From the NCBI GenBank assembly GCA_951406725.2, contig OX597818.1, positions 72,044,001 to 72,108,000 of the forward strand: DNA of 64,000 nucleotides. The letters are read 5' to 3'. The translations under genes were made by a program, and so were the position numbers. The notes beneath the pieces are model-generated. The model saw only the letters and a program-made list of their open reading frames with translations. It was not told where the DNA came from and made no database searches. This document shows, piece by piece, positions 1 to 64,000 of this stretch (positions within the stretch are counted from its first letter, which is position 1; each line of letters begins with the position of its first letter). The DNA is from Octopus vulgaris (lineage: Eukaryota).

Positions 1-152
1 GACGAAAGATTTCCGGACATGACTTAGAAAGTGAACAGTAATAAACGAGTGAAGAACGAATATATAGTGCATGTATTTATTTGGCAACAACAACAACAAC
101 AAAAAGATCATCCCGAAATACAACAATATATATACACACATTTATATGTATA

Positions 153-185
<33 letters not shown>

Positions 186-227
186 GTTTGTGTGTGTGTA
201 TGTGTGTGTATACACACACATACATGC

Positions 228-274
<47 letters not shown>

Positions 275-277
<3 letters not shown>

Positions 278-1574
278 GGGTTGGACAAAATAATGGAGAC
301 ACCTTAAAATTTCAAACAAATTTATTTTAATAATGGAGTAGGACTACCTTTGGCAGTAATTACAGCTTGAATTCTACGAGCTATGGACTCTTACAAAGTT
401 TGAATTGTTTCGAAAGGAATTTTTGTCCATTCTTCAGCTAAAACAGTCTGCAGTTCTTCCAGTGATGATTGTGCAGGATATCGACTCTTTAGTTGTTCTT
501 CTGAAATGTTCAAAAATATTGAGATCGGGGGAGTGTGGTGGCCAGATAAGACGTTCAACTTCACTAGAATGTTCCTTGTGCCATTCAGTAAGAACTTTAG
601 CAGTGTGAATTGGTGCGTTATCATCCTGAAAGATTGCGTTTCCCGCCGGAAACAGTTCCACAACCATAGGATGAATTTGATCAGATAAAATGATCAGATG
701 AAATAGTCTTGATCAAATTAAATATTTGATCAGATTAAATAGTCTTGTCTATTAATTCTGCATTGAAAGGAAACCATTAGGCCGGTGGATTTCAGAGATA
801 TAGTCCCCCACCCACCAGATCATCACAGATCTTTTTCCATGTTTAACAGTTGGAAGAAGGCAGTCTTAGTCAAATGCTTCTTTTGGCTGTCTCCACACGT
901 ATACTCGGTCGGTGGTCGGAAATAAGGTAAAGGATGATTCATTCGAGAAAATAACATTCTTTCACTGCTCTAGGGACCAATTCTGTAGTTTTTTTTTACT
1001 CCACTCTAAACGCTTTGCAACGTTTGTTTTTGAAAGTAGCGGTTTTCTGGCTGAAGCCCTCCCGTGAAATCCGGCTTTGTGCAGCTCCTGGCGAACAGTT
1101 TTTGTGGAAACTGGGTTCTCGAGTTGGTCATTAAGCTCTGCAGTAATTTTGCGAGCTGTACTTTTGTGATCCTTTCTAACAATTCCCGTAAGAGTCCGAC
1201 GGTCCCTATCTCAAAGCTTTGGTCTTCTTCCGGAGTTTTACTTAGACGAAGAGGTTTTTTCAAAGGCTGTCATTACTTTTATAATAGTACTTCTTGATAC
1301 ATCATACATTTCGGCTGTTTTTATTACTCTAGCGCCTGCCATACGAGCACCAACAATTTGACCTCTTTGAAGTTCTGGTAGATCTGTCATTTTAATGAAT
1401 TTTAATTACCTTTTTCTGATGATATCTAAAAAGAATCAGCAATTTTAGAAAATATATTAAGCAACACTAATAATAACTAAAAAAACATAGAAATAAGCAT
1501 GCTTTTGACGGTTTTATAGATATTTCAAAATTATGATGCTATGACACCAGGTGTTTCCATTATTTTGTCCAACC

Positions 1575-1578
<4 letters not shown>
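275..1578 (-). mobile_element. Full-length but defective Tc1-like DNA transposon with DD36E catalytic spacing
   Basis: 29-bp TIRs CAGGGGTTGGACAAAATAATGGAGACACC (275-303) and the inverse at 1550-1578 (2 mismatches), with TA on both sides. Frameshifted minus-strand transposase pieces include FQDDNAPIHTAK...WPPHSPDLNIFE (ORF 434-667). Confidence 0.93.
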
Positions 1579-1611
<33 letters not shown>

Positions 1612-1622
1612 ATACAATAATA

Positions 1623-2060
1623 ATTCTTTCTACAGTAGCCATAAGGCCTGGAGTTTAGGGGAGCGGTATAGTCGATTACATCGACCCCAGTGTTTCATTG
1701 GTACTTAATCGACCCCGAAAGATAAAAGCCAAAGTCCATCTCAGCGAAATTTGATCTCAGAATGTAGCAACGGGCGAAATACCGCTAAGCATTTCGTCCA
1801 GTGTGCTAACGATTCTGCCAGTTCGCAGCCTTTGATTTCAATATAATAATAATGATCCTTTCTACCGTAAGCACAAGGCCTGAGATGTTGGGAAAGGGAT
1901 TAAATCGACTACATCGACCCCAGTGTGTAACTGGTACTTATTTAATTGACCCCGAAAGGATGAAAGGCAAAGTCGACCTAGGTGGAATTTGAACTCAGAA
2001 CGCAAAGATGGAAGAAATGCTGCTAAGTGTTTTGACCGGCGTGCTAACGATTCTGCCATC
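1623..2060 (-). mobile_element. Two tandem copies of a tRNA-derived SINE (GCCTTTCATCCTTTCGGGGTCGAT core, family A)
   Basis: Reverse complement has an A-box-like TGGCAGAATCGTTAGCA, a B-box-like GAGTTCAAATTCC and the shared core. The same family recurs many times in the window. Confidence 0.85.
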
Positions 2061-2064
2061 TAAT

Positions 2065-2620
2065 TGGCTCGTCTATTCCAGGGGGCTTTCTGGTCAGAGA
2101 GCACTATGGATAATTTCTAGATGTCCTTAGCATGGCAGTGCTACCGAGAGGCGCTTCCTGTTCGGGATAAACTGTACTGGGACATATGTGCTGTAAGACG
2201 GGCTTGTCCGAGGTGTGCACTGCGCGATGAAATTATTCGGTACATACTCGGTCAGTGTCCAGGCATTGCTGACCTGTGGGGTCATGTAGAACAGCTGCTG
2301 TCGTGTGTGAGACGGATTCATCTATCAGCAGAGTCCATAGCACCCCATCTGTCGGTCGACTCCATAATGCCCCACCGATTTCCTTTAATCAGGCAGGTAA
2401 GGCAGTTTCCTTTTTCCTGGTGGCGGTGGCAAAAGAGGTTGTCTGGTGGACGAGGATGAAAGGTATGATGACAGAGACTTTTCTCTTTGGTAGAGCCCTC
2501 ATCGACTTTTTCAAGTATGTCTTGAAAAGGAAAGTGGGGATGGAGGGGAGGTGCTGTTATCAAGTGAATTTATTGAGAAGTGGATGAACGTTGCGAAAAT
2601 AGCGAGAGTGGATGGTACTG
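2065..2620 (+). mobile_element. Degraded 3' fragment of a Tx1/L1-clade LINE ORF2 (zinc-finger region)
   Basis: SLAWQCYREALPVRDKLY...CPRC...QCP resembles the zf-RVT C-terminus of Tx1/L1 ORF2. The 3' part is homologous to 3660-3880. Confidence 0.7.
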
Positions 2621-2624
2621 GTCA

Positions 2625-3660
2625 GTAGCAAAATATTTTCATGTAATACAACACAGACATTTAAATGGATAGGTTTTTTTCTAAGGAGCTGGGCAGTACA
2701 TGTCAGAATAAGCTTTGAATTTCTCTGAGACATGGCTCTCCTGGGATGTTACCTAGATGTTTCTGACAACCCTTTTTTTTCATCATACTTAGAGCACCGA
2801 CAATAACAGGAACAGTTCTCGCTTTAAGATGCCACATCTTTTGTATTTCAACTTCTAGGTCCTTATATTTACTTAATCTGTCAAATTCCTTTGCAAATAC
2901 ATTTTTATCAGTGGGGACAATTACATCTATTGGTGTACACGTATTTTCTTTCCTGTCTTTAATAATTATGTCTGGTTGATTAGCCGGGATCGATCTGTCA
3001 GTGTTGACTGGAAAATCCCAGAGGATTGTGACATCTTTACCGTCAACGACTGGCTCAGAATGATGTTCATATCAGTAAGCGGGAGTGCTGATTTTGTAGT
3101 GTTTACATATTTTCTAATGTAAATAGTGTTCTACCCTATCGTGGCGATTGTTGTATTCCTTTGGGGTAAGCACTGGACATCCCGAGATGGTCTATTGTTC
3201 CGTCAAATGTGTCGCAGAATCTGCGTTTAAGGTTATAACCATTTTGAAAAAAGTTAGCCAGGTAGTTTTTGGTAAGCGAGCTTTGTTCTTGTGCCGCTAA
3301 TATGAAACCTTCAGACTCTGCTTTCAGTCCTGAACTTCTCAGCAGCTGAAGGGTTGTTAGTATATACTGTCCATGCAGAGGCTTCTGGCTCCACCGTTCT
3401 TCAATTTCTTTCTGCCCGTTCTTTTTTGTAGTCTGCTTGATCAGTTTTGCTTGTTTGATGGCAGTGGTTTCAGTTTGTTCATCTAATTCAGGGTTAATGC
3501 GAATATGCAAGCTTCCTTGACAATAGAATGTGATCTTTTTGCAGTTTTAGTGTTTGCACATAAACCACAGCATCCAGTCGTCTGTACTAGATAAGTACCT
3601 ATTCATTGCTATTGTGGAAGTCTGATAGCATAGTTCAGCCTACATCATTCCTCTTCCACC
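2625..3660 (-). mobile_element. R4/Dong-like non-LTR retrotransposon 3' half (CCHC finger plus restriction-like endonuclease), degraded
   Basis: Minus-strand motifs GGRGM, KPLHGQY, LKAESEGFILAAQEQ, RHDRV, ILWDFPVNTD..ANQPDIII, KYKDLEVEIQKMW and VPVIVGAL. Confidence 0.85.
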
Positions 3661-4050
3661 ATGGCGAAAGAGGTTGTGTGGTAGACAGGACTGTAAGGGA
3701 TGACGACGGATACTTTCCTCTCTGACGAATTTCTGATCAACTTTTTCGAGTTCAACTTGAAAAGGCGGATCAGTGTGGAGAGAGAGGTGATTCTGCTCAT
3801 CAAATTTATTGAAAGGTGAACGAGAGTGGCGGGCATAGTTCGTGCGAACGGGTCTGCTCTGAGCATGCAATTCTAAGTGGAGAAAAAGAGAGATTTTCTG
3901 TGGGGTTTGCACACTTTTCCATTGGAAGTCTCCCCCTATTGGGGAACTTTGTTATTGTTTTATATGTTTACTCGGTAAACCCCTACGTTTGTGCCTTTGT
4001 ATTTGCGTCCCTGTGTTCTATGTAGGTCCATGTGGCCAATAAAGAATACA
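3660..4050 (+). mobile_element. Extreme 3' end of a Tx1/L1-clade LINE
   Basis: Homologous to 2420-2620 (AKEVVW... motif), followed by a stop, a 3' UTR and AATAAA at about 4038. Confidence 0.65.
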
Positions 4051-4075
4051 TTGTTATTATTTTTATTATTATTAT

Positions 4076-4248
4076 GAAGGCGGCGAGGTAGGAGAAACGT
4101 TAGCAGACTGGACGAAATGCTTAGTGGTATTTCGCCCATCGCTTCGTTCTGAGTTCAAATTTCGCTGAGATCGACTTTGTCTTTCCTCCTTCCGAGATCG
4201 AAGACTGGGTTCGATTCAATCGACTCATCCCCTCCCTCAAAATTTCTG
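4076..4248 (+). mobile_element. SINE family A copy, internally deleted
   Basis: GGCGGCGAGGTAGGAGAAACGTTAGCA...GTTCTGAGTTCAAATTTCG...GACTTTG matches the other family A copies. Confidence 0.75.
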
Positions 4249-4493
4249 GTCTTCTTCTTCTTCTTCTTCTTCTTCTTCTTCTTCTTCTTCTTCTTCTTCT
4301 TCTTCTTCTTCTTCTTCTTCTTCTTCTTCTTCTTCTTCTTCTTCTTCTTCTTCTTCTTCTTCTTCTTCTTCTTCTTCTTCTTCTTCTTCTTCTTCGTCGT
4401 CGTCGTCTTCTTCTTCTTCTTCTTCTTCTTCTTCTTCTTCTTCTTCTTCTTCTTCTTCTTCTTCTTCTTCTTCTTCTTCTTCTTCTTCTTCTT
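4249..4493. repeat. (TTC)n microsatellite with a short (GTC)n interruption
   Basis: Directly visible; it explains the poly-F and poly-E ORFs. Confidence 0.98.
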
Positions 4494-4559
4494 TCACTGT
4501 ACTATCAATTATTATCATTTCACTGTACTACTGCGCGCAGCTCTGCGTGGTTTGTTGTG

Positions 4560-6770
4560 ATGCTTTTATTTTCACTGTATTGAATGTGTGGGGTGCCTCA
4601 TTTTCTGTGACCTTTTCTGGCGTGTGCCTATACCATCTTTTTTCTGTTGTTATTCCGTAGTGTTAGCATAGCTTCCAGTGTATATAGGTCCCAAATATAT
4701 CCCTTCTTAGCCAGGTTTGGGTAGCCAGAGACAAAATGATTTATCTTCTCCATCTCCATATTCTGCAGCTATTTTATTTCTTTTCACGACAAGCTTTTGG
4801 TAAGTTCTATTGGGAAGGCTTTGATCTTGTGCAGCAATTAAAAATTCTTCGTCTCTTCTTTGAGTCCTGAGCTTCTCAGCCATGGTTGAGATTTTATTTT
4901 GTTTATTTCTTCTCTGTTTAGTTTAACGCTGTATTTGTCATGCAGGGGCTTTTCTTGCCATCGTTTTATTATTTTTGTTGCTGTCCCAGTTTAAGTTTAA
5001 ATTTCAGTTGTTTTACAGCTTTCGTCGTTTCTTTTTCTTCATAGTTGTTAGGTATTATGACTTCTTTTTTGTATTTGTCAGCTTCCTTAAAGACTGAAAA
5101 CAGTTTTTTTCTTTTGTTCTTGTTTTAGGGTTATTCATATTAGTTTTCCTTGCTTCTGAAATAGGTATTTTTGTAGTCCTATTTATAGTAATAGTTTTCT
5201 AGCCGAATAAGGCCGCTATCACCTTCTATATGTTGTATATATAACATTTGCATGTCATATTTTGGGTGGTGCATCCTAAATCCTGTCACTGTTTTTCTTG
5301 TTTTCCTGTCTAATTTGATTAGTTTATTTAGAGTCCAGTTAAGAATATTGTAGGTATAACTTATAATTGGGACAGCTAGAGTGTTGATACATATTGTCTT
5401 GTTTTTCGCATTGACTTCTGTTTTCAGTATTAATCTAACTCGTCGATAATTTTCTTTTCTTATCTTCCCTGTATGTTTTTTATCGTAACTAATTCGTTGA
5501 TTCCTAAATATTTGTATGTCTGGCTTTGGTTTAATTCGTTATTTCATTTGCTTTATCTTGTGTGATGTTGCCACTCTTAACTAGTTTTCTTCTTTTTAAG
5601 ATTGCTCTGGCACATTTTTCTAAGCCAAATTTCATGTTTATTTCTTTGTACTGTCTGTAGTAACGTTTCCAGCTGTTTATCAATTGTAGCTTACAGTTTT
5701 AGATCATTCATATATAACTGTTTTTCCGTAATAGTTGTATCCGCATGCAGTTCTGTTTAGCATGTCAGATACAGGTATCAGTGCCAAGCAGAAAAGGAGT
5801 GGAGAGAGCGTGTCTCCCTGGAGCATTTCTTTTCTAATGGGGATAGCTTTGGTTTTTTTAAGTCCTTCTTTTGTCTGGAGAAGTGGCACTGTCTGTCATT
5901 TATTTATGGAACCTTGTATATATTTTATGATTATTGGTGCTACCTTGTTCATGGCTAGTGTTTCTAGGATCCATGCTCTCAAAAGCCTTTCGGTAATTGA
6001 TCCAGTCCATACATAGACCTTTCTTGTTTCTGCGGCTGTCTTCAGTTTTGGCTTTATTGATCAGCCGTATGAGCCCTTGAAGCATCCCTTCTGCTCTTCT
6101 GGAAACAGGTTATTTTCTTCCAGATGCTTGCTCAATCTCTGCGATATTATTGCAGCAAAGGCTTTGTAAATTGTTGGGAGACAAGTTATCGGTCAATAAT
6201 TTTGTGGGTTTGCCGTTTCAGTGGATTTGGGAATTAGGATAGTTTTCCCTTCCGTGAGCTATTCAGGCATTTTCTCTGCCTCTGCTAGTATTTCATTAAA
6301 CTTCTCTGTGTTAGTTTTAATAGATCTTTTCTGAGGTTGTTCCTCCGCCGACCATATTTCTTACCAAAATTCTCCCACTTCTTTTGCTGTTGGTGCTGCA
6401 TAGATCTCTATTTTATTTTTGCCAAGTTCTTAGTAAAATCTTTTGGGGTTGGAGTTGAACTGTTTGTTTTTGTTCAAAGAAACGTTGGCATGTCTCATAC
6501 CGGTGGATCCTTTGTGCTTTGGCGAAGATATCTTACTTTAGCTGTTCCTTTATTTCAGGTATACCGTGTTCAGTAATTTTGTATTTATATAGTATTTTTC
6601 TTATCTTTTTGTTGCTTAGTAGTGTTGATTGTCTACAAATTTCAATAAGGATTGAGAGATTTTTTGTTTTATTCTCTATTTTTTTTAATATTATTTATCC
6701 ACAGGGTTTGTTTGGGTGGTAATGCTCCTGTTTAGATGGGTTTTAATGGGTATCCAGCTTCTTTTGTGGC
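4560..6770 (-). mobile_element. R4/Dong-like non-LTR retrotransposon, RT to zinc-finger region, heavily degraded
   Basis: Minus-strand RT motifs NY.PITCLPTIYK, WINYRKAF and QGDTLSPLLFCLALIP, plus downstream LIAAQDQ and YIHWKLC motifs, with many stops and frameshifts. Confidence 0.85.
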
Positions 6771-6929
6771 CACAGATACAAGAATACTTTCACACATACC
6801 CATTCACAGATACAAGAATACACTCACACATACCCATTCACTCACACACACACACGAACACATGTACTATCTCACCCACTCAAATGTACATACACACTCT
6901 CATTAACGCTCATATAATCTCAAACATTA

Positions 6930-7168
<239 letters not shown>

Positions 7169-7687
7169 GCGCGTATATATTGGCTGCGTACCTCTGTACG
7201 TGCAAGGTTTTCATCACTCACTATTCACACAACACACACATATGCTTGCTTGCATACACTACATCATTAAACACCAACTGCATCTTTCTCACCAGCCTGA
7301 CGTTCCTACAAAGGTCACTGACACTGCATCCCTGATTCCACAATCCTGTTAATTAAATCACGAACCACGCACACACACACACAATCGCGCTCATATACTA
7401 CCTAGTCACATATACACACCACACAGTTACATGCATTTTCACATGCATTCACAGATACAAGAATACATCCATACACTCATGCATACCCATTCACTCACAC
7501 ACTCACGGACATCTGTACTGGTTCACTCACTCACATGTACATACACACTCACTAACGATCATATACTCTCATACACTCTCATACACTCTTAAAGTTACAC
7601 ACGTACACGCACATGCATTGGGACACACGAACTCATTAACACACACAATCTTATTGTCTCGCAATCCCACACATTTAAGCATTCTCT

Positions 7688-7724
<37 letters not shown>

Positions 7725-8688
7725 ACACACTCAGGCATACACGCACGCACACACACACCACACACACGCACACACACACATCACAATTTATTTCTGTTAA
7801 TTCTTTCAAATACTCTCCCTTCGAACATCACCAACGGTCTCAAGCTCAACCTGAATAAGAAACACACCAACATGGGAGAGTATCCCTCTCTAGTAAACAG
7901 ACGTATACATAATGGAAAGAGAAAGGGCAGAACCGATTTAGCCTGACATTAGAACCACAATGTTACTTATTCCATCTAAATAGAGTGGAACCAATGGAAT
8001 TTGAACCAAGAATATATAAAAAAAACACATCGCTTAATAGAACAAAATGTTATTTCTCTGGCGATATGTCATCAATGGGTCCCCCTTGCTTTTCCACTTC
8101 TCTCAAACTAAATAATAAAAATAATGATGATGATTTATAATAACAATAACGATGATATATGGTCTTTGTTTCTTTTACAAGCCAACAATCAATCAATCTA
8201 TCTATCTAGCCTCATAACTTTCTGAAGACGAAGTTAAAATCATAACGTTAATAGCGCTTTTATTATCTTTTTCAATTGGCGGTAAACTAATAATTGCACA
8301 AAAAGGACTCAGTAACGACAAACTAATAACACCACTTTTTCGTCACTTAGTCTTTTTTGATGAACACGATCGTCGGAAATGTTCAGCCTCTACCTTTCTC
8401 TCTCTTTGTACCTGTGTATGTATGTATGTATGTATGTATGTATGTATGTATGTATGTATGTATGTATGTATGTATGTATGTATGTATGTATGTATGTATG
8501 TATGTATGTATGTATGTCTCTTCTATTTTTAATTATTATAGAAGAGACATACCTTATGTATGTACGTATATATGTATGTTTGTATGTATGCATGTAAATA
8601 TCTTTGTACATACGTATGTGCATACACGCACACATATATATGCTTATACATATGTATATATGATTGGACATATGTATGTTTATATATA

Positions 8689-8735
<47 letters not shown>

Positions 8736-8771
8736 CATTATATATATTACATATAACGTATATAACTAGTA

Positions 8772-8852
<81 letters not shown>

Positions 8853-9034
8853 ATCTATCTATCTATCTATCTATTTATCTATCTATTATAAATGATTGAT
8901 AGCGCCTGGTAAACATAAGTGGTGAACGTGCTCTCAAGGCACACTACTAGGGGCATACTCAAAACAATGTTTTGATACTACACTTTAAAGTCTCCTATGT
9001 AAACTTTAACTTTAAATATAATATAATATAATAA

Positions 9035-9079
<45 letters not shown>

Positions 9080-9080
<1 letters not shown>

Positions 9081-9665
9081 ACACATATATATTTCCCTCT
9101 CTTGTTCTTCATCCTTTCTGGTTTTCTCTCCCACCCATCCCTATTCTTCTCTGCTCCTCTTCACCGTTTCCTCTCTCTCACTATTCCTCCTTGACTCTCT
9201 TGTCGCTGACATGTGACGAAAGGGAATCTATCTTTCTGCCAATTTCCTTTCTAAAGACTACACCTGCTTATACCTGTCTCCTCTCATAAGGTCGTCCTCC
9301 TTGCGTTCATAATGATTTTTCTATCGTCTTGGCTTAATAGCCCTCACCGTTTGTTTTTATTGTCTTGTTCACTGCGTCCTGTTCTTATTACCACTTTCAC
9401 TCTCCGCAAAAAATCCCAAATTTTATTTAATTGGCTTTGCAGGAAAGATTATTTCAACGAAGTCGCGTATTGTCCTTGCCTTCGGAGTACGGAGTAGATG
9501 AAACAAGAACAACTGATGAAGTGGAATATTCTGTATGTTGCATGTCTCGTTTCTCTGTTTTTTTCGTTGTTCGAAAAAATTTTCGTTTTCTATATTTTTG
9601 TTTTTATGTTTTCGTTTCTCATTGTGTTCAACGTTTTTTTTTTTGATGTCCTGTACCCATAAATG
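9080..9665 (+). mobile_element. Non-coding dispersed repeat, probably a Penelope-like pseudo-LTR relic (family P1)
   Basis: 9440-9665 aligns by eye with 24940-25370 (minus) and 39830-40270. It contains CTGATGA and ends in ...GTCCTGTACCCA followed by (TA)n. Confidence 0.5.
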
Positions 9666-9698
9666 CATGTATATATACATATATCTATGTATTATTTG

Positions 9699-9738
<40 letters not shown>

Positions 9739-9769
9739 CAAATATGTATATATATATATGTGTGTGTGT

Positions 9770-10070
9770 GGAGGTACAATGGCCCAGTGGTTAGGGCAGC
9801 GGACTCGCGGTTGTAGGATCGCGGTTTCGATTCCCATACTGGACGTTGTGAGTGTTTATTGAGCGAAAACACCTAAAAGTTCTAGGAGGCTCCGGCAGGG
9901 GTGGTGGTGATCCCTGCTGTACTCTTTCACCACTCTTTCTCCCGCTCTGTCTTCTGTTGGCCTGCTCGCTTAGCCAGCGGGGTGGCGTCATTCGAAGGCT
10001 AAAACAATGCGAACGCATTGTGACCAGCGATGTGTAACAACATCTGATGGTCTGGTCGGTCACGTGATCA
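9770..10070 (+). mobile_element. tRNA-derived SINE family B, tail type 1
   Basis: A-box TGGCCCAGTGG and B-box GTTTCGATTCC. The first ~190 bp match 26383-26581 (minus). Confidence 0.85.
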
Positions 10071-10109
10071 CATATATAAAATATGTACTATATATTATTA
10101 CACATACAC

Positions 10110-10410
10110 GCACATTACAATGGACTCCTGTAGTTAGACGAGATGGAACAACGTTCCACAATTTGTTGCTGAACCACGCAGTTGATTCATTTATAGTTAT
10201 CGAATGCTTGTGTTTACATAAGCTCGCGCCTTCCTTCAGATCGATATTGTCTGTATTGGCGCACAAGTGTGCCACGCATCAGATGCCGAGATGTTCGCAG
10301 AGCGAAGTGAAATAAAGTGTTTTGCTCAAGAACTCAACGCGTCACGCATCCTCGTTTCAAGCGATCTAGCGATCGTGAGTGCAACATAGCCGCTAGGTCA
10401 GGTGCCTTCA
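10110..10410 (-). mobile_element. Degraded CORE-like SINE
   Basis: The reverse complement shows a tRNA-like head and TTCTTGAGCAAAACACTTTATTTCAC. A related copy lies at about 57355-57530 (+). Confidence 0.55.
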
Positions 10411-10420
10411 CACACATACA

Positions 10421-10459
<39 letters not shown>

Positions 10460-10469
10460 TAGTCTATAT

Positions 10470-11200
10470 CCAGAATTTGGACAAAATAATGGAATTACCA
10501 TTTTTCATTTAATTATAATTTCTATGACAAATTCAAAACAGTTCTAGTCTTTATGTGTGGTCATATGCATTATGTATAGATTATACTTCCGATATAACTG
10601 TCTGATATTTGAATATGTTAAAATATTAATACGTAATTTCTCTGATTCCCAAAGGTTACAGCTTGTTGGATCGTGGATTACTGAAACTTCAATCACTAAA
10701 ACTGAATTGTTAAATGTTTTGAGAATATCATGTTCGCATTCCAAAATCAAGATAAAACTAGCTCCAGCAAGCATAAATGCTGAACTTATGGAGAGGGAAC
10801 ACGGAATAGAGAAACGTATTTAGTCTAAAAGCCATGAAACTACAGCAACAAAAGTAACAACACCTCTATTCCACCACTTCGTCAACCCTGTATTAATCAG
10901 AACTGTTCTCTGTGAGATGTATAAACCTGGGTACAACGGGAAGGCTGCAATTGCTAAACCTCTTCTGACTCCTATCAACACAAATGAATGAAAAAAGAGT
11001 TAACTAGACTATCAGAATCGATCGAAGGTTCAAAGGAACAATGTCACTATTTACACGTTTTTCCCCACTTCGGCCGGACACAGACTTCAATGCTGATTGA
11101 CATCTGCCGTGAAAAATGAACAAGACTGTGAGATGAATTGGAGAACTATAGCATGGAATTGTCTTGTACTGTAGTTGCTCTGCATGGCAAAGTTAATACC
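10470..11200 (+). mobile_element. Old Tc1-like relic related to the 275-1578 family
   Basis: Starts with a TIR-like CAGAATTTGGACAAAATAATGGAA. Decayed transposase pieces (INAEL, ELY..GYNGKAAIAKPLL, LHGKVN) follow. Confidence 0.6.
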
Positions 11201-11414
11201 AAATATATATATATATATATATGCATGTATAGAGTCCGATTTGTGTCAAAATGTACCTCCTTGCGACAATGTAGCCTTTAATCTAATCAAGATATCCTTA
11301 GCCTGAAGAGTAACCAGCGGTATACACCTCGCTTGGTTTTTACCACTTCCGAGGTTCCACTCGCTATGGCACATATATAGCCCGGATTTTTGTACTCCAT
11401 TCCGTAACTCTTGT

Positions 11415-11880
11415 GTAAATATATATACATAATACAAAATGGGACAAGAACGCTAACATCCGGACAACTAGGTGATACAAAAAGGGACAACAAAACAACC
11501 AGATAGACGATACAAAGAAAACAAGGACGGGTCATTCAAAGTTTTCTATCTTCAGTCAAGAACCGGATTATCCTTGCAATTTCGGCTGATTATTCTTGAG
11601 ATTGCTCCAATCTGGCCAGCCCCAAGGAAAAACTAAACTAAGAGCACTAGATTCCTTGGAAGAAAGCATCGAATATATACAAAAACAAGGACGGAAAGAA
11701 CGGACGGAAAGAACAGACACTGTTACACAAATATAAATACAATAATAAATACAATAAAAATAATAAGAGGACATAGCAACAGGTGTCTTTCGACTAAGGA
11801 CGAATTGAATTAAGCTGGCGCATGTGGAAATGATGTCCTACGGCAGAGATACAAAAATTTCACAAACACAGGGAAGAATA
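11415..11880 (-). mobile_element. Non-coding dispersed repeat, probably Penelope-related (family P2)
   Basis: Homologous by eye to 49310-49960 (shared CTAAGAGCA..AGATT..TTGGAAGAAAGCA and GTGTCTTTCGACTAA blocks). It carries a CTGAAGA motif on the minus strand. Confidence 0.5.
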
Positions 11881-12097
11881 TATTGTTTTGACTCTTATTT
11901 CGGTGGCTATGAGTTGTTTGGACTCTCATTTCTAGCAATACTGGTGCTGACTAGTGCCCTTAGTTTATTTAGGGATGCCTATATTACTGCCTTTCGACTG
12001 TAAATTGCTAATGAACCGCCATTACTACACACATACCACACATACTCACACACATACATATTCATACATTTATACGTGCATATATGTGTATATCATA

Positions 12098-12440
12098 GTC
12101 AGGTCAGGAGTCTCATCACAAGCTGATGAGACCTGCTGCTGGTACCATGTAAACTAATACTACCTGTTTTATGGTCGAATGGTTAGCGACTAAAATGGCT
12201 CCCTACCTGAGAAGGCTGTCTAGACACCCAACAGGACTAAAAACAAGACCTCTAAAACGGCGAATGAGCGGGTGGAGATGGCAATGGCAAACCACCTTAA
12301 TATCTTTGTCAAGAAAGCACTAGGTACAACGAAATAACGCTATTGTTTCTTCCAACGGGAGAACTCGCGCTTAATTGGGATGATTTTAGTTGCCGTGTCA
12401 TCAAAGAGTTGTAAAAGCGTCCGATACATGATGATAACGA
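12098..12440 (+). mobile_element. Short non-autonomous RTE-derived bipartite element (RTE 5' UTR-like head plus RTE 3' tail)
   Basis: The first 100 nt are homologous to the head of the 25383-25930 element. The 3' part has GATGGCAATGGCAAACCACC...TATCTTTGTCAAGAAA, resembling the RTE/BovB-type 3' stem-loop, and a short ATG/GAT tail. Confidence 0.65.
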
Positions 12441-12470
12441 TTTGTGTATGTATGTATGTATGTATGTATG

Positions 12471-12504
<34 letters not shown>

Positions 12505-12880
12505 TGTATGTATGTATGTATGTATGTATGTATGTATGTATGTATGTATACATACATACATACATACAACCATAAAAAATACATACGTTCATCGTTATAT
12601 ACAACAAAAGTAGTATTGGATGAAAATAACTAGTTGAGTATCATACTTAATGCAAATACATTGTAGAAAGGCAAATTCACCGTGTATTCGTCCGGAGATG
12701 CTATCTCTTATAATTGTGCTGCTTAAGCACACACACACGCACACACACACATACACTAATACACATAGAATTGTGAATGTGTGTGTGTGGTATATCTAAC
12801 CAAATTTAATATGTACATACACATAAAATATATAAACAATATCTATATGTATATACATAATATGTACATGTATATACATA

Positions 12881-12998
<118 letters not shown>

Positions 12999-13039
12999 CA
13001 TACATATTTAGATATCCTAGATATGTTTCGACCAAAGAT

Positions 13040-14305
13040 TGTTCCAGTCCATGTCTAACAGGATTAGCTAAACCCTTTTTAAGTCAAGTTTTGTGGGTAT
13101 TATGGTCTATTTCAGTAGGAAGTTCTTGTTGAGCCAGTTGTATCCAGGCATAGCTGGCTTATCCGACATTCCTTGAAGAAATTTGTCCAGATTCCGTTTA
13201 AATGTGATAAGATCCTTTTCCTCTTTGATCTGTTAAATAGGGTTGGGCCTGCTAAAGAAAAGAAATTGTTTTGCACTGTATTTATGTGTTGTGATCCTGA
13301 ATCGGGTAGGGGATGTTCTAGCCTTGGATGAATTCTTAAACTAATGTTGATGTCATTTGGGCAATGCTGGTGCTATATTCATCACATCATGCAAATGATG
13401 TCTCGCTCACTGCGGCGCCGGAGAGAACAGAGTTTCAATGTTTTAAGGCGGTCTTAATAATGGTGATCAGTCATGCCCTTAATTCTTTTAGCGAATGCTT
13501 TGAGGTGATTCAATTTTCGAAATGTTTTGTTTTGTATGGGGAGACCACAGCGGGCAGCAGGATTCGAGCAGTGGCGGTACAAATGAAGAGAAAAGAGGAA
13601 TGATGACACCTTATTCTCTGGACCAGAAGGTTCTTAGGATCCAGGAGCTCATTCTACGAGCTATATCGACCTTATTGTTGATGTAGGCAAGCCAATTGAG
13701 ATTGTTATCAACAATTATTCCTAGGTCTCTGATATTAGTAGATGCTGCGAGAGGAACTCTGAAGGAAGAGAGTATGTTCGTTTTAGCATAATCTTTTTTC
13801 CAAAATGCATCAGCTCAATTTTTCCCTCGTTTAGTTGCATTTTGTTTTTGTCTGCCCATTAGCTTATATCATTTAGATCAGACTAAAGTTCAGTTCCGTC
13901 TCCTCCATTGGTAATTTTCTAGAGTTGGAGTCATCAGCTGATATTTTCACATTGCTGTGTTTTATGACGCTGGAAAGATCGTTTATATAGGCTACAAACA
14001 GAAGCGGGCCCAAGACATTCCCCTGAGGTACACCACTGGTGACTTTTGCTGGGCTTGAGGGGATTCCACCGATCACAACAAGTTGTGTTCTGTTCTCTAG
14101 GAAATATTCAATCCAGGGTAGTAGTTTGCCGTAGATTCCAACATTTGACAATGTTGACAGTAAGATATTGTGGTCGACTCTGTCGAATGCTTTACTGAAG
14201 TCAAAATATATGAGTTTGAACTTGATCTCAAATCTTTAAGGACATCATCGATGTGGCGTAAGAGCAGTGTTTGACAGTCCTTGCCTCAGCTGAAGCCATG
14301 CTGGT
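13040..14305 (-). mobile_element. CR1/L2/Jockey-group LINE RT fragment with 3' end, degraded
   Basis: Minus-strand motifs NQHGF, YFDFSKAFDRVDHNILL and VTSGVPQGNVLGPLLFVAYINDL...ADD, followed by the usual RDLGIIVDNNLNW block. Confidence 0.85.
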
Positions 14306-14441
14306 TATATATATATTTATATATATTGTCGTGTCTGGGGAGAGTCAGTCGCTTTTAGAATGACTGCCACCAGACACCACAAAATATGCTTCAACACACG
14401 AACTCACATAAGAAATCTTGCAAACCAAATCCCCAAACAAA

Positions 14442-14481
<40 letters not shown>

Positions 14482-14647
14482 CAGGATGAGCAAAATTATA
14501 ATTATTTTAATTATAACTATTGTAATTATCATAATGGTGAATCGAAGCAAAAGTAAGCAAAAGTAATATACCCACACACACAAGCACACGCATACACACA
14601 TAAACACACATAAATATATACACATATAAACATAATACACACATATA

Positions 14648-14693
<46 letters not shown>

Positions 14694-14696
14694 CAG

Positions 14697-14747
<51 letters not shown>

Positions 14748-15589
14748 CATATTATAGTATATGAATACAAGGACACACACATACACGCGCATATATTATG
14801 TTTGTGTGTACATGTGTTAAAAAGAAATACTATTGTTTTGATATTCGAATGATATGCGTTTCCGTCGAAACTAATCTTTACTCGATAAATGCTCACTTTA
14901 TATTGTGTTCCTTTAAGAAGAAATAATAGAATAATGGAACCCATTCTACACTGGAAAAAACAAAACAACAAGAAAACTAAACAATGAAAAAATTCAACAT
15001 AATCAAAAACGAACAAAATCTCAGCAACGAGCTCAAAAGTGTTTTCCGCCATCTTTTCCAGTTGATTGCTTACCTGAATTTTGTTATTTGTTGTTTAAAA
15101 TCGTTATTTGTTTATCGTATTTGTAAAAGTCATGTCGTTTCGCTAATTAATTAGATGAATATGGTAAACAAACGTCTAAATAATTCTTCTTGTGGGAGTT
15201 GTAACAACGATACATTGCCATTTCTGGCAATGTAATGTGACAGTAACAGAAAAAAAAAAAAATTGCAGCGACGTGAAAAAAGAAGACAAAGATAAAAAAA
15301 AAGTAGTAAATAAAAGAAGAGTCGAAGAGTCTAAGAAATAATAAATACAAACATAATTTGAGATAAAAAGAAAATTAGGACCGGAGTAATTTAGTGAATG
15401 ATGTGAAGGAAACAAGAAAAACGGGACAAACAACATGAATAAAAGGCGCAGGAATTACTTCTAGATTCTCCAGTTTTCTTCGTTCATTATCTTAAACGAG
15501 AACTAGATACTTGTGTTATTTAAATATGCACATACACACACACACACGCAAACACATTTATTTAAATACATGCATATATATGTATACAT

Positions 15590-16820
15590 ACATCATCATC
15601 ATTCATCATTGTTCGACCGTGGTCGAGACAATGGAATTTACCATGTTGCGCCAGACTTCACGGTCCATCATAGCATTACGGAGGTCCTGTTGCTGGATGC
15701 CTGTATGTCTGGAGATTACATCAGGGTAGGAGAGTGTGCGCCCTCTGGTGTTGCGAGTAGATGGCTTCCAGAGGAGAAGAGTAGAAATTACTTCTTTTTC
15801 AGCTCTACAACAATGTCCAGCAAACTGGACTCTCCTACCTTTCACAAGAGATGACACAGGTGGTAATTTCCCATATATTTGCATTTTAGTTGGATGGCGC
15901 CTCCACGAGAGATTTTGAGCTCTCATAAGGAGGCGAGTGTAGGTTCCATCCAACCGCCTCTCAAGCTTCTTTGATAACGTCCAGGTTTCTGAGCCATATT
16001 GTAGGATTGGTTCGACTGTGGCTTTGAATATTTCAAGTTTGAAGTCTCTACTTAGATTTGATGACCAGATCTTATGCATGTCATTACAGGCTGACCAGGC
16101 CATACCCTTTCTAGTTAGAAAGTCTTTTCCAGATGATGATATGTATGACCCAAGATATTTATAATCAGAAACCATATTTAAAGGTGCACTGTTGAGAGTG
16201 TGGATGATGCAATCACTGTTGGACAGGCACTTGTTTATGTATTCAGTTTTGGTCTCATTGAGGTAAAGACCTACACAATTTGAGGCTTGTTCAAGAGATT
16301 GTAAGAGAGACTGGGCATTGGAGAGAGAATCACTGATAAGAGCGATGTCGTCAGCAAAGTCAGTGTCTGTCAAGTACTCAGCTGGGTGTCTGGAACTTCT
16401 TCTTGGTTTTATTTCAAAGCCCTTGCCAGAGATGGTATCAACTGACATACGTAGCACATAATCAACAACAATGATGAAAAGAAATGGGGCGAGTGTGTCT
16501 CCCTGCAGTATTCCGGCCTCGATCGAGAAAGATGATGTTTCTCCATCAGGGGTTAAGATGGTTGAAGACGTATCTGTGTAGAGGACCTTGATGGCAGAAA
16601 TAATTTTGTCTGGTATCCCATAGAGCTTAAGGATTTCAAACATCTTGTACCTATCTACAGAATCGAACGCTTTAGAAAAGTCTACAAATACCATTGCAAG
16701 ATCGCGATTAAATGCTTTTGATTCTTCAATAAGTCTGCGCAGGCATAGTATCTGGCTCAGCGTTGAGCGCCCATGTCTGAATCCATTTTGGTTCTTTCGG
16801 AGCAAAGGTTCAACAAAAAG
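15590..16820 (-). mobile_element. 5'-truncated RTE-clade LINE
   Basis: Uninterrupted RT ORF ending in a stop followed directly by a (TGA)n tail; the 5' end is truncated against a (TATG)n tract. Confidence 0.93.
15606..16816 (-). CDS. RTE-type reverse transcriptase (RT core plus C-terminal domain), 5'-truncated, no native start
   Basis: About 400 stop-free codons with QNGFRHGRST, FVDFSKAFDSV, GILQGDTLAPFLF, DFADDIAL, YKYLGS and LQYGSETWTL. The first ~22 aa of the listed ORF are microsatellite. Confidence 0.9.
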
Positions 16821-16825
16821 GACAT

Positions 16826-16856
<31 letters not shown>

Positions 16857-16891
16857 TATATATATATATACACACACACACACATACATGC

Positions 16892-16985
<94 letters not shown>

Positions 16986-17318
16986 TCTATCTTTCTATAT
17001 AATATTGTCGAAGGGTGGTGAAATTGTAATGTTATTTGGTAGACAACAGACGGAAGGACTGAGCTTGTTCTGTAGCTGCTGTATGGGTTTCTTTTCCTTT
17101 TTTTTTTACCGTAAATTTGTTTGTCTTTCTCCTGAGCCACATTCTCATTATAAGCGCGTGTTTTATGTGTATGTATGTGTGTGTGTGTTTGTGTGTGTTT
17201 GCGCGCGTGTGCATGTGTATGTGGCCTGAATGCTTCCAACTGAGTGGATTCTGCTAAACGGCACTCAAAATACTAGGTGATGGTGTTAAACCGGGCAAAG
17301 CATGTATGTATGTATGTA

Positions 17319-18385
17319 CAGGGGTTGGACAAAATAATGGAAACACCTTAAAATTTCAAATAAATTTATTTCAATAATAGGGTAGGACCGTCTTTGTCAG
17401 TAATTACATCTTGAATTCTACGAGGTATGGATCTTGTACAAAGTTTGAATTGGTTCCAAAGGAATTTTTGTCCATTCTTTATCTAAAACAGTCTCCAGTT
17501 CTTGTAGTGACTCCTTACTTGCTTTCTAAAATGCACCAGAAGTGTTCAATAATATTGAGATCTGGGGAGTGTGATAATCAGATAAGATGTTCAACTTCAC
17601 CAGAAAGTTCCTCGTGCCATTCAGTAACAATTTTAGCTGAGTGAATTGGTGCATTATCATCTTGAAAAATTGTGGTTCCAGCCGGAGACAGTTCCGCAAC
17701 CATAAGGTAAATTTGATTAGATAAAATGCTTAAAAAGTATTGACTATTAATTCTGCCATGAAGGGAAACCATTGGGCCGGTGGATTACCAAGATATAACC
17801 CCCCAGGTCATCACAGATCCTACTCCACGTTTAACAGTTGGAAGAAGGCAGTCTTGGTCAAATGCTTCTTTTGGCTGTCTCCACACGTATACTCGGTCGG
17901 TGGTCGGAAATAAGGTAAAGGATGACTCATCCAAGAAAATAATGTTCTTTCACTGCTCTAGGGACCAATTCTGTCGGTTTTACTTCACTCTAAATGCTTT
18001 GCAACGTTTGTTTCCGAAAGTGGTGATTTTCTGATTGCAGCCCTCTCGTGAAATCCGGCTTTGTGCAGCTCCTGGCGAACAGTTTTTGTGGAAACTGGGT
18101 TCTCGAGGTGGTCATTAAGCTCTGCAGTAATTTTGGGAGCTGTACTTTTGTGATCCTTTCTAACAATTTTTGCCCTATCTAAAAGCTTTGGTCTTCTTCC
18201 GGAGTTTTATTTCGACGATGATGTTTTTCCCGCTTTCTCAAAGGCTGTCATTACTTTTGAAACAGTACTTGTTGATACACTAAACTTTCGGCTGTTTTCG
18301 TTACACTAGCGTCTGACATACGAGCACCAACAATTTGACCTCTTTAAAAGTCCGATAGATCTGTCATTTTAGTGAATTTTAATTT
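17319..18385 (-). mobile_element. Second copy of the DD36E Tc1-like element, truncated with one TIR left
   Basis: TA + CAGGGGTTGGACAAAATAATGGAAACACC and colinearity with 275-1405. It encodes FQDDNAPIHSAK...HSPDLNIIE with an in-frame stop. Confidence 0.92.
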
Positions 18386-18624
18386 TCAGTAATTGGGTCG
18401 ATTTATGTAGCTACATCTTCCTCAACAAAAGTTGGTGTCCTCAAGCCAATGATTTTCTGGTATTGCCAAACTCTGGATTTCTAAATGAGTAACGTTATAT
18501 CCGTCCTGGTGTGACATTTATTAATTTAGACCGCGTGGTGTGGTTCTTAAACAGCTGTGAAGTGTCACTCAATTAAAATAGATTGCAATGCCACAATATA
18601 TGTATAGACTGTGTAAATATCAAT

Positions 18625-19270
18625 TTCAAATTTTGGCACAACACCTGCATATTCGGGGGAATTACATTGACCCCGGTGCTCAGCTGGTACTTATTGTATT
18701 GACCGTGAAAGGACGAAGGGCAAAATAGTCATCGGTGGAATTTGAACTTAGAATGTAAAAACGGATGATATACAGCTAATCGCTTTGCACTGTGTGCTAA
18801 CAATTCTGCTAGCTCGCCGCCTTAAATATCCCTTTGTACAATAGGCACAAGACCTGAAATTTTGTGGGGAGGGTTTTGTCGGTGAGATCGACTTCAGCGG
18901 TTGACTGGTACTTAAGTTATCGACCCCGAAAGGATGAACGGTAAAGTCGACCGCAGCGGATTTTGAACTCAGAATGTAGGACAAACGAAATGCTGTTGTT
19001 TTTTTTTCCCGGCGTGCTAATGATTCTACCAGCTCACCGCCTTAGACACTGGTTTCCAATTTTCGCACAAGGCCGGCAATTTTAGGAGAGTGGGTAACTC
19101 CATTACATCAGCCCGTGCGTTCAATTGGTACTTATTTTATCGCCCTCTTCCCACCAAGGATGTAAGGTAAAGTCGACCGCGGCGGAATTTAAACTTAAAA
19201 TGTAAAGACGGACGAAATGCTGCGAAGCAATTCGTCTGGCGTGCAAGCGATTCTGTTAGCTCACCACTTA
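18625..19270 (-). mobile_element. Head-to-tail cluster of about three SINE family A copies
   Basis: Repeated GGCACAAG...GGTACTTA...GAAAGGATGAA...GTCGAC...GAATTTGAACT...GTGCTAA...TTCTGC units. Confidence 0.85.
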
Positions 19271-19924
19271 AATATTGACATATGTAACATGTCTCATAAA
19301 TGTCTCTCTATATATAGACATATTACAACGCATACATATACAAATATATATATATATTTACTCCCATATAACAGCATACATAAAAGCATGCATACACACA
19401 CACATACATATACTTGTGCGTGTGTGTATATGTGTGCGTGTGTGAGTATGCGTTTATGTGTTCTGTGCGTAATGTGAATTATAACGTTTAATATACAATA
19501 AGTTGAGAATCGGAAACAAAATATAAGTACGTTTTTCCTCACGTTTTAATTCCGTAGTACAAAAACACATATACGCTCTCGTGCGTGCGAACATGCGCGC
19601 GCGCAGACATAAACACACGCACGTACACATATATACACACATGTACACACACACGCACGCACACACACATACACACATACACACACGCCCAAAAACATTT
19701 ACGCGTATCGTGTAAATATTCCGTATCTTCTTTGTCTGATACATTTCAGAGCCATTATTCCTTCATGTTTGATTTACATAGACATCATGACATAGCACCG
19801 TATACCTTGTCAAGTTGAGCACTGTCACTGATTAAGCGTATCTCATTTAAATATATCACATGTGTACGGCCAGGATAATGTGCTTCTATCCGCTATCCGT
19901 ACTGTATGCATGTATCTATATGTA

Positions 19925-19991
<67 letters not shown>

Positions 19992-20089
19992 TAAATGAGG
20001 GTGAAAAATCGATATTAATTTAATAATACCGTCAATTTAACACCAAGTGGCTTAGCACAAAAAACTACGGAGAAAATACAAATTTATAC

Positions 20090-20182
20090 ATAAATTATTA
20101 GAGAGTTATCCACTATGTGGATATCCACTATGTGGATATCCACTATGAGAGTTGTCCACATAGTGGATAACTCTCTAATAAT

Positions 20183-20186
<4 letters not shown>
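20090..20186. repeat. 32-bp inverted repeat enclosing tandem ATCCACTATGTGGAT units
   Basis: ATAAATTATTAGAGAGTTATCCACTATGTGGA and its reverse complement, with tandem copies of a 15-mer between them. Confidence 0.9.
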
Positions 20187-20234
<48 letters not shown>

Positions 20235-20254
20235 ATCTGTGCGTGTGTATGTGA

Positions 20255-20335
<81 letters not shown>

Positions 20336-20798
20336 TGTGTGTGTATATGTGCGCACGCATGTGTATGTGCGAGTGTGTGTATGTATATATATATATATAC
20401 ATACATACACACGAATATATGCGTGTAAAATCTCTTTCTCTCGCTCCTTCTCTCTCTCTATCTATATAGCAAGAAAGTGGAAATTTTGTTGAGTTATTTA
20501 TTCTCCATTACACGTGTTTCATTTGTTAATAGGAATTACAAGATTTACATGTTAGGCAGACATGTAAGGAATTTCCTATTAGAAATTCATCAAACAGAGA
20601 AAACATTGTTTTACAATAAAAATGTCCACTTTCCTATCTTGTTATAGAATAACACTACAAATAATATTTCCGTAATTTTCTGTTTTAATATGTATTTTAG
20701 CTAACATACAGCAGTAACTATGGATACTTTTGATTGTAATTATGGAAAAAGCAGATGTACTTCAAGATGAAACAGCTGGGATTTACCCTACCTAACTA

Positions 20799-20904
<106 letters not shown>

Positions 20905-20927
20905 ATTTTATGAGTGTGTATGTATAA

Positions 20928-21130
20928 CACGACCGCGTGTGTATCGTTGGCGATTTTCTTTCTCCGTCTTCCCTTCCTTGGATCTTTCCTTTTTCTATGT
21001 TTCTGACGAAGAGCCCCGCTCGAAACGTTAAATCCTCCTTCTTTCTTTCCTTTCCTGAGCGTCCAGTAACACTATACTTGTTCCACGTCCTCGCGTTGTT
21101 GTTTTCTCTTTGTTCATGTTTGGATTAACT
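20928..21130 (+). mobile_element. About 190-200-bp non-coding repeat carrying a minimal hammerhead (family H1)
   Basis: A second copy lies at 57748-57925; both end in TTTGGATTAACT followed by (TA)n. Confidence 0.8.
20999..21033 (+). ncRNA. Minimal type I hammerhead ribozyme (Penelope-type)
   Basis: gttt-CTGACGA-a-GAGC ccc GCTC-GAAA-CG-T-T-aaat: stem I gttt/aaat, stem II GAGC/GCTC, palindromic stem III ACGT and a GUU cleavage triplet. Confidence 0.75.
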
Positions 21131-21148
21131 ATATATATATATATATAC

Positions 21149-21215
<67 letters not shown>

Positions 21216-21288
21216 TTTGAAATAGAAAGATGAATAATCTTGTAGTAGATTAATCAAAAGTTTAACCGATACCTTGGTAGCAAAAATC

Positions 21289-21774
21289 ACAGCCGAACGA
21301 TCAAACGCACACACGTACACAAAAAATGTTTTCTACCCCTACGCCAGCACACACATATATAGAACAGTATACACACACACGTCTCTAAGTAGATTTTTTC
21401 TCGCCCCTTATAAAACATCCAATATTCCTTAAATAGTCAGAACTTTATTCTCGGTCACAAAGAACATCTACACACCCTAACCCACATGATTGACCGATGC
21501 CTGACCCGTTAAATTCTTCAACCACCGGTTCTCAACATACACTGATAAACAGTTTTGCCATGGGCTCTTAGGAGCCTAGTTCGATTTGTTTTGCTCCGCC
21601 TCTGTTCTGTTTTTGTTTTTTCCAACGGATTTCCTATTTCTTCCTGAAGAGAAAGACACAATATGGTCCCATTATTCAATCGGATTTTGGTGAATTGTGC
21701 CTTTCGAAACACGTGTAGAATGAAATAAAACGATTTCTGTTCAATCTGCGTTCAGCTCCATTTCTTCAATTCAC
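21289..21774 (+). mobile_element. About 490-bp non-coding repeat carrying an intact hammerhead (family H2)
   Basis: A near-identical inverted copy lies at 50195-50683; both abut a (TA)n tract downstream of the ribozyme. Confidence 0.85.
21635..21727 (+). ncRNA. Type I hammerhead ribozyme with extended stem II
   Basis: Stem I TATTTC-TTC/GAA-t-GAAATA, core CTGAAGA (21644-21650), stem II GAAAG-a-CACAAT/ATTGTG-c-CTTTC, GAAA (21706-21709), palindromic stem III ACACGTGT and a GUA site (cut after 21717). Confidence 0.88.
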
Positions 21775-21899
<125 letters not shown>

Positions 21900-22643
21900 C
21901 ACACACATATATATATATACACATATTAATGCGTGTGTCTGTGTGTATTAATATCCATACGCACACAAACATTCTTGATCTAACTGCTAATCTTGCTCAC
22001 CTGACAAGCAACAGAAGATTCATGTTTCCACTTCAGCTACATCATTTGTTAAGTTGTTATGAGAAGCCCACGTGAAGCCATTTGTATAGCCACGAAGCAG
22101 GAGAGCTTGCAACGTCGAGCTTTTGTGACGGAGATAGTTCTTTTCTTTTCTTTCTTAAGCAGTGATTTGTTTATTCAGACTCTTTGAAATTTCGTTTAAA
22201 TTTAATGTGGGCCATGATGAAAACAACGTAACATCGATACTGATATGCGAAGAGAAATTCAAGCCAACCGGTTCTAAGGAAAACCTTAGTTGCTGTACGA
22301 ACAGTCCGAATATCTGAGAATATTGAGACATTTATGCGTGTTATAGTGAACAGTGTTTGTCGTTTCGCACCGAAGGCAACGGCACCTTAATTTATGTCTC
22401 CCTCTTTATACAGTTATAATTTGTGTTAGAAATAAATTATTATGAATGAAATGTCGGAAAAACATCTGTAAAACGAAAAGTTTCGCAATGTGGGGATATG
22501 ACATGGTTCTTCTTATGGATGATGCTTCTTATGGATGCTACTATAAACAGAACTGTTAATTGCCGGTTAGCTATCCACGATAACTTCATAAGCAAATAGC
22601 TGTGCTGTGAAAGTGTAATAGTGTAGTGTATGAGGAAACTTTA

Positions 22644-23920
22644 CAGGGTGTCCTAGAAAGATTTACCCACGTTTAAAACTCTTCCTAAAAAATATTGGTT
22701 CAGGTAATACTATCTACATTTTACAAAAGGATTTGCATGTTTTTTGTTCGTGTGTCTATTATTTCTTTCGTCTATAACAGGTTTGTAAACAAACATAGCG
22801 TCAAAAGCAAAACGTGACCTGATTTTCGCTTTGAAAACAACTAGAGTGAACATCAAGGACATAACAAAACAGTTAAATGTGTGCCGTAAAACAGTGTTCA
22901 ATATCTGGAAGCGATATACGTAGTCCGCTACTACCTCAAGCAAGCCAATCCTTGGAATGAAACGATTAATTCGTACCAAACAAACTGTTGAAGCTTTGAG
23001 AAAGCGAATAAACCGAAATCTCCGCAGGAGTACAAGAAAAACTGCAAAACCTCTTGATATTTCGAAATCATCTATGCACGGAGTTTTAAAGAGAATTTAA
23101 AACTAATTGCATACAAGAAATAATCCCGGCAGTTAATTTCAGTAGCTTTCAAGAAGAAACTGCTCGACAGGGGTAAAAATCATGTTAGCTGAGATGAAGC
23201 GCGCTGCTAACAAAGTGTTGGTCTAGTCGGACGAGATCTTCACCGTGGAGGCAGTTACCAACAGGCAGAATGACATGGTTTATGCACGTAATGCAGGAGA
23301 CCAGCCCGAAGGTAGTAGGAATCATTTACACCGTCAGAAGCCAGCTTCACCCATAGTTTGGGCCGCAGTTGCATCTGACGGGTCCAAGTTTCTCTTGATC
23401 TTTGACGCTGGCATCAAGGTCAACAGCGAAGTTTATGTTGCAGTGTTGAATGAGAAAGTGTTACCTTTGATCACAAAAACCTTTGGTGACCGTTATATCT
23501 TCACTCAAGACAGGGCTCCAGTCCACAAATTGAGTTTGAAACAGGTGATACATAGAGCATTTCAGCGGTTTTGGGGTCAAGAGGATATGGCCTCTATCAA
23601 ATCCAGCCATGAATCCCATGGACTTTTCTATCTGGTCCAACTTAGAGAGTAATATTTCTCCTCGCTTCTATTCAAATGAGTCAGATCTGAAAAAAGCCTT
23701 TCTATCTTCATGTGTCAAGTTGGATAAAGAGGTGATACGGCGCTCAAGTACCTCAATGACCACTCATTTTCAGGCTATGATCAAGGCGAAAGGTGGTCAT
23801 TTTGAAATGTAATTACAGGAATTTAAATTAGAATGTGTGTGCCAAAGCTCATTATCCTATCTTAAGTTTATTTTGAATAATTAAAACATATCAATGGGTA
23901 ACTCTTTCTGGGACTCCCTG
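22644..23920 (+). mobile_element. Full-length defective Tc1/mariner element, DD37D (maT)-like
   Basis: TA + CAGGGTGTCCTAGAAAGA...TACCCA with the inverse TGGGTAACTCTTTCTGGGACTCCCTG + TA. Transposase motifs SDE..FTVE, VWAAV, FTQDRAPVH, NPMDFSIW and KAKGGHFE are present but frameshifted. Confidence 0.88.
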
Positions 23921-24329
23921 TATTTCTCTATGAAGGCCTTCATAAAGAATCAGTAAATTCTGATCACAATTTGTTGTTCACATGAAATAAACTTCCTTTT
24001 CCTCACATTAAACAGATGTGGCAGGATTGGCAGAATGGTTAGAGCATCTGGCAAAATGCCTTGTGGAATTTCTTCTCAGTATTTATATTCTAGGCGTACT
24101 CCGAGGTCAGCTCATCGAGGTTGATTTTGACTTTTATTATTCCAGCCACGATATAATAAACAATCATTCAAATAGATGCAATTGATTTGGTTCCCCTCTC
24201 TACAAAACTATTGCCCTTCTGCCTTAATCATGAGCAATTAATATACAACACATATTGTATCATCAAGGCGGAACAACCGCCCTATACAGCAAAAACTTCT
24301 AAGGATCTTATTAAAGACGTTGTACCCAG

Positions 24330-24766
<437 letters not shown>

Positions 24767-24776
24767 ATATATATAT

Positions 24777-24872
<96 letters not shown>

Positions 24873-24891
24873 GCATATATATATATAAATA

Positions 24892-24932
<41 letters not shown>

Positions 24933-24934
24933 TG

Positions 24935-25372
24935 CATTGGGAGAAGAAGAAACGAAACGTAACGAAACGAATCGAATCGAATCGACGCGAGGGCGCTCAG
25001 TCATACAATAGTGTAATAAATAAAATATATGCATACATACATATATATATGTACGTACCTACATCTACATGTATATATACATGCATATATAAATATTTAT
25101 ACGTGAGTACAGGACACCACAAATAGACGCAGAACTCAACGAGAACGAAAACGTAAAAACAAGCATGGAACGGACCTTTCTTTACAACGAAAAAACAGAG
25201 TACAAGACAAACTACACAAGGAAAAATCCCCTTCATCAGCTGTCCCTAGTTCAACTCCAGCGTGTTTCGAAGGTGAGGACAGAACACGACTCGTCGAACT
25301 AGCCCTTCCTGCGAAGAAATTAAAGAAAATTACTTCGCAGAGGGGTAAAAACAAGGAAAGAACAAAATATAT
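24935..25372 (-). mobile_element. Family P1 repeat (probable Penelope-like pseudo-LTR relic)
   Basis: 24940-25225 is nearly identical to 39830-40085 and related to 9440-9665. Confidence 0.6.
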
Positions 25373-25382
25373 ATACATACAC

Positions 25383-25930
25383 ATGGTGGCTGCCTCCTCG
25401 TTAACGAATATGCCCATTGCACGAAGCTTAATCAATGTTGTTAGCGTGCAATGCCTGTGCAAGAATATTTTTTTTGGAAGTGAGGAAAGTTTGTGCACTG
25501 AGTCAATCCCACTCACTAAGCAACAGCAGCCATAATCCGAAAAGAAGAACAAGTCAACATCATCGGTATCCACTGAGCCGCAGGTTTTATGTTGGAGTTA
25601 TCCCAGTTACCTGAGTTACCTTCTCCTAGAAGGATGCCCTAACAAAGGCTAGGAGTCCTTCACTCTCAACGGTTTAACCGCGCGATCAGGTATTCAGTCC
25701 GATTATTTCTATGTCCCCGCACATGATACAGCCTTAAGACATTTATTGGATGGCCGTTGATCTCAAATTTCCTCCGCCCTATGACGGGTTTTCATCCCGC
25801 AGGGTGTCCAATAAACACCCACCTCACCAAGCAAGCTTGGTGGGGTTGCCGGTTTAGTCGCCGACGACCCGACCATGCAACAGGTTGTACTGGGTTACAT
25901 ATTACCAGTAGCACTTGGAAGTGACCTGAC
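25383..25930 (-). mobile_element. RTE 5' UTR-derived element with a highly structured head
   Basis: Contains GGGCATCCTTCTAGGAGAAGGTAACTC, similar to the RTE 5' UTR block ..CTAGGAGAAGGAAAACTC. Partial copies lie at about 31110-31165 and 33133-33185, and the head is shared with 12098. Confidence 0.6.
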
Positions 25931-26103
25931 ATATATATATATACATACACATACATACATACGTACATACACACATATATATATATTAATTATATTTTTT
26001 TAAATAATTTTGTTATATATTTAAATAATATAAATTAATCATATGTATTGGCTTAAGTTTTTCATTGTTTGATTTGCCTAATAGTGGTTTTGTCTCTAAT
26101 TTA

Positions 26104-26149
<46 letters not shown>

Positions 26150-26202
26150 ATGTATGTGTGTGTGTGCGTGAGTGTGTGTATACACATGTTATATTACTAC
26201 TA

Positions 26203-26581
26203 CGGCACTCCATCGGTTACGACGACGAGGCTTCCAGTTGATTCAATCAACGGAACAGCTTGCTCGTGAAATTAACGTGCAAGTGGCTGAGCACTCCACA
26301 GACACGTGTACACTTAACGTAGTTTTAGGGGAGATTCAGCGTGACACAGTGTGTGACAAGGCTGGCTCTTTGAAATACAGGTACAACAGAAACGAGAAGA
26401 AAGAGTGAAAGAAAGTTATGGCGAAAGACTACAGCAGGGTTCGCCACCACCGCCTGCGGGCGCCTCGTGGAGCTTTGAGTGTTTTTGCTCAATAAACACT
26501 CACAACGCCCGGTCTGGGAATTAATACCGCGATCCTATGACGGCGAGGCCACTGCCATAACCACTGGGCCATTGCACCTCC
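26203..26581 (-). mobile_element. tRNA-derived SINE family B, tail type 2
   Basis: Same head as 9770-9959 but a different 3' half (TACCTGTATTTCAAAG...GTCGTCGTAACCGATGGAGTGCC) and a short (TAG/TAA) tail. Confidence 0.85.
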
Positions 26582-26841
26582 ACACATGTTATATAGATCA
26601 CGATAATAAAGGTGGTTAACATCTGTATTTGAGAACATTCTTTTTGTTTAAAATGCACTAGGTTAAAGTGTCGATTTGTGTGTGTGTATGTGTGGGGTGT
26701 GTGTGGGTGTGTGTTTGTGTGTAGTTGTGTGTGCGTGTATGTGTGTGTGTGTGTGTGTGGTTTCTGCTTGTGTGCATGTGTCTATGTGTAAGTGTATACA
26801 TTTATACATATATATATATGTGTGTGCGTGCGCACGCGCGC

Positions 26842-26885
<44 letters not shown>

Positions 26886-27180
26886 GCATGTATATGTATA
26901 TATATGTATATATACATGTATATGTACATATATATATATGTCAATATATACATATATATATGTATTTATATATATATACACACATTAACATAATTATACG
27001 AAGATATGTCTGACTGCGAGCATATGTGTGTGTGTGTGTGTGAGTACGCGCGCGCGCGTATGTGCTGGAAGTATGCCTATACATTTATTTGCACACACTG
27101 CAAGCGAGCATGCACAAACACATACACACTTACAAACGCGCGAAGGCCACAAACACGGCCACACACACACACACACACAT

Positions 27181-27211
<31 letters not shown>

Positions 27212-27457
27212 CACACATACATACTACACCAGGAACTTTTTTCACCAAAATATTTTTCCTCGCATTCACTTAAAAACATGAAGCATTTTAAACTGCTGCC
27301 TCCTCGACTTCTGTGTGATAACCACTCACTTTATACTCGCCATTCTCCTCCTTCACCACCACCTTGGCCCGGTACGAAACTACGGCTGGTAGGTAGTCAT
27401 TTAAATAATTACCTTACTATCATGAGACTCAGAAGTGATCAGATTAACACGTGTTAT

Positions 27458-27476
27458 TGACATCACAATGACGTCA
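27458..27476 (+). promoter_or_regulatory. Paired CRE-like motif TGACATCA-CAA-TGACGTCA next to a CACGTG E-box
   Basis: Motif match only; 18/19 identical to 55101-55119 (minus). Confidence 0.35.
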
Positions 27477-28248
27477 TAGAGTTTAGAAACTGGAGATCAT
27501 GTTAAAAGGAACATATTTAGCTGTTTATATAGTTTTTGTTTTATATATATATCATATGTGCGTGCGTGTGTGTATGTGTATGTGTGTTTCTGCTGCTTCA
27601 GTGTGTTTTATGTGTTTTTGTAAATTTTTGTTTCGTTTATTTGTACATTTATTACTTCCTTGATCTATTTATCATCACAGTATTGTAGCGTATGCTGTGT
27701 TGCGTTCATATGTTTGTATGCATGTTTGCTTATTGATATATCTCAATATATTTATATGTATTTGTACATATATATGTATACACACACAGAAACAAATTAA
27801 ACATACGCATACACACCCAGATATATATATATGCTTATCTATTTGCATATATATATGCATATGCATATATATTTATATATTGATATATTCTATATGTGTG
27901 CATATGTATATACATATATGTATATAAATATTATATATATATATGTACATACATATATTTATATCTTATATGGGTGTATGTATATGTGTGTGCATGTGTG
28001 GGCATAAATATACACTCATAAATATGAACACACATGCAAACACAGTCATGTAATGTGTAGTTCTTTCATGCATTCATAGTTAAGAATCTGCGTAGTTATC
28101 TATCTATTTATGTATGTATGTATGTATGTATGTATGTATGTATGTATGTATGTATGTATGTATGTATGTATGCATGTATGTATGTATGTACGTACGTATA
28201 AATACGTATGTATGTATGTATGTATGTATGTGTGTGTGTGTGTGTGTG

Positions 28249-28654
28249 TAGGCGTGGCTTTGTGGTAAGACGCTTGCTTCCCAATCACATGGTTCCGGGT
28301 TCAGTCCCACTGCGTGGTACCTTGGGCAAATGTCTTCTACTATAGACTCGGGTGGATCAAAGCCTCGTGTGTAGATTTGGTAGGTAGAAATTAAAAGAAG
28401 CCCATCGTATACGCACATATATATTTATATGTCTGTCTATGTATGTTTGTGTGTCTGTGTTTGCCGTCCCATCATCGTTTGACAGCCGATGCTTGGGTGT
28501 TTATGTCCCCGTAATTTAGCTGTTCGGCAAAAGAGACCGATAGAATAAGTTCTAAGCATACAAAGAATAAGTCATGGGGTTGATTTGTTCGACTAAAGTG
28601 GGTGCTCCAGCATGGCCGCAATCAAATTACTGAAACGAGTAAAAGAATAAAAGA

Positions 28655-28655
<1 letters not shown>
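28249..28655 (+). mobile_element. tRNA-derived CORE-like SINE family C
   Basis: Head GGCGTGGCTTTGTGGTAAGA...GGTTCAGTCCC, CORE-like ACCTTGGGCAAATGTCTT, an internal microsatellite and a tail ending GCTCCAGCATGGCCGCA...GAAACGAGTAAAAGAATAAAAGAA. Confidence 0.85.
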
Positions 28656-28685
<30 letters not shown>

Positions 28686-29713
28686 TGTATGTATGTATGT
28701 ATGTATGTATGTATGCATGTATGTATGTATGTATGTATGTATGTATGTATGTATGCATGTATGTATGCATGTATGCATGTATGTATGTATGTATGTATGT
28801 ATGCATGTATGTATGTATGTATGTATGTATGTATGTATGTATGTATGTATGTATGTATGTATGTATGTATGTACGTCGAAGGGATGACACAATATCGGTA
28901 AAGGAATTTAAGAAATTTGAAAAGAAAATACGAAATCGGTTATGTCTCCAAAAACAATGTCACTACACACAAAATTTTATAACGTTTTTCTAACATGACG
29001 GTTTAAATATAACACATATAACACAAATCTTCTGTAGTTTTTTCACACTATTTTTTCTTCAATATATATTTATGTATGTATGTATGTATGTATGTATGTA
29101 TGTATGTATGTATGTATGTATGTATGTATGTATGTATGTATGTATGTATGTATGTATGTATGTATGTATGTATGTATGTATGTATGTATGCATTGTATAT
29201 ATATATATAAATGTGTGAGAGGGTGTGCATATACATACACTGTAGCCCAAGTATACATACATATAATTTAATATCATCTGGATAAAAACCTTATAACGTG
29301 CATGTAAAAATAAACAGACCATAATAAATCAATGGAATCAAAATATCGGAAATGCAAAATATCAATTAATAAAACCTCAAATTCGGTCTTTTCTTTGGCA
29401 TTAACATGTCTTGCTTTTATGAAGATCGATTAACACTCTGAGATAATAATGTGGCCAAAATAAGAATCAAAGGGTCCCTCACCTCTTTTGTCTGTAAGCG
29501 TTTTTCTGCAAAGGAAGCGCGGTCAGTTTACTACCCCAGCGGGATACCAACTTGTCAGCCAGTCTGCTCATAAACTTAAGTTTAGCTGTGTTTGGTTCCC
29601 ATCACAGTCGCTTTACCAGTGATTAATAGATGCTATCACACATGAAGAATACACATAAATGTTCATTCACTGGGTGTATACACATAATCATATTTAAACA
29701 TATATAAAAAGAT

Positions 29714-30149
29714 ATCTATTTGCCAACGTAAGGTGTCAGTCCTGCGTAGGACCTTTTAACCCCAAGAAAATATATTTTCCAGATGGTTATCGACACACAG
29801 TCTGTATCTGAAATATACTATGAGCAAGAGAGCGTACTGTTCCTTCCTAGCCACTAGCAGTACCAACAGACCAATGGTTTCTGGGAAATTTCCCGTCCTC
29901 AGTGCTGGACAATCGCTGGTGCTGGCCCAACCGATAGCAGCTATCTCTAATCAGCGGTTGTCCAGCACCGAGGACGGGAAATTACCCAGAAACCATTGGT
30001 CTGTTGGTACTGCTAGTGGCTAGGAAGGAACAGTACGCTCCTTACTCACAGTATATTCCAGATACAGATTCTGTGTCGATAACCAGCTGGAAAATATGTT
30101 TTCCTCGGGTTAAAAGGTAGTAACTTGGTCCTTACGCTGGTAAATAGAT
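29714..30149. mobile_element. Fold-back element with long inverted arms
   Basis: Inner arms about 29751-29917 and 29951-30118 (~165 bp) around a ~33-bp spacer, plus outer arms ATCTATTTGCCAACGTAAGG / CCTTACGCTGGTAAATAGAT. Confidence 0.85.
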
Positions 30150-30236
30150 TTCACTATGAAGCATAGTTACTACTTAGATCTTATTCAGAGATTTAAAACT
30201 GGCCGTTTTACTCATAAACACACACGCGCGAATATA

Positions 30237-30272
<36 letters not shown>

Positions 30273-30318
30273 TGTATGTATGTATGTATGTATGTATGTA
30301 TGTATGTATGTATGTATG

Positions 30319-30951
<633 letters not shown>

Positions 30952-30998
30952 CACATATATCTGTACATACATACATACATGCATACATACATACATAT

Positions 30999-31111
<113 letters not shown>

Positions 31112-31217
31112 GGCCCCCCTCGTTATCGAGTATGGCCATTGCACGAAGCTTAATTGTTACTGGTGCTGTGATCGAATGTGACTTTTTAGTCCACATTTAT
31201 ATACATATATATGCATG

Positions 31218-31249
<32 letters not shown>

Positions 31250-31382
31250 TGTATGTATGTATGTATGTATGTATGTATGTATGTATGCTTGTATATATGT
31301 ATGGATGTATGTGTATGTATATATGTGTGTGCGTCCGTGTGTGTGTATACAGATTGTGTGTCGATAACCAGCTGGAAAATAA

Positions 31383-31678
31383 CGGAGAAATAGTTTGATG
31401 AAATTGTATTTAACAATAAGAAGATTCAAATATCACAACATATTGTTTCGTAACTTAAAAACATACATATTTTATATTATTATATTTAGTAATAAATAAT
31501 GCAAAAAAATTATTTTCGGTGATATTTTGCATTTTGTGTTAATGCAGGCATCTAAGTAATTTATTATTAAATATAATAATATAAATTAATGATATAGTTT
31601 TAAAACTACGAAACAATTTGTCGTTATATTAAAATTTTCTTATTGCTAAATAAAATTTCATCGAACTATTTCTCTGTC
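31383..31678. repeat. AT-rich fold-back with ~80-bp diverged inverted arms
   Basis: GAGAAATAGTTTGATGAAATT...TTGTTTCGTAACTTAAAAAC pairs with GTTTTAAAACTACGAAACAA...AATTTCATCGAACTATTTCTC. Confidence 0.75.
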
Positions 31679-32679
31679 ATTTATAACATTATATAGCCCT
31701 TATCATTTTCTCTTATATCATACTATATATTCTATGTTTTGTAGAATGATACATTAAGAAGCTTTCTTGTGAGTACTAACGGATTAATTGAACCCATATA
31801 TTTTGACTTTAATCCCTGTTTGTATATATGTATACAACATTAAAGACAACAGAGACAACAACATTAGAGAATTTTAGCTCTTATTTCTAGCAATGTAGGA
31901 GTTTCTAACACTCTAGTCGCATTTAGTGACAATTATAGTTTTCCTTTTTGGTAAAACATTGCAAACGGCTGTTTACATTATATTATATATATCCAATGAG
32001 ACCGATATACATACATTTATACATTTATATATAAACACTCTTGAGATACGTGGATACACGCATACATGCCTACACACCCACACACACCTACACACACCTA
32101 CACACCCATATATACCTACCCACATACTATTGACGATTCTTTTCTTTTCATAGCGTTTGGTTAAATCAATAGTTCTCACTCGCACACATCCATTATACAT
32201 ATTCTTTTATTTCACATGTACATATATCTGTATGTACCTACATGTATCTCGCTAAAGATATTCCCATTTTTGCTCTTATCAATCTGCATCTCTCTAGGTC
32301 GCTCTATCAATCATTTTCTTTTTACGCTATAACATTCCGTGAACGTAAACAAGTCCATTCTCTAGTCAGTTCCCATTCGACTAAACAACTGCACCTGACA
32401 AATCAGTTATGAGTTTATACAATTTAGATGGACAACGGTATAAATAATATAATTTAAGTATACCAGTAATAATACTGATGCTGAAACATTATAATAGCAT
32501 ATTCGAGTACTTAACGGATTGATATAACTAAAATATCATAGTTACATTCAAATTATTACAAATATGACATAATTCAGGTAAACAGCAATACAATCTTGCC
32601 CGTAGAAGTGATCGCCAAATTTAAACTACATTTTCGAGTAAATAAAGGATTGATATAATATTGAATATTACATATTCTT

Positions 32680-33010
32680 TCTACTTTTTGATAAATTCGG
32701 TAATGTTTCTCTTGGTGTTTCTTAGTCTTAAACTCACCACAAATATAACAAAAGTTATCCTGGTTTGCTGTACATCTTCTGTATATCCTTGCTGCAAATG
32801 ATGTAGAGGGAGGTAAGTTTTCGGAAATGTTGATAGCAGAAAGCTGGTGCAAATGTTTGCCACAAACTCACTGAACAAAACACATCAGGATTTTTCAGAG
32901 TTACCTATCTCCTAGGTTAGGTACATTCATCTAGATTTAGAGACCAATCCAGCCTGGTAAGGTAAACGCGAGCCTGGGTGGCAAATCAAAAATTTCTAAA
33001 GCCATACATA
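32680..33010 (-). mobile_element. DNA transposon N-terminal relic, Chapaev3-like zinc finger
   Basis: RRCTANQDNFCYICGEF...(frameshift)RNITEFIKK resembles the C....D.FCYICG....RNIT.FVKK N-terminus I associate with Chapaev3 transposases; the family name is from memory. Confidence 0.5.
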
Positions 33011-34026
33011 AAAATATGTAATTGGATAGTTGTTGACTCTTCTGAATTTATCCACCGTCTGTCGCGTCTTGTTTTTCATTCCTCTGGGTGTCCAAAGACA
33101 ATCGTACATTTCAAGCAGTCTTGGTAGGAGCTGCTGGTTTAGCTGCTGACGGCCCGACCATATAATAAGTTGTATTGGGTTACATCTTTACGCTCTGAGT
33201 TCAAATTTCGCTGTGGCCGACTTTGTCTTTCATCCTTTCGTTGTCAAGAAATTAAGTAGCAATTGATGTAATCGACAATCATCCCTCTACCAAACTGTTG
33301 GACTTGTGCAAAACTTTTATTGCTATTGTTGTTGTTCATACTGTTGTAGTTGTCCTCGTCGTCGTTCTTCTTGCTGTTGCTGTAGTATTTGTCCTCCTCT
33401 TCGTCATTACTGTTGTTAGTGCTGCTTCTCTTACTGTTGTTACTAGTTAGTTCGAGGTCAGCCCTGACCACCACACTAATATTCAAAGACATTCCAACCA
33501 CGAACGATGTATACCTTGAACTATATTTTCAAACGTGCATTGTTTTGTTTAGCTTTAGATACAAGCAATATCTAGCTGCTATTTCTTGCAAGCCGAACGA
33601 CCATATGGATTCTCACTGACCGAGTTGTCTATTATCATGTGTCACAAAATAATTAAGGATTCCGGTCTGGAAAAGAACATGCGTAAAGTTCTTTCATCCA
33701 TGGATCCTAGTACCTTTAATATCTTGTTTAAAGCTTGATATAAGAGCAAATTGTACGTGTCTACCAAGAGATTTAGAGTTAACAGACGACAAGATATAAG
33801 TGTAATTAAGTGTAATAATTGAATGAACAGCAAAATGGATGCTCAACTGCTAATATAAACTACAAGGAACATACCAAAAGGAACTCGTTATAAGCAATGC
33901 GCTTGAAGCAACATGCTAGACTGAACTGCTTGCATTAGCAATTATTAAAAGCATTTAATTAAATGTAAAGTAAACTACGTCTCTCTCTCTCTCTCATACA
34001 CACAGACACAGACACACGCACGCACG

Positions 34027-34094
<68 letters not shown>

Positions 34095-34679
34095 TATGTG
34101 TGTGTGCGTATACAGAATGTATGTACGTAAAGGTTCTACGTCTGTTAGACCTGTCAATATTCGATAATTGTCACTAATTATTAATGAAGTGTAATTAACT
34201 CAATTACAGATAAACGTTGCGTTAGGAAATAAACATGAACCAAATAAAATGTTATAATTTATATTTTATTTTTCTGAAGACAGCAAATTGAAGAACCATC
34301 GCGGTGGTTGAGTTGATCGGGTGGTGGTCAACGACCAGAAGGGTCAATGTTTCACACCACCTCATCAGTTTTGCTATACATTTTAATTCAGTTATCTCAG
34401 TCAATCTAGATGTAAGATGGCTTGATCATGAGTTAATTTAAGGAAACTAAGAAGCGACTAATCAATTGAAAATGCTGAATTCATCGCCCCACCCCATCAG
34501 TGCTCAGCTGGTACTTATTTTGTGTATCACGGAGGAATGAAAGGAAAGTTAGCCTCGACTGAATTTCAACCCAGAACGTAAACATTGCCACTAAGTATTT
34601 AGTCCGGCGTCCTAAAAATTCTGCTAGTTCGCCACCTTAATAATAATACTAAGAGTATATATAAAAACTAATTCTGACT

Positions 34680-35066
34680 GACGCTGCAGAGAAGCACCTA
34701 CATTGCTACTGATGAAAAGTTAAAAACCCTTAGAGCCATAGGGAAGTGCATGTCCATATACTGAGAGGAGAGATAACCGTCGCACAGCGAGAAAGATCAT
34801 TATATTAGTCCAGTGTCGCTTAAAATTAAAGCTCATCAGTAGTGATGATTCCTTCACTGGATGGTTTGGATAAATCCTGACTGTCATTATATGGAGTAGT
34901 CACTACAGATAAGCTTTAATTTTAAGCAAAACTAGACTAGTATAGTGATCTCACTAACTTTGGGACGGTTATCACCCATATCAGTATATGGACATGTGCA
35001 TCCTTGCGGCTCTAAGAGTTTTTAACTCTTATTTCTAGCAATGTAGGTGCTACCCTCTACCGTCAC
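34680..35066. mobile_element. Fold-back element with ~170-bp diverged inverted arms
   Basis: Arms at about 34680-34851 and 34893-35066 (AGCACCTACATTGCTA/TAGCAATGTAGGTGCT, CATGTCCATATACTGA/TCAGTATATGGACATG, GCTTAAAATTAAAGCT/AGCTTTAATTTTAAGC). A related end lies at about 31875-31950. Confidence 0.8.
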
Positions 35067-35155
35067 ACAATTAGGGACAATTGAACTTTTCCTTTTTGGT
35101 TTTATGTTGCGTATAGCCGCCTTCGTTATCTTGTATATATATATATATATATATA

Positions 35156-36430
35156 CGAGGGGCGTTCAATAAGTAATGCCCCTGACCCACTTCCCATAGC
35201 AGTAGAGCAACGAAACTTGGCACAGTTATTAGTCTTTTTCTACATAGGAACCACCCAGAGTTACGCATTTCTCCCATTGCTTGATGCAGCTCTGGAGACC
35301 GTTTTTGTAAAAGACCCCAGCTTGGTCCTCCAACCTGAACGTGACTTCAGAAATCAAGGCTGCATCATCTGGGAAATGCTTTCCTTTCAAAAACAACTTC
35401 ATGACTGGGAAGAGGTGAAAATCAGAGGGTGCAAGGTCAGGAAAGTAGGGGGATGGGGGAGGAGTTCATAGCCATACGCCTGTGCTTCTGATCTGGCGAC
35501 AAGCGAGTTGTGAACCGGAACGTTGTCCTGCAGGAGGAGGATGCCTTTGCTGATCTTGCCCCGCCTCTTAATTTTGATAGTTTCTCTTAATTTCCTCAAA
35601 AGTGAAGCATAATAGGCTCCTGCAATTGTGTGGTACCCTTTGCCAGGAAATCTGTCATCACTACTCCGCACTGGTCCCAGAAGACTGTGAGCATAACCTT
35701 GTCAGCGGAGGGCTGCACCCTTGTCTTCTTTGGAGGAGGTGAGTCACGGTGCTTTCACTGCATTGACTGGGCTTTGGTCTCTGGATCATCGTGATGGACC
35801 CAGGTTTCATCCTGTGTAATCAGTCTTTTGAAATATTTTGACTCATCTTGGCACATCTCCAAATTCACTCTCGAGCACTCGATGCGTTCTTGCTTCTGGA
35901 AAGGCGTGAGCAACCTGGGAATCCATTTGGCAGACACCTTTTGCATATGCAAATGGTCATGAATGATAGTTTCCACAGACCCGGTACTAATCTTGACCTC
36001 ATGGGCTATTTGGCGAATAATTATGTGTCGATCTTCCAAAATGGCAGCCTCAACTTGACGGACAGATGCCTCATTAATGGCAGAAGGGGCGACCAGATCT
36101 GGGAGCTGTTTCCACAGAGTTCCGACCATGTTTGAATTCACGATGCCAGAATTTTACAAGGTCATATGATGGGGCATCATCACCATAAGTTACTTTCATT
36201 TCATCAAAAGTCTCCCGTTGTGTGCGTCCTTTCAAATACAAAAACCGGATCACTGCTCGACACTCAACAGGCTCCATTTCACACTTGACTCGGTTCAAAC
36301 ACCTGTAAATCAGAAACCACAATTAATTCAGAGCTTACTCTATAGAGATATAAATGATTGCACATGCAAAATTTCAGCTAGATCAAACAACTGCAAGTGG
36401 GTCAGAGGCATTACTTATTGAACGTCCCTC

Positions 36431-36431
<1 letters not shown>
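35156..36431 (-). mobile_element. Full-length defective mariner (DD34D) transposon
   Basis: 37-bp TIRs CGAGGGGCGTTCAATAAGTAATGCCCCTGACCCACTT (2 mismatches) inside (TA)n. The transposase runs from the ATG at 36277 with RSGRP, WIPRLL, TQDETW, LQDNVPVH and (Y)SPDLAPSDF-like motifs, several frameshifts and a stop. Confidence 0.95.
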
Positions 36432-36479
<48 letters not shown>

Positions 36480-36485
<6 letters not shown>

Positions 36486-37043
36486 AGGAACCACAATATT
36501 CTACAAACAGCCAAACGCCTTCTACCAATTCTACAGCAGTCCCCATGTCTCCGACAAATAATCAAGGAACAACAAGTAATCAACAGCCGAAGGTAACCAC
36601 CAAATTTTAAGAAACTTCTAACCAAAGCAAAATTTGCGTCAGAAGAAGAAATAATGCAAGTTACCAAATGTGGAGACCCTCGATCTGATTTAATAGAACA
36701 GGGACCAGCCAAAAAATTCAAAAATGACAAAGAATTAAAGATGAATGCAAATATGAACTGTAAAAGCAAAAACCTGATATATTGTATCACATGCCCGCGA
36801 TGCAACGAACATTATATTGGGGAAACAAAAACGAAACTAACCAACCAAGTAAATGTGCACAGACATCAAATAAAACATCCCGCACTTAGATGCATACCAT
36901 CTAGCGATCATTTGGACACCTGTGCACAAGGAAAATTTACTATTTTTCCTCTTCATAAAATAAATGAAGAGAACGACCTTCTCCGGAAGGCAAAAGAAGA
37001 ATACTTCGTAAGGTCTCTGGGCCCGAAACTAAACCGGAAATAG
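36480..37043 (+). mobile_element. Penelope-like element C-terminal fragment (linker plus GIY-YIG endonuclease)
   Basis: SRR*PPNFKKLL, CKSKNLIYCITCPRCNEHYIGET, VHRHQI, DHLDTC and KEEYFVRSLGPKLN; 5'-truncated at (TA)n. Confidence 0.9.
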
Positions 37044-37283
37044 TCAACAACAATTTTACTGAAAACAACTTTCACTATATGTAATAACACGTGCTTGAAA
37101 CGTTAAGAACTGAAACGCTTGCACATCTATAAAAGCAAAAGCCACACACATTTTGTGAAATCTCTTCCCAAAGGTTAGTGCCTTTCGACTTTCTAAAAAG
37201 GTTCTTTTCTCAATCTTAACTCTTTGAGAAAAACATCTTCTCTCCAAATATTATAACTGTATCAAGCAAGTTCTCAAACACTC

Positions 37284-37357
<74 letters not shown>

Positions 37358-37358
<1 letters not shown>

Positions 37359-37730
37359 GCGGTCTGATCAATAAGTATCCGGACTATTGCCATAGTAACA
37401 AAGCTAACAATTGCACTGTAAAGCCGCTTGGCACAGATTGACCTAAAACTCTGCTTTGCATACGCACTAAATTTTAACGTTCTAGCTCACTTCCGTTGTT
37501 TACAGAAGTCGTTGGAAGGAAGGTGTGTAGCGTGTGATCGTCGTATTGACCATGACAAAGAAAGTTGTCATAGCGATACCTGCTTAGAGGCCTTAGCAAA
37601 GTTGCAGGAAGTGTATGGAAAGGAGTGTGTGAGTCGTATACAAGTGCACGAGCGGTTCAGACGTCTCCATGATGGCCTAAAGATGTCGATATAGATGAAC
37701 GTTCTCGGAGATCCGCAACCAGCAGAAGTG
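37358..37730 (+). mobile_element. Mariner 5' fragment
   Basis: TA + TIR-like CGCGGTCTGATCAATAAGTATCCGGACT and an HTH remnant LQEVYGKECVSRIQVHERFRRLHDG...ERSRRSATS. Confidence 0.75.
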
Positions 37731-37734
37731 ACTT

Positions 37735-38360
37735 AAGCTGTTCGCAGTAGGTCACCTTTGTTATTGTTTGGTTTGGGTTTAAAAGCTCAAAGTGGACTAA
37801 ACCTTTCATATCTTACCAAACAGATAGAAACACCTTACGTGGGTGTAAAGACATTCTTTAGTCTGGGGTGCCGGTGTTTCTCTTTTCCCTACTCACTGTC
37901 TCTGGCGCTTGACATTTTTATAGAGAACCCATTTCTCGTCACCAATCACTATTCGGTCCACAAAAGATTCATTCGTGAGACGTGGCAGCGAAAAGTGTAC
38001 ACATTCACTCTCTATGCGCGATAAGGCTCGTAAAGTTTGTGAGGAACATACTGACCGAATTTGTTGACTTTCCAGATGGCACGCAGTTGTCGATGAATGG
38101 CTGAATGACCAAATCCAAGCTTCTCTGCTAGTTCCTCAACAGTTATAATGGGATTTTGTACCACCAGGGTTTGCAGGACGTACTCGTCGAGCTCTATAGA
38201 TCTTCCAGGATGAAGCTCATCGTCTAGGTTGTAATTTCCGACTTGGAATTTCTGGAACCAACGTTGACACTGACTTACGCTTATTGTCCGATTCCATATA
38301 CTGCATTAATATTCCTCGCACTTTCCGTTGCGATGTTGCCTTTATTGAACTCCTAAAGTA
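37735..38360 (-). mobile_element. Mariner transposase N-terminal relic from a different subfamily
   Basis: Minus strand encodes CQRWFQKFQVGNYNLDDE..PGR, VEELAEKL, YVPHKL and IVIGDEKWVLYKN. Confidence 0.8.
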
Positions 38361-38487
38361 ACAAATGCCGAATGTGATCCTTTGTCCCTTTCATTACAGC
38401 TTTGAAAAAAGACCCAAAATATATATATGTATATGTGTGTGTGTGTGTATGTATGTATGTATATATATATACGTATATATATGTATG

Positions 38488-38524
<37 letters not shown>

Positions 38525-38624
38525 GTGTGTGTGCGCGCGCGATGTGTGTGTACGTATATATGTGATGAGATTCCAAAAGATTTTGGAAAGGCAGAAAACG
38601 CACATGATTGTTTTTATATATAGT

Positions 38625-39045
38625 ATATATAAATCACAGTATGTGTGTGTATATTGACTAACGCATACATTTCCACAATTCTCAACTGATTTTCACCAAA
38701 CTTTACACACACCTCAAGGATGGTCATGCACTATAGCATTTTGCCCAAAGTTTCTGCGTAAATGAACAAACCCGGAAGGACGGTAGTTTACACGAGTTTT
38801 TCTCTAATTCATTGTATGTTCATAGTTTTTTTAATATGTATGGTCTTCCATACTTTTTAAATCTATATGGTCGTATATTGTTTATTAAAGAATATCTTTT
38901 TAGTGGTTTTCACATTTTTTGATTTGTTATTCATTTATATGTTGTAATTGTGTATTGGTCAGAGAATATTATAAAAGTGAAAGGATATTGTTAATTAATT
39001 AATTTATTTCGACCGCTCACCTGCGACGGTGAGTAAATCGACTAG
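38625..39045 (+). mobile_element. Non-autonomous Helitron-like element
   Basis: 5' TATATATAAA..(GT)n..CAACTGATTTTCACCAAACTTTACAC block and a 3' hairpin CTCACC tgcgac GGTGAG followed 8 nt later by CTAG. Confidence 0.55.
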
Positions 39046-39904
39046 GAATACTGTACGCGATGAATATCGAATATCAAATAATCTTAATCTCCATACGTAA
39101 ACTGCATTAAACCTTGGCAACCTTACCTTTACCTGTTCTGAGTTACTTGAAAGGTGATGTTCCCTACTTCTCTTGTATTTGTTGATAACTTTGTTTACCT
39201 ATTAATGCGTTGTTTCACTTTAAGGATGCTTATTTACCCATGCATTATGATATTTCGAATGCGACATCTTTTCACTGCGAACTGCTAAAGATTCAAAGCA
39301 GTATTCGTGAACTGAAGTCAAACTCTTCTTTATTTTTCGTTATCTGAAGTCAATTTCAGAGTGGTCGTTCTCTATAAGCACGTAGCGAATACATTCCTTT
39401 AACTCCACGTTTTCAAGTAGGTATTATATCGCCATTTTTGAACGTACAAGTCATACTTCTCTCCGAAAAAATAGCTCCCTTTGCTGTAGAATAAAACAGA
39501 CTTGCAGAGGGGAAGTTTCAACGTCTTCCTTGAATTTCCTTACACCATTTATGCAGCTGTTTCTGATAAGAAATTTCACTTTCATGTAAAACAATTATAT
39601 ATTTTTAATCATTATCCGTAATCTACTCCCCAAACACTTCGGTAGCTCTGCATCGCTTGTAAACTTATGTGCTCTATGATCATTAATGTGCAACAACCTC
39701 CACAATAACCAGCCTTCAATTTGGTTTTCTGTTCCTAGGTTAATCGGAAACAGAGTGTCGTGCTACTCTTAAGCCTTCTCGGCAGTTCAATTATTTGGAG
39801 AAAAAAATACCACCAAACTTACTTGGAGGAGATGAGACGAAACGAAAACGAATCGAATCGACGCGAGGGCGCTCAGTCATACAATACTGTAATAAATAAA
39901 ATAT

Positions 39905-40266
39905 ATACATACATACATATATGTACGTACCTACATCTACATGTATATATACATGCATATATAAATATATATACGTGAGTACAGGACACCACAAATAGAC
40001 GTAGAACTCAACGAGAAGCGAAAACGTAAAAACAAACGTGGAAACGGACCTAAACGAAAAAAACAGAGTACAAGACAAACTACACTTTCCTTGTGTAGTT
40101 TGTCTGTACTCTGTTTTTTCGTTTAGGTCCGTTTCCACGTTTGTTTTTAATTTTCGCTTCTCGTTGAGTTCTACGTCTATTTGTGGTGTCCTGTACTCAC
40201 GTATATATATTTATATATGCATGTATATATACATGTAGATGTAGATACGTACATATATGTATGTAT

Positions 40267-40270
<4 letters not shown>
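39905..40270. repeat. Near-perfect ~180-bp inverted duplication of family P1 with a 7-nt loop
   Basis: Arms meet at ...ACAAACTACAC tttcctt GTGTAGTTTGT (loop 40086-40092) with only a few mismatches or indels. Confidence 0.95.
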
Positions 40271-40297
<27 letters not shown>

Positions 40298-40305
40298 CAT
40301 ACACG

Positions 40306-40367
<62 letters not shown>

Positions 40368-40379
40368 AAACCGGCTTAA

Positions 40380-40610
40380 GACGGGGAGCTGGCAGAAACG
40401 TTAGCACACCGGGCGAAATGCGTGGCCGTGTTTCGTCTGCCGTTACGTTCTGAGTTCAAATTCCGCCGAGGTCGACTTTGCCTTTCATCCTTTCGGGGTC
40501 GATAAATTAAGTACCAGTTGCGCACTCGGGTCGATGTAATCGACTTAATCCCTTTGTCTGTCCTTGTTTGTCCTCCCTGTATTTAGCCCCTTGTGGGTAG
40601 TAAAGAAATA
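40380..40610 (+). mobile_element. SINE family A copy, well preserved
   Basis: GAGCTGGCAGAAACGTTAGCAC...GAGTTCAAATTCCGCCGAGGTCGACTTTGCCTTTCATCCTTTCGGGGTCGATAAATTAAGTACCAG; nearly identical to 62330-62560. Confidence 0.9.
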
Positions 40611-40614
40611 TATA

Positions 40615-41540
40615 TATATATAACTGAGAATGTGTGTGTCTGTCTGTCTGTCTGTGTGTTTCCCTAAAACTTGAGAACTACACAACCAGTTTCATTCAAA
40701 TTTTACACATGCCTTACTTAGGGTCCATGTAGTTTCATGGGCAAAAAAAAATGTTCAACTTCTTGCCTAGAGCGAGCCCATAGCAATATCATTTCTTCTC
40801 CACTATTTCAGTATTACGTGTTAAAAGTGAAGCAAAAACATTTCTCTATTTTATGTCAGATACTTTCACTTTAACAATAAAAATAATAATAACAATTGAA
40901 TTATATGTAGTAAGTAATAATTAAATTCAAACTAAAGTATAATATAATCGTAACATAACAAAAGTAAAAATAGCAATTGGTATAAAATTGCATCAATGAC
41001 TTGAACTTGAATAAGTGGTTTCACATGAATGGGAATAAATCAAAAATAAAATTAGCGTGCAGAAATGGAATAGTCCAGATGGACTATTATACATAAAGGA
41101 CTATATCTAACCAGAGGCGATAAATTCGCCACAATAGAAGCAAGGTTCGAGTCAACGGAGCGTGCAAGGGAGTACTTGACTCGAGCCTTGCAAAGTGGAA
41201 ATATTTTATTTTCACTTTTATATCTGGGGCGTAGGACGTCTCGGATAAAAATTATAAATGTCCCCCCAGAAGTAGAGGTAGGCTGGATTGTAGCCACACT
41301 TCTATACAAGAGGGAGGACAAGATACAATTGATCGAAATTGCAAGAGACGGGCCTACAATTCCAGTCTGTTATATATTTTGAGTATTCTTATCACTAGCG
41401 ATATCAAGATATAACTTTGTATTTTGTATTTTATGTGTAGGTGTATATATATAGATGTACATGTTATATGTACACATATATATACACATATATATACATG
41501 CACTAGCACTATGACCCGGCAACGACGGGTCATAATGCTA

Positions 41541-41541
<1 letters not shown>
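40615..41541 (+). mobile_element. Helitron-like non-autonomous element (5' block and 3' hairpin-CTAG)
   Basis: 5' TATATAA..(GTCT)n..AACTACACAACCAGTTTCATTCAAATTTTACAC and 3' ATGACCCG gcaacga CGGGTCAT aatg CTAG|T. That both ends belong to one element is inferred. Confidence 0.55.
41060..41350 (+). mobile_element. Tx1-clade LINE ORF1 fragment
   Basis: IEARFESTERAREY...YLGRRTSRIKIINVPPEVEVGWIVATL resembles the RRM-like region of Tx1 ORF1. Confidence 0.55.
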
Positions 41542-41584
<43 letters not shown>

Positions 41585-43299
41585 GTATATACGGGAAAAC
41601 TGTTTCTATAAATATTTAAAAACAACCGATATACTCTTCGTTGTCTTTGTTGTTATATAGGTCCATGTTAATCATTATTGATCGGAATTATCCAAAACTA
41701 CATTATGTGAACTTCCTTCTTATATAATGGCTTAGTTGGAGGAGGAAACGCCGGGCATATGACCCACTGGGTGTTCCAACACCAGTGCTCGAAAGAGATG
41801 TCATCTCTTTTAAGACGAGGGTTGTGGTAGTTTCAAGGAGAACTGGCTGTAACTTTTCGCCAGTCAAAAGACCAGGTAGAGGACCTCAGGTTAGACATGG
41901 TTCAGTAGACTTACGATCAAAATGCCTCCTACGCTTGACCATCTCGTGTTTTAGAACTGTCTTGTCTAAACTAACCTTTTTGCTGGTAAGACGATACAAT
42001 CAAGCTTGAAGGCAATTTGGCAGCTATTTCTTGAGGTCCAACGACCGTGTACGTGGCTCTCTCGCTGGTGCGATCAAATGGCATTCAGTAGGGCTGTGCA
42101 GGCAAAAGTGTACCATAACTAATGTAAACATAACGAAATCACTAACAATGGAACAGTCCAAAGGGGAAGCCTTTATGCTAGATCTCATAGAAAGAAGAAC
42201 CAAATATTCCCTCAAATTACGGATCTTAAGCATGCAGATATTCGATAATATCGGGAGAATATAATGTCTGAAAGGAGAATAAAATATAACGGATGATAAT
42301 AGATCTGGACTGCCAAGATGACATGGGGCTTAACACAAATATAAACAGCAATGACGTAATAATATGCAATTATTTGCGCTGAAACTCTTGTTCAATTATG
42401 TTATGTACAGCATCTAAAAATATATAAACTCCATACAGAGTCTCTATGGATAAAAGAGGACACGCATATGTATGTATGAAGAGAGAGAAATATATGTGTG
42501 TATGTATGCATATATGTATGTATATCTACATATACATACATATATGCATAGATACACACATATGTGCATATATACTAACGTGTTAGTGTGTGTGTGTGTG
42601 TCACTGTGCAAAATGAAGAGACAGAATAAAATAAAACGTAAATGTAGAGGAGTGACTGCCAGCACCTGTTTTAGAGAAGAAAGAAGCAGAGAAGAGAGGG
42701 AGAAGAGAGAAAGAAGATGTGAAAGACAGAAGGAGTGAGAAGGGAAAGGAGAGCGAGAGAGATATCTACAATAGATGTCACCCTGTACAAACATCCACAA
42801 TATGGGCAGAAAATGACAAAAGCAAATCAATTAGGTGCAGATGCAAAACATCATTATCTCACATACATAATAAGCTTTCTCACGTTGGCAAAAGGCCGGC
42901 ATGTTTTGTGAGGCTAGAGATAAAGAATAAATCTCTTCTTCTTCTCTCTCTCTCTCCCTTTCCCCCTCACTCTCCCTTTCCACCTCTCTGCCTCCCTTCT
43001 ATCTCACCCATGGACATATACGCATATGTACACAACACATTTATATATGGTGTATCTTTATAGTATATCTTATTAAAGAAAAATATTATATGTATGTATT
43101 TTTCTTTGAGTTTTATTTAAGTTCTTGTTAAGAGAGTTCGAGTCGCTCACTAACAAAGCGACAAGACTTTTTGAGTTAAAAGATTTCTTGGTGTTTGTAA
43201 ATATGTGGTTGAGTTGGTGTCTTGGTTGAGCTGCCAATGCAAGCACCCAAGTGTGTGTGCCTATTCACTTAAAGAATCGCAAATGGAGAATTTTTGGAA

Positions 43300-45600
43300 A
43301 TATCTTATAGATCTTCACTGTGCCATTAAGAGAATGGATTTAGAGAATCTGCGTCAGTTTCTGTTGCTCTTCCTTTGACAAATCTAGTATTTCTAGTTTT
43401 TTTTGTGAAAATTTGCTGATACATAGCTTAGTGCACCTATGATAATAGATGCGAATGAAAATCTATAGTCAAGTTACAAGAACTGTAAGTTGCGCATTAA
43501 TTCACCATATACATTAATTTTTTTCCTGGACTTTTGATTGCACATACACATCCGCTGGGTAGATGACCTCTACAAGTGCATGACTTTTGTCCCATGTCAC
43601 ATAGAGTAATATCAGGTGTGTTATGTTTGCACCGATTTGTTGTTTTTATAGGAGTGTTCCATCAGAATTTCTTATTTTTAAAGGTATAAACACATACTGG
43701 TTCTAACGTACCTTTGATATATACGTCAGGGCAATCGTTCCTGCGGACAGTATTGTAAAAAGTCTTTGCAACTACATTATGCCTCTGGGGCAGGTAGTAT
43801 CTAGTAGACATTTTAGGGCAGCTGCTGATGATGTGGGTGATATCTTCCACACTTATATAATAGAGCCGACAATTTCTATTGCAACGTTTGGTGATATCTT
43901 TGTTCCTCTTGTTTATCAGGTATGTAGTAGATATCTCCTGTTCTTGGATAGCGAAGGCAGATCCTTCTAGGAGAGATGTAATGTATCTATCACAAGTCCA
44001 GGAGAGGCTACTGTTCCTGTGAATGCTGTTGTTGCCTTCTAGCATACGGGATATGTATCCATGCATTGCTTTTTGCTGGTATGATGCTTCCTCCTGTTTA
44101 AGTAGCCAGTTCAACAGTTGCATTCTCGGAGTACAATAGTGCTTCACCAGCTATGAAGTTGTTGCTGCTCTTACTTTTGAGTATACATGGAATGTGCTCA
44201 TTTCTTTCTTTACTGTTCAGTAGGTGCTGTCTGAGTGATACAATGCGATGGTCAAAGGCTGTTTGGACTGATCTTATGCCTCTACGGCAAAAACTTCATT
44301 GTAACATAGATCCTAAAGGTATCGCTGTTGACGTGAAAGTTTCTAGTAGTGGTCTGTACCTTCCTAATTTCGATGTCCAGGCTGCGAATCTCGTCAAGAG
44401 TCCTGTCCAATATCCCAAATGTTGCTTTTAGCACTAACACTGCAAAAACATTGTGTGACACAGTCTTGTATTCTACAGAAGTATTCTTTGGTTATTCTGG
44501 CTATAGTCACGACACCAACATTCTCATCAATTCCGAGATACTTTTAGTTTTCGTCATTAGAGACAGGGGAGATAGATGAGCCATTGATATACAAGTTCTC
44601 TGCTTGGCTAACAATCTTTCCTCGGTCCTCTCTTGTATGAGAATTTATCTTGCTCAAATTCGATTCCTGTTTCTCGTGAGAATGTTGTGCTTAGTTCTAA
44701 TTGTCTCTTGATGTTGATCATGTTACGAGAATATAATTTTAGGTCGTCATAAAAAATATGTGGGTGACATGAATTTTATTCTTTTCTGCATATCTCAGCA
44801 TATAGCCTTGACATTTTATAAACAGAGCTAACAAAGGATTCATTACCAATGCAAGCAACATCACTATTACATTGGAATATACCTGTTGGTAATTTAATTC
44901 TGGTGGTAACAATAGGTGTTGCTGTAGCAGTTGTCAGTTACAGCTGTGTGGACCATGTCAGCGTCAGTCTTTCAATGACATACAGTATAGCAGCTGGTAC
45001 TTTGGAAAGATGTAGTAATTCTATCACCTTTGAGTGAGGCATAGAATGGTCTGGGAGAAACATATTCAGACAACCTGTGTACACTGTGTACATAACATTC
45101 AAGCATGCTATGGGTCTATAGTTTTTGGCTACATGAGTCTCTTTATTTTGGAAGATAAGAGTAGTCAGCGAAATTGGTGTGTCTAACTCAACTTCAATAG
45201 TTTTTCTTTTTAATGTCCCTGTAGACTGAGCTTTTTGTATCAGTAGTCTACCATCAGGTCTTTCCTAGTGATATTTCATTCAGCAGTTTCATGATAACCA
45301 CCAGGAGTGGTTTACTGGTGATGGTATATATTTTGGAAGATGCATTTACACAAAACTTTTTAGTTCGTTTAACTATGCTGCATCGCGATTGTGTTTGTTT
45401 ATATTCCAGATTCCCCGCCAGAATAACTCTAGGTCTTCCTGGGGAGCAGCTTTTAATACCTTGATGGTATCACATTTCATACTTCGACGTACAGCTTGTG
45501 AATTTCGGACAAACTTTCGGTTTGTCATATTTCGTTCATGCAATCATTTTACAGTAACGAAGTTTTTCACTTATCGCTCGTGGATGTTGTTTGGGGATGA
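43300..45600 (-). mobile_element. R4/Dong-like non-LTR retrotransposon (RT, CCHC, restriction-like endonuclease), degraded
   Basis: Minus-strand KNYRPIACLN, MHGYI, EGSAFAIQEQEI, CRL...EDITHIISSCPKM...RHNVVAK and a PDI endonuclease region. Confidence 0.85.
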
Positions 45601-46311
45601 TTGGATTGCTTGAGAGTGTTTCTAGGCCGTTTCCATTTATGTATGTCATTATTCAGTTTGTTTCAAAATGTCTTGTCAATAGAGAAAGAACCGGTTTCAA
45701 ACCTAGATCCAAGGCTCCTTCATTGGAATTTGAACCTCAACAACAAGGTATTTTTGTTTATATATTTGTATGTGCAGATTTGTATGGTTTATGTATGTAT
45801 TCTCATGCATATAGTTACATATCTAGACATGCTCATATATATTTAAAAGATAAACTGGTAACTTTTACAGATTTTTATAGTTACAGTGATGAATTGGATC
45901 TGTAGTCTTCGAATTAGCTTTCTCCGTTCTGGTTTTGAGAAGCTTAATTCCTCAAGATTGGTATTTATGCAGTGTGTTACATATCCCAGGGCCCCAATGA
46001 TTACAGGTAAAGACCTGAACTTGTAATCTGGATAGAGTAACTGTAGATTTCCCAAAAGTTCAGCGTAAGTATTCTCTTTTCCATTGATATTCAGCTTTAT
46101 GTTAACATCCGCTGGGCAGCTAATTTCCACAACTTCTCTTTATCCTAAATCATTATATCAGGTCTTTTGTGCTTACATTTTATTGAGGTCCTCACTGCTA
46201 CATTCCACCAGTATTCCTTTTTCTTAAGACTGGCTATGGTTTCTACCATATTGTGGGTTTTTATTTTTTTGTCATCGGGATTATCCTTCCGACAGATTTC
46301 ATTATAAAGTA

Positions 46312-47756
46312 TGTTGTGTGGACGCCCCCAGACGATGAAGTAGGCTAGCCCAATACGTAGATATAGAGGGAGAAGTCTAGACGTGAAGTGTCGAGAGTTG
46401 AGTAGAGGTCATCCGAAAGTGTGATATAACAGTGGCGACGAGGTTTCGAATAGTACCGAAATGGAAGAGTTACTGAAAGCAGTTGTAAAACAACAGGAGC
46501 AGCAGCAACTACAGAAGTTAACAGAATTGTTACTGCAGTCGAGAAATACGACAGAATCATTTTCAGCAGATGGTGTTGCAAATTCCATCGAAGAATTTCA
46601 CTACAATCCGGATGAAGGGACTACTTTTGCTGCATACTACAGACGATACGAAGACATATTCCAAGAGGATTGCGAGAGATGGTCTAGTGAAAGGAAGGTA
46701 AGGCTCCTTTTGCGAAAGCTTGCTACTCCGGAATACGAAAGATTTTGTAACTTTATTTTGCCGAGAAAGCCCGCGGAATTGTGTTTTGGTGAAATGATAA
46801 ATATTTTGACTAATATTTTTGGCGAGAAAAGTTCGCAGTTTAACATTCGATGTTTAAATTTAAAGAAAAACGAGTCCGATGATTTTGTTACATATGCCGG
46901 TATGGTTAATAAGGCTTGCAAAAAGGTTTAAACTCGAAGAATTAACGCCAAATATGTTCAAGTGCCTAATATTCATTAAAGGGCTGGTGGCAATGGAAGA
47001 CGCGGAAATTAGAAAAAGAATATTATCAAAGTTGAATCAAGATGTGAAACTGACTTTGCAGAATGCATCTGAGGAATGCCAACAAATAATAAATCTTCGA
47101 GATGATACAAGAAATATAAGAGACAAGAATAATAATGTACAAATGTGTAAAGAACGTACAGAAAGAAGGAAAAACTAAATTCAAAACGGTGCTTTGGTTG
47201 CGGAGATCGACATTTGAAGAAAGATTGCCCCTTTAAAGATAAAACCTGTTTTAAGTGTGGTAAAATGGAACATATACAGACGAAATGCCGGTCAAAGAAA
47301 ATGGTAAAACAGAAACTAGAAAATTCTGGAAGAAAAATGAAAATTTTCAACACAGATGACAAAGTGTATTTTAAAATAACACAGAAGGTATTTAAACCAA
47401 TTAAAAAAAAAAGATATACCAAAAACCAAGAGAGGCGAGAAGAACCAATGGATTTATGGTATGATTTGTTCTAGGTCCCAGAACCTCAAGCAAAAGCAGA
47501 ACCGACACGTAGGTCGAACAGGAAGAGAAAACCTACAGAAATGATGGAAATTAATTAACTCTAAGAGAAAAAGATATGCCAGTTTCTCATCGAGGAAATA
47601 TAAATGATAAATTCGGGTTTAAAAAACCCAAAAGGAGGAGATGTTGTGTGGACGCCCCAAGACGATGAAGTAGGCTAGCCCAATACATAGATATAGAGGG
47701 AGAAGTCTAGACGTGTCGAAAGTTGAGTAGAGGTCATCCGAACGTGCGATATAACA
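46312..47756 (+). mobile_element. Gag-only Ty3/Gypsy (Mag-like) LTR retroelement with very short LTRs
   Basis: LTRs 46312-46431 and 47642-47756 (TGTT...AACA), PBS TGGCGACGAGG at 46433, PPT AAAAGGAGGAGA and a degenerate 5-bp TSD (AAGTA/GAGTG). Confidence 0.92.
46461..47290 (+). pseudogene. Frameshifted gag with two zinc knuckles
   Basis: IEEFHYNPDEGTTFAAYYRRYEDIF, KVRLLLRKL, FKCLIFIKGL and CFGCGDRHLKKDC / CFKCGKMEHIQTKC. Confidence 0.85.
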
Positions 47757-48318
47757 GAGTGTCCAAGCTACAACATCATGTCTCATCGGTAGATAATACC
47801 GTGATGACATTTTCAGACAATTGCTAACGATGTGGGTCATATCATCAGTGTGAACTTCACAAAGTCTGCATCGGTTGTCACATTTTATGGCTTTTCCTGC
47901 ATCTCTATCTCTTTTGTGCATCAAGTACTTGGTTGATATTTCCTGTTCCTGGATTGCAAACGCACACTCTTCAAAGTGGGAGATAGTAATCCGGCTATTC
48001 GTCCGGAGCTTTCTACTAACATATCTATCCATAGTCTTCTGCTCATCTGATGACATGTTGCGGTAGAATCGTACGAATTCTTTGGGCATATATTCTAGAT
48101 TATCAGGCACAGAGTGTTGCTCAAGAGGCTGTCTTCTAAGTTTTATGTTATCAGTCTCATGTATGCAAACTTGGCCAAGGGATGCACTTCGACACTTAGT
48201 AGTTAAAAGGTGTTACCGAAAGGATATGATGCGACATTCAAAGGCATTTTGGATCGATGTTAAACCTCCATGTATTTATGTATGTATGTATGTATGTATG
48301 CATGCATGTATGTATGTA

Positions 48319-48354
<36 letters not shown>

Positions 48355-49309
48355 TGTATGTATGTATGTATGTATGTACGTGCGTATGTATGTATGTACG
48401 TGCGTATGTATGTATGTATGTATGTATGTATGTATGTATGTATGTATGTATCTCTTATCTTTTTCTAGTTTCAATCATTATTTATTGCAAAACACAGCTA
48501 GGATTCTTAAATGTTTAACGTAGTTCAGCCTACACAAGTAAATGTGTGAAGAACAAAACAGGTATTTTCTAAGACGTTTCTATAAACTAGTTTTAAACAT
48601 TTAATGACTAGAATAAAATAATAATGAAAGAAGTCCACCAGCAAAACATGTTTGAGAAGCATAGATTTCGATAAACATATTGCTTGAAAGCCATTCTATT
48701 TGAAAATGTCCGTTATATATTTGACTCATCTGTTCACGAAAACCTGCTTATCTTTAACACTGCTTTGAAGATTTGCGTAAATAAAACATATTAAATTGAT
48801 CAAAGAAGGAACAAATGTGCGTTGGTGACCTTCAAAAAAGGTCACTTGACAACTTAAGAAGTAGTACGTACGTCAGAGAGAGAAATACCAACACTTGACC
48901 TTGCTTCCTATAAATCAGGCAAACAATACAAACTGTTGTTTAGTGTGATAACAGGAAATACAGTGAAAGAAAGATTCAGTGAGTTTGTAATGTGATTCGT
49001 CTCTTTTTTTAGACGACATCTTCAGATCTTGAGAAAGTTATTTGCACTATCAATTGGTTGCATGAACTTTGACAATAAATTATTAAATTACAACAATACT
49101 AAGATGGAAATATAACCTGACAAAGTGTAAAAAAGGAATTGTTTATTTTACATATAAATACACTCTAACAAACACATTCCTATACATACACACAGACACA
49201 CACGCATGTGCGCGCACACACACACACACATACACGCATATATATACATAATATACATACATACACACATACATATATATGTATTATATATATATATATA
49301 TAAAACAGA

Positions 49310-49960
49310 ATAACAGCGTAACAGATGATAATAACATCATGCGGACAGACCGACGATACAAAGAGGGGCAGGAAAAAACCAGAACATAGCATTCGTGGCT
49401 TTTTTTCATCAGTCAAGTTTCCAATTATCATTACAGTTTCCACCTGTAACACTTAAGACTGTTCAAACTTGGTAGGCCCCAAAAATCTAAGCTAAGGGCA
49501 TTAAATTTTTGGAAGAAAGCAAGCGAATATGTGCGACAGCACAGTCAACCCCCCCCCCCCCAGAAAACGGAGAAAATGTTACACGATTACAAATACGAAC
49601 AACAAGAACAACAGCAAGTGTCTTTCGACTAATAAGTTAAATTGAGCTGGGGTATAAAGTGGAAGCCTTAAGGCACAAACGTAGATGAAAGTCAGGAGAC
49701 AAGAAAATAAGGTGTTATGCGTGTGGCGGTCAAGATCATGCTTAGTCGAACACCGATCACATTGGAGGAACAGAGAGATGTAGGAGGCAGAGGGATTGAA
49801 GAATTAGGGAAGAAACTGGAGAGAGAGAGAGGGAGAGAAGAAGGGACAGAGGGAAAGGTACAGGGGAGATAACAGAGGAAAGTAAAGAGATTTTTAAAAA
49901 TGCCAAGAAATGTGAGGGCGGGGGAGCGAGAAATAGAAAAAATGGAAAGAAAGAAGTCCT
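49310..49960 (-). mobile_element. Family P2 repeat (second copy)
   Basis: Colinear with 11440-11880; CTGATGA on the minus strand at about 49403-49412. Confidence 0.5.
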
Positions 49961-50116
49961 ACAGATTTAGGTACATACTTACAAGCTGAGCAAAAGGTGT
50001 ACGTACATCGCTATATGTATATATAAATCCCCCCAAAACGGGATAAGAACGTAACGGACGATAGTGTGAGTGTGTGTATATTACATTAATTATATAACAC
50101 ATACACACACACACAC

Positions 50117-50186
<70 letters not shown>

Positions 50187-50194
50187 CATTATTG

Positions 50195-50683
50195 GTGAAT
50201 TGAAGAAATGGAGCTGAACGCAGATTGAACAGAAATCGTTTTATTTCATTCTACACGTGTTTCGAAAGGCACAAATTACCAAAATCCGATGGAATAATGG
50301 GACCATATTGTGTCTTTCTCTTCAGGAAGAAAATAGGAAATCCGTTGGAAAAACAAAAACAGAACAGAGGCGGAGCAAAAACAAATCGAACTATGCTCCT
50401 AAGAGCCCATGGCGAAACTGTTTATCAGTGCATGTTGAGAACCGGTGGCTGAAGAATTCAACGGGTCAGGCATCGGTCAATCATGTGGGTGAGGGGGCGT
50501 AGATGTTCTTTGTGACCGAGAATAAAGTTCTGACTATTTAAGGAATATTGGATGTTTTATAAGGGGCGAGAAAAGATCTACTTAGAGACGTGTGTGTGTG
50601 TATACTGTTCTATATACGTGTGTGTTGGCGTAGGGGTAGAAAACATTTTTTGTGTACGTGTGTGCGTTTGATCGTTCGGCTGT
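50195..50683 (-). mobile_element. Second copy of hammerhead-bearing family H2
   Basis: Reverse complement of 21289-21774 with scattered substitutions. Confidence 0.88.
50242..50335 (-). ncRNA. Type I hammerhead ribozyme with extended stem II (copy 2)
   Basis: Core CTGAAGA (50319-50325 minus), GAAA, stem III ACACGTGT and the GUA site are identical to copy 1; differences fall in loop II and the distal stems. Confidence 0.88.
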
Positions 50684-51520
50684 CAGTGGCTACTGCCGTG
50701 ATGACCGTTGGGTGGCAGAAAAAAAAAAAAAAAAAAAAAATATACATCATGTTTTATGTGTGTGTGTGTTCTCATCTAAACCTGCCTTGTCAAGGAAACC
50801 CCCCGCTGTGAAAAAACCAAGCCCCGTTTGTCTTACAGGAGTAATTCCCCTTGCAGTGGTTAATCGTAGATATCTTAAAGGCTATTTCAGAATTTGTTAC
50901 CAAGGGCTATGGGTGCCGGTATTATTTATAAACGCTATTTAAAAGCCAGATAAGTGTAACGCCGCCAATGGGGGCATCGAAAAGCCGACTGTATATATAT
51001 ATATATATTTACATTCACATACACACATACATACACATGAACACTCAACTACAATCGCGTTGCTGTGTGTGCAAATATATATGACAGTCCGGGTACTAGC
51101 TACATAAGCGATGATTAATCGTTATGTAAGGTTTTAAGTATTGTAATCCGAGAAAGTATGAGAAATAAGTATAAATCTGAAAAGGTCTAATAAGAACGAA
51201 ATAGTTATCTCTCTTACTTGTCAAATTGACTGAATACACACATGCACACATATATGCATTATATACATACATATATATTATGTATTATATATATACATGC
51301 ATACACATAGACACATACACACATACATATATATTATAAATATATAAAGAACTTCAGTCTTCAGAGTTGAGATGGTACGTTCGAAGACTCCTTGCTATAC
51401 ACACACTCAAAAGAAAGAGAGAGTGAGAGAGAGAAAGAGAGAGAGAGAGAGTGAGTGAGTGAATGAGTGAGTGAGTGAGTGAGTGAGTGAGTGAGTGAGT
51501 GAGAGAGAGTAAGAGAGAGA

Positions 51521-51589
<69 letters not shown>

Positions 51590-51865
51590 TATGTACACTG
51601 ACAGTAACCATGCAGCACACTAGAATACTCTCCGAAACCCAAGAAACACACATGTGCACACACTCTCAAACGCATACATACTCACACAAGCACGCACACA
51701 CACACACGCACACACACACACACACACATACACATACACATGCACACACACGCACACACTCACTGTCTCTCACACACATCAACAGCCGCACACACTCTCA
51801 CATTCATTCACATACACACATACATAGATTCATACACAAAAAAGTTCATTATATGATTTATTTGC

Positions 51866-53013
51866 GGTTCTGAAATTCTAATATTTACTGTGAAAAATCT
51901 GCAAAGTGTGGCTTTATATCAACAAGTACCTGGACTACTTCTGTAGCACGCCAACAGATGGCAGTATACGGCTGCGTGCGCTGTGAGAGCTAGCAGGGGC
52001 AGCATGTCAAGTGTCATCGGTGTGTTTATTTCGCAAGTTGTGAAATTTGTGTTTTTGTGATCACGTGTACGCTGTAGTCTACGATTTTGTCATGGACAGA
52101 AACAAAGAGCCAACGTAAAGCTTTCCGTTAAACTTGGAAAGTTTGCTACAGAGACATTGAGCATGCTTCGACAAACTTACGGTTACGAGGAATTGGGTCG
52201 TACGCAATGTTTCGAGTGGCACAGGTGCTTCAAAAGTGGAAGAACGAGCTCGGAAGACGATGAGTAATCTGGTTCAAAAATTCTAACATTTACTGTGAAA
52301 AATCTGCAAATGTGCAAAAGGCATCCTGCTGCGCTATAGATTATAGAAAACTTGAAAATTGTGTCCCTAAATAAGAACGAAGATTTTAGAAGAGAAAGTT
52401 ACACCTAAGTGTCATTGGGAAGGCCTTCACCCGTGTAGTCTGGAATAAACTGAAGAAAATCGCTGATGGAGGATATTGCGAGTTTTAGTGTCTTCGAGTC
52501 ACCCCAGAAATGTGGCATTCTTCCCCCAAGGCTAGATCGTCAATCGAGAGTACTACTGTGACGTTTTGAAGCATTTTAGGGAGAACACACGGCAAAAGCG
52601 ACCGAATCAGAGGAGCGCAAAGAATTAGATTCTTTACGACGACAATGTACCCTGTCTCCAAGCTCTTTTCACTTTAAATTTTCTCGCTAAAAACAACATG
52701 GTATCGCTTCCGCACCCATCCTATTCGCCAGATTTAGTACCTGCATACTTCCATCTCTTTCCCACGATGAAAATGCAACTCAAAAGGCGCCGTTTTAACA
52801 CTGTTGTCGAGACCCAGAGCGAATCGCAGAAGATTCTCCACTAGCTTACGGAAAACGACTTCCAGGACAGATTTTAAAAGTGGCAGAAACGCCGGGACGG
52901 GTGCATTGCTATGCAAGGTGACTATTTCGAAGGAGATGATGTCAAAACTTAAGTAAATAAGCTATTTTTTTTATCAAACATAACTAGTTCGGGAACCTTT
53001 TGATACCACCTTG
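51866..53013 (+). mobile_element. Rearranged, internally deleted mariner
   Basis: HTH remnant (LRQTYGYEELGRTQCFEWHRCFKSGRTSSEDD), C-terminal HPSYSPDLVP..F.LFP.MK and a right TIR GGAACCTTTTGATACCACCTTG + TA. Confidence 0.8.
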
Positions 53014-53175
53014 TATATGACGTAAAGGACCAAACCTTTGCAGTACAGTAAAGGCACAGTGGCGCGTAGTGTGACCTTTATTTTTCTGATTTTGCTCAAC
53101 AGATCTTAAATGGTGTATCTTAAATATTAGTTATTCAGGGATATGTTTTGAGATGAAGTGGTTATTAATTTAGAC

Positions 53176-54226
53176 CAGTGGTTCTCAACCATTTTTTGGC
53201 TGTGGACCCCTTTGATTTGTATTTTACTCAGTAGGGCATAACTCTCATAGCCATTCGATTTAAAATTTTTTATAATTAAATGTTTTTAGGAATTGTGTAA
53301 AAAAATGTTTAAATGTTTTGTGTATTGCAGAAATATAACCAGTTTATTCCTTACTAGCAGCATAGCCCGGCGTTGCCCGGGTATGTAAGAGCCCCTAGTA
53401 GGCAACGACTAATCCCAATCTAGTCCTTTCCCTCTAGGGAACGAAGGCGCATGTGTAGGTTGCAATGTCTTCTCTTCACTCCCAAATAACTATCAAACAG
53501 CTATCGATAATTCAACCCAACCAATTCCTACCAGGAAGAAATTACATTCGAGACTTTACCCCCAACACCACCACTTCTGCTAATAGCTGCTGCAGCCGCA
53601 AGTTATTCGAATACTTTTTTTGTTTACACTTTCTTTATAACTACCACCTCAAACGTTTTACCTTAAATTTTTGACGTACCCTAAGGGTCCTCGGACGCTA
53701 CTTGCAAACTCTTGGTTTATTATAAACCGCTTTTGTCGTGTGCACCAAAAAACCTTTTCCATTCGTTTGTTCAGTTTGGTCACTTTTGACTTTTTCGTTG
53801 TTGTCACTCACATTGCTGCCCGCTTTTTTGCCGTTTTTGTACATTGTTATACATTTTGGGATACTTACCCCACGTGTTCCGAGAGTTAAAAAGGTCGAGT
53901 TGCGTCCCCTAGACATTCTGTAGAAAATGTGTTGCATATAAAAAGCTTAGATTCTCGACCCATGTCGAATTTATCGATTTTTTTCAGAACTGGGGGAACT
54001 TTTCAAAATTTTCGCTACGTTAGTTTTGAATTATGACATTGGGCTATGTGTGTGTCAAGTTTCATCAGAATCGGTTGAAAGCCGTGGTCAGGGTGAGGGT
54101 ACAACCTGACAGACACACAGACACACAAACAGACAAACTGCCGTTTATATATAGAGAGATGAATTTTAGCAAGAAAATATCATTTGGTTACCGAAGGGCC
54201 ATATGGACCCTGGTTGAGAACCATTG
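53176..54226. mobile_element. hAT (Charlie-like) MITE split by a Helitron
   Basis: TIRs CAGTGGTTCTCAACC and GGTTGAGAACCATTG; imperfect 8-bp flanks ATTTAGAC / ATTTATCT. Confidence 0.75.
53354..54159 (-). mobile_element. Complete non-autonomous Helitron
   Basis: Minus strand reads A|TCTCTCTATATATAAAC...(GTCTGT)n at the 5' end and a CCCGG gcaacg CCGGG hairpin then CTAG|T at the 3' end. It is inserted between A and T with no TSD. Confidence 0.88.
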
Positions 54227-55100
54227 ATTTATCTACTGATGAAAAGACTGCCCAATCCTTCTTTACTCGAACTGCACACGCTGGAGTTACACCTCTGACA
54301 TTTTGTAAATGTAATGAACATGTTTGTTTTAATTTATAATTAACTGCATGAACCCTACAAAACTAACAGATTCCAAATATGTATGGAACTTTCGTCGGTT
54401 TCGGCGAAGAGTATTCATTGGTTCGGTCAATTGAATTACCTCCCCATTGAATTAACTTTTTAGTGGCTGTATTTCCCGAAGACATGTGCCCTAAGGTAGT
54501 TTTCAGGCAGCAGAATCAGTTGACACTGTGATAAGGCTGAACCTTTGAATGATATAGACAACCTAGCCAACGAGCTTCTCTACAGTTTCCTGGTGTTGCT
54601 GTTGTTGCTCTAATACAGCATTCCAGCCATGACCATCACAATTTTTCCCAATCAATAAACAATCCAAAATCACATCATCCGAAATGATTGTAAGACAGCC
54701 TCGAGTGATTTGAGGGAAATTTCACTGTTATTTCTAACTATGTACTCTCTTCCTCGTTGTTTTGCGTTGTTGCAGTGGTAACTGTTTGTGTTTTATCGTT
54801 GTTGTTTTTGTTTTTGTTGTATAGACTTAATCTTTGTGTGTGATTACTGTTTTACAAATTCCAAAATTTGTTACGCTCAACAGGTAAGAAAAGAAAGTCA
54901 CGACTCTTTACCAATATCACTACCGCCACCGCCACCACCACAGCCATCACCACCACCACCACCACCACCACCACCACCACCACCACCACCGCCGCCGCCG
55001 ACGCCTCCGCGACCGCCACCGCTGTTCCTGCCGCTACCGTCAACATTGTCGGCACACACCTGACCACAATGGCCGGCACCATTCCAAAAATAAATATATT

Positions 55101-55119
55101 TGACGTCATTGTGACGTCA
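55101..55119. promoter_or_regulatory. Two perfect CRE palindromes (TGACGTCA-TTG-TGACGTCA), with a third at 55644-55651
   Basis: Motif matches only; no functional data. Confidence 0.4.
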
Positions 55120-56534
55120 GCCTCGCGATGAGGTAGAGAGGGAAAGCAAAAGAGAATACGACCAAAACAAATACGTACACACACACAGACACACACACAC
55201 ACACACACACACACATACCACAAAGTTAAATAAATCAAAGTTAAATAAATCAGTGTATGTAGGTATATACACATGTGTATGCATGGTTTTAGGTATTTAT
55301 ATAAATGTCTGTATGTGTGTGTTAATGTGCCTGTGTGCGAAAAAGATTGCATATACAAATACAAACATAAATACAAGTACGTAAATAATGATACGTGCGT
55401 ACAGACGGTCGCACATACGCACACAAACACACACACACACTCACACACACACACGCGCACACACCTGTTTGCTTACTGTGTATATATGTATGTATCTATA
55501 TATATATGTATATATACGCACACATGTATGCGCGTGTATGTGTCTGTTTTGTGTGTGTGTGTGTGTGTGTATGTATGTGTGCGTGTTTGTAACTTCATTA
55601 GCGGAGACGGTGGAAATTCTTAGTGTATTTACCTTTTGCATATTGACGTCAGACTAATGATGATGATGATGAAGTGGGGTACAAATATAACAATGATATT
55701 AATACTTTTTATGAAGTCATATAAATAAATGTTACCCCAAATAATTTTTGAATAAATTAATGAGAAATTAAATAATATCGATGTGAGAATAATGATACCG
55801 AAATGTTGATAAGATTATATCCAGAGGGATTCTTCAACCACTTTTGTGCGATTATAATGTGGCTAAGGACCGAGGTCAGTTGAAGTCCGTTCAGTTTCTT
55901 AGAGTACTTCTCATCGCATTTCTTTCTCTTCCTACCCCTTTCTCACACCGCTCATCTTTTCACTATTGCCGTCATCTCGTTGCTACTGCATTCATTAAAT
56001 CCTCTTTTCTATCAAATCAGCCAGAATTAGTTGAAATGCTGTTGTAGAGTTTCATTTCGGAAAACCATTTTGGCGGGAACTACAATCAGATTTATATTGT
56101 CTTGGCTTGTCTTTGTGACAGAGAAACAAAGTTAGAAGCGTTTTTTTTATTATCTCCTGTGTCATTCTTGATCGAAGATATGTCCTTAATAGAGATAAAT
56201 TTTTTTAGGTATAGTAGGAATCACCCTTTAAGGTAAACACTGGTATGTTAAAGGTACTTACGGCACTCTGTCTCCAAATGCATGAATCAATGGCTCATTA
56301 GACAGTGAAGCAGCTTTGTTGGTGTTTCGGCCCCTTTCACTGCAACGTCAAAGTGCCTGGGGTCACATACCATTGTAAGCGACTAAACTTCCGCATAAGA
56401 GCACGAGTTTTGCTGAGTCAGATATTGCGACTCTAGGTTAGATGTTCCTTTGTGGTTAATTCAGAATTTGTACGTACGGGTTTTTTCTTTTCTGTAATTT
56501 ATTAAAACAAAAGTAGGGTTTAAAACATTACAGT

Positions 56535-56990
56535 ATTTTGCAACATAATCATCCTTGCTTTTCCATACATTTCTTCCAGAGGTCCATAGGCTTGCTTATT
56601 CTATCAGAGAAGGTTTTCAGCTGGTTGCGCAGCCAATTACGCACCGCTTCATGCGCTTCTTCGTCCGCAGCACATCGACGACCACATAAAAGATGCCTGA
56701 GCAGTCCAAAGAGGTAGCAGTTTTAAGGGGCGAAATCTGGATTGTATGCAATGTGTTCCAGCAACTCGAAATACAATTTTTTTAATGACTTCAAAGGTGT
56801 GGGCGGTCGTGTGTGGGCGGTTGTGTGTAGGCGGCCGTATGTGGGCATGCATTTCGTGCGACAATAGCACGTTTCGACAGTAGGCCTCGGCGTTTGGTGC
56901 GAATTGCTGTTCTCCGTTTGTTGACCAGTATTTCACTGCAACCAACACGGTTGACTGTAGAACTCTTTTCCAGAAGATCATCTTTAGAAG
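56535..56990 (-). mobile_element. Mariner C-terminal relic
   Basis: Minus-strand LLEHIAYNPDFAP..YLFG, EAVRNWLRNQ and WKKCMEKQG motifs. Confidence 0.75.
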
Positions 56991-57669
56991 TATGTCTCTA
57001 AACTTAAACCTAACTTGTAACACACCTGATCAAATTGTTTCTCGATAGAAATTATCATCGAATTTACGACCTTAAAATCTATCTCTCCCTCCCCTCCCAC
57101 TTTCTTTCTCTCTCCCTAATGCTAATGCTCTCGAGCCTCTCGCTTGAGTCTTAACACAAAATAACCTGTCATTGCCTTTTGCATAATGTTATCATAAATG
57201 CTATCAAATGAAAGAAAAATAGGGTTGTAATCATGGAAAAGATAGGGTTGTAAGATCATATTATGTGAGGGTAGTATGGTCTTATGGGAATTGGAATATT
57301 TAGAAAGTTCAAAACACAAAAAATGGAAAAGCGGTGATGTGTAGAGAAGCAAAGTGGGGGCGCAATGGCCTACATTAGGGTGTTGCACTGACTGGGAGTG
57401 CGTAGAATTCTTGAGCAAAGAATTTCATCTCACGTTGCACTGCGAACACTTCGGCAACTGAGGTTTGGTATGCGGTACACCTGTTCAGACTACGTCGATT
57501 TCATGTAGCCAGTGAAAAAATCTGCAACACAAACATTTGATCACAATAAACAAATCATACGTGTAGGCTTTCATGACTACGAGAGACTGTGTGAGTGTGT
57601 GTATATATCTATATACAGATATACATATGTATGTATATATATGTATGTGGAAGTGTGCTTATGTATGTT

Positions 57670-57743
<74 letters not shown>

Positions 57744-57747
57744 AATG

Positions 57748-57923
57748 TGACCGCGTGTGTACCTTTGTCTTCCCTTCTCTGGATCTTTCCTTCTCCTATG
57801 TTTCCGACGAAGAGCTCCGCTCGAAACGTTAAACCCTCCTTCTTTCCTGAGCGTCCAATAATACTATATTTGTTCCACGTCCTCGCGTTGTTGTGTTTTT
57901 TTGTACTTTCTTGTTTGGATTAA

Positions 57924-57925
<2 letters not shown>
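57748..57925 (+). mobile_element. Family H1 second copy with a hammerhead variant at 57800-57834
   Basis: gttt-CCGACGA-a-GAGC tcc GCTC-GAAACGTT-aaac: perfect stem I with a U4-to-C change in the core. Confidence 0.8.
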
Positions 57926-57996
<71 letters not shown>

Positions 57997-60257
57997 GTAT
58001 ATGTTGTGTATATGTAAGTGCGCGTCTATTACCTTTGCTCTCACGCAATTTATTTCTGCAACCAAGTTTTGCTTCCTTATCTATGAACATCAAAGATTTA
58101 TATTTTCTAAACGTGTCTAACAGTTTATTTGTCCGTGTGTGTATATATATATATATGTATATATGTGTATATATGTGTATATATATAATGTATGTATGTG
58201 TATATATATAAATATATATGTATGTATGCATATATACGTATTATATATACATATATACATACACTCGCACATGCGCTTATATGTATATATTCAGGCATGT
58301 GTGTTGCATATATATATATATATATATATATATGCATACATACATACAGACACACACACACACACACACACACAAGCACACACACATACATATTGGTTTC
58401 AAATTTTCGCACAAGACCCACAATTTCGAGGGAAGTGTTAGTCGATTAAATTGACCCCTGTGTTCAACTGATACGTATTTTATCGATCCCAAAATTATGT
58501 CAACCTCAGCCGTATTTGAACTCAGAACGTGAAGGACAAATGCACCTAAGCATTTTGCCCTGTGTGCTAACGATTCAGCGAGCTCGTCGCCTTTGTGTAT
58601 ATATATATATATGACAGAGGTTTGGATTTTACAAACTTTGTGTGTACGCACACACACACACGCATACGCACGCGCACACATACATGCACACGCGCACACA
58701 CATGCACACAAGTGTGTGTGTCTGTATGAGAACAAGAAAACTTACGCCGTAACTTAGAATGAAGCAACAACAGAAATGAACAAGTTAGACTATTAAGGAC
58801 AGAACGCTCTCGTATATTTGCTCCATTAAATTACTTTTAAGGACCATAAATCTAATCCCTTTTCCAACCCTGAATTCAGGTTGATTAACTCTTCTAAAAG
58901 TGAGGTAATTTTAGGGTGTAGGCGTTCACTCAATGCTATTAGTCTTGATATAAGAAGGGTTTGTAAAGAGATTAATCCAATAAAATTGCTTTGTAGCCAT
59001 AAGCAACTGGTTCTGTGGTATCAAGGACAAGGCAGCTTGAAACCTTACCGAATTCAATTTCGTACAGTTTTATCTCTCTATAGCTAAACCACCATCTTCG
59101 AGTTCTATTGTATTATAACTATTAACATAAATTTTACAATAATTATGTCAAACAAGAATCCACTCTTGTGAAGTTACGATTCCTGACTTTTCTTTCGGTA
59201 TCTTAATCGGCAGTTAAAACTGAACTGAGGCCGCAGATCTCGCTGGATTATCTATTATCTTTTATGTTTTAGTCATTTGGCTACAACAAAGGGTACGTCG
59301 AACGAATCACCCTAGAACTTATTTTTAAGCGTAGCACTTATTCCATTGATCTCTGTTGCCTACCCACAAAGCTAAGAGGACAACCTGGTGTTGCACAAAT
59401 ACTATACCAATTCAAATACACACATACGCACATACACGCCCGCATACATATATCTATCTTTACTCATAATTTCTGTCTACCTTAAGAAACGCACACCCTC
59501 TTAATTTACATTAGAGCTTTGGAAACTTAAACGTAATCTCCATCAAAAACATAACAAAATATAGCCATAGGAATTGTAACCATACTATCTGCAATCAGAA
59601 ATACTGTAGTAAGCATCAATAAAAGTATTTCTAATCTATTTTCAAAGTAATATCCTTGATAGCATCGTGACTCATTACAATGGGGTGTTAGTAAGTCTAT
59701 AAATAAATGTATATCTATAAATGTATAAATGTATATGAATGATCTCTCACTTGAAGAAATGAATCAAAAAGAAAAAAAAAATAATAACCTCGTATAACAC
59801 TCCATTCACCCTAGATGTCACCATAATCTTTCATTCGATCTTGATGTAACCATAAATTTAGTTAGGAAGTCCTTATCCCTAATTTAACATTTCCCGAACA
59901 CAAACTTATCATACATTCTTTAATACGCTAAATGTTAACATAATCTACTCTTAGCCCGACAATATACCATCCAGTTTCGAACACTACAATAGAAAGAAAG
60001 ACACACGTGCAAGCAACTGTCTTATATAAAAACAACTCCCCACGAAAAAGAAAATTTCTCTGAGATAGCCGTCCGTTAGGCGATTTTCAGTCCACAAGAC
60101 CCTCAGACATAGAATATTGTCGACAGTCACAAATTGAAATATGATTTAAACAGCCTATGACAACAATACTTACTTATCATCCGATGACAATATATCTCAT
60201 CTAAATGCTGCAATAGCCTTGTTACTCAGTACGATTAGAAATATTTTCTCACAAGGC

Positions 60258-60419
60258 ACAGGTGTGGATGTGCGGTAAGAAGCTTGCTTCCCAATCACTT
60301 GGTTCCAGGTTCAGTCCTACTGTGTAGCACCTTGGGCAAGTGTCTTTTACTATAGCCTGGGGCCGACCAAAGCACAGTGAGTGGATTTGGTAGACGGAAA
60401 CTGAAAGAAGCCTGTCGTA

Positions 60420-60468
<49 letters not shown>

Positions 60469-60670
60469 GTGTTTGCCTCTCCACAATCGCTCGTCAACCG
60501 ATGTTGGTGTGTTTACATCCCTGTAACTTAGTGGCTCGGCAAAAGGGTTCAATAGAATAAATACCAGGCTTACAAAGAATAAGTCCAGGTGTCGATTTGT
60601 TCGACTAAAAGGCGGCGCTCCAGCCACAGTTAAAATACCAAGTCAAAATGACTGCAACAAGTAAAAGAGT
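60258..60670 (+). mobile_element. SINE family C copy
   Basis: Colinear with 28249-28655. A further decayed, split copy lies at about 61175-61325 and 61750-61945. Confidence 0.85.
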
Positions 60671-60709
60671 GAAGTATTGCGATCCTGAGTAAAAATAATA
60701 TATACAAAA

Positions 60710-61530
60710 TATACAAAATGGGTTATAAAGAGCATGGGGAGAGATACACCTCTCGTAAGGGAAGACTACGTTGAAACTCTTATAAGGTACTTAATTGATA
60801 TACACCAACGCTTTGTAAACTGATCGAGAAGCAAATGGATTCACATTCCAAACAGCATTAAAAGGACGGAATATTGGTTTCAAATTTTGGCACAAGACCA
60901 GCAATTTCCGGGAAGGGGATAAGTTGATTATGTCGACCTATTGAGCTCAACTCGACCCCGAAAGGATGAAAGGGAAAGTCGACCTTGGAGGCGTTTGAAC
61001 TCAGAATATAAAGACGGAGGAAATGCCACCAAAGGATAGAATATTAGGGCGAATTTTCGGTGGATGTTACAGGGTATTATATATTCCAGCGATCCACAAG
61101 ACTTGGCCTCTCACTTGTCCACTATAACCTAAAAGCTCCTAATGGAAGGTTTTCTAATCGCCTGTGGCGAGAGCGCGTGGCTATGTGGTAAGAGGTTTGT
61201 TTCCCAAACCCATTGTTCCAGGTTCAATGTCGGGCAGGTGTTTTCTGATATAGTCTCAGGTCAATCAAAGAGTTTTCAGTAGATATGTGAATTTCGCGAA
61301 GGGAAACGGAAAGAAACCCACCATATATATATATATATACACACACACATATATGTATACATACATATATGTATGTGTGTGTGTATATATATGTGAATCC
61401 ATTTGCTTCTCGATTAGTTTACAAAGCGTCGGTGTATATCAATTAAGTACCTTATAAGAGAGTTTCAACGCAGTCTTCCCTTACGAGAGGTGCCTCTCTC
61501 CCCATGCTCTTTATAACCCATTTTGTATAT
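60710..61530. repeat. About 137-bp inverted arms bracketing SINE fragments
   Basis: 60710-60846 is the reverse complement of 61391-61530 (ATATACAAAATGGGTTATAAAGAGCATGGG...GAGAAGCAAATGGATTCACAT). Confidence 0.9.
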
Positions 61531-62219
61531 TACCTTAGTGTCTTTTGTCGTCTTTTTTTTCTCGAAAATATTTGCCAAACTCCTTCGTCGAACATATGAA
61601 TATATGTATACATATGAATATATATATATATATATACATATGTATATATGTATATAAATTTATATACATATGTATATATACATATGTATATATGTATGTA
61701 TGTGTACATGTGCGTGTGTGTGTGCGTGTGCATGTGTGTGTGTGTGTATGTTCGTCTCGTACCGTCGTTTGGCACCCGTTGTTTATCTAAATTCTCGTAA
61801 CTTATCGGCTATCGGTTCAGCCAAATTAACTGACAGACTACTAAATAAATAAATAGGTACTAGGGTTGATATGTTCAGCTAAATCTTTTAAGGTGGTACT
61901 CCAGCATGGCTGCAGTCCAATGACTGAAACAAGTAAACTATAAAAAATAATTCGGCGAGGAGTAGAAAGCAGTTAAATCAAGAACGTGGTTTCACAGCCA
62001 TGTGTAGGTGGTTGACCTCTTAAACCTGAACAGTGTTTTAATTAATGTTTTATTGTATTCTTTTATTTTTCATGCATTTATTAGATTTAAAAAAAAAATT
62101 TAAAACTAACTCAGCTTCGTTTTTATATAAACTCTTTGACCCACATGTATTTGGAAGTCTTCTCTTTTACGCACACTTCGAGGCCTTGTAGCTCAAAAAA
62201 AGATCATGATAGTCGACAT

Positions 62220-62284
<65 letters not shown>

Positions 62285-62329
62285 ATACTACTACTACTAC
62301 TGCTACTACTACTACTACTACTACTATTA

Positions 62330-63000
62330 GGTGGCGAGCTGGCAGAATCGTTAGCACGCCGAGCGAAATGCTTAGCTGTATTTCGTCTGCCGCTACGTTC
62401 TGAGTTCAAATTCCGTCGAGGTCGACTTTGCCTTTCATCCTTTCGGGGGTCGATTAAATACGTACCAGTTACGCACTGGGGTCGACATAATCGACTTAAT
62501 CCGTTTGTCTGTCCTTGTTTGTCCTCTCTGTGTTTAGCCCCTTGTGGGTAGTAAAGAAATAGGCATTTCGTTTGCCGTTACGTTCTGAGTTCAAATTCCG
62601 CCGAGGTCGACTTTGCCTTTCATCCTTTCGGGGTCGATAAATTAAGTATCAGTGAAACACCGGGTTCGACTAGTCCCCTCCCCCAAAATTTCAGGCCTTG
62701 TGACTTTAGCAGAAAGGATTATTATTATCATATAGCTCTTACATGCTAATTTAATTAGCAGGAATATTATATAGAAGTTTGGTGACAAGTCTTTTCAGAA
62801 TCGTTAGCACGCCGGGCAAAATGTTTAGCGGCATTTCGTCTGTCTTTACGATCTATGCTCAAATTCCGCCGAGGTCGACTTTGACTTTCATCCTTACAAG
62901 GTAGGTAAAATAAGTACCAGTTGAGCACTTGGGTCGATGTAATCGACTAGTCCCCACCCCACAATATTTCTGGCATTGTGCCTTTAGTAGAAAGGATTAT
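62330..63000 (+). mobile_element. Three tandem SINE family A copies (further copies at about 33180, 34490, 58395 and 60875)
   Basis: Repeated TTCAAATTCCG.CGAGGTCGACTTTG.CTTTCATCCT core with (ATT)n tails. Confidence 0.9.
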
Positions 63001-63051
63001 TATTATTATGGCTGTTGTTGCTGTTGTTGTTGTTGTTATTGTTATTATTAA

Positions 63052-63094
<43 letters not shown>

Positions 63095-63482
63095 GACATA
63101 CAACGAGTCAGACCTGTTTTGTATTTCGCTGCCTCTTGAGTGTTTTCCATTTCTGTTGATTACATTTTCTGATTAATACTTGAAGAACACGGCCAGATTT
63201 CAAAGAAATATCTTGTTTATTTTTCAACTTTTTATTTAACAGCCAGACATTTGCAGATTTTTATTGTAAACACCCTTACATCTGTAGCAGCAGCATCTGA
63301 AGCAGTAGCTGAAGCAGTAGTTGGAGGAAATTCCGATTATGGTTGTAGTAACCATGATATTGAAGAAGATGATACATCCTCTCCAATAGAATGAATTTGG
63401 AGATTTGAAAGCCAAACGATTCAATATATAGAGAAACATGAGAATATTAGAAATAATTAAAAATAGTAACAACAACAACGTT

Positions 63483-63800
<318 letters not shown>

Positions 63801-64000
63801 GTAGTTTGAGTACATTATTTTAGATAACAGAGATAATTAGAAGGAATTTAGTTATTTGTCTTAAGTTTTCAATTGCTAACACAAAACTCATGGTCTGTGA
63901 GTTTAGTGTTAGCAATAATTCGTATTAAATGATTCTGAATAATCGTGTAATGCGACTAAACTCGCAATAATTCAAAAGCCTCCGTGAAGACTGTCACTGG

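Follow-up and report, generated by a model that had tools for sequence, protein, structure and literature searches.

In the sections of the literature drawn on here, RTE, R2, and Ingi retrotransposons carry 5′ ribozymes that free the elements from host transcripts (PMC5786205 citing Ruminski 2011; PMC8501958). A 5′ processing step is needed by both RTE and R2 elements (PMC5786205, PMC8501958, PMC12222951), and the 5′ UTR of R2 may also confer exonuclease resistance (PMC12222951). Exoribonuclease-resistant RNAs (xrRNAs) were described as characterised only in viruses, with eukaryotic xrRNAs as an open question, in section 7 of a 2021 review (PMC8374639). Those of subclass 1a contain a three-way junction, a pseudoknot (PK1), a U-A-U base triple, and a discriminating C between the P2 and P3 stems (PMC8374639, PMC7527734, PMC12081666), together with a second pseudoknot (PK2) of 2–7 bp (PMC8571300). 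The ring of the ZIKV xrRNA is sealed by the A37–U51 pair (PMC12397905), and the halting point of Xrn1 is 4–5 nt upstream of the fold (PMC12081666, PMC3968743).

The stretch of Octopus vulgaris DNA analysed here (64,000 nt; the window) contains two elements, at 12098 (+; element 1) and 25930 (−; element 2). The original prediction that both start with GTCAGGTCA, and that both have a hairpin of differing length at the same place, a listed shared core, and a CAGGT/ACCTG pairing, was confirmed on all of these points. The motif, proposed at that time to be an uncharacterised ribozyme, is predicted here to combine a three-way junction with two pseudoknots and to match the subclass 1a xrRNA of flaviviruses, that is, a known RNA fold, as judged from its sequence, in a new, cellular setting. 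P1 and P2 had already been seen, whereas the P3 stem and the pseudoknot between the L3 loop and the downstream strand had been missed; the variable hairpin of element 1 is also longer than noted, extending to CAGG...CCTG. Copies of the motif fall into families (F1–F6 in the genome and M1–M5 in metagenomes), with elements 1 and 2 belonging to F1 and F2, respectively. The GTCG..CGACTAAA hairpin, which had been listed as common to both elements, is indeed shared by them, but is not part of the core, because it is missing in F5, F6, M1, M4, and M5.

Table 1. Predicted features of the xrRNA-like cores and their host elements in the window.
Feature	Position	Strand	Remarks
xrRNA-like core, F1 copy	12098..12174	+	Model R1, 60.4 bits; copy itself in training set
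G (PK1, pairs with C12160) and U (base-triple position)	12098..12099	+	Roles assigned from subclass 1a structures
P1, 5′ strand	12100..12104	+	Partner 12162-12166
P2, variable hairpin	12105..12135	+	−13.3 kcal/mol
C between P2 and P3	12136	+	Subclass 1a discriminator
P3 stem and L3 loop	12137..12159	+	Stem 12137-12142 with 12154-12159; loop 12143-12153
S4	12170..12174	+	PK2 partner of L3
Downstream hairpin and CTAAA	12174..12199	+	P4-like, non-core; kept in F1-F4, M2, M3 only
Whole F1 non-autonomous copy	12098..12439	+	About 340 bp; short GAT-repeat tail
5′-truncated F6 LINE copy	15580..16825	−	Without core; RVT_1; 430-aa RT frame; 92% to L122
Intact xrRNA-like core, F2 copy	25873..25930	−	Rfam RF01415, 23.1 bits, E 0.13
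P1 of F2 core	25928-25924/25885-25881	−	
P2 of F2 core	25923-25912	−	
C between P2 and P3 of F2 core	25911	−	
P3 of F2 core	25910-25905/25893-25888	−	
S4 of F2 core	25877-25873	−	
F2 bipartite non-autonomous RTE element	25367..25930	−	Matches autonomous copy L128

The comparison system is the flavivirus subclass 1a xrRNA (ZIKV xrRNA1, MVEV xrRNA2, and DENV; Rfam families RF01415 and RF03547), with which the retroelement core shares the 5′ GUCAGG, a 5-bp P1, a variable P2, the junction C, P3, the U-A-U triple positions, a G-C PK1, a PK2 of 4–6 bp between L3 and S4, a similar P3/L3 length (17–19 nt between the anchors in correctly parsed retroelement copies and 13–17 in flaviviruses), and, in F5, the occurrence in tandem copies. 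The exact positions of the triple and the numbering of PK1 are those that we presume to apply to the motif. Element 2 has every subclass 1a feature visible at the sequence level. The three-way junction is present, with P1 paired to 99% and P3 to 96% and with three P3 pairs changed on both sides, and P2 folds in 22 of 23 copies. The single C between P2 and P3 is found in all 23 aligned copies (imposed by the search pattern for some), in 25 of 30 F1 copies collected free of the pattern, and in 27 of the 28 F2 copies listed. PK1, formed by the 5′ G and the junction C, is G-C in 23/23 and, being invariant, is compatible with the alignment rather than proven by it. All three nucleotides of the U-A-U triple occur in 11 of 11 family representatives, the triple itself being invisible in sequence, and an A in L3 (11/11) and a U after P1 (10/11) fit the A37–U51 pair by our assignment.

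The two systems differ in two pairs, the first of P3 and the inner one of P1, which are U-A in the retroelements instead of C-G, and in the retroelement P3, an uninterrupted 6 bp unlike that of flavivirus subclass 1a. In the host retroelement a protein-coding RNA carries the core at its 5′ end, whereas the flaviviral fold lies in the viral 3′ UTR. Folding energy by itself is unremarkable (z of −1.25 and −1.06 for the two window elements), and pseudoknot-free ViennaRNA predictions give P1 a probability of at least 0.5 in 8/23 retroelement copies versus 12/17 flaviviral ones. The copy at 12098 is decayed, the triple A being changed to G, one pseudoknot pair to G-U, and three positions of the P3 3′ strand away from the F1 majority; having lost the triple A and P3 pairs, it is probably dead. 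We are highly confident that RNA of the intact motif would fold into a ring; the fold is very likely an xrRNA, and resistance to Xrn1 is, in our estimate, likewise very likely.

An Rfam search, one of the checks suggested with the original prediction, gave 0 matches over the window at the gathering threshold and a sub-threshold lead at a relaxed one. The lead, in which element 2 aligns at full length with RF01415 (Flavivirus_SLIV), scores 23.1 bits against a gathering score of 54.5 (E 0.13, all families considered) and is the only non-microsatellite Rfam match over the motif at the relaxed threshold. Element 1 had no RF01415 match at that threshold, and 20 further loci had no xrRNA-family match at E up to 10. 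With a best score of 23.1 versus 54.5 bits, and with no such match in the other non-viral loci, the motif falls below the gathering score of RF01415/RF03547, as do some true flaviviral matches. On its features the motif would thus be placed in subclass 1a, with an Rfam score short of the threshold. RF01415 run over the genome returned 0 matches among the 64 of 84,788 candidates scored, an uninformative result.

A covariance model, also among the suggested checks, was built, and the changes in P3 and PK2 are compensatory across families. The claim that RTE-derived elements have a conserved, structured RNA placed precisely at their 5′ boundary is supported, with a covarying structure. Among 23 non-viral copies, 88.2% of the cells are paired versus 81.9 ± 1.1% after shuffling and 27–47% after sliding, and 35 cells are changed on both sides versus 15.4 ± 2.6 in shuffles, counted over pairs not fixed by the pattern. 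Two of the five covariation measures, those counting pairs or types, lie within the shuffled range (396/500 and 412/500), and the copies compared are related in sequence. Variation is confined to the outer P3 and PK2, neither of which is in the pattern; P1, PK1, and the junction are invariant among retroelements and partly pattern-imposed, so that P1 and the junction provide no covariation evidence. PK2 takes five states across families (CAUG/CAUG, AAUG/CAUU, ACUG/CAGU, GCUG/CAGC, and CCUG/CAGG), and the M3 and M5 copies, with a one-column alignment offset, were counted as unpaired although their PK2 forms.

These compensatory changes, which persist despite the turnover of P2 and of the downstream sequence, argue against a passively copied motif, whether a neutral remnant of some viral 3′ UTR once captured or a resemblance arisen by chance. 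Also against it, Rfam showed no further flaviviral 3′ UTR family adjoining the motif. The free decay of individual copies and the weak Rfam scores would agree with passive copying; this explanation is already disfavoured, and we consider it extremely improbable. The core is maintained between LINEs with 31% reverse transcriptase (RT) identity, and a metagenome element whose endonuclease identity is 25–31% has it as well.

The covariance model (R1) was trained on non-viral copies only, part of which had been found with a flavivirus-compatible pattern (F1 and F2 had not), and was run over 41 loci. Of its top 15 matches, 10 were flaviviral xrRNAs; the other 5 were motifs in three contigs resembling RNA viruses, and two of these contigs have a capsid-domain match. 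R1 also recovered second xrRNAs of flaviviruses that had escaped the pattern (L267, 16.5; L326, 13.4; L260, 12.5 bits); these second xrRNAs score 8.6–16.5 bits with rough E-values, and two sit on Rfam SLIV calls. A weak R1 match in the window (22764–22825, 13.7 bits), lacking a convincing core, was rejected.

Over the Octopus vulgaris genome, the core pattern has 1541 exact matches versus 0 for the reversed control, and its long-P2 version has 97 versus 0; the shared start is not due to chance, as the core-pattern count and the alignment of element 1 to the F3 LINE (below) show. The core-pattern matches represent at least six families with different P2 hairpins. Five RTE-type families open with the core, four of them with full-length LINE members, and the RT proteins of the LINE families starting with it are 31–45% identical. 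A pattern with the flavivirus-identical P1 (C-G) has a single genome match. A loosened pattern was rejected (113 matches versus 18 in the control), most of its matches belonging to an unrelated repeat without P2, in which the upstream sequence is conserved and R1 gives at most 15.8 bits. First-look candidates numbered 256 for F1 and 547 for F2, with 40 scored per family; F1 copies measure about 340–400 bp and are about 80% alike, the corresponding F2 values being about 565 bp and about 92%. The G is the exact starting point of conservation in F3 (30 copies), M1 (21), and F1 (14 of 30 scored); it had itself belonged to the seed of this boundary analysis, and upstream of it only a T bias is left in all three. 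The 5′ region of element 2 is also found in four sequencing runs under four other organism codes.

The 5′ ends of F2, F6, M1, and M3 copies show frequent 5-nt GTCAG repeats, and in the same ends the first 12–30 nt are partly duplicated (e.g. L105, L112, L121, L123, L213, and L255). These repeats and partial duplications suggest a reverse transcriptase restarting at the structured end. In F6, one GTCAG repeat is part of the true P1/P2 register.

Both window elements had been described as RTE-derived. This holds for element 2, whose nt 1–501 match the 5′ end of the autonomous RTE LINE L128 at 89% and whose nt 500–564 match its 3′ end at 82%; as read from these alignments, it is a 5′ plus 3′ deletion derivative of L128. 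Element 1 is linked to RTE by its 5′ part only, 141 nt of which align to the 5′ end of the F3 LINE (73%, E 4e-18), and an autonomous partner of F1 was not found in 30 loci. The bipartite non-autonomous RTE LINEs, in the portion of PMC5786205 considered, are likewise 5′ plus 3′ internal-deletion derivatives; their conserved RTE domain lies in the middle of the UTR, whereas the 5′ end kept by element 2 carries the xrRNA-like fold.

The features of RTE-clade LINEs (a single ORF with AP endonuclease and RT, and a short-repeat tail) are present. F3 and F6 have full-length members with both domains, and full-length F6 members, unlike the truncated window copy, do begin with the core. The autonomous partner of F2 matches F3 in tblastn, with an RT identity of about 45%, and F6, at 31% RT identity to F3, may be a sister clade. 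Copies of F3, a 4-kb LINE, are often 5′-complete (43 exact 5′-end versus 132 exact 3′-end matches). The F3 copy L403 has an intact 1109-aa ORF that starts from Met at nt 601, ends with a C2H2-like motif, and is preceded by 10 upstream ATGs in the 5′ UTR. Because these ORF and UTR dimensions equal those published for RTE-2_OV (1109 aa; 5′ UTR of about 600 nt; PMC9115989), we infer from dimensions alone that F3 is this brain-expressed element. The RTE-2_OV sequence was not found in the supplementary files searched, and in the passages of PMC9115989 examined the word ribozyme occurs 0 times and a 5′ structure is described nowhere.

F5 is an LTR family, in which the core is internal, in one to three tandem units, upstream of a purine tract. 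Its 152-bp terminal repeats begin with TG and end with CA, the purine tract precedes the 3′ repeat, and a 5-bp duplication is found in 3/8 loci with two repeat matches. Seven F5 loci (L090, L095, L096, L099, L110, L114, and L140) have the appearance of a small TRIM-like LTR-type element of about 600–780 bp. The terminal repeat is broken at the same site in L096 (about 1837) and L097 (about 1799) by a LINE-start-like sequence, possibly a target-specific retrotransposon.

A new self-cleaving ribozyme that frees the element from host transcripts would suit the exact 5′ position of the motif, which is also the position of the HDV-like ribozymes of R2, RTE, and Ingi and of the twister T-variants of Schistosoma Perere-3, as far as these are treated in PMC8501958 and in PMC5786205 (citing Ruminski 2011). 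The ribozyme claim of the original prediction was nevertheless unsupported. At E up to 10, neither the two elements nor 20 further loci had a match to any Rfam ribozyme family. Descriptors of HDV, twister, and hammerhead ribozymes, scanned over 12 representatives without a positive control, were negative or gave unshared matches. For the HDV-like fold, 10/12 representatives had no match, 2/12 had unshared permissive matches, and the CUAA segment, a candidate J4/2, is missing from five families. The twister descriptor (UAA loop, L4 CCCAAGC, and GAGGG, as tabulated in PMC8501958) matched 0/12, and the downstream hairpin does not qualify as twister-like, its loop being unconserved across families. 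The hammerhead core (CUGANGA plus GAAA) matched 0/12, the CUGAUGA of element 1 lying inside the variable P2 stem. Moreover, cleavage at the tandem internal copies of F5 would cut the genome RNA of the LTR element itself, and the conserved nucleotides belong to a non-catalytic fold, mapping position by position on the subclass 1a xrRNA. The motif is probably not a ribozyme, and a new self-cleaving one that releases the element appears highly improbable.

We consider it reasonably probable that the xrRNA-like motif blocks the 5′-to-3′ exoribonucleases Xrn1/Xrn2, thereby trimming read-through transcripts to a protected, unit-length RNA. A longer read-through transcript would be decapped or cut, and the exoribonucleases would degrade it up to the knot; what remains would be a stable RNA of unit length, to be translated and used in target-primed reverse transcription. 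The uncapped RNA would presumably be translated without scanning, and the reverse transcriptase, arriving from the 3′ side, would be expected to copy through the knot; xrRNAs let reverse transcriptase through from that side. In F5, the tandem internal copies would yield subgenomic RNAs, as in flaviviral 3′ UTRs. These families would thus reach passively the end for which their relatives use 5′ ribozymes, and the two devices probably do the same job, the release and protection of a unit-length uncapped template. The ribozymes self-cleave to leave a 5′-OH, whereas in the motif no catalytic core was found and the exonuclease end would be a 5′-monophosphate a few nucleotides upstream.

We slightly favour the reading in which the transposition template owes its 5′ end to trimming to the knot and not to a promoter. 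Its main rival is an internal Pol II promoter of the element's own at the G, with the xrRNA fold shielding the RNA after decapping but not setting its 5′ end. A promoter would account for the boundary at the G itself, and PMC5786205, in the part considered, argues that bipartite LINEs are transcribed by Pol II from their 5′ extremes. It leaves the 10 upstream ATGs before the ORF unexplained, and the G is templated, because the internal F5 copies also have it; we regard this rival as unlikely. Under trimming, since Xrn1 halts four to five nucleotides upstream, donor-flank bases might enter new insertions. For full-length F3 copies, 16/22 had both ends and 9 a usable duplication (one by eye), and the bases between the target-site duplication and the G numbered 0, 0, 0, 0, 2, 2, 4, 4, and 5 (extras in 5/9); the four copies without extras agree with a promoter. 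Truncated F3 copies had a junction in 23/30 cases, of which 5 were usable, with extras of 3, 6, −1, 4 or 0, and −2 (2–3 of 5); the nuclease footprint is not established, because extra bases occur in truncated copies too. Extras of 1–5 were found in 3/25 F1 and 5/21 M copies, with backgrounds of 20/600 and 6/420, and (TATG)n targets would account just as well for the TAT upstream of F2.

The xrRNA-shaped fold might instead be under selection because the RTE protein or the ribosome binds it, in template recognition, second-strand priming, or cap-independent translation, with nuclease resistance being incidental. The retention of the 5′ part in bipartite derivatives and the clustering of partial 5′ duplications at the motif are consistent with such a role, and a 5′ twister has been linked to translation (in the part of PMC8501958 considered). 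The same core is, however, found in an LTR element, whose proteins are different ones, and in LINEs sharing 31% RT identity; we judge a binding site to be highly improbable as the primary role. Past the core, at about nt 75–165, two to three more hairpins were observed in elements of F1–F4, M2, and M3, including 12174–12260 and 25872–25790 (−) in the window, one of them with conserved ends and variable length; these downstream hairpins could possibly form a translation or protein-binding module.

Outside the genome, the pattern matched at least 119 metagenome stretches and 106 viral stretches. By eye, 27 metagenome loci were assigned to dispersed repeats of the five types M1–M5, and in L163 the core is followed by an AP endonuclease 25–31% identical to those of the LINEs in the genome. 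Seventeen viral contigs of flavivirus size (10.4–11.1 kb) have a pattern match near the 3′ end, their retrieval being partly due to the construction of the pattern, and Rfam flavivirus 3′ UTR families were found in 7/7 of those tested, in some cases with an xrRNA family at the matched site. Of the flaviviral loci 13/17 have the full predicted structure, and of the host-repeat loci 12/27; the other pattern matches have it in 4/92 and 5/89. Subclass 1a-like motifs were also observed in contigs of 3.7–4.8 kb (L210:2701–2769 and 3037–3097; L279:1148–1227 and 1495–1555; L274:1499–1559), which look like non-flavivirus RNA viruses. In L210 (weak match) and L274, an ORF with a Viral_coat S-domain lies upstream of the motifs; L279 resembles L210, and in L210 and L279 two motifs are located upstream of an additional ORF.

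No report of an xrRNA in a retroelement was found in the literature searched (titles and abstract openings, with few subscription journals). It is our tentative and rather doubtful proposal that flavivirus-type xrRNAs are a functional, mobile module of animal retroelements, replacing ribozymes at RTE 5′ ends, producing LTR subgenomic RNAs, and sharing ancestry with those of viruses. If so, the shared ancestry would have come about through exchange between retroelements and RNA viruses, which bears on the origin of the flaviviral fold. The RTE LINEs with xrRNA 5′ ends would include the brain-expressed RTE-2_OV, and trimming by a host decay enzyme would be added to promoters and ribozymes as a route to LINE 5′ ends. 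These would be the first cellular subclass 1a xrRNAs, in thousands of copies that could truncate and stabilise host transcripts, and RNA decay inside such transcripts could be stalled by the genomic copies, of which there are more than 1,500. The families offer ready-made xrRNA candidates with natural compensatory variants.

Several other remnants were observed in the window. A degenerate Tc1/mariner-like transposase remnant was recognised by eye at about 17350–18450 (−), and an RT fragment from another LINE is located at 13873–14235 (−). A weak GIY-YIG match (Penelope-like) lies at 36597–37043 (+), and a DUF7083 match at 46425–46931 (+).
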